Assembly: GCF_009914755.1 (NCBI RefSeq)
Contig: NC_060929.1
Direction: 5' to 3' (one strand)
Length of the DNA: 64,000 nt
DNA from: the human T2T-CHM13v2.0 reference genome, Homo sapiens
Shown: positions 1 to 64,000 of the stretch, piece after piece
Layout: each line of letters starts with the position of its first letter
How positions within the stretch are numbered: the stretch's first letter is position 1
Notes under the pieces: generated by a model
Told to the model about the DNA's origin: nothing
What the model saw: only the letters and a program-made list of their open reading frames with translations
Database searches by the model: none
Translations under genes and position numbers: made by a program

Positions 1-694
1 TTTTATAGTTTCCTTTAGTCTGGATTTTGCCGATTATATTGCCATACTGTATTATGTTTTACTTCTTTATATTATTTAAATTGGCATTTGGATCTAGAGG
101 CTTGATCAGATCCAGGTTCAAGTTTTTTTTGGTCTTGTTTTATTTTGTCAGGGCTGCCTCTCTCATGACACACATGGTGTCTGGTTGTCACTCTTTATGG
201 CATGTTGGCAGACATTGATGGTTTGTCTTAGATAGTTTTACTAGTTCACCCAGACTTAAACTGCATAAGGAGGTGCTAGATCTTATATTTCCATACAGCT
301 TATAGCAATAAGAATATTTAGCTTGATAATAGCTTTCAAATCACATGTACTTTTTAAACTAACTTATTCTTCCTCATTTATAACAGAAACTGTAGATTTT
401 GAGCAATCTGAATTGGTCCCCACCTCAGTGATTTCTTGCCCTGAAATTATGAGTTGTGTTTCTCCTGTTTCATTTTGCAGGTCTTTCCTCTTTCAGGTAG
501 CCAGAGCATGGAGTGTGATTTGAAGCTAATTAACTAAAAAGGTGTAATTTTTCTTCGGTGTTCATCATTTCATTAACCTGTTGATATCTGAGAAGCGGTT
601 TGGTTCCTTAGTAATACCTGAGGCTACTTTGATAATCTCTAATAATTTTGTACATTGGAGTTGTCATTATAATTTTTTTTTCTTTTTCCCTTAG

Positions 695-752
695 AACATT
701 CCTGATGTAGATGAAGAAGGCTACAGTATTAAACCAGAAACGAATCAGAATG
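695..752 (+). CDS. FCHO2: FCHO2 coding exon (approx. exon 12): NIPDVDEEGYSIKPETNQN, start of the AP-2-binding linker
   Basis: Polypyrimidine tract + TAG acceptor at 692-694; DVDEEGYSIKP is the FCHO/SGIP1 linker motif; followed by U12 donor ATATCCTTT. Confidence 0.96.
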
Positions 753-829
753 ATATCCTTTCATCATCTAGTATTCTTAAGGATTATGTTGGCATATAAG
801 TAGGCAGTTATAAGAAAATCATGTATTAA

Positions 830-1215
<386 letters not shown>

Positions 1216-1280
1216 TTGACATATTTTTATTAATAAAAGTTAGTAGTCTTATTTCTGTTAAGGTCTGTTTTTCTCTTTGG

Positions 1281-1568
<288 letters not shown>

Positions 1569-1677
1569 CAAAGTCTGTGTAACTCTTAAAGGTTTCATTC
1601 CTTTTTTAAAATAAATGTGTGAAAAACTGGTTATACGTCTAAGGTAATTTAAAAACAATTCTTTAACTGAAACTCAC

Positions 1678-1853
1678 ATACCAAAGAGAACCATTTCTAC
1701 TCATCTAGTGATTCTGACTCCGAAGATGAAGAACCAAAGAAGTATCGGATAGAAATTAAGCCTATGCATCCAAATAACTCACATCACACAATGGCTTCTT
1801 TGGATGAATTAAAAGTATCTATAGGGAATATAACACTCTCCCCAGCAATATCT
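1678..1853 (+). CDS. FCHO2: FCHO2 coding exon (approx. exon 13): (D)[28 protein letters not shown]...[10 protein letters not shown]
   Basis: 176 nt open frame, acidic Ser block, GTAAGT donor at 1854. Confidence 0.96.
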
Positions 1854-2758
1854 GTAAGTACAAACACGTTTGTACTCTTTATATAAAAGTCTTTATTTTT
1901 CTTACCTACCTGTGTCTGGTCAAACATTACTTAGCAATTGTTAAGCATGTTGACTGAGGAAATACTTAGTTTATAATTTTTATACAGGGAAATAAACTTG
2001 TGAATTTGGCTTAATTTTGCTTTTGAAAGTAGAAAGTGAAAATGTCAAAAATTTACTATTTCTGCCATTTGTTGCATTTCATAAACAGTGCTGTGTGTCT
2101 CTGGCAGAATTCTTTGAATTGGCAGTATTAATTTTTGCCTCATCTAATTTTGAAGTGTTTCTTCTATGTTTTGTGAGCCTTATGTAGGAGGGAATTTTAT
2201 AAAAATGAATTTAAAGATTAAATTATATATTTGCATTTTTTTTAGTCTGTCACTGTAACATTTATTTTCCCATACTTTTCATACAAGGAAAGGCACAGAT
2301 AAGAGTTCTTAGTGGTAATAGTTAATTCCTCAATTCTAAAATACCGTATTTAATAGGATTTGAGGGAGAAATAAAACATTATCCCAGTAAATTTTTTCCT
2401 CATTGATGTCAATTTTAAACTTAAAAATGTTACACTATGTGAAAAAAGCAATTCTTAGGATAAGTTAAGTATATCTATATGTGATCATCATGATTGACAT
2501 TAAGTCTGTTCTTCTTGATAATGAAGAATAAAGGTTCTCACCGTTTCATATTGTTGTCTAATTACATATTTTATGTAGTTACATGTATTTGTTTGGAAAA
2601 AAAGGTGGTTTTCTCCCAGTCATGTACTTCAGAATTTAGTTTCAGAACTATTTTCTTCCTACCAAAAATATTTCTGAAATGAGGTTTTATTGTACCATTA
2701 CTATTTAATGTTAAGATTAATGTTGAAGTACAGAGTTGCTTAAAAGTTGGTGAATATA

Positions 2759-3057
2759 GGGCCGGGCATGGTGGCTCACGCCAGTAATCCCAGCACTTTG
2801 GGAGGCCGAGGCGGGTGGATCACAAGGTCAGGAGATGGAGACCATCCTGGCTAACACAGTGAAACCCCGTCTCTTGAAAAAATACAAAAAATTAGCCGGT
2901 CGTGGTGGCATGCGCCTTTGGTCCTAGCTACTCAGGAGGCTGAGGCAGGAGAATTGCTTGAAAACCATGAGGCGGAGGTTGAAGTGAGCCGAGATCGCAC
3001 CACTGCACTCCAGCCTGGGTGACAGAGCGAGACTTCGTCTCAAAAAAAAAAAAAAAG
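2759..3057 (+). mobile_element. Alu (AluSc/Y-like), sense
   Basis: GGCCGGGCATGGTGGCTCACGCC...poly(A). Confidence 0.95.
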
Positions 3058-3502
3058 GTGGTGAATATATACGAAGTATGAGGTTGTAAACCATTAAAAA
3101 TGTGTGTTATGTAAGAGCATAACTAATATAAAATATGTATGTTAAATATATAAAACAAAAGCCTAGAGGAATATATGGGTAGTGAGATTGTGAATAGTTT
3201 TAAATTTTCTCTTTTGTACTCTTCTCTTTTCAGTTTGTTTTTAAAACAATGAACATGTATTAATTTCATACTATGAAAATAATAATCAGAACAATTTTAT
3301 AGTTAATATTGGATAAGAAAAGATTATATCTGAATATATTTTGCTGCCTCATTTGCTTAACTTTTTCCCACCTGACAGTGTATGTGTTTTAAGGTGTATA
3401 TAGTTTAGATATGATTGAATAGGGAATGATAAATTATTACAGCACAAAAATACAGTATTCAGAATTCTAACCTAATTTTCTTTTTCTTCCATGTACTACT
3501 AG

Positions 3503-3514
3503 AGACACAGTCCA
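3503..3514 (+). CDS. FCHO2: FCHO2 12-nt microexon RHSP
   Basis: TAG|AGACACAGTCCA|GTAAGT, phase 0-0; matches recalled FCHO2 ...PAIS-RHSP-VQMNR... Confidence 0.92.
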
Positions 3515-3867
3515 GTAAGTACAAGATTTTATATTTTTGCCCATTGACTTTTAAAATCATTGTAATTTTGGAAGATTGACTTTCAAAATATTTGTATTAA
3601 ATTTTTAGATTAGCAAGTTTTAGTGTTTTGTTGTAGATGTTGCTTTAATATTTTAAAAACATTAGGTGTTAAAACTACATGTATTATTTTTTGCTGTAAA
3701 ACAAAAACTACTGTTTTTTCTCTATATCTTTTATGTAAATACACTTTACAATTGAGCAGATATACTAAAAACAACATAAAATTAGGTTCCCAGTATTAAC
3801 ATTTTTCCAAATATTTAATTATCAAATTCATTTGTTTTATGGTACCTATTTTGCATCTCTGTTTTAG

Positions 3868-3892
3868 GTACAGATGAATCGGAATTTGTCTA
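3868..3892 (+). CDS. FCHO2: FCHO2 25-nt microexon VQMNRNLS
   Basis: TTTTAG acceptor, GTAAGT donor, frame continuous. Confidence 0.93.
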
Positions 3893-5407
3893 GTAAGTTT
3901 GACATTTGAATTGTTTATTTTATGTCTATTAAAATTTATAAGGCAATTTGTTAGTCTTTTACCTTTAGCTGTAGAAATAAATGATCTTTTCTCATCATGA
4001 GCCCTACTGCGTGGCTAGAAGGATAATTATTTTAAATAGAAAACAGCGTATCTATATTATTTCCTGTAGAGCTGAGAGACATGCTTTAAACTTCAATACA
4101 TGGCTACAACATTTTTCAGAAATCACCAAAGCCAAAAAGTAACTTCTGATTCAGAATGTTAAACGGTTTCACTGGCATTCTCTGTCTTATTAACCAGAAA
4201 GCGTTTATAAGATGAGTAATATTGAATTTTACCTATTTTTAAGTTGTGTCACAATTACAAATTCTATTATAATTTAATTATACTAAAAATTATACTAAAA
4301 ACTTTTCTAAGGTGCTAATACCTTTTGCAGAATCATGCATTAAAAATAACAAGGGTTGTGGGAAAAACAGTTGAAGCAGCCCACTCAAAAGCTATGTAAT
4401 TTTGTTAACAGAAGACTTAACAGAAACTTTAACATCAGTTTTATTAAAAATTCTAACAGAGTTTAAGAGACCTAGTAAATGAATAATAAATACCAAAATA
4501 AAAGTAAGGATTTTATCTTTAAAGAAATGTTGATTGTAGCTTAATGATAGGGGGTGTGAGGAAAATGAGGATAAATGGAGGGTGCTGAGTTGTGGAGATG
4601 AGAGCAAAATGCAGAAATATTGAAGAATAGCACAATAAACACTGAGGCAAAACAACCAACCAAACTGAGCCAAGTGAAGAATGTAGAGTGAATGGGTATC
4701 ATGTACTGTGATACTCCTCCATAGTTTGTGGAAGTTACTCATATTGATGTACTTTGCATTCATCAGGTATTGCTTGGTGATGCAAAGAAAACATGAAGGT
4801 GCAGCAAAAATTGCTTATGCACCAACATGAGTTTTTCATTAATGATGCTATTCCCCTGTTTACCACTTGCTTGTGAAATGAGGCACATTACAAATCCAAA
4901 AGGTAGCAAAACAAACTATCTTATAAAGAGACTTGCTCCAGGTTGCTGTAAGATTCTTAATTTTTCAAAATATGACATCCTCAAGAGTTAATAACTACTT
5001 TTTGTCAATACAATAATCACTAATAATATTCTTAGAACTTGAAAAATGCATTCATGATTCATCAGTTAAAATTCTTAACTAGAATTTATGTATTTAAACA
5101 TTTTTCTAATTTTTAAAGTTGCAACCCATAGTTTCTCTTTTCTAAACAACAATTTTAATGAATATCATAGTTTAATTGACTTAAGTCATTTCTTACTAAA
5201 GATATTAGAAGGAACCAGGGTTTAGTAATTTCAGTTATTTTAATGTACACAATAGAAAACTTGTTAAAATATTGTTTGTATTTACATTATCAATTCCAAA
5301 ATTTTTAATTGTTATAGTGTTGAGATATGTGTATAGAGTTTCTGTTTTTCATTAAAATATTTTATTTCTCAGATTATGAAGTTTTCATATTTTAATTTTT
5401 TAATTAG

Positions 5408-5450
5408 ATGAGGAGTTAACGAAATCAAAGCCATCTGCTCCACCCAATGA
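5408..5450 (+). CDS. FCHO2: FCHO2 coding exon (N)EELTKSKPSAPPN
   Basis: TAG acceptor, GTAAGT donor, phases 1-2 fit the neighbouring exons. Confidence 0.94.
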
Positions 5451-5484
5451 GTAAGTTTCCATGTTTAATTTTGTTAAAAAATAG

Positions 5485-5795
5485 ACTTTATTTTTTAGAG
5501 CAGTGTTTGATTTATGGCAAAATTGAATGGAAAGCACAGAGATTTCCCTTTATGCTCCCTGCCCCTTCATATGCCCAGTCTCTCTCACAGTCAAATTCTC
5601 TCACCAGAGTGGTACATTTGTTAGAATCAGTGAACCTGCATTGACACATCATAATCACCTAAAGTCCACAGTTTACATTAGGGTTCATTCTTGGTGTTGG
5701 ACAAATGTGTAAGGACATGTATTCGTCATTATAGTATCATACAGAGTATTTTTGCTGCCCTGAAAATCTTCTGTGCTCCACCTTCTCATCCCTTC
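5485..5795 (-). mobile_element. Old L1 (L1MB/L1MC-like) 3' end fragment
   Basis: TTTTAGAGCAG...CAAAATTGA...AAAGTCCACAGTTTACATTAGGGTTCA resembles L1M 3'UTR. Confidence 0.65.
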
Positions 5796-6316
5796 TTCCA
5801 CACACTTACATTTTAAGTATCCTTTTGTCCTTTTTTCTAGAGTTTTATTAGCTCTATAGTTTTAATTCCAGTAAAGTTCTGTTAATCATCCTGTTTTCTG
5901 AGCTGTCAAATGCAATGTTGGAGTTTTTAGAAGTTTAAAATTATTTCTCGCTTGGTAATATGTCCTTTTACAATAAAAAAAATCTATTTAACCACAGTTG
6001 GCCTTGGTAGCCTCACTACTTCTAAATAAATGATGAAACCCTAAATTCATACATATCTGTATTTCAGCTGGTTATTCTCATGGGAATTTTCTCATTTCTT
6101 CCTTCAGTTTTGACTGTGACGTTATAAAATAATATACTTCGTAAGCTTCAAAAAAAGAAGTGTGTCAAGTTGGAAAGGGAGAGAGAGGCTAGAAGGCATG
6201 TTGCCAGCTCTTCTTAAAAAAAAAAATGTTAAGCCAATGTTTCATGGGTCTCTTTTTACTTCTGTGTCTATCAGTTAAGAATATTCTCTTTGAGTTAATG
6301 GTTTTTTGCTTGTCTG

Positions 6317-6569
6317 TTTTGAGACAGGGTCTTACTCTGTCTCTCAGGCTGGAGTGCAGTGGCGTGATCATGGCTCTCTGCAGCCTCAACGTCCCAGGCT
6401 CAAATGATCCTCCCGCCCCTGTCTCCCAGCTAATTTTTTTCAAAATTTTTTTTTTTTTGGTAGATACTGGGTCTTGCTATATTTCCCAGGCTGGTCTCGA
6501 ACTCCTGGACTCAGACTCCTGAGCCTCTCAAAGTACTGTGATTACAGGCATGAGCCATCAAGCCTGGCC
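6317..6569 (-). mobile_element. AluJ-like, antisense
   Basis: Diverged Alu reverse complement. Confidence 0.9.
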
Positions 6570-7361
6570 AGAGTTAATGTAAAATACAAGTAAAAGTAGG
6601 CTTAGTTAAATAGGTAGTTTACAATTATTTGATACTTTTGAGGTACTAATTGAGCATAGTGGTGGTATTTATTGGATGTATCATTTTTTTAAAGATAAGT
6701 TGTTGAGTGTTTTAAAACTGTTTTTAGGAGTCATACAGTTGCAATGCTAGGCTTTATCATACGAGGTATAGTGTGCTTTCATGTAGGTGCATGTTGAGAT
6801 GCTGGATATGTACTCTTATGTAATTACAGCACTTTCATTATAGAGGGCCTGTTTTTTTGTGTGTGTAAGATTTCCTAAAATTTTTTAAAATAATGGCAGT
6901 TTGATGCATTAAAATATGTAAGCCACCTTTCTGTACTTAAGGGCTTAAAAAAATCACTTTACCCTTTTTCTTCATCTTTGAAAATAAGTATGGCCTTATA
7001 AAATTTTAACCCAATTTTATACCACTTAAATTTTCTTTTCAGGATTGGGTGCTATGTGTGAACCAGCAGATGTGAGCCTGTTTTAGAATCAAGTAGCTGT
7101 ATGTCTTTGGGCAGTTCATTTAGACGTGTGCTGCTCTTTTTTATTTGTAAAGCTGAAATTATTATTCCCATTATGATAGCCCCCAAGGTGGTTGAATCTA
7201 ACAAGGCATGATGAATGGGAATTAATCTTCCCCATTCTCCTCTGCTAACTTCACATGTTATCTTAGGTTACGCTTCTAACAAATATTGGCTGTTAAATCT
7301 GTTAATTAATTTCTACACATATACTACTGATAGAGTATCCAACTTTTAAATTAAAAAAAAT

Positions 7362-7654
7362 TATTTTTTTTACGGACGGGGTCTTGCTCTGTTACCCAGG
7401 CTGGAGTACAGTGGTGCAATCATAGCTCACTGCAGCACAGAACTCCTGGGCTCAAGTGATCTTCCTTAGCCTCCTGGATAGCTAGGACTACAGGCATGCA
7501 CCACCAAGCCAGGCTAATTTAAAAAAATTTTTTTGTGTATATTGGGTCTTGCTATGTTGCCTAGGCTTGATCTTGAACTCCTAGTCTCAAGTGATCCTCC
7601 TGCCTGAGCCTCCAGAAGTGTTGGGATTACAGGTGTGAGCCATGGTGCCTGGCC
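7362..7654 (-). mobile_element. AluJ-like, antisense
   Basis: GGGTCTTGCTCTGTTACCCAGGCTGGAG...GGGATTACAGGTGTGAGCC. Confidence 0.9.
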
Positions 7655-7776
7655 CTAACTTTTTAATTATGTATATTGAGCTGTTAGAATTCTATGAAAT
7701 AAAAATAAGTGACTAGAAATTTTATACTAATAAAATATTCTCGTTAAAATTTTTGCTTTTAAAAATATTATGGTAG

Positions 7777-7868
7777 AAAAGGAACCAGTGATTTACTTGC
7801 TTGGGACCCCCTATTTGGACCATCTCTTGATTCATCTTCTTCATCTTCACTAACTTCATCATCATCAG
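7777..7868 (+). CDS. FCHO2: FCHO2 coding exon (E)KGTSDLLAWDPLFGPSLDSSSSSSLTSSSS (linker C-block)
   Basis: TAG acceptor, CAG|GTAAAT donor, 92 nt, phase 2-1. Confidence 0.95.
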
Positions 7869-8679
7869 GTAAATATATATATGTATATATGTATTTTTTT
7901 AAATAAAGAATACTTTAGTTGCTTTTTCTCATTCACTTTTTGTGCATTGTACTTAATGATCAAAATTTCTAAAAATTTGTCCTCTGTATTGCCAAATAAA
8001 AGTGATTTTATTCTGGTTTTGTTCTCTTAGATACTCTATGACTTAAACAATAAAAATTGGTAAAATACTAAGTGGTTTTTTAAATTGGCATGTTATTTCT
8101 AGGCATTTCATATCATTATCCAAATAATAATTCTTAGTGTTTATAGATAATTCAAATACAAAATATATATCAATGTAACCAGTTCTTTCTTGTTGGAAGT
8201 TTAAGTTGCATCTAATTTTCTAGTATTATGAACATCCATAGAAATAACAAATTTTGTGCATATGTCTCATAATATGCTTGTAATAATTTATCAATTTAAA
8301 ATTTATGGCTTACAAGATGATGTCCATGATACTTATTGCCAAACTGCTTTCTAGAAAGGCTTTAACACTTCCCAAGCAGTTTACAAAAGAAGTTGATAAA
8401 TGTTTTTTAGTTGTTTTGGCAATAATATATGAAGTTTCTCTTTTCATTAGTCAAAAAGCAGGCACCAAAAATGTATGTTTAATAAAACCACTGCTTGTTC
8501 AAAACAAGAAAATAAAATCAATTTTAGTTGATCTTCTACCCTCTTCTCTGGGACTTCAGAATTGCCATCCAGTATTTGGGGTTAAGGAAGCGCTGGAATC
8601 ATGCGGGAAGAACTTAAATCTGTCTAGTTCATGCTAGGTAACTTTGTTAGGAGTGCCACACATTCTATTTAATTTCACC

Positions 8680-8850
8680 ACATTAACAGCAGCATGAAGT
8701 TGTTTTTATTGTCCCTGTTTTATAGATGAAAAAAGTAAAGCTCAGAGATAATAAGTAACTTCTCCAAGATTATATAGCTAGTAAATGATGAAGACAGGTT
8801 TCAAACCTGGCTCTTACTTATTCTAAAGCCATTGTTCTATCTGTCACACT
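8680..8850. mobile_element. MIR SINE
   Basis: TTTTATAGATGAAAAAAGTAAAGCTCAGAGA...AAGTAACTT MIR core. Confidence 0.75.
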
Positions 8851-10828
8851 TTGGCAGATTAACAGCAACAACAAAAAAGCCATGTTGAAATATCTTACTA
8901 TTAAAAATTAAATATTAAAATTAGACCGTTTAGCAACAAAATATTTTTAAAAGATACTATAAGTGGATTATAAGAAACCTTAACCCTAAACACTAAACGC
9001 TATTTGACCTTTTGAAGGGAAGGTAATCTGTACTTAATACTTGTAAAACAGCAAGAAACAGTCAATAGATAGTTGAACATAATCTGAAGTGGCTTTATAG
9101 CCTTTCTCATTGAGCATTTGTTACTATTTAGTATTATAAAATTAACCATATATATATTATATGAAGAAAGTAATTGTACAGGAAAATCTGATGTTGTTGC
9201 CAGATCTCTCTTTTGTTTAGTAAAAATGTCAGAATGGCATTTTGTATTTAGAATGAGGAGTTCTCAGCAGTATTTTCGAATTTTGTTAATATCCCCTTAT
9301 GAATTATTAAAGTCTTTAATAAAAGTTTTCAAATTGGTATCACAGAGGTTTTATTTATATAGAAATTTCTTTATAATTCTGCTCATTGTTTCTTGATATT
9401 TTCTCTAGTACAGTCTCTTTCATTTTATAAAAGTACTCTTTCTTCCTTTTGCTCCCTGTCTAAAGAGTGTTTGGCTCATATCACCATCACTTCAGGTAAA
9501 AAATGGTTCGTTTTCATTTAGTGGTCATTGATGTTTGGCCATTAGGAAATGATACAATATTTATTAACTTCTTGCTGGTTTTAAAATTCACTTCAGTATG
9601 CATTTTTAAATCTTCCTATATAGTATGAAAAGTAATGTTATAAATTTTGCCTTTCAAAAAAAAAGTTAATGATGCTCAAAAGAGATAGTTTTCTTGTTAT
9701 ATAGTAGTTACTATTAAGTCTTCACTTGAACAGAATATAATTGATCAAACTAATTAATTCATAATTGCGATTCTCCTGTTTTACAGAACTGGCCCTAAGT
9801 GAAGTTACGAAATAGGCATTTTATCTTAAATTTTTATTTCACTTATTTTTATTGTTTTCTTGGTACTCGCTAGTTACAACCAGTCTTAAACTTTGTCCCC
9901 CATTCTTTGCAATGCACTTCTCTCCCATCTTAACATCCTCTACCCAGGTACCCATTTTAACATTTTAGCAAGGTCCAGGTTGTGAGATCATTCAGTGCTC
10001 TCCTGTGTGTCTTTCATAATCTTAATTCATCACTGACCTCATCTTAAAGCAGGCTAAAAAATAATTTCAATCAATCAGTTAATAACTGATAGTTAAGAAT
10101 CCCAGTGTTGTTACATGTTTTAAAATGTTGATTAGGGCTTGGCTGAAAAGTAGTTTCAGTTGCATCTTATACCATGTAGACTATAAATAAGCATTCATGT
10201 TTATGTCAGATATGAATATATATAAACATCGATATGTGTATTTTTAAAAATTTAACATAAATATCTTACGCCTACCTCCCCTTTGTTAAGTGCCAATGTA
10301 GATTACTTTCTCTGCCTATGAATTAATTGAACTCTTGTGCTCACAAAAAAAAAAAAAAACCGCTTAAAATGATTTTTTGAAAAATATTGGGCTGTTTTTA
10401 AATATTAACTCGAACACTGATGTAGTCCGATGTACTTCCTGGGGGCAGTTTTATCACTGGACAATGATGAACTTTGTTGAGTACCACACATACACAGCAT
10501 TGTTGCTTTGCCACCTTGTCGAATCTTTTTAGATCTTGTACTGACTATAAATAGTTACCTTTGCTCCTCTGGGAAAACAGGAATAACTCTGACTTTATAT
10601 AATTTTGGACCTTCAGTTTTTCATATGCATTTTAAGTTTCTAATGTACATACTTCTTCAGTTAATATAGTTTGAACTTATGCTCTTCTTCCGTGTATTGT
10701 TATTAAATTTTCTAGTTTCAAATAATTAAAACAAGGTAACTATTTGGTTATATGGATTTATGTTTAATTCTAGAATTTTCCTTTTGCTTGTAGTTTTTTA
10801 TTTTCTTCTTCTTCATCTGAACTTGTAG

Positions 10829-11320
10829 AGCAGAGTAGGAACTTCAGTTCCTTTCTCACTGATTTGCCTGGGTGTGTGATAATTGAAAATTTACTTGAAA
10901 CCCAGTCAGATTCTGAGTCTAGAAAGTCCATCACCAGACTTGTCCCCCAAATCTCTACTTTATTCTGCTGTAACAGCACCACTCGAGAGCACAGATAAAG
11001 TTCCTTTTGCTTCATGGCTACAAAGTCAGTGGATTTTCTTTACTGATGAACTTGTTACAATTAATAGCTCCAGTGTTGCTCAGAAGGCATTCCAGAGATT
11101 GCATTGTAAAGCTGAAAATACTTTTAGGTTTCCTAATGCTTTGGATGGGATTTCTTCCGACAGCTGCATCTCTGAGGATCACAGTGACCTTTGCCTAATA
11201 TTAGATGTTTTGAAAATGTACCTGCAGAAGCAGCTAACAGTGCTGCTGCTACTTCTTCTACATCATCATTATTGCTTCTAGATTCTAGATTAGTTTCCAC
11301 TTTTGTTCAGATAAAGAATG
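10829..11320 (+). pseudogene. Frameshifted exon relic or poison-exon candidate, similar to the large SGIP1 cassette exon
   Basis: Pyrimidine tract 10794-10818 + TGTAG acceptor; ATG|GTATGA donor; 492 nt, phase 1-1; motifs VIIENL, PDLSPKS, WIFFTDE, AENTF across two frames. Confidence 0.7.
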
Positions 11321-13179
11321 GTATGACAAGCATGCTTTGTCTATTTGCTTTAGTTAATGTCTGAGGGCAGATATAGAGTAGCCCTTATCGCCTATGTTTT
11401 TTTATACTTCACAGGTCAATTTATATTTCTTGAAACACTGCTTCTAATAGAAATTTGTAGCACTGATCTCCACCCCACCACCAGCAAAAAATAAAACACA
11501 GGACACTGAAGAAAGTAAACAATTGCAGTTATCTCCTTCAGAAGCTTCTAGAAGCAGTGCCTAATTGACCTATGCAGATATAATATAGATTCATTTATAA
11601 ACAGTGGTGTTAATAAGTATTGTTACTAGCTTTTCTCGAAAAGCAAATTTTGAACTGAACTTAATACTTCTACCAGGCTTGGTTTGAGTCAATCTAAATG
11701 CCATTTGGACAGACCACTTGATCAGTAATAAATGCCTCTGCTGTGTAAACTCTCTCACAAGTTTAAAATAACATAGGCTAGTGCTAGTTTCATTGATGAT
11801 GAACATATCTTTAAAGTAGATATGTAATACACAGGGAAGTGTTATGGGCTTCAGATTTTGGTGCACATTTCTTCCAGGGTACAGCTTCAAGTGTGAGTGC
11901 AGCATGAAAGAACTGGTACTGACTGGAAAAAGACAGTGGCCTCAGAATCTAAGCTTGATTTACTAGCTTTTTTGTTTTCCTTAAGCAACCTGAACAGCGT
12001 TTGCATCTTTTATCTCTTATTATGGTATGCTTTCTAAGTGATTCCCTACGTCCCATGCATGTACAACTTTCAATCCGTGTGACTACCTTTTTCTTTAGGT
12101 CTCTTCCTACTACCTCTATGCACCTTCCTTTCATGCCTCCTTGATTCCTCCATTGATGATTAAAGGCCTTTAGCTTTGCAGTTTATTTCCCCGTGTGTAT
12201 ACTTAGGCCCACTTATATATTTTTAATTTTGTACATCTCTAAACTTTGAAAACATGCTGAATATGTTTCTTCCCACCCATTATATTTTTCAGTCTCTGAG
12301 TTATAGCCTGTATTTTAGTGTGAGCCAAAGGGCTTTGAAAATCATATAAGTTAATTTATTAATGATTATTAAACATGATTTTAAAGAGGGTTTAAACCTA
12401 TTTACTTCCATTTTTTTTACTCCTTCTTTGATTATGCTAATACATTTGTGACTTTTGATGATGTATACATGACATTTATCCAGTAATTTACATTGTGATG
12501 AGATTAAGAATACTGATATTTCTGATTTGTAAAATTAGCAAATGGCATTGAAAAACTCAACACTAAATTTATATAGGACTTAGGAACAAGTTAAGATATT
12601 ATTTTGAACACTTACCAAAGTTAATTGTAATGATTTGGGGAATTTTTTTTAGTAAACTAATAGAATATCTGATTATCTCAAATAATGTACCCCCCAAAAT
12701 GTTACAATTGTGGTTCAACTTAAAAGGCAAATTTAACAATTTTAATTAAGGTAAGTATTTTATTTAGAGTTTACAATATTATTCTGGAGGTACAGCTTCA
12801 AAGGCTTGGTCTCGAATTACTATCTGTAAAATAGATGTATTGGCAATAAACAAATGACCTTTGGCCTTAAATTGATTTGTTCTCATCAGCTAATGTATCA
12901 GATTTAATTTTTATATGTATAGATAATGAAACAGGAATAAAATTTATATGTGTCAGTTATTGAAAGGTTAACTTTTTTTCAGGAATATTACTGGTCACTT
13001 CAAAATAAAGCATATTTGATAGATTCCCAATATTTCAACATCTATAATTACATCTAAAAAAAGAGCCTCCTGAAAAATGAGCTTTGATTACCAAAAGTTT
13101 CTTTATAATAGAATGTCTTTATGTAAGGATTGCTACATACTAATGATTTTCTTCAAATTCTCTTTTCCCCCTCAACCAG

Positions 13180-13283
13180 CCAGGCCCACAACTCCTCTTT
13201 CTGTAGGCACCATTGTCCCACCTCCGAGGCCTGCTTCCAGACCAAAGCTTACTTCAGGCAAACTCAGTGGGATTAATGAAATA
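13180..13283 (+). CDS. FCHO2: FCHO2 coding exon (A)[34 protein letters not shown]
   Basis: CAG acceptor, GTATGT donor; lies within ORF 13077..13304. Confidence 0.96.
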
Positions 13284-13899
13284 GTATGTACTCAGGTTTT
13301 TTAAAAATTATTTAACTGTTTTGATTTAAGATGCAAATGCTATTTTTCTATATGCCCTTTTACAGTTAATTGCTTGAAGTTTTCTACCCATGTCCTCACA
13401 GTATAGAAAAATTTTCCCAGCTAGTGCTTCCTTTACTCTTCCTTGTTACCACAGTGATCATACCTGTGAGACACGACATTGTCCAGGAGGAAAGAGATTT
13501 CCTGAGAAAGTTGGCACATTATAAAAATACCATTCAGTATCCATTGTCTCACAATAAAGAAGCGGTTTTCATATAATTCTACTTAAAGTCAAATGTTAAG
13601 GAAATAAATGGTGGCTTGTTGTTAGACCTTAAAAGTATACTGCAAGGAGGATTATGGAAGGCATCTAGCTCAGCATTTAAAATTTTACACATAAGGAAAC
13701 TGGAGTCCACATCATCCAGTTGACTTATAAAAGTACATGCATGGGTGGGAAAAGCATTGGTTTTTAAAAGTCATCAGATAGAGAAAATCTATAGACTCTA
13801 TGCAGTGAGGCTCTCCCAGTCTATTTGCCTTTGATCTGGTTTGTTTTGCTTCATCTTCTACACTAATTGCCAGTTTAATTACCAGAATTAAATTTCTAA

Positions 13900-14430
13900 G
13901 TCCAGTTTAATCTTTTTTCCCTTGATACACATTTCCAGTGGTTTCTCAGTCTGTGTGGTTGACTGTTTTAGCTGAATGTACAAGAGTCTTTATAAAGCTG
14001 CCTCAACAACCTACATTACCAGACTAACTGTCCATCTTTCTCCCCTTTTCAACCTAGGTTCCAGCCACTTGAAACTTTTCAGGGTTCCTTAAACACATCA
14101 TGGTCTTTTACATGTCCATGTCTTCTTCCTGTGCTGTATCTCAAATGCCCCTCAGTTTTCTATGTCACAAATTGACTTCTTTCTTTAAGACCTAGCTAAA
14201 CATCACCACCTAGGCAAAACCCTCTTTGATCATTCCTTCACTTATCTTCCTTATACCCAGATACTTTGCTTATATTTTTGTTAGTTCATATATCACCTTG
14301 TATGTACTTTTTGTGTGTGTGTTACCTTTACTGGGCTATTCCTTCGTCAGTCTCATATCCTCAGTACTTTGCATGATGCCTGTTGGGTGGTACACAGTTA
14401 TGAAATCTTCAGTGAATATATTGAAAAGCT
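13900..14430. mobile_element. L2 LINE fragment
   Basis: Degenerate L2 3' features (CTCAAATGCCC...AAACATCACC...ATGCCTG...AGTGAATA). Confidence 0.5.
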
Positions 14431-14779
14431 TCGGCACCAAGTATTGAAATGGTGATATCTTTCTTTTCCGAATGAACAGACTTAGTGGAAGTAAAATAAA
14501 AGACTAGGTACAAGCTGCCAAGGAGAAGGTTATTATTTAAGTAATATAGAAATTACTACATTTTAAAATACTTCATTCTCTTTTTTAAATCGTTATGACT
14601 AGAACTTTGAGTACATTCTAATAAATTGATTTTTTTTTCCTGATTGTAAAAACAGTAAATGATCGTGTTATAAAATTTGGAAAACAGAGAAAGCAGAGAA
14701 GGAAAATTATAAATTTCCTCTGTATTTCACCACCCAAAGATAACCACTGTTAACATTTTTTGGAATGCATAAGTGTTTA

Positions 14780-14980
14780 TCCAGAGGCAGTAAAATATAG
14801 TTAAAAGTACAAGCTTATTAGCCACGTATTAGCTGAGCAACATTAAACAGTTATTTAATCAGAGTTTAGTTGCCTCATGGATAAAATATGTGTAATGATA
14901 TTAGGTTGTGAGACTTAAATGAGTTAATACATGTAAAACAGAATATTGTTGAATGCAAATAGTTGCTCAAAAATTATTAA
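14780..14980. mobile_element. MIR SINE
   Basis: GCCTCATGGATAAAAT...GGTTGTGAGACTTAAATGAGTTAATACATGTAAAAC. Confidence 0.65.
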
Positions 14981-15084
14981 TTGTATAGGCATATTTTTAA
15001 ATAAAAAGTCATACTTTACATATTTCTAATTTGTTTTCTACTTGCAAATATCTTTCTATATCATGAATTATTCTTTGATTATAA

Positions 15085-15396
15085 TTTTATTTATAGAATT
15101 AGGGGATACAAGTGCAGATTTCTTACATGTATATATTGCATACTGGCAGAATCTGGGCTTTTGGTGTACCCATTAACTGAGTAGTGAATATTGTACCCAA
15201 CAGGTAATTTTTCTACCCTTACCCTTTTCCCATCCTCCCACCTTTTGTAGTCTTCACTCTCTGTTATTCCACTGTATATGTCCATGTGTAACCTTTGTTT
15301 AGCTCCCACTTATAAGTGAGAACATGAGGTATTTGACTTTCTGTTTCTGAGTTATTTCACTCAGGATAATGGCCTCCAGTTCTATCCATGTTGCTG
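15085..15396 (-). mobile_element. L1 (L1MA/L1PB-like) 3' end, antisense
   Basis: AGCTCCCACTTATAAGTGAGAACATG...GGCCTCCAGTTCTATCCATGTTGCTG. Confidence 0.9.
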
Positions 15397-16039
15397 AATG
15401 AATTATTCTTATTTCATAGTCTTCAAGCTTCTTTAAAGTGATAGAATCTTTTGCCAAATAACTTTAAATTGTAAGTATTAATATATTAAAATAAAGTGGG
15501 ACTCATAGTTGAATCCTTCACATCATCCCCATATCACCATACACTACCCTCTCCCCATCCTTGAGAGCCTTCTAGAAACCACCCTCTGAGCTTCAGGGAG
15601 CACTATTTTAAGTGGCTACAGAGTATTTCAATATGAGTGCTCTGTCTTCTACACCGTTGTCGGAATTAAATTTCTAAATGTTTTCAGAAATTTATTTGAC
15701 ATTTAGTTCCATGTTTTTGTTATTATAAACAATGTCTTAATGACTGTCCTTATGGTTTCTTAGCATTCTTTTTTAATAAAAAATTTTAAAAGTGCAATTT
15801 GTGAACTAAACTGTATGTACATTTTTAAGACTCTTGATGATTATTTCTGTATCACCCACCAGAGAGAGTATGTTGATTTAAATTTTCTCCAGCTGTACAT
15901 TGGAGTGCCTTTTCTTTTTTTTTTTTTTTTTTTGCATGCTCATATGTGCATTTTTCTGGAGAGAGCTCATAGCTTTCACCAGATGCTCAAAGGAGTCTAT
16001 AACCACATCCTCCCTACCCACTGAAAGAACCACTCATTG

Positions 16040-16232
16040 TTCTAGAGCAGGGGCACCCAACGTGCAGTACCAGATCAGTAGCATTAGCATCACCAGGGAA
16101 TTTGGTAGAAATAGTTTCTCTGGCTTCACCCCAGGCAAATTGGAAATTCAGGGGAGGGGCCAAGCAACTGTGTATTATTAACAAGCCCTCCATGCGATTC
16201 TGATGCCTGCTAATGTTTCAGAAACATTGTTT
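16040..16232. mobile_element. MER5A-like hAT-Charlie DNA transposon
   Basis: AGCATCACCAGGGAATTTGGTAGAAAT...TTAACAAGCCCTCC...GATTCTGATGC. Confidence 0.7.
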
Positions 16233-16235
16233 TAA

Positions 16236-16505
16236 AGCAATGCCGTCCAATAGAAATATAATATAAGCAACATATAATTTAAAGTTTTCTAGTAGCCACA
16301 TAGAAAAACAATGGAATTCATTGTAATATATTTTATCTGCTATATAAAAATATTATTTTAACACATTCAATATGAAAATTAATGAGATTTTACATTCCTT
16401 TTGTGTGTATGCTGTGTCTTCAAAATTTGCTCTGTATGTTATAGCACATCTCAATTTGGACTAGTCACATTTCACGTGCTATTGGCCACTGTAGTAGATA
16501 GCATA
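16236..16505. mobile_element. MER33/MER3-like hAT-Charlie element
   Basis: GTCCAATAGAAATATAAT...TTTTCTAGTAGCCACA...AGCACATCTCAATTTGGACTAG. Confidence 0.7.
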
Positions 16506-17988
16506 ATTCTAAAATTAGAGAAAACCACTTGAGAAAAGAGCTGTTTTTGCCTTTTCCTAAAAAAAATTAAAAAGGCAGTCACATTATGTTGGCCTAGAGG
16601 TTATGTTGCCATAGGAGAAATGTCCCACAGTAGTTGATCTCAAGACTTTTTCCAAGCTTGTAAGTTTCAGACTAGCTGTTGATCAGTATCTGTTCACCCC
16701 AATGTCCTGCACCACCTTGGTCTGCGTATATACACAGCTGCATTTTTAGCATCCTGCTGAGTTTTTTCAACCTATTGTCCATCATAATGAGTCATCAAAA
16801 AGCTGTACTCTGGAAAAAATAGTTAAATGGGTAGGGGGTTACAAATTGTAAAACACTTTTTGCAGTAAAATGACAGTTTTATTAAAATGTGTATCTCTAA
16901 GTTTATATTCATGCAATGAAGAATTGACTAGTGTATGAATGCAAGTAGGGTTTTGTTTTTGCCTTTTTTTCATGTTCCTCAAATAACTGAGGACAGTTAT
17001 CTTTCTTGTTCACAGCTTTGTATCTAGTACCTAATCCAGGGTCAGACACATAGTAGACACTAAATAAATATATATTTGCCTAATACTTTTATAAGCAGGA
17101 AAAGGTTTTTGTTTTTTTTTAAATGAAGACAAATACGCCTATTTTTTAAGAAAGCAAAACACCTCAGGAAGTGTTGCTACTGAATTATTGGTACAGTTAG
17201 GAATTTGGAAGGAAAAGAATCTGTTCACCAAAGTAAAAGATAAATGAATTGGAGTTATATTTTTTATATTTGTTTTATGTTTAATTAGAAAATTGGGAAG
17301 ACAACAGAATTGAGTCGCTCAAACCTTTGTATGGAGTGAGTTTTCTGAGTGAGGAAGCATTACAAGGAATTACTGAGGAAAATGTGAACAGATTTGTAAA
17401 CACCAAAAGTGTAAAGGACAAGCAATATTTAAGGAGGAAAATATTTGCAAGAAAATAAGGCAAAGGCTTAGTGAAAGCTCAGATAATACTAAAACCTCCC
17501 CAAATTACATCAACCCATTCATAAAAGTGAAGGTTTTATTATTTTCTAAATTAGCTAGAAAAAATTTTTAATCCCTTTTTCTTCTTCTGTGACTCATCCA
17601 TTTGTTTCTGGCAAGGGTGTAGAGAAATAATTTTCTTATATTTATAGTCAGGTAAAGTGAATAACCCTTTTGGGAAGCAGTTTGGGAAGAACGTTTATAC
17701 TGTTTAAACTAATTTAACTTCTGAGAATCTGTCTTAAACATACTTTTTTAAATACAGAAAAATTTTTATGCACAAAGACCTTTTTTACAGCATTATTTCA
17801 AAATAATCTTTTCAGGCTTTAGTATGTTCTTAAAAATGATATGATATATGGCATCTCTGATACTAAGTTACAAGAAACTCACACAGTAAATTTGGTTTGG
17901 TATGTTAAATTTACCTCATACTTAAAAATCTTCTCTAACAAGAGAGGTATTGTTTTAGCATTTTGATAAATAACTTTTTGTTTTTAAG

Positions 17989-18118
17989 CCCAGGCCATTC
18001 AGCCCACCTGTAACTTCCAACACCAGCCCACCTCCTGCTGCACCATTAGCCCGGGCAGAAAGTTCTTCTTCTATCTCATCATCTGCTTCATTGAGTGCTG
18101 CCAATACTCCAACAGTAG
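17989..18118 (+). CDS. FCHO2: FCHO2 coding exon [43 protein letters not shown]
   Basis: AAG acceptor, TAG|GTAAGT donor, 130 nt, phase 0-1. Confidence 0.96.
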
Positions 18119-18556
18119 GTAAGTGATTATCATCAATTACATGTGAAATGTAGTGTACAAAGTATATGTATGCTAAATATGTATATATTTTTAAATGGGC
18201 TAATGAAGAATTTAACATTATAAATTTTGTTTTTCTGGAAACACACCTGGAATTTATTAAACTGTCCATGCTTTGCTTTTCTGTTTCACAGTCTATGTTA
18301 TCTGGATAGAAGAATTTTAACTGTGGTTAGCACCGTTAAGAATGAGTTAAATTTATAAATTGCTGATCAATATAAATAGTTGAAGGCAAAACAAAATGCA
18401 GTTCTTCCTTCTGTGAACTGATAGTTGCATTTCTAAGAAAGTTTATGTTTTAAAAACAATAGTGTTTTGAAAATGATTGAATGAAAGAAAACAATTTGTG
18501 CTTGCAGTGAATTATATTTTTCCACAAGAATTTCAAGACTTAAAAATAGCTCTTAG

Positions 18557-19055
18557 GGAAGTGGTCCCCAACCTTTGGCACCAGGGACTGGTTTTGTGGA
18601 AGACAATTTTTCCATGGACTGGGGTCAAGAGGATGGTTTCAGGATGATTCAAGTGCATTACATTTATTGTGCACTTTATTTCTATTATTATTACATTGTA
18701 ATATATAATGAAATAATTATATAACTCACCATAGTGTAGAATCAGTGTGAGCCCTGAGCTTTTTGTCTTGCAACTAGTCAGTCCCATCTGGGGGTGATGG
18801 GAGACAATGGCAGATCATCAGGCATTAGATTCTCATAAGAGTGCGCAACCTAGATCCCTCACATGCACAGTTCACAATAGGGTTCTCGCTCCTATGAGAG
18901 TCTAATGCCGCTGCTGATCTGACTGGAGGCAGAGCTCAGGCTGTAATTTGAGTGATGGGGTGGGGGGCGGTTTACTTTAAATACAGATGACATTCACATT
19001 CACATTCTCCTCCTGTGCAGCTGGGTACTAGACTGTGGCCTGGGGGTTGAGGATC
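18557..19055. mobile_element. MER1A-like hAT-Charlie element
   Basis: GGTCCCCAACCTTTGGCACCAGGGACTGG...GCATTAGATTCTCATAAG. Confidence 0.85.
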
Positions 19056-19357
19056 CATGAAGCATAGCTATATGAACCTAAACCTCACCAAACAAATTCA
19101 GTATTTTACTACATCTAGACTTTGCTCAAGAGTTTTTTTGTCATCATTTCTACTCAGTTTTTTCTACAAATTCTTACTACCTTTTTCACCCATTGTTAGG
19201 ATAATAAAGCACAAAGCCACTTAGACAAAGCAGCTGTGTTGCAGGACATACAACTTCTCATAAAAATTATAACTGTACGTATTGCTGCTGGTTTAAGTAG
19301 TGATGGGTTTATTCTTGATAATGCAAATCACTGATTTTCACTAACCGAGCACTAATT

Positions 19358-19520
19358 CAGTAGTGGTCAAAGTGTGGTCCTTGGACCTGCAGCATCTGCA
19401 TAACCTGGGTACTTCTTAGAAATGCAGACTTTTAAAATCAGAAACCCTGGGAGTGGAACTAGCAGTCGTTTAATAGGCATTCCAGGTGATTCTGATGCAT
19501 GCTAAGTTTGATAACCACAG
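19358..19520. mobile_element. MER5A-like element
   Basis: CAAAGTGTGGTCC...CAGCATC...CTTAGAAATGCAGA...CCAGGTGATTCTGATGCA. Confidence 0.75.
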
Positions 19521-20227
19521 CCCTAATTAAGCTGATTTAATTCCAGTTGATTTGTCAAGGCTCACATAGGAGAAATGCAACTAGTGTGTGGCCATTGTAA
19601 AAAGACGATAAGTAATATAGGCTAGAATGAAATATAAAATGGCTTGATTTCTAAATGTCTAAACATGATGTCACCATCTTATTACCTTTGTGAACACAGC
19701 ATTTTTCCCATCTTTTAATTTTATATAAACTGAATTATGTCTAATAAGTTTGCCCTTTGGTTTAATGAATACTTCATTTTTATTTTTTGTTTGTGTGGTT
19801 TTAATTTTTTCCCACAGAATCTATATTTTAGTCCTAAAAAACCTAACTGGGACCTACTAGAAAGCAGGCAGGTGGTCTGGGTAACCTTATTTTCGCTTTA
19901 GGTTTTTTTTTTTTTTTTCCAGTTATCTTTAGATTATTCAGGAGGTTTTGTGTTTGTGATGGAAACTTTAATTTCTATTGAATTGGTACATATTAGTTTA
20001 TGGTTTGAGACATTGCTGGCAATAGGACAACCAAAAGCAGGTGACAGTGATAATACAGGCAAGGCAGGTTGTATGTGAATTTTATACAACAAAGATTTTT
20101 AAAATCTACCTAAAAAGTTCTCTTTCTTTGCCATGATTTTTCAACGCTGTGTGGATTTAAGTTTCTGATTCTCCTTGTTTCTTGAAAATATTTTCTTTTT
20201 CTGCATTATTTTATTTAAATACAATAG

Positions 20228-20287
20228 AAGATGATAATTTGATTGGGACACACACTGAAATTGAAAAGCACTGTGAGACGTCACCAG
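20228..20287 (+). CDS. FCHO2: Candidate alternative 60-nt FCHO2 cassette exon (E)DDNLIGTHTEIEKHCETSP
   Basis: TAG acceptor after T-rich tract, CAG|GTATTG donor, no stop, phase 1-1; similar to recalled SGIP1/fish Fcho2 insert EDD...E(K/R)RCETPA at the same position. Confidence 0.65.
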
Positions 20288-20447
20288 GTATTGTATCAGA
20301 AGCAAATGTATGTGTTGACTAATGGTCCTTAAGTGTATCTAAAATATTTCGTTATCCAACTTTTCCTTTTCCAGAATTGTATGATGTCTCAGAAATCAAG
20401 AATTATGCTAAGATTAACTATTTCAGTTTTGTGCTAATTCCATCAAA

Positions 20448-20518
20448 TTGCTGTACAGGATCCATTATATCAAATCCCCAACTTGCTGAATAGGATCCAT
20501 TATATCAAATCCCCAACT
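20448..20518. repeat. 35-bp tandem duplication
   Basis: AGGATCCATTATATCAAATCCCCAACT identical at 20457-20483 and 20492-20518. Confidence 0.95.
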
Positions 20519-21368
20519 ATAAAAACACGATATTTTTGCATTTTCTTCTCTGCTTTCCTCAACTCAGCTTTAAGAAATGTCAATAAATCTTAATTCTAAA
20601 GCTATCCAAATCAGGTAAGAAGTCATCCAAAAAGAATTAAAAGGAATATGTCAGTTAAAAAAAAAACCTCTAATATCTAAATTAGTAGGGCAAAGGCTGT
20701 CATATACGAAAACCATACAGATGAAGTTAGAAGCATGGAGATGATAGGAGATAGTAGGGAGTGGGTGTCTGTGTTTTATTTCTGAGCGGAAAGGAATTCT
20801 ACATAAATATCCATTGATTGTTATAAGAAGGTACCCTATACCTGTTACGTACCTCAAGTTTATAAGCTCTCTACATTTTCAAAACAAAATTATCTAAATA
20901 TGTAACAAACCAAAATTAGAAACCACAATCTACCCTTATTAAGAGAATAAATTTTTATTTCTAAGAAATTATTTATTTGGAATAATACAGTATAGTTTTA
21001 GACTTTTTAAAAGACTATTTAAGTACATATTTCCTATTCATTTTTTGAAGTATCCATGTGCAATACGATCTTGAAAGAAAAACAAAAATAGAAAATACGA
21101 AAGGGAATATGCCAACTGTTAAGTGGGTTTTGAGTTTTTCTTCAACTTTCCAATACTTTTCTCTGCTTGCCAATGTTTCAGTAATGGCATAATTTACAGG
21201 GAAGCTAGGCATAATAATTTACAGAGTCGTGTTATGTGCCCAGATTAGATTGTTGAAAAGAATATTTATGCAGGTTTCTTTTAATTTTTAGTGTCAAAGC
21301 AGTAGTAGACATTAATGTTACCATTGACTTTATATAAATATTCATTTGTGTGAGTTACTCAAGAGACA

Positions 21369-21530
21369 TTTTTTTTTTTTAATGAGACAGGGTCTCACTC
21401 CATTGTCCAGACTGAAATTCAGGGATATGATCATAGCTCACTATAAGCTCAAATTCCTGGGTTCAAGCAGTCCTCCCACCTCAGCCTCCCAAAGTACTGG
21501 AATTACAGGCATGAGCCAGTACACCTGGTC
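21369..21530 (-). mobile_element. Alu monomer (FLAM/FRAM-like), antisense
   Basis: poly(T) GAGACAGGGTCTCACT...GGAATTACAGGCATGAGCC. Confidence 0.85.
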
Positions 21531-21584
21531 AGGGAATATATTAATTTCATATTTAAGAGAGTATAATTTTAATAAAATAGTATT

Positions 21585-22260
21585 ACAATAACAAATGTTG
21601 GTGAGGATGTGGAGAAACTGGAAGGCTTGTGCACTGTTGGTGAGAATGTAAAATGGTACAGCTGCTGTGGAAAACAGTATGATTGTTCCTCGGAAAATGA
21701 AAAATGGAATTTACATATGATCCAGCAATTTTACTTCTGGGTATATACCCAAAAGAATTGAAAGCAGGACCTCAAAGAGATAGTTGTTTACTCCTGTTCG
21801 TAGCAGCACTATTCACAGCAGCCAAAAGGTAGAAGCAAGCCATGTCCATTGTTGGATGAATGGATGAGCAAAATGTGGTATATGCATACAATAGAATATT
21901 ATTCAGCCTTAAAAGGGAAAGAAATTCTAACATGCTATGATAACATGGATGAACCTTGAAGACATTGTGCTAAGTTAAATACTGTATGCTTCCACTTATA
22001 TGAGGTACTTAAAGAGTAGTCAAACTCATAGAGACAGCAAGTAGAATGGTGGTTGCCAGGGGCTGGGGAAACTGGTGGGAGTTGTTGTTTCATGGGTATA
22101 GGGTTTCCGTTTTATAAGACGAACAGAGTTATGGAGATGGATGATAGTGATTGTTGCACAGCGTTATGAATATAATTCATACCGGTGAACTGTATGCTTA
22201 AGAATGATTAAGATGGTAAATTTTATGTTAAGTTTATTTTACTACAGTTACAAAATTGGA
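21585..22260 (+). mobile_element. L1MB-like ORF2 end and 3'UTR, sense
   Basis: AACAAATGTTGGTGAGGATGTGGAGAAA...GATCCAGCAATTTTACTTCTGGGTATATACCCAAAAG. Confidence 0.9.
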
Positions 22261-24078
22261 GAGAAAAGATTATTACAGCCTTTGTCTTTTTCAGAAAATA
22301 TGTTTTCCTGAATTTCTGATGACCCTCTTGTTTAGAACAATATATTAGGGAAAAAAGTGGATTGAACTAAGTTAGATTTACAGTGAAGTTTTCCAGTGTA
22401 CAAACATATATTTTTATATTTATAATCAGTAAATGTATACTTAATCAGCTTTTTTTCACTTGATATTTTCTTGCAGCCCAAAACTAATGACACTTGATCA
22501 GGCCACTAGCTTTCACCTAACTGCTCTCACCTGATCCAAACTTGATTCCCTGCCAACAGTCATTTTTCCCTTCAATCTAGGATTTACTCTGTGTTCAGAG
22601 AGATCTTACTACATAAAAGCCTAATAATGTTTCTCTCAAACATTATCAGTGGTTTCTAGTGACAAAAGGATAAAATTAAAGGTCTTTCATACCCTAATCT
22701 GGATCATGAGCACTTTTCCAGCCTCATCTTTGTGTCTTTTTGTCACTCCAGCCTCTCCCTCACATTTTTTGTTTTGCTTCTGCTTTGCAAAACTAGTACT
22801 TGTGCTTCAAAAAGGCACCATTTTTTTTAAATGTCCCCCTAGCAAAGTGCCTGGCACATGGTGGTTAATACATAGTAGCTGTTGTGATTTCATGAATAAC
22901 TTTTTAACTGTGAAGAAGCTTCTAAATACAAATTCCTTCAAAATCTAGAATACCAAGCTAACAGAGTATCTTTTTTCACTATTTATAGCATCTCAGATTT
23001 AGTTGTGAGGCAGAAAAAGCCAGTACTGATTTTTATCAGAAATAATATTTACGGTATCTCAGAGGTAATTCATTGTTTCACTACAGGAGTCGCATCTGAA
23101 ATAAAAATGTCTGATGGCTGTTAATGTTGTGTAACATATAAGGAAAGCATATATTCAAATTTCAGAGATAAGTGTTGACCTAGATTATTTATTTTTTTCA
23201 CTAAGGATGAATAATTATAACAAACTCTCATATATTTTTATAAAATTGCATTTTATTTATTAAATGAAATGCTCCCACTTTGGAAAATCAGTAGCAGTAG
23301 CAGTAAGGCACGCAGTGGTAAGAAGAGTGCGTTTGTGAAGAAAAACAAAGGCAATGCACTATTTTGAGGGGATACTTCATTTAGGTTACATTTAAAACAA
23401 TAAACAGAAACCTGAACACTTGCATAAATTTGTTTACATTTTAATTTTGCTCTGTAGACACTGATCTTTCTCTGATTTGACTCTAAAAGGTGTCTTATCT
23501 GAGTGAACTTTGGCCAGGGTTTTTTTTTTTTAAATAATGTTATTAGTCAAGTATTTATTAGTCAAATATTGAGGCAAAGTAATGTGGGAATACAATACAA
23601 GCATCAGACAAAGAGGAGGTTAAAGAGAATTATAATAATAATGAGTAGTGTATGAAACATTACTACTTGGATAGAAAAACTTAAATACAAAAATCCTAAA
23701 TTGGCCTTAAATAATGCCCTGAAGTATATGATTGATAGAACCTGGAGGAATTTGGTATTTGAATGTTTTTGAAGCCAATATTTTTGAAATTTTAGCTGTT
23801 TAGTCAAGGGCTTTTTTATTCTGACATTCCTTAACCATTCTGTCTTTCCATTTAAAAGAAATGTCTGTGTGACATGTCTTCCTGGTTTTTTTTTGTCCTT
23901 TGTATTAATGCTCCAGTTTGTTTTATACTATATTTCTTAGCCCCCAGATTTATCATGGGACATCACTGAAACCAGTGGTAGGGTCGTTTGTGACAGCCTA
24001 ACAATGTGAATCTAACTATCTTGATATTTAATTTATGTCTTTCTGAAGGATTTAACAAGTTAATTGTGTATATTCTAG

Positions 24079-24190
24079 GTGTGTCACGGGGTCCCAGCCC
24101 TGTCAGCCTTGGAAATCAGGATACCTTACCTGTGGCAGTTGCCCTTACAGAATCTGTTAATGCCTACTTTAAAGGAGCAGATCCCACCAA
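24079..24190 (+). CDS. FCHO2: FCHO2 coding exon (G)[36 protein letters not shown], start of the mu-homology domain
   Basis: TAG acceptor, GTTAGT donor; lies within ORF 24006..24272. Confidence 0.96.
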
Positions 24191-24359
24191 GTTAGTTTTT
24201 AAAATATATGCATGTATGTGTATGTATGTGTGTTGGGTGGAGGAGGTGGTGGGGTTTGGTGGTAAATTTTAAGAATTACATTTTGATTCTGTGTAGATTA
24301 CAGTTTTCTGTTGTTTATTTACCTGCTTTTTTGCTATCTAAGGTAGTCATTTGATGATT

Positions 24360-26400
24360 GCATTCAATGTACATTCATTCATCAAATACTTGAGCACCTA
24401 TTATTTCTAAGACTCTGTTACATGTGCACTGAGGATACTTTAGTAAACAAAAGAGTTCTCTCCTGAGCTTGCATTATAGTGAGGGAAAACTAAATATCAA
24501 AGAAACAGCTGTATGTATTGGATATTGATACACGCTATGAAGAAAAATAAACCAGGGTTAGAGGCTAGAGAATAACATTAGATAGAGGGCTACTATTTTA
24601 GATAGAATGATCAGGGTAAACTTTTTTGAGGTTAATTTAAGCAGGTAGTTGAAAGACATGGAGGAGCAAGCCATGCAGATATCTGAGGAAAGTATTCCAG
24701 GAAGAGGGAACCAGTGAGTGTAAGATACCAAGGTAAAAGCATATTTGGTATATTCAAGAAACAGCAAGCAAAACCATGTCACTGAGTAGGAGTAAACAGG
24801 AGAGTACTTGAAGATGAGTCCGGAGAGGTATGAGACCAGGTTAGGCATTGTAGGCCATGATAAAGAATTTGGAATTTATTTTGAGTAACATGGAAAGCCA
24901 GTGGAGGCTTTGAGCAGAGGAATGATGAAATTACATGTGTTTTCAGAGGAGCGCTGGTTGCTGTATGGAGAATAAACTGGGGGCAGAGGGTGCGGTGGGC
25001 AGTCAGAATTGATGCAGAGAGAAAGTTAGAAAATTAATTACAGAAGTCCAGGTGAGAGATAATGGTGGCTTGTATAAGGGTATTAGCAGAGCAGGTGATG
25101 AGTAGTAATGAGATTCTGAATATATTTTGAGAACAGAATTGTCAAGATTTGTTGGAGGCAAAATGCTAAGTTTGAAGTTTAAGACATCTTAGTGGAAATG
25201 TTGAATTGATACTTGGATACATGATTCTGGAGTTCAAGGGGGTAAGTCTAGGCTAGAGATAAAATACTTGGTAGTGTAATTAGTTTGTAGATAATACTCA
25301 AAATTAGTGGCCTTAAGGAATAGATGGAAAAGAGATCTGAAAACTAAGTCTTGATTCCCTCCAGTGTTTAGAAAACAGGAAGATGAGAATGATTTAACAA
25401 AGGAATTTGAGAGAGCAAGCAGCAAGAGAGGTGAGGAGAGAACCAATAGACCCGTGTCTAGAAACTAAGTGAATAAATCATTTCTTGAAGGCAGTTGTGA
25501 ACCTGTATCTGATGCTGCTTGACAGGTCAAGAAAAATTGACCATTGACAATAATTGGTGACATTCACAAGAAGGATTTTAGTGGCATAGTGGAGATGAAA
25601 GTATGCTTTGAGAGTGTTCAGGAGCCGAAGGTGATGCAGTCTAGACAACTGTATTTGGAAAGAACAAATGCAGTTATTTCAGGATGTTTTGGTCTAAGTG
25701 GGAGCAGAGAAATGGAATGGTAGCAGGAGTGAGGTGGTGGAATCAAAGGAGGGTTTTATTTATTTTCATTTTTGTGTTTTTTAAAAGATGATATATATTT
25801 CAGCATGTCTGCCTGCTGATGGGAAAGATCCATTATTTACGGAAAAACAGGACTTGCAGAAAAAAGAGGGAACAATCACATGAATGAAGTCCTTCAGTAT
25901 ATAAGAGCAGATGAGTTCCAGTGCAGAATTGCTGGGATTGGCCTGAGGTGCAGAAATTGATTATCTGTTGAAACAGTATGGACTGCAGAATATATGGATA
26001 AAAAGTTAGGTAGATTTACTAGTGAGAGTATGAGGAAGTTATTTTTTTATTTCCTCAGTGAAATGAAGAGCACAGTCATCAGCTAAGAGTTGGGGGAAGG
26101 ACTATTGCAGGTTAGAGATAAAAGGGGAAGCTAGGAAAAGACCAAAAGAAGAATAAATAGACTTGGGAAATGTGATAGGATTACCAAAGGGGTCCAGTTG
26201 AGAGTTTTGGCTATGTAGTTATATGTTTCAAAGGAAGAAAGAATAGAGGGTTGGAAGAAGCAATGAGGAGCAAGGGCCTCCTTGCTACCATCACCATCAC
26301 CAGGCCCAGTGCTTTTTGGGGTTTGGGAGGGAAAAATAGCCACAACTAGGTATAGCGTTATGAGGAAAGCAGTATCCTTCCAGGGAGGGAATGGTTATCA
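24360..26400. mobile_element. Long L2 LINE fragment
   Basis: CATTCATTCATCAAATACTTGAGCACCTA...GGAAAGCCAGTGGAGGCTTTGAGCAGAGGAATG...GTCCAGGTGAGAGAT. Confidence 0.75.
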
Positions 26401-26569
26401 CAAAAAAGTGAAGGAATATTATCAGTGTGCTTGCATTTGTGTTTAGAGTTTAATTCCAGGAAAAGATGATGCTAGATGAGTATACTATTTCATGTATATA
26501 ATTTTTAAAAATTAAATTGAAAAAATAATCTATAGTTATGATAAAGGATATAGATATACACACATATAG

Positions 26570-26603
26570 GTGCGTGTGTGTGTGCGCACGTGCACGCGTG
26601 TGC
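26570..26603. repeat. 34-bp alternating purine-pyrimidine tract (TG/CG/CA)
   Basis: GTGCGTGTGTGTGTGCGCACGTGCACGCGTGTGC. Confidence 0.9.
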
Positions 26604-26675
26604 CTTTTTAAACCAAATACTTTAAATAGAGATTAGAGCATTTTATTTAAACACTTTTCAAAATCCCTGTTTTAG

Positions 26676-26831
26676 GTGTATTGTGAAGATCACTGGTGAT
26701 ATGACAATGTCATTTCCAAGTGGAATTATTAAAGTCTTCACCAGCAATCCAACTCCAGCTGTGTTGTGCTTCAGGGTGAAAAATATCAGCAGACTAGAGC
26801 AGATTCTTCCAAATGCACAGCTTGTGTTCAG
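26676..26831 (+). CDS. FCHO2: FCHO2 coding exon (K)[16 protein letters not shown]...[11 protein letters not shown]
   Basis: TAG acceptor, CAG|GTTTGT donor, 156 nt, phase 2-2. Confidence 0.96.
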
Positions 26832-26872
26832 GTTTGTGTACTTTTTGTTTTGAAGGTTGAAATTTCGTTTTA

Positions 26873-27222
<350 letters not shown>

Positions 27223-27517
27223 CTAATATTCAATTTGAAAACCATACCAAAATTATTCTTACTAAACACCTTTCTGCTGTCTTTTTATTTTGTTTTCAGT
27301 GGTGCTAATAGTTATTTTAAGATTCTTTTCTCTCTCTCCATCTTATCTTTCAAGCAAGCTTCTCCTGTGTTCCATTCTTCATCCCCTGATCTAATTTTCC
27401 TTCATCCCACCTCTTGGTTTATTTCTACTAGTTTTTCCTGTGTCACCAAATTACTACACAGAGGCAAAACATAAAGATAAGTCAATAAAATAACAAATAT
27501 ATTTTTTATATATGTAG

Positions 27518-27650
27518 TGATCCATCACAATGTGATTCCAACACAAAAGATTTTTGGATGAACATGCAAGCTGTTACAGTCTACCTCAAGAAGCTGTCAG
27601 AGCAAAATCCAGCTGCTTCTTATTATAATGTAGATGTATTAAAGTATCAG
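27518..27650 (+). CDS. FCHO2: FCHO2 coding exon (S)[17 protein letters not shown]...[10 protein letters not shown]
   Basis: TAG acceptor, CAG|GTGAGT donor, 133 nt, phase 2-0. Confidence 0.96.
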
Positions 27651-28441
27651 GTGAGTGTCACGACATTGCAAAAATTCTAAATTAAAATATTAAAAAATGG
27701 AATCTAGCATATAAATGAATAAGTATGTCATAGCCAAGTGAGTTTTTTCCCAGAAATTCAAGGATGTTTTGAAATTAGAAAATCTGTTTATAAGCCAGTG
27801 GAGATTTTGACCAGTTTGGTAAAATTCACCATTTATTCATGATTAAAATACTGAGTAAATTTAAATGCATAAATTTGTCCTTAAGCTGAAAAGACTAGCA
27901 GTATCAGTCTTAACAATGAAACTCCCAAAGTAATCAATTAAAGTTAGGAATGGCAAAGATGCCCATTAGTAGATCCTGTTAGTATATAAGAGTTTTCTGG
28001 ATGTGTTAGCCAGTACAGTCAGGTAAGAGAACAAAATAAGCATTAATAAATACTGGGAAAGAGGAATCAAAATTATTATTGCTTACAGGTGATATATTCC
28101 TCTCACGAGAACCAATTGAAGAACTATTTGACATAAGGACATTTAATATAGGTGGTCAGTTTAGTAATTAATACCAAAATTAATAACTTTCAAAACCAAT
28201 TACAAAAACTAGTGGAGAAAAATATTCACAAAGAACAATTAGGAAGAAACACAACACAATCTCTAGTGACTTGAATATGGAAAGATTCATGCTGTAGAAG
28301 TTTAGCTGTTTCTCAGTTAACTTATACATCTAATATAATACTGATCAGAAACCCAGTAGAGTTACGTCTTTGTGTTTGGAGGCTTGACAATCATTTTCAC
28401 GTTTCTCTAGAAGAATAAAGCTTACAAGAATAAGTCAAGAA

Positions 28442-28600
28442 TTTTTTATTTTAAAGAGATGGAGTCCCATTCTCTTGCTCAGAATGGAGTAGAGTAGCAT
28501 GATCACATTTCACTGCAGCCTCAAACTCCTGGGCTCAAGCAGTCTTCCAGCCTTAGCCTCCCGAGTGACTGGGACTAAAGGCACAAACCACCGCTCCTGG
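28442..28600 (-). mobile_element. Alu monomer, antisense
   Basis: CACTGCAGCCTCAAACTCCTGGGCTCAAGC. Confidence 0.8.
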
Positions 28601-28982
28601 CAAGAAATGTTTTAAACAGTAAAGTGGAGTAATGTTTTAGCTTTAATGGGAAAGCTTAGTATAGACAGTATTTAAAATAGTTTGGAACTAACGCAGCAGT
28701 AGATGGCCAGATGAAGGAATAGATTAGAGTATCCAGAAATAGATCTAAGAATAAATGGAAAATTGTTTATACGACATAGTAGCATTTCAAGGCAATGTGG
28801 ACGTGATGAATTTTTCAAAAAATGATGTTGAGGATAGCAAGCTAGACACTTGAGAAAAAAATTAAGGTGAATCCCTGTTAGACTTTTAGCCAAAGTAAAA
28901 TCCATGTGTATCAAAGGTTTAATAATAATAATAAAAGATACCATACCATAAAGGTACTAAAATAAAGGCATGGGTGAAGATA

Positions 28983-29225
28983 CAGTTGACCCTTAAACAA
29001 AAAGGATCTATAAACTATGCAGGTCCACTTATACGAGGATTCTTTTTAACCAAACACCAATTGAAAATGCAATGATTGTGGATGCAAAACTCATGTATAA
29101 ACAGAGGGCCAACTTTTTCTATATGTGGGTCCCACAGGGCCAACTATGTTTCTTGAGTATGCACAGATTAGTATATACACAGGGGTCCTGGAACCCACCC
29201 TCCCAAGTATGCTGAGGAACAACTG
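28983..29225. mobile_element. MER8/Tigger2-like Tc1-mariner element
   Basis: TA|CAGTTGACCCTT ... GGAACAACTG|TA terminal inverted repeats with TA target duplication. Confidence 0.8.
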
Positions 29226-30169
29226 TATATGTATTTCTCTGTGTGTGTATATATGTAATACATATTTATTACATATTTTAATCTTGAAGTGCAGAAGACC
29301 TAAGTATGATATGAAACCCAGAAGCCATGTAAGAAGAGAATGAGATATTTGATAAATAAATGTGTGTGTTTATAAAATATTTTGTTAAACCTTTAAACAC
29401 AATCAGTATTTAATCTGTGGGAAAAGTATTTACGACACATAAGATGAACCACAGGGCTTACCCCAAAGAGCCCTTGTAAATTTGTAAGCAACATGTGAAT
29501 AACTCAATAGACAAATAACCTATGGAAAGATGCTTCATGTCAGTAGTAATGAGAGCAGTCAATACTAAGATAACAATGAGGTATCAGTTTTAGCCCATCA
29601 GATTTACAAAAATGAAAGTTCGCTTTATCCAGTATTAAGAAGGTTATGATCACTTGTTAATAGGATGCAAGTAAAACCTCTTAGAAGGCAATTCTGTTAG
29701 ATTGTTGAAAGATGTAACCTTTAATTCAACAATTCCACTTCCAGAAATCATCAGAAATACACAGTTGGATGAAGATAAGGCATAAAGGATATTCGCTGTA
29801 GCATTGTTTAGAAAGCACCTAAGTACATACACATCAGCAGAGGAGGAAATTAATTACTATAGCCATTAAAAAGAATGACATGGATCTATGTTTGCATATG
29901 CCTGAAGAGTCTGGAAGGATATATGCCAGGATTCCAAGGGATAAATTTCCTACTTTATATTTCTCTATTTTTTTAGTTTTTAATAGGGTAATTTTATTAA
30001 AATGGCTTATGTTTCTAGAAAAATACTTAAAGAACAAAAAAGTGCTGCCACTTAAATTGACTTAAAGTTTCTTACAGGTGTTCATTTATTCAACAGATGT
30101 GTATTATTCAGTGCATGTAATTGCTGGGAGTAGGACAGGGAGACAGTAAAGATCAGTAATATTCTATGG

Positions 30170-30469
<300 letters not shown>

Positions 30470-31122
30470 CTATGTTAGAAAATGAGTGGTATGGAAAAAA
30501 GAAAAAGTATAGACTAAGGTAAGGAAGATTGAAAATACAGTTTTCAGTGTAAATTTAAACAGAGCAGTCAGAGTAGGTCTCCTTAAAAAGGAGCCATTGG
30601 ACAAGGAGCTTAAGAATTTGAAGGAATTATAACATTTACTGTGAGTCATGTGATTAAACATTTGAAGTTGGAAGTATTCTAATTCCAACTTGTGGTACTA
30701 CGTGGTGACCTTTTTTCTCGTGTTCTAAATCTGAATTCTTATAATGTATGAAGAATCTTTGAATTCTGTGTTGAATGTTGGAAGATTCGCAAACTTTACA
30801 TGCATAATTAAGAATTCCTTCATAAAATGCTGATTTCTGGGCCCTGTCCCTAAGCTGTTGAATCAGATTTTCTGCAGTTGGAGCTAAGGGAATGTGTGTT
30901 ATAAACAAGCACCACAGCAATTTTGATGTAAGTAGTAGTAGGTCCCCACATTGAGAATGATCCTTACTCCTTTGAGATAGGTCTGCTTCACTCTGCCAAC
31001 AGATAGTCCCCTCATTAGATATTTTTGATTTTGTGGACTTACATGTTCAAGTGTCCATGTCATTAACATGACTTCTTAACTTTTCAGGCCAAAAACAATT
31101 GTTTGTTCTTTTCTCTTTAAAG

Positions 31123-31322
31123 GTATCATCAAATGGTATTCAGTCCACTCCTCTGAATCTTGCAACATACTGGAAATGTAGTGCTAGCACCACAGATCTT
31201 AGAGTGGATTATAAATACAATCCAGAAGCTATGGTGGCACCTAGTGTGCTTTCCAACATACAGGTGGTGGTACCAGTGGATGGAGGAGTAACGAACATGC
31301 AGTCCCTTCCCCCTGCAATATG
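31123..31322 (+). CDS. FCHO2: FCHO2 coding exon [19 protein letters not shown]...NMQSLPPAI(W)
   Basis: AAG acceptor, GTAAAT donor; lies within ORF 31099..31326. Confidence 0.97.
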
Positions 31323-32101
31323 GTAAATTAAACATACGTTTCTGAATTCCCACTAAATTTTTGTTGCAATCCCCAACTTCTAGAACCCAAGTTCTGTAAG
31401 TTTTCTTAGAAGTTTGAAAAATTTTTGTGCCTTTTTCCATAGAAACCACGCTGTAAAAGATGCAGTTCATTTTACTAGTCAAACCATAGTAACCTTAATC
31501 AAAAATAAACAAAACTAGTTTTGCTCTCAGTACCACCCAGACTTCAATGATTCCATACTAACTTTACCATTAGGCAGAGTGCTTGACCTCTCTAAACTTC
31601 TTTTTTTTTTTTTTTTCATTTAAAAAATACAAATATTTTATGGATTAAATATAGCATCTGGCAAGTCTATAGGAACAGGAACACCTATCTAATTAGTGTT
31701 TAATAGTATTAGTTACTGCCATCTCTTAGCAACTTCTCCTGTCCCCTCTGTTAGTATTAGTATAGACTCTAACCGCTCTTTATAGTTACTTCATCATTTA
31801 ATAACATGTGTCTTCCTTGACTAATGAAGGTACTGATCCCTATACACATTCCATTTTACTTTCTCTGACCAATAGGAATGAGAAGAATTACATAATTTGG
31901 TAAACTTCCATTAATTGAAAAAGATACAGCATTATGTTTATACTATATCATAAACACATTTTCACCAGTTAATACTACTTAAACTTAGCAATATATTTGT
32001 TGTAGTGAAAATATTTAAAATACACTTATTTATTGAGGTCCCATTCATGTATCAGGTACTATACTAGACACAAAACCTGAAGATATCTGTTCTTATTGCA
32101 G

Positions 32102-32166
32102 GAATGCAGAACAAATGAAAGCCTTTTGGAAATTGTCTAGTATTTCAGAAAAATCAGAAAATGGAG
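32102..32166 (+). CDS. FCHO2: FCHO2 coding exon NAEQMKAFWKLSSISEKSENG
   Basis: CAG acceptor, GAG|GTAAGT donor, 65 nt, phase 2-1. Confidence 0.96.
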
Positions 32167-32216
32167 GTAAGTGTGTGTGTCCTTTTTTATTTATAAAATG
32201 ATGTCACTGAAAATTG

Positions 32217-32523
<307 letters not shown>

Positions 32524-32949
32524 ATGGGTGCACCGTTCCTGGAAGCACTGCAATACCTTTTTTAAGGGAAAGTTTATGTAAAGTTTCCTCCTGGAATTTC
32601 ATGCCCTCAGTTCTAGAAATGACCACTAGGTGGAAGTTAATACCTTTAGAATGGACCAGCTGAGATTCAGAACACATTTGTTCATCTAGATTGAGTATGT
32701 GTTCTCTATAAGAAAAAATTTATTTTGCCATAACTTTATAAATATTATGTAAATACTTCTTATATTTACATGCTAACATTAAGAAACTATACCTAGTAAA
32801 TTTAAAGAAATAGAACTATATGTTCCATGTAGGTAACCTGATAACTAATTGAAACTGATTTAACACAGTTTAGTTCATTCTGTTAACGGGATTCTCCTGA
32901 CCTCCCAGAAATCATGTAGACGCTTCCAGGCTTTAAAAAGCCCCTTGCC

Positions 32950-33251
32950 GTCCCGGCACAGTGGCTCACGCTTGTAATCCCAGCACTTTGGTAGGCCGAG
33001 GTGGGTGGATCACTTGAAGTCAGGAGTTCAAGACCAGCCTGGCCAACATGGTGAAACCCCATCTGTTTTAAAAATACAAAAATTAGCTGGGCGTCATGGT
33101 GCACGCCTGTAATTCCAGCTATTCAGGGGACTTAAGCATGAGAATCACTTGAACCCAAGGAGGCGGAGGTTGCAGTGAGCTGAGATGGTGCCCCTGCTCT
33201 CCAGCCTGGGTGACAGAGTGAGACTCTGTCTCAAAAAAAAAAAAAAAAAAA
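32950..33251 (+). mobile_element. Alu (AluS), sense, with target-site duplication
   Basis: TSD AAAAAGCCCC(C)TTGCC on both flanks. Confidence 0.95.
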
Positions 33252-33460
33252 GCCCCCTTGCCTTCTGCAGTTCTCTAAAAGAACCTTTTTCCTGTCCATT
33301 TCCCCCTATTAAAGCTAACTATCAGCAGCATTCAATTTTCTGATGATTATTTTAAGGAGAAGCAAGTTATGCTTCTCTCACTAAGTACATCTGTTTGTGT
33401 TCATAATGCCAAGGAAAAGGCTGTCCTAGCTGATCACTTCTATAACTCAACTTACAATAA

Positions 33461-33914
<454 letters not shown>

Positions 33915-34407
33915 TAACTCCTCTATTTGATAGGTTTTTTGGCTTTTCAAATGTTGCTGAGCTTTTTCTTTTTGAATATTTTGAGCATAATATAAAACAT
34001 ATCAGTAGCTTTTCTCATAGATATTTCTGTAGAAAGGACCATAAATATGTCTGTGTTGTTTATTCATTTACACCTGCCATGCAGAATAAGACTTTTACTG
34101 GAGAGCCATACATTGGGTGAAATAACCAAGCAAATCTTCAGTTTCTTTTTTGCTGTTTGGTACTTATAGGTTGCCCACTTTCAGCTGGCCAACTGCATTG
34201 ACTTTAACCCTAGCTATTAATATATAGCTTTTTGTGAGCCAAGCTGAAATTCCTAGTTTAAATTGAAGTAAACCAGCAATCCTGTTTGCATTAAGGGCTT
34301 ATAACCAGTTTAGAAGGACAAAAGGATCTTTTTCCCCAATATAATGAAACTATACTATTGTAAATAATTAACAAGAAAGAAATTTGTTCTCTCAAAAATA
34401 AGACACA

Positions 34408-34710
<303 letters not shown>

Positions 34711-34831
34711 CTAACCAGATTTTAAGTTTCCCTCTGCTATTCAGGTATCAGGTGTTTCTGTGAGGAAATGGAAAAATCTTATAAATGTGGTTTTTGATGT
34801 GGTTAGTCAAGCCTTTGAAAAGAATATCCAA

Positions 34832-35119
34832 GGCCAGGCATGGTGGCTCATTCCTGCAATCCCAGCACTTTGGGAGGCTGAGGCAGGTGGATCACTTGAG
34901 GCCAGGAGTTGGAGACCAGCCTAGACAATGTGGCAAAACCCTGCCTCTACTAAAAATACAAAAATTAACCAAGTGTGGTGGCACGTGCCTGTAGTCCCAG
35001 TTACTCAGGAGGCTGAGGCACGAGTCTAGCTTGAACCTGGGAGGCAGAGGTTTCAGTGAGCCAAGATTGCACCACTGTATTCCAGCTTGGGCCTTAGAGG
35101 GAGACTCTGTCTCAAAAAA

Positions 35120-35153
<34 letters not shown>
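34832..35153 (+). mobile_element. Alu, sense, with (AAAT)n microsatellite tail
   Basis: Alu body then (AAAT)n at about 35117-35153. Confidence 0.95.
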
Positions 35154-35154
<1 letters not shown>

Positions 35155-35168
35155 GAATGCTGTAAAAT

Positions 35169-35462
<294 letters not shown>

Positions 35463-36915
35463 CACAAAAAATTCTGTAAAATAGAAATCTGTTTTCTGTT
35501 GCTGACTGTGTACTCAGAAGAGGGACAGGAAATATTTCTAAGGTGATTGTCAAGGTTGTTGCTCTTGGTCTATGGTAGAACTTTTGCACAACCAAATTGG
35601 TTATCAAGAATTGTAAAAGTTTGAGGGCCTGGATAGTAATTAAGAATAAGGCAGCAGTTCATCTCCACTACTGATCTATGCCTCCAGGCATAATAATACA
35701 AGTTGGATCAATGTTGTGACATCCTATTCTCCATTTCTCTGTGTAGTGTTAAGCTTCTGTGCAGGGGATCACAGGATCTTACTGCTAGTACCTAGCATTT
35801 CTGTCCATTTGCTCTATCCAGAAACCTGGGAACCCTCCTAGACTCCTCCTTTCTCATTTCTTGATTCCAACTCCTAAATATCTTTCAAATAACTTTCTTA
35901 ATATCTTTCCTTTTTATTAGCCCTAGTTCAGATCCCCCTTTCCTATCATCTAGAGTCCTAAACTGTTTTGACTTGCAGTTGGTCTCCCAACCTTGCATCT
36001 TGTGCTTCTCTTCCCTTTTGAGACACTAATCTGAAATGTTCTTGTCTTCCTTATCTTTGGTGACTTCCCATGGTTACATCATGAATTTCTTACCATGGCC
36101 TGGCCCATGCTACCACTCTAGTCTCATCTGCCACTCCCCTCTACCTGTATCCTGTTCTCCTGCTAATCTGATATAGATGCTATTTCGTTAAATGCATCAT
36201 GCTCTGTCTCTGTATCTTTGGTAACTTCTGCCTAAAATACACACCATCATCCCCACCACCATTTATAATTTTCAGCTGAGATAGGTGCTTTTGTGCCTGT
36301 AGCTCCTCAGAGCTCCTTTACAGCATTTATAATATTCATTATAATTATTGGTTTACTGTTCCTGCCATTCCATTAGACTGAAGTATACTGAATAAATGGT
36401 GATGATACTAGAAACAAAACACCTCAGAAATACCTACTTGGCATTATGTTAGACCAGTAAAACTTTAAAAAGAAAAGTGAATAGAAAATAGCAATGTTAT
36501 ACAACTCTTCCCAACCGTAGTTACCTTTCCATCTTTACTTCTTCTACTACTCAGTAGTCATTTCTTTTTTAACTTTATGCCACCTATATCCCTCCTAGGG
36601 TTTTTCTCTGGGCTGTCCTCAGTTACTTCCTTCTTCTCTTTTGACTCGCCTCAACATGCATATAGCATAGGAGTCCAGTAGTTAACATCTCTGAAGATTA
36701 GTATTGAGTCAAAGAAAAGCATGGGTTATTTACTTAATGAAAATTGATATTCACTAAAAAATATGAGATTTGGAAACAGGATAATAGTTTGTTTACTGTG
36801 CACATCTAATGAATGTAGCACAGGACTGATGTAGTTTAGCTTACTTGCTCATTTGATTCTATTTTGTTTGAAATGTATTTTACCCTGTGTAAGTGCTTTA
36901 TTCTTTTCTTTGTAG

Positions 36916-37080
36916 GTTCTGGGTCCCTCCGAGCAAAATTTGATCTTTCAGAAGGACCTAGTAAACCCACGACACTTGCAGTACAATTCCTCAGCGAGGG
37001 AAGTACCCTTTCAGGAGTAGATTTCGAACTTGTGGGCACTGGCTATAGGCTTTCCTTAATAAAGAAGCGGTTTGCTACTG
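36916..37080 (+). CDS. FCHO2: FCHO2 coding exon (G)[17 protein letters not shown]...[10 protein letters not shown]
   Basis: TAG acceptor, CTG|GTAAGT donor; lies within ORF 36864..37145. Confidence 0.97.
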
Positions 37081-37394
37081 GTAAGTTAGGAGATTTCAAA
37101 CTTTTTAATGTACATGGGAAACATTTGTATTCTAACAGTTATTAAAAAACTGTCAAGCAATTTATAATCTAAAGACATGGAAATTTTTTCTTTAACCCTT
37201 GGTACAAGGTGCCAGGTAGAGACACACCTGGGAGAGAGTTCTTACGGTCAGTATAGCTGAACACCTGTTATCTGATTCTAATGTACTGTAAATAGCAGAT
37301 GGGAACTAGAGTTTTGTATTGGTAACCACAGTGGAAAATGTCCTTAGAGTGCATTTGAAATTGTAATTGCAAAGGTCTGCTTGGCGTTTTTCAG

Positions 37395-37417
37395 GACGAT
37401 ACCTGGCGGATTGTTGA
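37395..37417 (+). CDS. FCHO2: FCHO2 last coding exon (G)RYLADC-stop
   Basis: TTTTTCAG acceptor; TGA at 37415-37417. Confidence 0.96.
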
Positions 37418-39850
37418 TGGACCTGGGAAAGTGATGTGGCTTCAGGGATTACAAACCTGCCATTCTGCATTATCTGTTCTTTCCAAACACTATTTTAACT
37501 TGTATGATGTCTTTCAAACTTAGACATATTTGAGAGCTGACTACAAACATTAAATCGCACTTTTAAAGTGAGTCATTGAAATAAATAGTACTGAAATGAT
37601 TCTCTATGTTGTAAATGATCAACTACAATATTCAGGAAGCACATTTATTCAGATTCTCAGTAAAAATGAAGTTTTTGTAGGATTAATTTTTAAATTATTT
37701 CCAGTGTCTATGTTGAAAAAAAGGGTTATAGTGTAATATCAGGCCTAAAGTTTCAGAAGAGCAAGCACAAAGTAATTTAGCTTTCCATACATTTTTAGAG
37801 TCAGAGATAACTTTGAAATTTCATAAGTTTGATATTCAGTGGATACAAATAGAACATGAATTCTAAGTTTTGGGTAATGTTAACTCAGAACACTTAATCA
37901 AATTGAGCTATGTGCCATAAGGTAATCAGACCAGAGTCCAAGTTGTATGCAAAAAATCTATAATTTGATTCTCATAAACATATTAATAAAGTATAAGTGA
38001 TGTTTTATATGATTTTTAAAAAAAATTCTCAAGTGCAATGTGTTTTAAAATAAGCTTGCAAATGACAGCAGAGACATTTACTTCTGCAGTTAGTTAACTT
38101 TATAGGAGTTGTGATTTTTTTGATGAATTAATGCTGTAGATTTAATTTATTTTTATATGGAATTGCATAATGTGTGCCTTTTAAAACAATAACAAAAACC
38201 AGAGATGTGCCTATACAATTTGTGTTCATTAATGTGCCTCACTTTTTTTCTCAGTCTGAATCTTCTGTTCAGAATCTTACAGTGATCAAGCATTTTTATA
38301 AGATATTTGCAATTTTTGTAAATATTTTTGGCCTGCAACTGGGAAGGGGATTCAGAGTCATAAAGCCTAACTTAAGAATCCTGGCTCACTTCTTTGGTGA
38401 TACACTGTAGCCACTAGAAAGAGAAATAAACCCAATGGCATGTGTTTACAGGAAGAAAGATTACCTTCAGATACTTGACATTAACCTCATCAAAAGTGTG
38501 TGAATTTTAAAACAAATTCTAAAAAAACTATAGTGCTAAATTGGTAACTGGTATTTTAACTCTCAATTTAGCATTTTCCTTGATACTTTATCATTGAAAA
38601 TTTATGCATTTATTTACTGATTGTGTTGTGAACATGAGTTTTATGGTATTTTGTGAGGGATGCATTTTTTAAAAGATTAATTTTGGAAACAGAAGGAGAA
38701 GCACTGCCATTTGTTTTTATTTCAACAATTGGAAAAATTACCAATTTGTACATTTTAATTATTCAATTTCTACTTTGTAAAAATAGGGAAATTATTTGAA
38801 GTGATATATTTGGTTAAACATTTCTAAAAATAAACTACCAATACTAAATAGTAAGAAACCTAACTTTAGTAGCAAATCTTGATTAATTGAAGAAATAAAA
38901 TATTTCGGATAAGGTTTCATAATTTACAAATGGGAATTTCATTTATAATAATAAATATGAGTGTCCTTTATTTGCCTAGTAGAAGTGATAAATTGTGTTA
39001 TATATGATAATTTATATAAAACCACTAATTGTTCCGTTAAGCTTCACAGAAAATAAAACCTCTATTACTAGACATTTATGTAACATCTTGCTGTACTAAA
39101 TACAGCAGAAAATCTACTCTTTAGCAATATATAACACAGTATATGCTTTTTTATATATTCAATGTTAGCCCAAGTCTGAATTTACATTTGACTAAAGCAG
39201 CACATAAGATAATTTGCTAAAATGCTAATCTTTACTAAATAGTGAGCTAAATTAGAATTTCTAACTCTTATATTGTGCTCTTTTAAATGCCAATTACAGT
39301 CCCTTACTGGAATTCTAACTGTAATTTGCTTTGCAATCAAACTGCTTTTAGGGCAGCCAATATTTTATTATTGGAATTCAGACACTGTTCTTACTGTGTT
39401 TGTTTTTAATCAAGTATTACCTAAAAATGTACAAATTAGTGAAATGGTTAAACTTCTGCACTTTCTTAGTTACCACAGTCTTCATACCAAGTATTGGGTA
39501 CAGGTTACAATTTTGAAGCCATATGAGTTTATATTGATTTTTTTTTTCCATTTAAAAATCCACTAATGGTGTAAAAGAGACCAGTAGATTTTCAATGGGA
39601 AATGTACCTAGCAAGCTGGTTCTTGCTTATATATAGTGGTAAACTTTGTAGCTGCCTCTTTAACCAAGAATTTGTAAACACAACTCTAATAAATGTGAGT
39701 TTTAAAGGATTGTTATTTACTACTTTGGATTGTAATTAGAACAATGCACATCTGTCTTCCAAGATTTTGTAAATATTTTTGATTTTTTTCATTAAATGTA
39801 AATTTTACATAAAAGTTGTGCTCTTAATAAACATGTAATATATAATTTAT
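37418..39850 (+). other. FCHO2: FCHO2 3'UTR (about 2.4 kb, AT-rich, no recognisable repeats)
   Basis: Follows the stop codon; ends near AATAAA with a downstream GT-rich element; end position approximate. Confidence 0.85.
39826..39831 (+). terminator. Polyadenylation signal AATAAA (alternative at 39688-39693)
   Basis: AATAAA followed about 25 nt later by TTGGTTTATGTGTCTTTGT. Confidence 0.8.
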
Positions 39851-40268
39851 CAATTGGTTTATGTGTCTTTGTACTTGATAGTAATAGCTATATCATAATG
39901 TTAGGACAAGGCAAGCTGGCCAAGTAATTGGTTTTTAACTTTGTACTACTGTTTGAACAGGCGTACAGATCGAACTGTTATTTATTGGTTATATAGAAAG
40001 CTTCATTTGGAGTATATCCCAAAGTGTCAAAATTGTTTAACAAGGGATTATTTTTAATATATTTTAAGATATATTTAAATTGATGTTAAATTTTTGCAGA
40101 CTTTCTTCCTAACCAGTTGCTCAGGAACACAGTCTCAGACAGTTCAAAAATCATAATGTTCCAAAGAATTAGTTAAGACAATCAAGCCTCCCAAAATGGT
40201 AAATTTAGGAAGGAGCAAAAGAAGGAAATTAGAAAAGAAAGAATTTATCCTAACTATTGAAAATTTTG

Positions 40269-40580
<312 letters not shown>

Positions 40581-40719
40581 TTAAAAAAGGAACAGCTTAA
40601 TTTATCTAGGTAGGCCAGGGCAGAGGAACCTGTGGAAAGATCTGATAGCACTCACCATTCATACCATATGCCCATCGTTTTCTTCCTTTTTCCTCTTCAT
40701 CCCATTCCCACCTCTGTTA

Positions 40720-41070
40720 GACTAAATGATGCCAGCTGCTGCAATAGCTAAGCACAATACTTACTACATTGCTCTTATCACAGTCATAAGTAGGTTTGAG
40801 GAGGAGTTCTGCTCCATATAGTAATTCAGGGGCCCAGGCTCTTCCCATTCTGTGATTCTGCTTAAAATCTTCATTTGGCCGGCAGATGAAGAAAAAGCAA
40901 AGATTAGATGGGAGTTTTTATGGGCCAGGCCCAGAAGAATTGGCATCATCACTTCTGACCATATTCCATGAGCCAGGATTTGATCTTGTGGCTCCAACCA
41001 ACTGCAAAAAAAGATGGGAAATGTAGTTTGGTTATGTGCCCAGGAAGAAAACGGGGTTTTGATAAACACA
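40720..41070. mobile_element. MLT1 (MaLR) LTR fragment
   Basis: TTCAGGGGCCCAGGCT...CATCACTTCTGACCATATTCC...GGGAAATGTAGTT...TGTGCCCAGGAAGA. Confidence 0.65.
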
Positions 41071-41387
41071 GAGTAAACCTCTGCCATGTACCCCACCCCT
41101 GCTCCATTTTGTTATTTTCTTTGTTCCTTTTTCCTAATGTGCATTTAATGGTTTCAGTGGCTCTCAGTATTAAAGGTTTTTTCCATGATTTCTTACTGTA
41201 TGTAGCTATTTTATCCATATTTTTAAATATATATAATTATTTCCATACGCCTCCTAATGATCGTTTCTGAATGAACATTTGTGATAACTCAGAAACCACT
41301 GCTTATCTTTTTAGCATGAGTGTTTTATCTGTCAGTAATGTTTTTAGCCTCAAGTAACAGAAACAGAACTAAGAATGGTTTAAACCA

Positions 41388-41728
41388 GCAGTACCAACCT
41401 TTTTGGCACCAGGGACCAGTTTTGTGGAAGACAATTTTTCCATGGATGAAGCGGTGTGGGGAGATAGTTTCAGGATGAAACTGTTCCACTCAGATCATCA
41501 GTCATTAGTTAGATTCTCATAAGGAGCGTACAACTTAGATCCCTCACATGCGCAATTCACCATAGGACTTCCGTTCCTGTGAGAATCTAATGCTGCCGCC
41601 GATCTGACAGGAGGCAGAGCTCAGGCAGTAATGCTTGCTCACCTGCTGCTCACCTCCTGCTGTGCAACGTGGTTCCTAACAGGCCACAGATCACTACCAG
41701 TCTGTGGTCTGGGGTTGGGGTCCCCTGG
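41388..41728. mobile_element. MER1B-like hAT-Charlie element
   Basis: CCAACCTTTTTGGCACCAGGGACC...GGGGTTGGGGTCCCCTG. Confidence 0.85.
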
Positions 41729-42557
41729 TTTAAACATTTTTTTCATATCACAGCTCAAGTTACCTCTTGTTGGCATTGGTCAGAACAAGTCATTCGCCCT
41801 TTCTTTACGGTTGGAGTATGGCAGCCATAGCTCCAGACTGTATGTGTTTACATCCACAGCTAGGAGGGACAGTTCCAGTATGTCTGTCTTTTTTTTGTAT
41901 GAAGAGTAAAAGTTTTTCCAGAAGCTCCCAGCTCGTATCTGTTTACGTTCTGTTGGCCTGAATTATGTAAGACAGGCAGAGAAAACAAGTAGCCTTCATA
42001 ATGAAGGTGGGTAAAGGAGAAGGGCCTAGGAATGGCTGGAAGTAAGCTGGCCAGCAATCAGACACAGAATTTCTGCTGGTACAGGCATGTTTCCATATAG
42101 CATATTGCCAAGCAAGTCTGCACCTATCCCAATCAACTTTTTAACCCATTTTTTAAATAGTGTGAACTCAGCAATGAGCAGGATGAACTTAATTAAGTAT
42201 TCAACTTTTTAGGAACAGTAAACTGGTATAACCTTTCTGACGATTTGAATCCAAAGGCTTTAAAATTTTTTTTTAATCTATGTATCATGTAAACTAGTCA
42301 TTCACTTGGGAATTTGTCCTAAGAAAATAATGAGACATAAGCAAAATTATGTATGCAAAGATGTTTATTGCAACATTGTTTATAGTATGCAAAATTGAGA
42401 GGGTTGGCTGAGTTGATAACTCCCATATAGTGATACACTATGCGGCTTTTAAAAATAATTGTGAAGATCCACAGTCACTGATATTGAGATATTACCACAA
42501 TATTATTAAATGGTAAAAGGTAATATGCCATTTTTGTTTTTAAAAGTGCATACATCA

Positions 42558-42897
<340 letters not shown>

Positions 42898-43312
42898 TTA
42901 TAATCTATAGGTGGTGGGATTTTTATTTTTAACAATATGTTAGGTGTTATCTAAATTTTTTTATAATTAGTACATATTACATCTACAATTATAAACTAAC
43001 TATGTTTTGGAAAATAGTTGCATAGAGTGCAAGTTGAACTTTCTGTTGATGCACAAAGATCTCTTCACATAAGGATCTTCCTATTTTGATTATTGCCTTG
43101 CCTTACGTGGTCCTACCAATATAGCCAGGTTTTTTGTTTGTTTTGTTTTGTTTTGTTTGTTAACGTATGAAGTAGATTGCTGATCTAATTTTTATTCTTT
43201 TTGGTCTCAAAGCCAAATGTCATATTTTGTTTTCCCTAAGTGGATACAGGATCAGTTTGTTTTTTTTTCTGGGAATATATTTTGCCCAAATTACTCTCTT
43301 AAGAAAAGTGTC

Positions 43313-43608
43313 GGCCGGGTGCGGTAGCTCACGCCTGTAATTCTAGCACTCTGGGAAGCTGAGGTGGGCGGATTGCCGGAGCTCAGGAGTTCAAAACCAG
43401 CCTCGCCAACATGGAGAAACCCTTTCTCTACTAAAAATACAAAAAACTAGCTGGGTGTGGTGACACATGCCTGTAGTCCCAGCTACTCCCAAGGCTGAGG
43501 CATGAGTCACTTTCACTCAGGAGGTGGAGGTTGCAGTGAGCCAAGATCATGCCACTTCACTACAGACTGGGTGACAGAACAAGGCTCTGTCTCAAAGAAA
43601 AAAAAAAA
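43313..43608 (+). mobile_element. Alu, sense
   Basis: GGCCGGGTGCGGTAGCTCACGCC...A tail. Confidence 0.93.
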
Positions 43609-45074
43609 TGTGATCCAGAGAAGTGACAGAGGTTAGCCTTTGGCAAAATTAAGAGCCTTTTAAGTTCAGAACCTTAATGTCATCACATACTCAATGAATA
43701 GTGACTGTTTACACCATTGAAATTCCCAAAAAGAGTAACCTAAAGAGTGATGAGCTTGCAACAAAGATTAGGTTATTTGGTTTTTCCACCTTCTGTCAAT
43801 AAAATATTTCCATTAGTTGGGGAACTTATGGAGTGAATTTCAAATTGTTCAGGAAGTGTAAAGGCATACTTTGAAACCATCTTCATGCTATTTGCATGAA
43901 GCATGTTTCAGTATGACAGGCAACCAGGGTACCTGCTTGAGGTAAGGTGACCTTTAAGGTTGGTGATTGACTGTATACATCAGAATCATAATCCTGTCAG
44001 TGCAAAATTGCAGTTGCTTGCTTTACTTCTTTTTGATCTGAGTTGATGGCACCCACAATATTTAGAAGTTCTGGGGTCTCTGACCCCAGGCACCTCCCCA
44101 CTCAGATTAGGGAAAGTCCCCTCGAAGTACCAGCTCATTAGGAGGAAATCAGTGAGTAATTCACAATTTAAACATTTCACACATCTGCAAAGTAACTATG
44201 ATCAGTAATGACCTCTTTCCTACCCAGTTTTTCAGGATGTAGGGGGCTTCAAAGTCAAACAGAAGCGCAAGTTGTTTTCTTTAAGAGGGCTTACAATGAT
44301 GGACTGCATGTACGACGGCGGTCCCAGACTGTATATCTCTAATACAAAGGTTAAAAGCTAAAACTATAGCCAAAATAATTTGTTAAAGGATACACAATAA
44401 AAAATGTAATTTTTTAATTGAACAAAATGTGGGGTTGGGAGTAAAATGGATTTCCTTTTTTTTTTTTGTATGTAATAAGATCAAGTTGTTATCAGCTTAA
44501 AAAGCAGGGAGGGCATTACAAATTAGATTCATATATATGAGCAGATTTTTGTTTCTCCTGAAAGAAAACAAGTCATATGAAATAATGTGAAACACAGAAG
44601 ATTGCTAATAACTACTAAAAATAGAAATTTGGTTTGTAGGCAGACTATGAGAAAGATAAGACATACCTATGTGCTTCCTGAAATCTTTGGGCAGCACATA
44701 TTATGTGGGAATTTTTAAATATAAATATTTTCAAGTTCAGTAATTACTGTAGCCTTCAAACGTCCCAAAGCATGCATATTTTATGACTTAAATAAATTTT
44801 TCAGATATTTTCTACTTTGCTATAAAAGTCTTGTGAATGTCAACCTCTGTTTATTTTTTTCATGTGAATGACTGCAAAACCTCTGCATCACCTAGAATTG
44901 GCTTAGAGCAGTCAAGGAAAAATACCTAGATATCTGCTATATTATTAGTGTCTTTGAGGTTAGCTTCTGAAAAGAAACTCTGGAGAATATGTTTCCTCTA
45001 ATGAGGCGTTAAAGTGCTGGTCAGCCAGTAGGACTGACTCCCACAGATAAGCTTCTGCCTCTTAAGCACCAAAG

Positions 45075-45361
45075 TTTGTTTTGTTTTGGAGGCAGAGTCT
45101 CACTTCGTTGCCCCGCCTAGAGTGGATCACAGCTCACTGTAACCTCAAACTCCTAGGCTCAAGCAATTCTCCCCTGCCTTAGCCTCCTGAGTAGCTGAGA
45201 ATACAGGCGTGTGCCACCACACCCAGCTGTTTTTTTTAATATTTTGTAGAGATGAGGTCTCACTATATTGTCAAGGCTGGTCTTGAACTTCAGCCTCAAG
45301 AAATCCTCCACTCCGCCTCCCAAAATGCTGGGATTATAGGTGTGAGCCACTGCACCCAGCC
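45075..45361 (-). mobile_element. AluJ-like, antisense
   Basis: TSD AAGCACCAA on both flanks. Confidence 0.9.
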
Positions 45362-46050
45362 AAGCACCAAGATATTGTGGGTGATAGGTACCATGCAGTG
45401 CCCTGTGGAGATTTTTAACTGAAAATATTTATGTCAAATTATTACGCAAGTATACTCTGCCTTCACAGCTAAGTAAGCTTTTTATAATCCTCTGTTATTT
45501 TGCAACTTTAAACCCACCACTCATTGTTATTCCTTTCAACTGCAAAAAAAAAAAAAAAAAAAAAAAAAAGCCACTTCCTTGTTTAAGAGCAAAGGTGTCA
45601 TGAACACCGCTGTTTGGCTATGCCCTTGTGGCTCCAGAAATGTTAACAGTCATCTGAAAGCACAGGTCTCTCTCTAAGTCATGAGGTTTAAACACATAGC
45701 TCACTGTTACTGGGTACAGTTGAAGGGCATCTTTTAAATGTGAAATGACTACTTAGCAAAGTGGCTATTTCATGAGAAATGTGGCAGTCCTCACCCTTAG
45801 TCATCCTAGCTGTGGCTGGTAAGAGTTAGAAAATGGTCAGCTCTGAGGGGCAGGCCTGTTGTTGGGTCATTCCCAATTTGGATATGTGAACACCTTAGCT
45901 TGCCTTCTGTGGTTAGTGCTAAATGTAAAATTGGCTCTAACATGCTAAATTGTACAGACATAACTTTTGTGAATCTCCTAGGGAAGTGTTTGTAGAGGCA
46001 ATGCCAGGAAGCCGCCTTGAAGATTAGCAGAGGCATAACTAGCCTTGGGC

Positions 46051-46184
46051 TGACCTAATGTCCACTGACTGTCTCTAAGAATTTACCTGATGAGGAACCT
46101 ACGTCATATATATATGTAGAGAGAGGTAGGTAGGTTCCCCATCAGGTAAATTCCTAAGAGATATAGTCGCTGAACACTAGGTCA
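46051..46184. repeat. Imperfect inverted repeat (arms about 52 and 55 bp, 27-nt spacer)
   Basis: 46051-46102 is reverse-complementary to 46130-46184. Confidence 0.9.
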
Positions 46185-48372
46185 TATATAGTAGGTCATT
46201 GGCTGGACATTTATACATTCTCTTTTACTGCAGCTATATCTATATTTACAGTGTGTGTTTTAAGTGGATACTTTTCTTAGGTATCTTTCAATTCTGAGAG
46301 AAATAAGCCTGATTGTAAAGAGTATAGGAAACTGGGGTAGTCCAAGATTGTATGAAAATAAACTCATTACAACTTTGGGGTTTGTAATGGGAAGTCAGGT
46401 TTGCTAATGATCTGTGAAGTTGTACAGTTATTTCCAAGATGCTTTTTTCCATCTTTCAGTCCTGGTTGGAGTCAAACTGCACAGTTGGCTAGGCAAGAAT
46501 ATAAAAAACATGAGTTGATTTTATTTTTCTGTCTCCAGACCAGTGAGATAGCAGCATCTGATAGACACGCACCCAGCCTATCAGCAAAGTATGTTCTTAG
46601 CTGAAGCCATTATATTTTCTACCTGGTCACACCTCCTAGCTGAGCCAGCAGAAGCTTATCAGGAGCCACTACATAGATCCCTAGGGGCAATGGGGAGCTG
46701 TGGACACACCCCACTGTCATCCAGAGATGATGTTTAGGTCCATGAGAAGCAAGTGCCTTGGTATCAAGAGTGTCTCTGGACCTGATTTGTCTCCAAGATA
46801 ATGCAAGGGCAGAAGAATCAAATGTGAAGTCACATATACAAGCTATATTTGCAGGGAAGTGTTCACCTGAGGATCTCTACTTTGTCACTATCTTTGTTGA
46901 CTTGAGAGAAGTAAAGCCCCAAAAAAGTAACTCACATAACATTTTACTTAGTGTCACAGGAGAATTCCTATATGTCCTAGAACATAGGTATGTCCTCTCC
47001 CCACATAGAACTCCTAAAAATATCTTTCCCGTGAAGCACTCCCATTACCCAAAGATGAGTAACGATCTTAAATGTCTATACAGTAATAGTTAAACAAAAA
47101 GGGGAGAGGACAAAGATTTAGAAACATGACATGGAAAAACAAATGGCAGATGAAGTATACTCACTAGAAATATGTTTCCATGGAGCACATGAAAAATTAC
47201 ACTAAATATAAAACAAGAAATTTAAAATTTTGATAAAGCAATTACCTCCACAAAACAAGAACACAAAGAAGACATGCAAGAACTCATGATAAAAATAGCA
47301 AGAAAATAAATAAAAAATAAGCTGGCAGAGCTAAGGGGAGAAGTTGAAAGGGTCCTCGTAGGAAATCGTTGAAGCCCTGCATGAGCAACTACAGACAAGT
47401 AGAATGAAATTATTATTTATGTCAGAAGTCAGACATGTAAATTTATTTCTAGCTTCAGCATTATGATTGCCAGGACCTGTGACGTGCTGTACTTGAATCC
47501 TTGCCTGGCTGGCCTGTGTCATCTGTATTACATTTTTGTCTGGCTTCATCAGGGCCACTAGATCTTGTTGGATGACTGCTGGCCTGGTTTCTCTTTCATC
47601 CTCAGCTTTGACATGGGACCTCCTGGTTTAAGTGAAGCAACCAGGTCACCTAAGAGCAGATCTTCCTTGTTTTGGAAGCATCTCCTGAGAAGTCCCTCTT
47701 GTCTGTGTAAACTGTAAATGCAGAAAGCCCCCTCTGCCTAGGAGAAGTTGTCATGGGAAATAGGCTGGGTTGGCTTGGCTTGATTAGGCTGCACCACCTA
47801 ATCTTTTGGAATGCAGAGCTCTGAGGGCTCTGGGAAGTGGCTGAGCAAACGTGTATAAAGTCCAAAGAGATGTCTTACCCCACCCACAAAGAGAGCCCTG
47901 CTGAGTGCAGTGAGGTTCCAACTTTTCAGATGACCTCACAAATAATTTTAAAAATTTGTGTACCCTTTTGCTCATTTTAAAGTTGACATGTAAAATTTTC
48001 ATCATAAATTTAAATAGAAAGGATTTATATTCATGGTATGTTGTAAATACTGGCATTTTAAACTAAAATGTGCATCACTTTTGAAGATGCTCAATGGGAT
48101 AGAAATACATCAGTGATTTGACACTCACTGTTAAATGCCCATTATTTAAAATTCTGCAGCCTAAGTGTGATATTGTGCAAGTGCTACTTAGGTTAAACTG
48201 TAACCCAGGTAAGCTAGATGTTAATAAAACTACTGAGAACAAAGTATTGGGTTAAGAGAGACCTTATTTCTTTGAGCAGTCTGCAAACCAAGGAGATGCA
48301 GCCTTCAATACAAAACAAAGATGTGCTCTGCCAGAAAAAAGGAAGGGGGTGTCCTTTATAGAAAAAGTTGCT

Positions 48373-48658
48373 GGCTGGGTGTGGTGGCTCATGCATGTAA
48401 TCCCAGCACTTTGGGAGGCTGAGGTGGGAGTATCACCTAAGCGCAGTTCAAGACCAGCCTGGCAACATGGCAAGACCCTCTCTTTATAAAATTTTTAAAA
48501 ATTAGCTGAGTGTAGTGGTGCATGCCTGTAGTCCTAGCTACTTGGGAGGTTGAGGAAAGATTGCTTGAAGCTGAGGAAGTAAAGGCTGTAATAAGCTATG
48601 ATCACACCACTGCATTCCAGCCTGGGTGACAGAGCAAGACTGTCTTAAAAAAAAAAAC
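48373..48658 (+). mobile_element. AluJ-like, sense
   Basis: Alu body with A tail. Confidence 0.9.
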
Positions 48659-48710
48659 AGAGAAAAAATTTCACCCAGGTTCCCACTCCAGTCTGTTATG
48701 CAAATAATAG

Positions 48711-49335
<625 letters not shown>

Positions 49336-49405
49336 CTTGGATATTTCTTTTAAAGGCTTTTTAAAAGTTCTCCTAGTTCTATTCCATTGATGTTAAGATT
49401 GACTG

Positions 49406-49512
49406 GGCTAGTCCAAAGGTGGTCAGTTATTTCAATTGGTTGTTCACGGTTAGTTACAGATCAAACTCTTGTTATACTCTTTCCCCCTTCTCACTACTGC
49501 ACTTGACTAATT
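49406..49512 (+). pseudogene. Y1 RNA (RNY1) retropseudogene
   Basis: GGCTAGTCCAAAGGTGGTCAGTTATTTCAATTG...TTACAGATCAAACT...CTCACTACTGCACTTGACTA closely follows hY1; poly(A) from 49513. Confidence 0.92.
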
Positions 49513-51602
49513 AAAAAAAAAAAAAGGAAGGAAAGAAGAAAGAAAATGAGACAAAAAAAGATTTACCATAGGTCACAGTCTATTGGTTAGTTTCAGGTGC
49601 CTTCTGGCAGCATAAAGGAGAACAGATAGCTAGGAGAGTCCCTAAGTTACCAGATCATGGGGCGTTTCCAGAACGCAGAGTACACGTGTGACCTCTAGTC
49701 AGCAAATGGCCACTTGGCTTCATTTTGAATTTGGCCCAATTAGCTACTCAAGATCCATCTTGAATGATTGGCTCTTTCAGGGTTCACATAGAATATCAGT
49801 TGGTAGTCAGCTAACACCTGAAAGGCCACAGTCCAGAAGCAGCTTCCATGATACCTGAGGCTCTACTAATTGGCATAAAAATTAGAAGTATGTTTTTATT
49901 GGTGAAAATGGTGGGCTATTATCTGGCACAAGAAATATTAATAATGGGCTTTCGCTGGGGAATTAGAGGAATTCAAGATGTGGGTTGGCTAAAAGACTTT
50001 AGCAGTATCCTCTATTCTAGTATGAAGGTGGTGTGGCTTCATCTCTCACAGACTGTTGATTTGCAAAGAAGTCCTAAGGCCCGATGCACTGTGAATGTGA
50101 GAGACCCCTGGAAGGTCACTGTGTCTGACTCAAGTCAATGTCAGCAAGCTCATGGAACAAGGCAGCCCTATAAACTGCTTTGTGCCTGTTTATTAATACA
50201 TGTTTAATAAAGGTCTGTATGTTTAGCGGAATTTGATTTGAGATGTTTGAGATACTCACTTTCACCTGTTAGTGAGATTATGGGGGAGTAGCTAGGTTTT
50301 GGTGACTTCAAGACATCTTTGGTAGCTACTAAAAATAACCTGAGAAGGTGTATATAATTAAGTTGGTTTAGCTTAATTCATGATGACATTAACCATGCCT
50401 GTTTTTAAAAATTAGCTTTAAAAAATAATACATTTTACATATTTTTACACATTATGCAGTTTTTGGTTTCTGTAAACTTTTATTTCCATATACTTCCTCC
50501 CCACAGAATTTTATCCCAATGTATTATTTTTTATAAAAGTGTTTCTGATTAATCATATTTCTTTGAAATAATTACATTTTGCTTTGCCAAAAAAATCTAT
50601 ATATCTATATGTAACCCTATACTGTAAGTTTCTAAGTATTAAAATATTTTGGGGTTGAATTATCAGTACAACTATTAGTACTAATTGATCAAATATAAAA
50701 ATAAAACACACATTGTACACATATTATAATGTTGGTAATCACTAAACATAAAAGCAAACTTTTATTAAAAATTCACCTATTAATGAAATGGATGGGGGCT
50801 GTCACTGGCGATTACTTATTGCTAGAATGAGACAGAATCTATTCCTACTTTTCACTGTCATGGATGTGAGTACTGATGCTCTTTGTCCACATAAGCAAGT
50901 ACATGGAAATAGAGGGAGTTTATTAAGCAAGGTTATTCCATTCTTTGAATTTTTCCAAGATTTTGCCAAAAAAATCATATAACAATGTTTTCATCAAAAA
51001 TTATTTCTAGTGACCAGTCAGCTAACCACTTGGTCCTTCTTCAATTTTGGTGAAAGTCAGTACAATCATGTGTCACTTAATGACAGGGATACCTTCTGAG
51101 AAATGCATCATTATGCAATTTTGTCATTGTATGAACTCATAGAATGCATTTACACAAACCTATACGGTGGAGCCTCCTACACACCTAGACTGTATGGTAG
51201 AGTTTATTGTTCCTAAGCTACAAACCTGTACAGCATGTCAGTGTGCTGAATATTGTAGGCAATTGGAAGAAAATGGTGTTTGTGTATTGAAACATATCAA
51301 AACATAGAAGTACATTAAAAATATGGTATAAAAGAAATGATACACCTGTATAGGGCACTCACCATGAATGAAGCTTGCAGGACTGGAAGTTACTCTGTGT
51401 CAGTGAGTCAGTGGTGAGGCCATTACAATACACTACTGCAGATATTAAAACATGGTACCCTTAGGCTACACTAAATCTATAAAATAATATTCTTCTTTCT
51501 TCAGTTATAAATTAACTAGCTTACTTAACTTTTTGCTTCAGAAACTTTTAATTTTTTTAAACTTATTGACTTTCTTGTAATAACGCTTAGTTTAAAACAC
51601 AA

Positions 51603-51910
51603 GGCCAAGCACAGTGGCTCACATCTATAATCCTAGCACTTTGGGATGCCAAAACAAGAAGATCACTTGAGCTCAGGAATTGGAGACAAGCCTTGATAAC
51701 ATAGTGAGACCTTGTCTTCACAAAAAAATTAAAAAATTATTAGCTGAGCATGGTGACACGCACCTGTAATTCCAACTACTCAGGAGACTGAGGTGGAAGG
51801 ATCACTTGAACCTGGGAGGGAGAGGCTACAGCGAGCCAAGACACACTACTGCACTCCAACCTGGATGACAAGAGTGAGACCCTGTCTCAAATAAATAAAT
51901 AAAAATAAAA
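51603..51910 (+). mobile_element. AluJ-like, sense
   Basis: Alu body; AAAACACA flanking duplication. Confidence 0.9.
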
Positions 51911-51950
51911 ACACAAAACATTGTACAGCTGCACAAAAATATTTTCTTTT

Positions 51951-52259
<309 letters not shown>

Positions 52260-52515
52260 TTACTCTATAAGCTTTTTTCTATTTAACATTTTTTTAACTT
52301 TTTAAATTTTTTTGATAAAAACTAAGACACACACACACTGGCCTAGATTACACAGGCTCAGTATCATCAATATCATTGTCTTCCACTTCCACACCCTATC
52401 CCACTGGAAGGTCCTCAGGGGCAATGATAGGCATGGAGCTGTCATCTCCTATTATAACAATGCCTTCTTCTGGAATACTTCCAGAAGGAACTGCCTAAGG
52501 CTGCCTTACAGTTAA

Positions 52516-52632
52516 CTTTTTTTTTTTTTTTAATTCTTAAAAATAGAGACAAGGTCTTGCTTTGTTGCTCACACTGGTCTCAAACTCCAGGGCTCAAGCA
52601 ATCCTTGTGCCTCAGCCTCCCAAAGTGGTGGG
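52516..52632 (-). mobile_element. FLAM-like Alu monomer, antisense
   Basis: poly(T)...GAGACAAGGTCTTGC...GGGATTACAGGTGTGAGCC. Confidence 0.8.
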
Positions 52633-52745
52633 ATTACAGGTGTGAGCCTGGTCAACCTTTTTTTTTTTTAAGCTACTTCTACTTATAAAAGTAGAGAACA
52701 TTCTAAAACAATAAAAAGTATAGTATGGTAATTTTTTATTTTTAT

Positions 52746-53445
52746 TGAGAAATAAAAATAAAATTCTAAGCCCCCCAACCAACTGAATAGATCCCCCCTT
52801 GACCAAGAGGACCCCAGAGAAACCTTAAAACTGAGTTCCTGGCCATGATGAGATGGGAGGCCGGACATGCCTTGTTACGCCCCCTCTCTCACTAAGGCTT
52901 TCTTCCCTAAAGGCTTAACAGAAACCAGTCTTTTTAAAAGGCTCCGCCACTGATGTCAACCAATGGCTTGATGGTGCCCCTCCCTTTTGCAGTTTTGACA
53001 CAACTGACCAGCATTTCTGATAAGAGACCACCGACCATGAAGTGGTTCTGGCCAGTCTACAGGGGTTGGGTGCAGTGAGGGTTTTCATGCCCTCTGCATC
53101 CCCTTTTGATGTTCAGAGAGCCAAAAACTCCAACCTTGGATCATGCTAACGCCACCATTTTTTTTACACCTGCCACCCATGAAGCTCAACTGTGCATGTG
53201 CACATTTCTCTTTTCATAAATATTCATGACTCCTCCTATAGCCTGTTAAATACATATATTCAGCCACCCCACTCAGCATACATTCCTGTTCCTTTTGCCT
53301 CTCCTTTCGAAGTGCAGGTTTCTGGCTTCTGGCCAGAGGCTACACTTCCCAGCTTGTCAGAATGGCCACCTGCACGCTGCAACCTTTTAAGAGCAATAAA
53401 GGTGGGCTTTCCAAATTTATTAACCTCATCATTCTTCGGTTGACA
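52746..53445 (+). mobile_element. MER50-like ERV1 solo LTR
   Basis: TG...CA termini, TGAGAAATAAAAATAAAATTCTAAGCCCCCCAACC start, AATAAA near the 3' end. Confidence 0.8.
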
Positions 53446-54448
53446 ACACAAACCAGTAACATAGTCGTTTATTATCATTACAAAGTATTATATGCATTAC
53501 ATAATTATATGTGCTATACTTTTACATAACTGGCAGTGCAGTAGGTTTGTTTACACCAGCATCACCACAAACATGTGAGTAATGCATTGTGCTACATATT
53601 ATGTACTACATAATATGTGCTACACATTATGATGGCTATGAAGTCACCAAGCAATTGCAATCTTCTAGCTCCAGTATAATCTTATGGGACCACCATTGTA
53701 TATGGGGTCTATAATTGACTGTAGTTGGGAACCAATTGACCCTGAGAAATTGCCTATAATTGGAAACCACTTGACTCTGAAAAGGACTGGTTGCTCTGGC
53801 CTTTGAGTAATGACTGACTCCAACACAGTACTCAGAATTGCTCCTTTGTTTGAGGCCCTGAGGCCTTTACTTCCAGTGAAGTGAACTAAATAGAGTCAAT
53901 GGGAGAAGCAGTTTGATGCCAGGTAGTGCCTGAGGGCAGATATATTTCGGAAAGAGATCTTAGTGGAGGATATAAAAATTGGTTCCTTTGAAACTACCTG
54001 GGTCTGGTGCTCTGAGGAAGTCTTCTGTCTCCCTAGAATTCCCATACCCCAGTTTGAAGACTGCTGGTTTATTTAGCTCCCCCTTGAATCTGGCAAAAAG
54101 TTTGGGGGAGGAATTTGTGCTGCAGACTAAAGGTGGAGGCTGGGTGAGGTGGGGAGGATTAGACCAGAGGGAAAGAATTCAAGCTATACATAAAAAGGAC
54201 TTATTGTGGCTCCAGAAAGACATGAACTAGGGAAGGCACCTAGGATATGATGGCCTGAACTCAGAGCCATCCAGTGAGCATCCTGCTTAGAGCCTTCTCA
54301 GCATCCTTCTCATCCAGGATAATTGGGCGCATCCAGGGAGAGGAGGGCAGGGCAGGGTCAACAACCCTACTCCTTTCTTCCCCCTTTTTTTCAGTTTTTC
54401 TTTTAATTGTGGCAAGAAATAAGGAGTTAAAATATAATCTTCTAAAAT

Positions 54449-55266
<818 letters not shown>

Positions 55267-55406
55267 CATCAATACAATTTACCATCTTAACTATTTTTAA
55301 ATGTACAATTCAGTGGTATTAAACACATTCATAATATTGTGCAACTGTCACCATCACCCATCTTCATAATTCTTTTCATCTTGAAAAGATGAAAACTGAA
55401 ACTTTA

Positions 55407-55720
55407 GGTCAGGTTCATACCTGTAATCCCAGCATTTTGGGAGGCCAAGGAGGCATCGCTTGAGTCCAGGAGTTCCAGACCGGCCTAGGCAACATGGTGA
55501 AACTCCATCTCTACCAAAAAAAAAAAAAAAAAAAAAAATACAAAAATTAGCCAGTCGTGATGGTGCCTGCCTGTAGTCCCAGCTACTTGGGGGACTGAGG
55601 TGGGAAAATCACTTGAAGCTGGGGAGACTGGGGCCACAACGAGCCATGATCATGCCACTGCACTCCAGCCTGGGTGACAGAGAGTGAGACTGTCTCAAAA
55701 AAAAAAAAAAAGAAAAGAAA
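55407..55720 (+). mobile_element. AluJ-like, sense, nested in L1
   Basis: Alu with expanded middle A tract; AAAACTGAAA duplication. Confidence 0.9.
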
Positions 55721-56681
55721 AAGGAAAACAAAACTGAAAGTTTATGCCCATTAATAAGCCTTCATTCTCCTCTCCCCCAAGCCCATGATAACCACCATTC
55801 TACTTTCTGTCTCTGTGAGTTGACTACTGTAAGCACCCCTCATGTAATTGGAATCAAAAAGTATCTGTCTTTTTGTGACTGGCTTATTTTACTTAGCATA
55901 GTGTCCTTGAGATTCATCTTTGTAGCATGTGTCAGAATTTCCTTCCTTTTTAAGGCTGAATAATATTCCATTGTGTGTCTATACCATATTTTGCTTATCC
56001 ATTCATCTGTAAATGGGCACTTGAGTTGCTTCCATCTTTTGTTTATTGTGAATAATGCTGCCATGAACTTTGATGTACAAAGAGCTCTTTGAGACCTCGC
56101 TTTCAGTTCTTTTGGGTATATACCCAGAAGTGGAATTGCTGGATCATATAGTAATTTTATTTTTAATTTTTTGAGGAACCACCATGCCACCATAAACTCT
56201 TTTCATACCAGTTTACGTTCCCACCAACAGTGCACAAGGGTTCCAATCTCTCTACATCCTCTCTAACACTTATTTTCTGTTTTTTTCTTTTTGATAGCAG
56301 TCATGAGGTGGCATCTCATTGTAGTTTGGTTTGCATTTTTCTAATGATCAGTGATATTGAACATCTTTTCATGTGCTTAGTGGGGATATATGTATATCCT
56401 GTTTGGATAAATGTCTATAAAATTCCATTGCCCATTTTTTGAATCAGGTTGTTTGGTTTTTTTGTTTTTGAGTTTTAGGTGAGTTCTCTATATATGCTGG
56501 ATATTAATTCCTTATTAGATATACGGTTTGCGAAGATTTTCTCCCATTCTGTGGGTTGCCTTTTTACTCTGTTGATAGTGTCTTTTGATGCATAAATTTT
56601 TCAAACTTTCATGAAATCCAATTTCTCTCTGTTTTTCTTTTTTGCCTGCGCCTTTGATGTCATTTCCAAAAAATCATTGCC

Positions 56682-56992
<311 letters not shown>

Positions 56993-59290
56993 TGCCAAAT
57001 CCAATGTCATGAAGCTTTTGCCTTATGTTTTCCTTCTAGTCTTAGGTGTTACATTTAAGTCTTTGATTAATTTTGAGTGATTTTTCTGTATGGTGTTAGG
57101 TAAGGTCCAACTTCATTATTTTGTATATGGATATTCAGTCTTCCCAAACCATTTGTTGAGAAGAATGTTCTTTCCCCATTGAATGGTCATGACACCCTTG
57201 TCAAAAATCATTTGGCCATACATGTAAGAGTTTATTTCTGGGATGTCAATTTTATTCAATTGGTCTATATGTATGTTTTTATGCCGGTACCACACTGTTT
57301 TGATTACTGCAGCTTTGTAGTAAGTTTTGAAATCAGGAAATGTGAGTCCTTCAGCTTTGGTCTTCTTTTTTAAGATTTTTGGCTATTCAGGATCTCTTGA
57401 GATCTCAAATGAATTTTAGCATCAGTTATTCTGTTTCTCTCCAAAATATCACTGGGATTTTGAGAGGAATTGCATCAAATCTGTAGGTCACTTTGGGTAG
57501 TATTGACATCTTAACAATATTAAGCCTTCCAACCCATGAACATGGGATGTGTTTCTGTTTAATTATACTTTCTTTAATTTCTTTCAGCAATATCTTGTAG
57601 TTTTTATTGTACAAGACTTTCCTTGTCTAAATTAATTTCTAATTATTTTCTTCTTTTTGGTGCTATTATAAATGGAATTGTTTTCATACTTCCCTTTTCA
57701 AATTATTCATTTTCAGTGTATAGAAATGCAAATGATTTTTGCATTGTGTTGACTTTGTATCCTACTACTTTGCTGAATTCATTTTATTCTAACAATTTGT
57801 GTGTGTGTGTAATATTTAGGATTTTCAGCATACAACACCATATTATCTGCAAACATTGAGAATTTTACTTCTTTCTTTCCAATTTGGATGTCTTCTATTA
57901 TTATTATTTTTCTTGCCTAAATGCCCTGGCTAGTACTTCCAGGGCTATGTTAAACAGAAGTAGTAAAAGTAGGTATCCTTGCCTCATTCCTGATCTTAGA
58001 GGAAAAGTGTTCAGTTTTTCACCATTAAATATCATGTTTGCTGTGGGTTTTCCCACATGGCTTTCACTGTTGGTATAGTTTCCTTCCGTTCCTGGTTTAT
58101 TGAGTATTTTTAATCATAAAACAGTGTTGAATTTTTGTCAAATGCTTTTTCTGCATCAATTGCGGTAACCACGTGTTTTTTCTCCTTCATTCTGTTAACA
58201 TGGTGCATTACATTGGTCAATTTTCATATGTTTAACCATTCTTGCATTCCAGAAATAAATTCCACTTCATCATGGCATATGATCCTTTTAATATACTGCT
58301 GAATTTGGTTTGCTAATATTTTGTTGAGGATTTTTGCACCAATATCATAAGAAATATTGGTCAACAGTTTTCTTATTTTATTTTTTACTCTGTCCTTCTG
58401 GTCTGATAGTTTTCTTTTCTTACAGTGTCTTTGTCTGGCTTCAGTATCAGTGTAACATTAGTTTCATGGAATGAGTCAGGAAGTGTTCCTGCCTCTTCAA
58501 TTCTTGGAAAAGTTTGAAAAGGATTAGTATTGTTCTTTTTTAAGTGTTTGGTAAAACTCATGGTGAAGCCATCAGGTCCAAGGCTTTTCTTTGATGAGAC
58601 ATTTATGACTACTGATTCAATCTCCTGACTATTTATAGGTGCATTCAAATTTTCTATTTCTTTGTGATTTCACCTTGCTGTAAGTTTTGTGTTCTAGGAA
58701 CCTGTCAATTTCATTTAGGCTATCCAATTTGTTGATGTACAATTGTTCATAGTACTCTCTCAAAATCCTTTTTATTTATGTAGGATTGGTAGTAATATCC
58801 TCACTTTCATTTCTGATTTTAATAATTTGAATCTTCTTTTATTCTTAGTCCCTCTCCCTAAAGGTTTGTAAATTTTGTTGATCTTTTCAGATAACCAACT
58901 TTTGTTTCATTAATCTTTTCTATTTTTTGTATTGTCTATTTTGTTTATTTTTGCTCTGATCTTTATTATTTCCTTCTCTTTGCTAGCTTTGTTTAGGTTT
59001 TTTTTTTTTAATGTAAACATTTATAGCTATACGTTTCCCTGTGATCAGTGCATTTGCTGAGTGCCGTAAGTTTTGGTATGTTCTGTTTTTATTTTCATTC
59101 ATCTGTAAGTATTTTCTAATTTTCTTTGTGATTTCTTCTTTGAAACATTGGTTGTTTAGCATCCTAAAGTTATAACATTCTAATTTGAATTTAGACAAGC
59201 TTAACCACAATTTTGTGAGTTTTCTAGTTTTACTTCTGATTCTGCTTTCTAATTTTGTCTTGTTGTAGTTACAGAAGATACTTTGTATGA

Positions 59291-59566
<276 letters not shown>

Positions 59567-61078
59567 GACATCTATTTTTTCAAATATATTGAGACAATTT
59601 GTGGCCTATCATATGATCTACCCTGGACCATGCCCCATGTGCACTTGAGAAGAATGTGTATGTTGTCGTTGCTGGGCAGAGTGTTCTGTTTATGTCTGTT
59701 AGATCTAGTTGGTTTATTATGTTGGTTTCTTAAGTCCTCTATTTTCTTGTGTATCTTACTTGTCTGGTTGTTCTGTCTGTTATTGAGAGTGGGATATGGA
59801 TGTTTACAACTGTTATTTTACAACTTTCTATTTCTCCCTTTGATTCTGTCAGTTTTTGCTGAATATATTTTGATGATCTGTCATTAGGTTGTAAATGTTT
59901 ATAGTTGTTCTAGTTTCTTAATGTGTTGAAACTTTTATTTATATTGCCCTTCTTGTCTCTTGTAACCATTTTTACAATTTAAAATCTATTTTGTCTGATA
60001 TTAGTATAGTCACCTGTGTTATCTTTTGTTTACTATTTGCATGCAATATCTTTTTCCATCGTTTTACTTTTATTCTATATGTGTCTTTGGAGCTAAAGCA
60101 AGTCTCTTGTAGACAGCATGTAGTTGGATCATGGGTTTTGTTGCTGTTATTGTTGTTGTTTTTCAGAAAAAAATATTTCCTGCCAATCATCTCTGTCTTT
60201 TCATTGGAGAGTTTCATCCATTTACATTTAAAGTTATTACTAATAAGAAGGGACGTACTTCTGTCATTCTGCCATTTTTTTATATGACTTACAGCTTTTT
60301 TTGTCCCTTATTTCCTGCATTGCTCTTTTGTGTTTAATTGATTTTTTTTTTAAAAACATAGTGCTGTTTAAATTCTTTTCTCATTTCCTTTTGTGTATAT
60401 TCTATACCTATCTCTTTGCAGTTAAATGTAAAGGGGATTACATGTAACATCCTAAAGTTATAACACTAATTTGAATTTAGAAAAGCTTAACCTCAATAAC
60501 ACACAAAGACTCTGCTCCTTTATGGCTTTATCTCCACCCCTTTCAGTTGTTGTTGTCACAGACTGCATATTCACACATTGTGTGACAAAAGCATAAACTA
60601 ATAAATCTTTTAAATGCATTGATCTCTTCAATTATGTAGTAAATAAAATGTGGATTTACAAACCAAAGTTACAATAATACTAGCTTTTAAACAAATATTT
60701 TTTTAATATATTAATCTCTTAAATCATGCAGAATACAAAAAGTGAAGGTACGAACTACCATTACAACAGTTCTAGCTTTTCTCTCTTCTCCTTTTAAGAC
60801 TCCCACAATGTGTATGGGCTGGAGGTGAAGGATGGGTGATATGGTTACTACTCTGCTAAGAGCTAAAACTGATTGACAGTAACTGCAATTTACTGCCCAA
60901 CCTTCCACTGGAAGTTTTTAAGCCTGCAATAGATTTCAGAGTTATAAAACAGTTACATCAAACAGATTCTGCCAGCAAATCATTGTCTAAGTGGGGAGAT
61001 AGATTCCTGGTATTTTCTACTCCACCATCTTGCCAGATTTACCCCCTATTTCTTTTTAAGTTCAACAAATTAGTATTG

Positions 61079-61465
61079 CAGAAGTGAGCAAGCTATAGCC
61101 CAAGGGCCAAATCTGGCTGCCTCCTGTTTTTGTAAGACCAGTGAACTAAGAATGACTTTATTTTGTTTATTTCTAACTACACCTACTTGAATAGGAGAAC
61201 TTATACTTTCAATGGCTGAAAAAAATTAAAAGAAGAATATTTTGTGACGTGAAAATTCTATGAAATTCAAATATTGGTGTTCATAAGTAAAGTTGTATTG
61301 AATCATAGCCATGCTCATTTGTTTATATTGTCTATGTTTATGGCTGCTTTCTAGCTGTGATGGTAGAGGTGAGTAGTTGCAACAGAGACCAAATAACTCA
61401 AATGACCTATAGGGCCTAAAATATTTGCTATCTAGCCTATTACAGAATAAGTTCACCAATCCTTA
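61079..61465. mobile_element. MER58B-like hAT-Charlie element
   Basis: GGGCCAAATCTGGC...CCTGTTTTTGTA...GAGTAGTTGCAACAGAGACC...AAAATATTTGCTATCT. Confidence 0.75.
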
Positions 61466-62428
61466 TTTTAAGCCATGCTGATGGATGGAGATAATTCAGA
61501 CTTAGGTCTCTAGCAAGAAATATCTAGGGCCCTGAAGGAAGAACTCATCAGAAGTGAAGTGAGCTTAGAACACTGACCTGGGTCCAATATCAGGGAAAAG
61601 TCACCATGAAGGGAGATTCAGCTTTGGCACAGCTTTGGCACAGACTTGAAGCTCCCTGACCTGGGCTGGAAGCAAGTATGCTTCAGGTATCAAGCACTGA
61701 AGAGCAAACTAAAGAGCTATAACACTGGGACTCCAAGCCAGGGGCACTATAGGGGGAGTGTGCTTGGCCAAGGATTTACCCTTGCTTTACCCTTGCTTGT
61801 TGTCTTCCCTGAAGAACCATGCTGGCCAGGCAAGGATCAGAACCATCAAGGGTGTCTGTCACCTGAGCAGGGAAAAAGGCTCACTGGACTTTGGGACTAC
61901 CTGCTGAAAACAGTTATGCAGAAAGTGAGCCTAGGAACAAAATGGGGTTGGGTAGCCAGGCATTGTTGAGGGCCCACTTCAGTTTAGTGAACATTGATTT
62001 ACACAGATAGCAGTCAATTTTAGAGTTGGGTCGTTCACCAGTAGCACTTAGCTACTGAGGACAGGCTCAGAAAAGTAGGTAATGGCAACATTACCAGATG
62101 GCATGATGCAAAGACACAGGCTTTGAAATTTAAGTCTATCAGAGAGACTGCTACTGAATTGATAGAGCATAGAATCTAAACTACACAAGAAAGAAGTAAA
62201 GAAAAAATAGTTAATTGGAACAAGTGAAGGGTCTAGTTAGAGTGAAGGACAGTTGTAGCAGGAATGGCTGGAAAAGCAAGATGGAAAGAGATGCTCCAAT
62301 TCCTGTTTTTGCAGAAGGGGCTGTTTCAGGTAGTCCCTGGTCCAGGGTGAGCTGGTAGGAGGTGTTGGCTGAGGTGGTTGGAAGAGGAAAGATTTGTTGA
62401 TGAGAAGGCCTGAATTCTGAATTGGTAT

Positions 62429-62832
62429 TGTCTTAGTGTGTTTGTGTTACTATAAAGGAATACCCGAGGCTGGGTAATTTATAAAGAAAAGAGGTTTATT
62501 TGGCTCACAGTTCTGCAGACTGTACAAGAAGCATGGCACCAGCATCTGCCTCTGGCTTCTGGTGAGGGCTTCAGGCTGTTTCCAATCAAGACAGAAGGCG
62601 AAGGAAACCTGGTATGTACAGATCACCATGTGGCCTCCAGGCTTTTTGTTAACAACCAGCTTTCTTGGAAACTAATAGAGCTAGAACTATTAATCTTCCC
62701 CGGGGAGCATTAATCTAATCATGAAGGATCCACCCTCACGACCCAAACACTTCCCATTAGGCCCCACCTCCAACACCGGGGATCAAATTTCAACATGAGA
62801 TTTGAGGGGATAAAAACACCCAAACTCTAGCA
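62429..62832 (-). mobile_element. MSTB-like MaLR solo LTR
   Basis: TGTCTTAGT...GGCTGGGTAATTTATAAAGAAAAGAGGTTTATTTGGCTCACAGTTCTG...TTAGGCCCCACCTCCAAC. Confidence 0.88.
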
Positions 62833-64000
62833 CTCAACCACATGGAGGTTGGAAGCATGTAGGATTAAGGGAGGATTTGAAGTGGTAGAGACGGAAGCCA
62901 ATGATGAGAGTGACAGGAAGGGGAGAGGGTGACACATAGTATAAGCAGCAAAGGGTGGGGAAGAAGTGGTCTGAAAGGAATAGTAAACAACTATGGCTGT
63001 GGTAAGTGTCCTGAATGAAAAACACCAGAACGCCAGGTATGAAAATAACAAGGGGGAACGGGGAGCCAGGGCCCATCTTCACTGGGGAAATGGCATTTAA
63101 CTGGAACTGCAAAGAATGAATGGGTGCTGTGGCAGAGCACACAGACACCCGCTGGAGAGGAGAGAGAACTGGCGCTTCCCATCCGGCAATGCCCCTGGCT
63201 GGCAAGGTGAGGGAGCAAGTGCCCAGCCTCCCTGTGCACCTGTCCAGTGGGGCAGCAGCAGTACTCACTTCACAGGGTTCTTATGAAACACAAAGGAGTG
63301 AATACATTTGTAAACCCCTAAAAACACATAGTAAGCTTTATGTAGGGGTTAGCTATTATATTTTCATTTAAGAAAAAATATTTCCCCTGGAATCACATCC
63401 AACCAAAATTACAGCAAGTCTTGTTTTCTGTACTCATTCAATTCTTTAAACACCCCATGAGGTAAGTTAAAAAGAAAAAACCCTAAAAAGTAGTTTTCTC
63501 TTTATCTTCTCTCAATCAGCACCGCCTCAAATCCTAGCTTTACCTGCATTCTGTGGCTTCCACAAAGGGCCTTTTATGAAAATCTGGGGCATTCAGGAGG
63601 TGGCTTACTGCCAAACTGCCTTTTAATTTATCAAAGACTCTCGGCTCTCAGGTGTTTAGATAAGTATTGATTAATTTTTTAGGCCAGAAGTTTTTGTGGG
63701 AGAAGTCAAGTGTTCGTGTGTTACTGTGAGGAGATGACCTGCCACACCCAGGAAGACCCTTGCTCCCTGGATCCCCAGCCAGGTGGCATGTTCCCCATGT
63801 ACAGCACCCTGGGACAGTCAGATGGCCCCTTTCTGGATTTCTGGGTCAGACCATTTTGGGAGTCATCTCCAAGTGTCTCAGACAAGTTTCCATGCCTGAT
63901 CCAAAACTAGGTAAGTTACCTGTATGTATGACATCAGAAGGTTCCCACACCACCATGCACATCACAGCAAGCTGTTTGAAGGAGGTAGGATATACAATAA

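What the first reader, a model, noticed from the sequence alone, without database searches (positions are those of the whole stretch)
20228..20287. Intact in-frame 60-nt cassette exon (EDDNLIGTHTEIEKHCETSP) just before the mu-homology domain
Seen in sequence: T-rich tract with TGC, then CAATAG|AAGATGAT...TCACCAG|GTATTG; 60 nt, no stop, phase 1-1, so it fits between TPTV (18118) and GVSRGPSP (24079). It is absent from the canonical 810-aa FCHO2 as I recall it. Recalled knowledge: SGIP1 variants and fish Fcho2 carry a 20-aa insert of the form EDDVF...FE(K/R)RCETPA at this junction; EDD, E-x-x-CET and the length all match. Inference: a possibly tissue-specific FCHO2 isoform, or a recently silenced exon, that could alter access of Eps15/intersectin/Dab2 to the mu-homology domain.
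Basis: partly seen in the sequence, partly recalled or inferred. Interest (0 to 1): 0.75.

Follow-up and report, generated by a model that had tools for sequence, protein, structure and literature searches.

The report
Ancient optional exon in human FCHO2
A 60-base stretch inside the human FCHO2 gene is an intact optional coding exon that gene models of fish, birds and other mammals include and that the sister gene SGIP1 shares; humans likely splice it in only rarely, and it is predicted to add one short binding motif to this cell-uptake protein.

Summary
Confirmed. 20228-20287 is AG|60 nt|GT, open, phase 1-1, and inserts 20 residues between V526 and G527 of FCHO2. The pattern alone is chance-level (30 such stretches in the window); homology makes it real. 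Human SGIP1 has a paralogous 60-nt exon in the same intron, and 201 retrieved FCHO2 records from fish to placentals carry the insert, including an orangutan model identical to the human peptide. The published SGIP1-alpha insert is a different, second exon that FCHO2 lacks. Human use is unproven. RefSeq uses only the acceptor, as a terminal exon; the donor is weak; human and orangutan changed a near-invariant Leu to His; 1 of 37 catarrhine records versus 12 of 66 others include it. The insert lies in the disordered linker, not in the mu-homology domain. My best mechanistic guess is an optional linear-motif module: placental copies start with an ExxxLI acidic dileucine that could bind AP-2 alpha/sigma2 (untested). 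It is already in public models of other vertebrates, I found no paper on it, and interest is modest.

The parts
20228..20287 (+). 60-nt phase 1-1 cassette exon encoding EDDNLIGTHTEIEKHCETSP, inserted between V526 and G527 (830-aa form)
   Evidence: orthologous insert in 201 FCHO2 records; paralogue in SGIP1
20200..20227 (+). 3' splice region: A/T-rich, weak pyrimidine tract ending TAG; acceptor used by other RefSeq transcripts (exons 20228-20250 and 20228-21400)
   Evidence: hub annotation table
20288..20293 (+). 5' splice site CAG|GTATTG, weak (6 of 11 U1 matches, no +5 G); not used by any listed RefSeq transcript
   Evidence: hub annotation table
20228..20244 (+). codons for EDDNLI, an ExxxL[LI] acidic-dileucine match (predicted motif, untested)
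   Evidence: 8 of 8 distinct placental and 14 of 17 bird/turtle inserts match, 0 of 11 fish, coelacanth and marsupial; 2.6% of shuffles
20251..20256 (+). His-Thr codons inside a short CA run, where most other placentals have Leu-Ser; shared with orangutan
   Evidence: Leu at position 9 in 34 of 36 distinct inserts
20288..20322 (+). read-through extension if the donor is skipped: 11 more residues then TAA, giving a predicted 557-aa protein without the mu-homology domain
20318..20323 (+). ACTAAT, a QKI-type consensus (recalled) 31 nt after the donor; one of 4 in the intron; weak lead only
20582..20587 (+). first AATAAA downstream, candidate polyadenylation signal for the terminal-exon form
   Evidence: use not shown
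17989..18118 (+). upstream annotated exon ending ...TPTV (phase 1)
24079..24190 (+). downstream annotated exon starting GVSRGPSP..., start of the mu-homology domain

Best explanation
This is an intact 60-nt coding cassette exon of FCHO2, shared with SGIP1 and present in FCHO2 models from fish to mammals, that likely is only a minor splice form in humans and, when included, would add a 20-residue motif-bearing segment to the disordered linker, predicted to give FCHO2 one more AP-2 contact through its ExxxLI motif. Shown: frame, splice sites, paralogy, orthology and protein-level conservation in placentals. Inferred: the exon predates the FCHO2/SGIP1 duplication; weak sites make skipping the default; inclusion is regulated. 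Most speculative step (about 0.25 alone): EDDNLI enters the alpha/sigma2 dileucine pocket as the soluble factor CCDC32 does, adding to the known N1-N3 and C blocks of the linker.
For: SGIP1 exon at G000:C1:66572324-66572383 has the same length, phase and intron. It is the best of 57,896 windows in the 29-kb intron (37, next 22). A profile from 35 non-ape FCHO2 inserts finds it at 25.4 bits and the window exon at 31.0 bits. Ray-finned fish FCHO2 inserts are 14-16 of 20 identical to human SGIP1 exon A. In the search not aimed at the insert, 13 of 120 listed proteins include it, 95 skip it and 12 could not be classified, so both forms are modelled (rat X1 with, X2 without). Across records carry it: 120 ray-finned fish, 1 coelacanth, 49 bird/turtle, 3 marsupial, 28 placental. 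The ape peptide is 16-18 of 20 identical to other placentals, while a neutral simulation at assumed distances 0.35 and 0.5 reaches 16 in 0.26% and 0% of 5,000 runs. Orangutan isoform X2 carries the exact human peptide. Human RefSeq already uses the acceptor (hub table). Precedent for a non-cargo ExxxLI binding alpha/sigma2: CCDC32 (PMC13267310, passages).
Against: None of the 10 human RefSeq transcripts uses the donor at 20287, and none of the 4 human-named proteins listed has the insert. Only 1 of 37 classifiable catarrhine records includes it against 12 of 66 others (Fisher p=0.03, but the records are clustered and not independent). Human and orangutan have His at position 9, where 34 of 36 distinct inserts have Leu. 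I saw no junction reads or peptides. The dileucine match is absent from fish, coelacanth, marsupial and SGIP1 copies, so it cannot be the ancestral function, and it was spotted post hoc (2.6% of shuffles). Most supporting records are predicted models.
Confidence: 0.55

Rival explanations
1. The exon is functional in other vertebrates but is effectively silenced and drifting in humans and other catarrhines; its frame and splice sites survive only because the loss is recent.
For: No human inclusion model (hub table); 1 of 37 catarrhine records; two adjacent substitutions, one at a near-invariant Leu; weak donor; the same gene holds a frameshifted remnant of another ancestral linker exon at about 10794-11320.
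Against: Orangutan, marmoset and capuchin models include it; the human acceptor is in use; human and orangutan peptides are identical and there is no stop or frameshift.
Confidence: 0.28
2. In humans the main use is as an alternative last exon: the acceptor is spliced, the weak donor is read through, and intronic polyadenylation yields a 557-aa FCHO2 with F-BAR and AP-2-activating linker but no mu-homology domain.
For: RefSeq exons 20228-20250 and 20228-21400 start at this acceptor and do not end at GT donors; in-frame TAA at 20320-20322 and AATAAA at 20582.
Against: Neither annotated end lies just behind a polyadenylation signal; 21400 lies beside a T-run and an Alu-like stretch, so the ends look like truncated predictions (inference). 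Other terminal stubs occur in the next intron (25788-25917), which suggests low-level splicing noise.
Confidence: 0.12
3. When included, the insert folds back on the mu-homology domain as a pseudo-ligand (two Phe seven residues apart in fish, loosely like tandem DPF) and limits Eps15/Dab2 access. Not exclusive of the best explanation.
For: Adjacent position; positions 8-20 are invariant in 9 of 9 distinct ray-finned fish inserts; the domain binds two consecutive DPF motifs (PMC4731787, passages).
Against: [quoted passage not shown]
Confidence: 0.08
4. Chance AG/GT pair in an intron.
For: 30 such open stretches in the window.
Against: Homology to SGIP1 and to 201 FCHO2 records at the same junction.
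Confidence: 0.01

Closest known systems
Orthologous insert in vertebrate FCHO2 records (Swiss-Prot FCHO2_DANRE; rat X1, pig X3, dog X2, Pongo abelii X2 models)
   Same: Same junction, length and frame; orangutan peptide identical, other placentals 16-18 of 20, fish 8-10 of 20.
   Different: No human RefSeq transcript includes it as a cassette; human and orangutan carry His-Thr for Leu-Ser.
Human SGIP1 60-nt exon A (G000:C1:66572324-66572383)
   Same: Same intron, 60 nt, phase 1-1, 7 of 20 identical residues, near-identical 3' half at DNA level (27 of 34 nt).
   Different: SGIP1 keeps the fish-like core and a +5 G donor; it has no ExxxL[LI]. It was not among the SGIP1 rows I saw in the neuron table (32 of 33 places).
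SGIP1-alpha C-terminal 20-aa insert (exon B, aa 550-569; PMC8740024, PMC6499997)
   Same: Also a 60-nt cassette at the same junction before the mu-homology domain; shows this junction is regulated: inclusion 0.87 in human ESC-derived neurons, 0.04 in mouse astrocytes (PMC11390650 table).
   Different: Unrelated sequence; FCHO2 has no counterpart in its intron (best score 18).
FCHO linker AP-2-binding blocks N1-N3 and C (PMC9054013) and the CCDC32 ExxxLI motif (PMC13267310)
   Same: Short motifs in a disordered region of a soluble endocytic factor that bind AP-2.
   Different: Those are shown by structures; the cassette motif is only a sequence match, and no FCHO2 dileucine site appears in the passages I read.

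Membership tests
Conserved frame-preserving cassette exon | AG/GT sites, length a multiple of 3, open in the gene's phase | tested here: met
Conserved frame-preserving cassette exon | Orthologous sequence conserved above neutral expectation, with both included and skipped forms modelled | tested here: met
   (protein level only; mostly predicted models)
Conserved frame-preserving cassette exon | Both junctions seen in human RNA | not testable with these tools
   upstream junction implied by RefSeq; downstream junction unannotated; no read data
Conserved frame-preserving cassette exon | dN/dS below 1 and conserved splice sites in orthologous DNA | not testable with these tools
   no non-human vertebrate DNA available
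SGIP1-alpha C-terminal insert (exon B) | Sequence homology to aa 550-569 of SGIP1-alpha | tested here: not met
   the homologue is SGIP1 exon A
Acidic dileucine motif [DE]xxxL[LI] | Consensus match in a disordered region | tested here: met
   linker disorder from bioRxiv 10.64898/2026.08.25.746950 passages
Acidic dileucine motif [DE]xxxL[LI] | Motif conserved across the exon's whole range | tested here: not met
   0 of 9 fish, 0 of 1 coelacanth, 0 of 1 marsupial distinct inserts; absent from SGIP1 exon A
Acidic dileucine motif [DE]xxxL[LI] | Binds AP-2 alpha/sigma2 | not tested
   needs a binding assay
RSK-docking DDVF motif (PMC11984722) | D/E-D/E-V-F present | tested here: not met
   absent from human and all amniote FCHO2 inserts; present in 6 of 9 fish inserts, coelacanth and human SGIP1 exon A
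Tandem duplicated mutually exclusive exons | A homologous twin exon in the same intron | tested here: not met
   no twin in FCHO2; SGIP1 A and B are unrelated and occur together in 2 unnamed SGIP1-like proteins

The most novel reading that the evidence does not exclude
Splicing of this exon switches on a sixth, so far undescribed AP-2 site in FCHO2, a dileucine mimic that arose in amniotes from an older FCHO2/SGIP1 motif and would compete with dileucine cargo; in apes the same exon is turning into an alternative last exon that makes an FCHO2 without the mu-homology domain.
Probability: 0.15. Interest if true: 0.62.

Novelty: new member of a known kind. Interest (0 to 1): 0.36.

Why it matters
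The FCHO2 linker study that names its source sequence uses the canonical UniProt Q0JRZ9 form, which lacks this segment. For SGIP1, mixing up splice forms caused conflicting results (PMC8740024). If humans include this exon in some tissue, there is an unannotated 830-aa FCHO2, variants at these 60 bases are being read as intronic, and the linker may have an extra AP-2 contact. If not, it is a clean, datable case of exon loss in the primate line, next to an older dead exon in the same gene.

Tried and rejected
Structure models of full-length orangutan and zebrafish proteins were uninformative: mean pLDDT 40.7 and 46.4, with even the mu-homology domain mostly under 50, so no fold search was run. 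A complex job of the zebrafish mu-homology domain with the 30-residue insert peptide returned no answer (score 0.00). The ESM Atlas gave only weak muHD leads (0.77). The RSK-docking DDVF idea was dropped for human FCHO2: the motif is absent in amniotes and variable in fish; SGIP1 and FCHO names were not found in PMC11984722 text or its 4 supplements, which may use other identifiers. No twin exon was found in FCHO2, and no homologue in the 10 kb before the matching FCHO1 exon. The 271-nt region is single-copy in the genome search. The QKI lead led nowhere: no FCHO2 in PMC7782589 supplements, PMC10202634 supplement unreadable, only a gene-level row in the truncated PMC12424749 file. No FCHO2 in the supplements searched of PMC6886504 (9 files, 2 not searched), PMC11390650 (file cut when stored) or PMC13429693. 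The FCHO2 exon in the SPICE preprint is 112 nt and so likely the downstream exon, not this one. A search for the peptide start and for estimated hg38/hg19 coordinates (one offset recalled) gave one hit, false on inspection.

Full report
Observation. The window reads ...tacaatag|AAGATGAT...TCACCAG|gtattg at 20228-20287. The 60 nt are open in phase 1-1. Placed between annotated exons 17989-18118 and 24079-24190 they add EDDNLIGTHTEIEKHCETSP between V526 and G527, giving 830 aa. The pattern by itself is common: 30 open YAG-60nt-GTR phase-1 stretches lie on the + strand. The sites are weak: the donor matches 6 of 11 positions of a recalled U1 consensus (13 annotated GT donors score 6-10), and the acceptor tract is 55% pyrimidine (15 annotated acceptors, 50-95%).

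Paralogue. I located the flanking exons of SGIP1 on chromosome 1 and scanned the 29-kb intron between them. The best of 57,896 windows is an AG|60 nt|GT exon at 66572324-66572383 encoding EDDVFYDKLPSFERRCETPA (score 37, next 22). Of 200,000 shuffles, 2 reach that score, and the next of the 30 window candidates scores 13. A profile built from 35 non-ape FCHO2 inserts finds the window exon (31.0 bits) and this SGIP1 exon (25.4 bits), with nothing else above 0 bits and no hit in 10 kb of FCHO1. A second 60-nt exon 1 kb further on encodes the published SGIP1-alpha insert (PMC8740024, first of 4 parts plus passages; PMC6499997, passages). It is unrelated in sequence and FCHO2 has no twin of it. By intron lengths it is the exon listed in PMC11390650 Table 1 with inclusion 0.87 in human ESC-derived neurons and 0.04 in mouse astrocytes (supplement rows). 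The exon paralogous to ours was not among the rows seen, and FCHO2 was not in the stored, truncated file.

Orthologues. A search with a downstream exon, not aimed at the insert, listed 120 of 1,384 hits: 13 include the insert, 95 skip it and 12 could not be classified. Two searches aimed at the insert (best 120 of 242, all 81) bring the total to 201 records and 36 distinct inserts: 120 ray-finned fish, 1 coelacanth, 49 bird/turtle, 3 marsupial and 28 placental records. They include Swiss-Prot zebrafish FCHO2 and an orangutan model identical to the human peptide. Fish inserts are invariant over positions 8-20 and match human SGIP1 exon A at 14-16 of 20, so the exon likely predates the FCHO2/SGIP1 duplication (inference). 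Among 65 of 150 unnamed distant representatives with a readable junction, clear A-like inserts occur only in close FCHO2- or SGIP1-like proteins; two carry exons A and B together. Placental inserts are 16-18 of 20 identical to the ape peptide, far above a neutral simulation at assumed distances. Most of these records are predicted models, and the database is clustered, so absences are weak.

Human status. This is the open point. The hub's RefSeq table shows the acceptor used in two terminal exons (20228-20250, 20228-21400), neither ending at a GT, and no transcript uses the donor. One of 37 classifiable catarrhine records includes the insert against 12 of 66 others (one of these a sturgeon); Fisher p=0.03 overstates this because the records are not independent. 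Human and orangutan have His-Thr where most placentals have Leu-Ser, and Leu at that position is kept in 34 of 36 distinct inserts. Against silencing: no stop or frameshift, identity with orangutan, and inclusion models in orangutan, marmoset and capuchins. Read-through of the donor hits TAA at 20320-20322 and would give a 557-aa protein without the mu-homology domain; an AATAAA lies at 20582. The annotated ends do not fit that signal.

How it most likely works. Weak sites make skipping the default, and inclusion adds a 20-residue module to the disordered linker, about 90 residues after the AP-2-binding C block (WDPLFGP at 427) and 15 before DTLPVA at 541 (blocks from PMC9054013, passages; linker disorder from bioRxiv 10.64898/2026.08.25.746950, abstract and passages). 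Known FCHO2 linker functions are short AP-2 motifs, so a further motif is the natural reading. All 8 distinct placental and 14 of 17 bird/turtle inserts begin with [DE]xxxL[LI]; shuffles give this 2.6% of the time. CCDC32, a soluble factor, uses an ExxxLI motif in the alpha/sigma2 pocket (PMC13267310, passages). The motif is missing in fish, coelacanth, marsupials and SGIP1, was noticed post hoc and is untested; I put it at about 0.25. Masking of the mu-homology domain is less likely, because the insert has no DPF and loses both Phe in placentals (PMC4731787, passages).

Compared with what is known. It is an ordinary kind of element, a conserved cassette exon, already present in public protein models of many vertebrates. 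Ten full-text searches (mostly read as listings) turned up no paper describing this FCHO2 exon or the SGIP1 paralogue. The library lacks most subscription journals, several supplements were truncated or unreadable, and I could not consult GENCODE or VastDB, so it may be catalogued there.

Verdict. Observation confirmed; real ancient exon (about 0.97); a minor but usable form in humans 0.55, silenced 0.28, mainly terminal exon 0.12. New member of a known kind, interest 0.36.

Noticed in passing
window 10794-11320 (+): Frameshifted, stop-containing remnant (527 nt between AG and GT) of a roughly 170-aa FCHO2 linker exon that is intact in marsupial, bird and fish models (tblastn 45-60% identity, E about 1e-40 for a marsupial query). 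SGIP1 has a 501-nt alternative exon at what looks like the same place (inclusion 0.06-0.34 in neurons). Not in the hub table.
   Followed up: partly
G000:C1:66572324-66572383 (L010): SGIP1 exon A contains a perfect DDVF RSK-docking consensus (EDDVF) that a canonical-isoform screen would likely miss; the unnamed SGIP1-like proteins have DDAF or DDSV instead, so conservation is partial.
   Followed up: partly
window 753-1677 (+): Annotated intron with AT-AC ends and ATATCCTT donor, a U12-type minor intron (type assignment from recalled consensus).
   Followed up: no
window 24079-24190 (+): A 112-nt FCHO2 exon, likely this one by length, was a parent sequence in the SPICE splicing saturation library (10.1101/2025.11.05.686847, one passage); skipping it would shift the frame.
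   Followed up: no
window 9402-9500 (+): Weak match (52%) to a 33-aa insert in a bat FCHO2 model (Phyllostomus X4); open in human over this stretch. Possibly another decayed or lineage-specific exon.
   Followed up: no
window 25788-25917 (+): Four RefSeq terminal exon stubs from two acceptors 16 nt apart in the next intron, none ending at GT.
   Followed up: no
window 18112-18124 (+): Upstream exon ends CAGTAG|GT with a possible second donor 4 nt earlier; whale and dolphin models lack one residue here.
   Followed up: no
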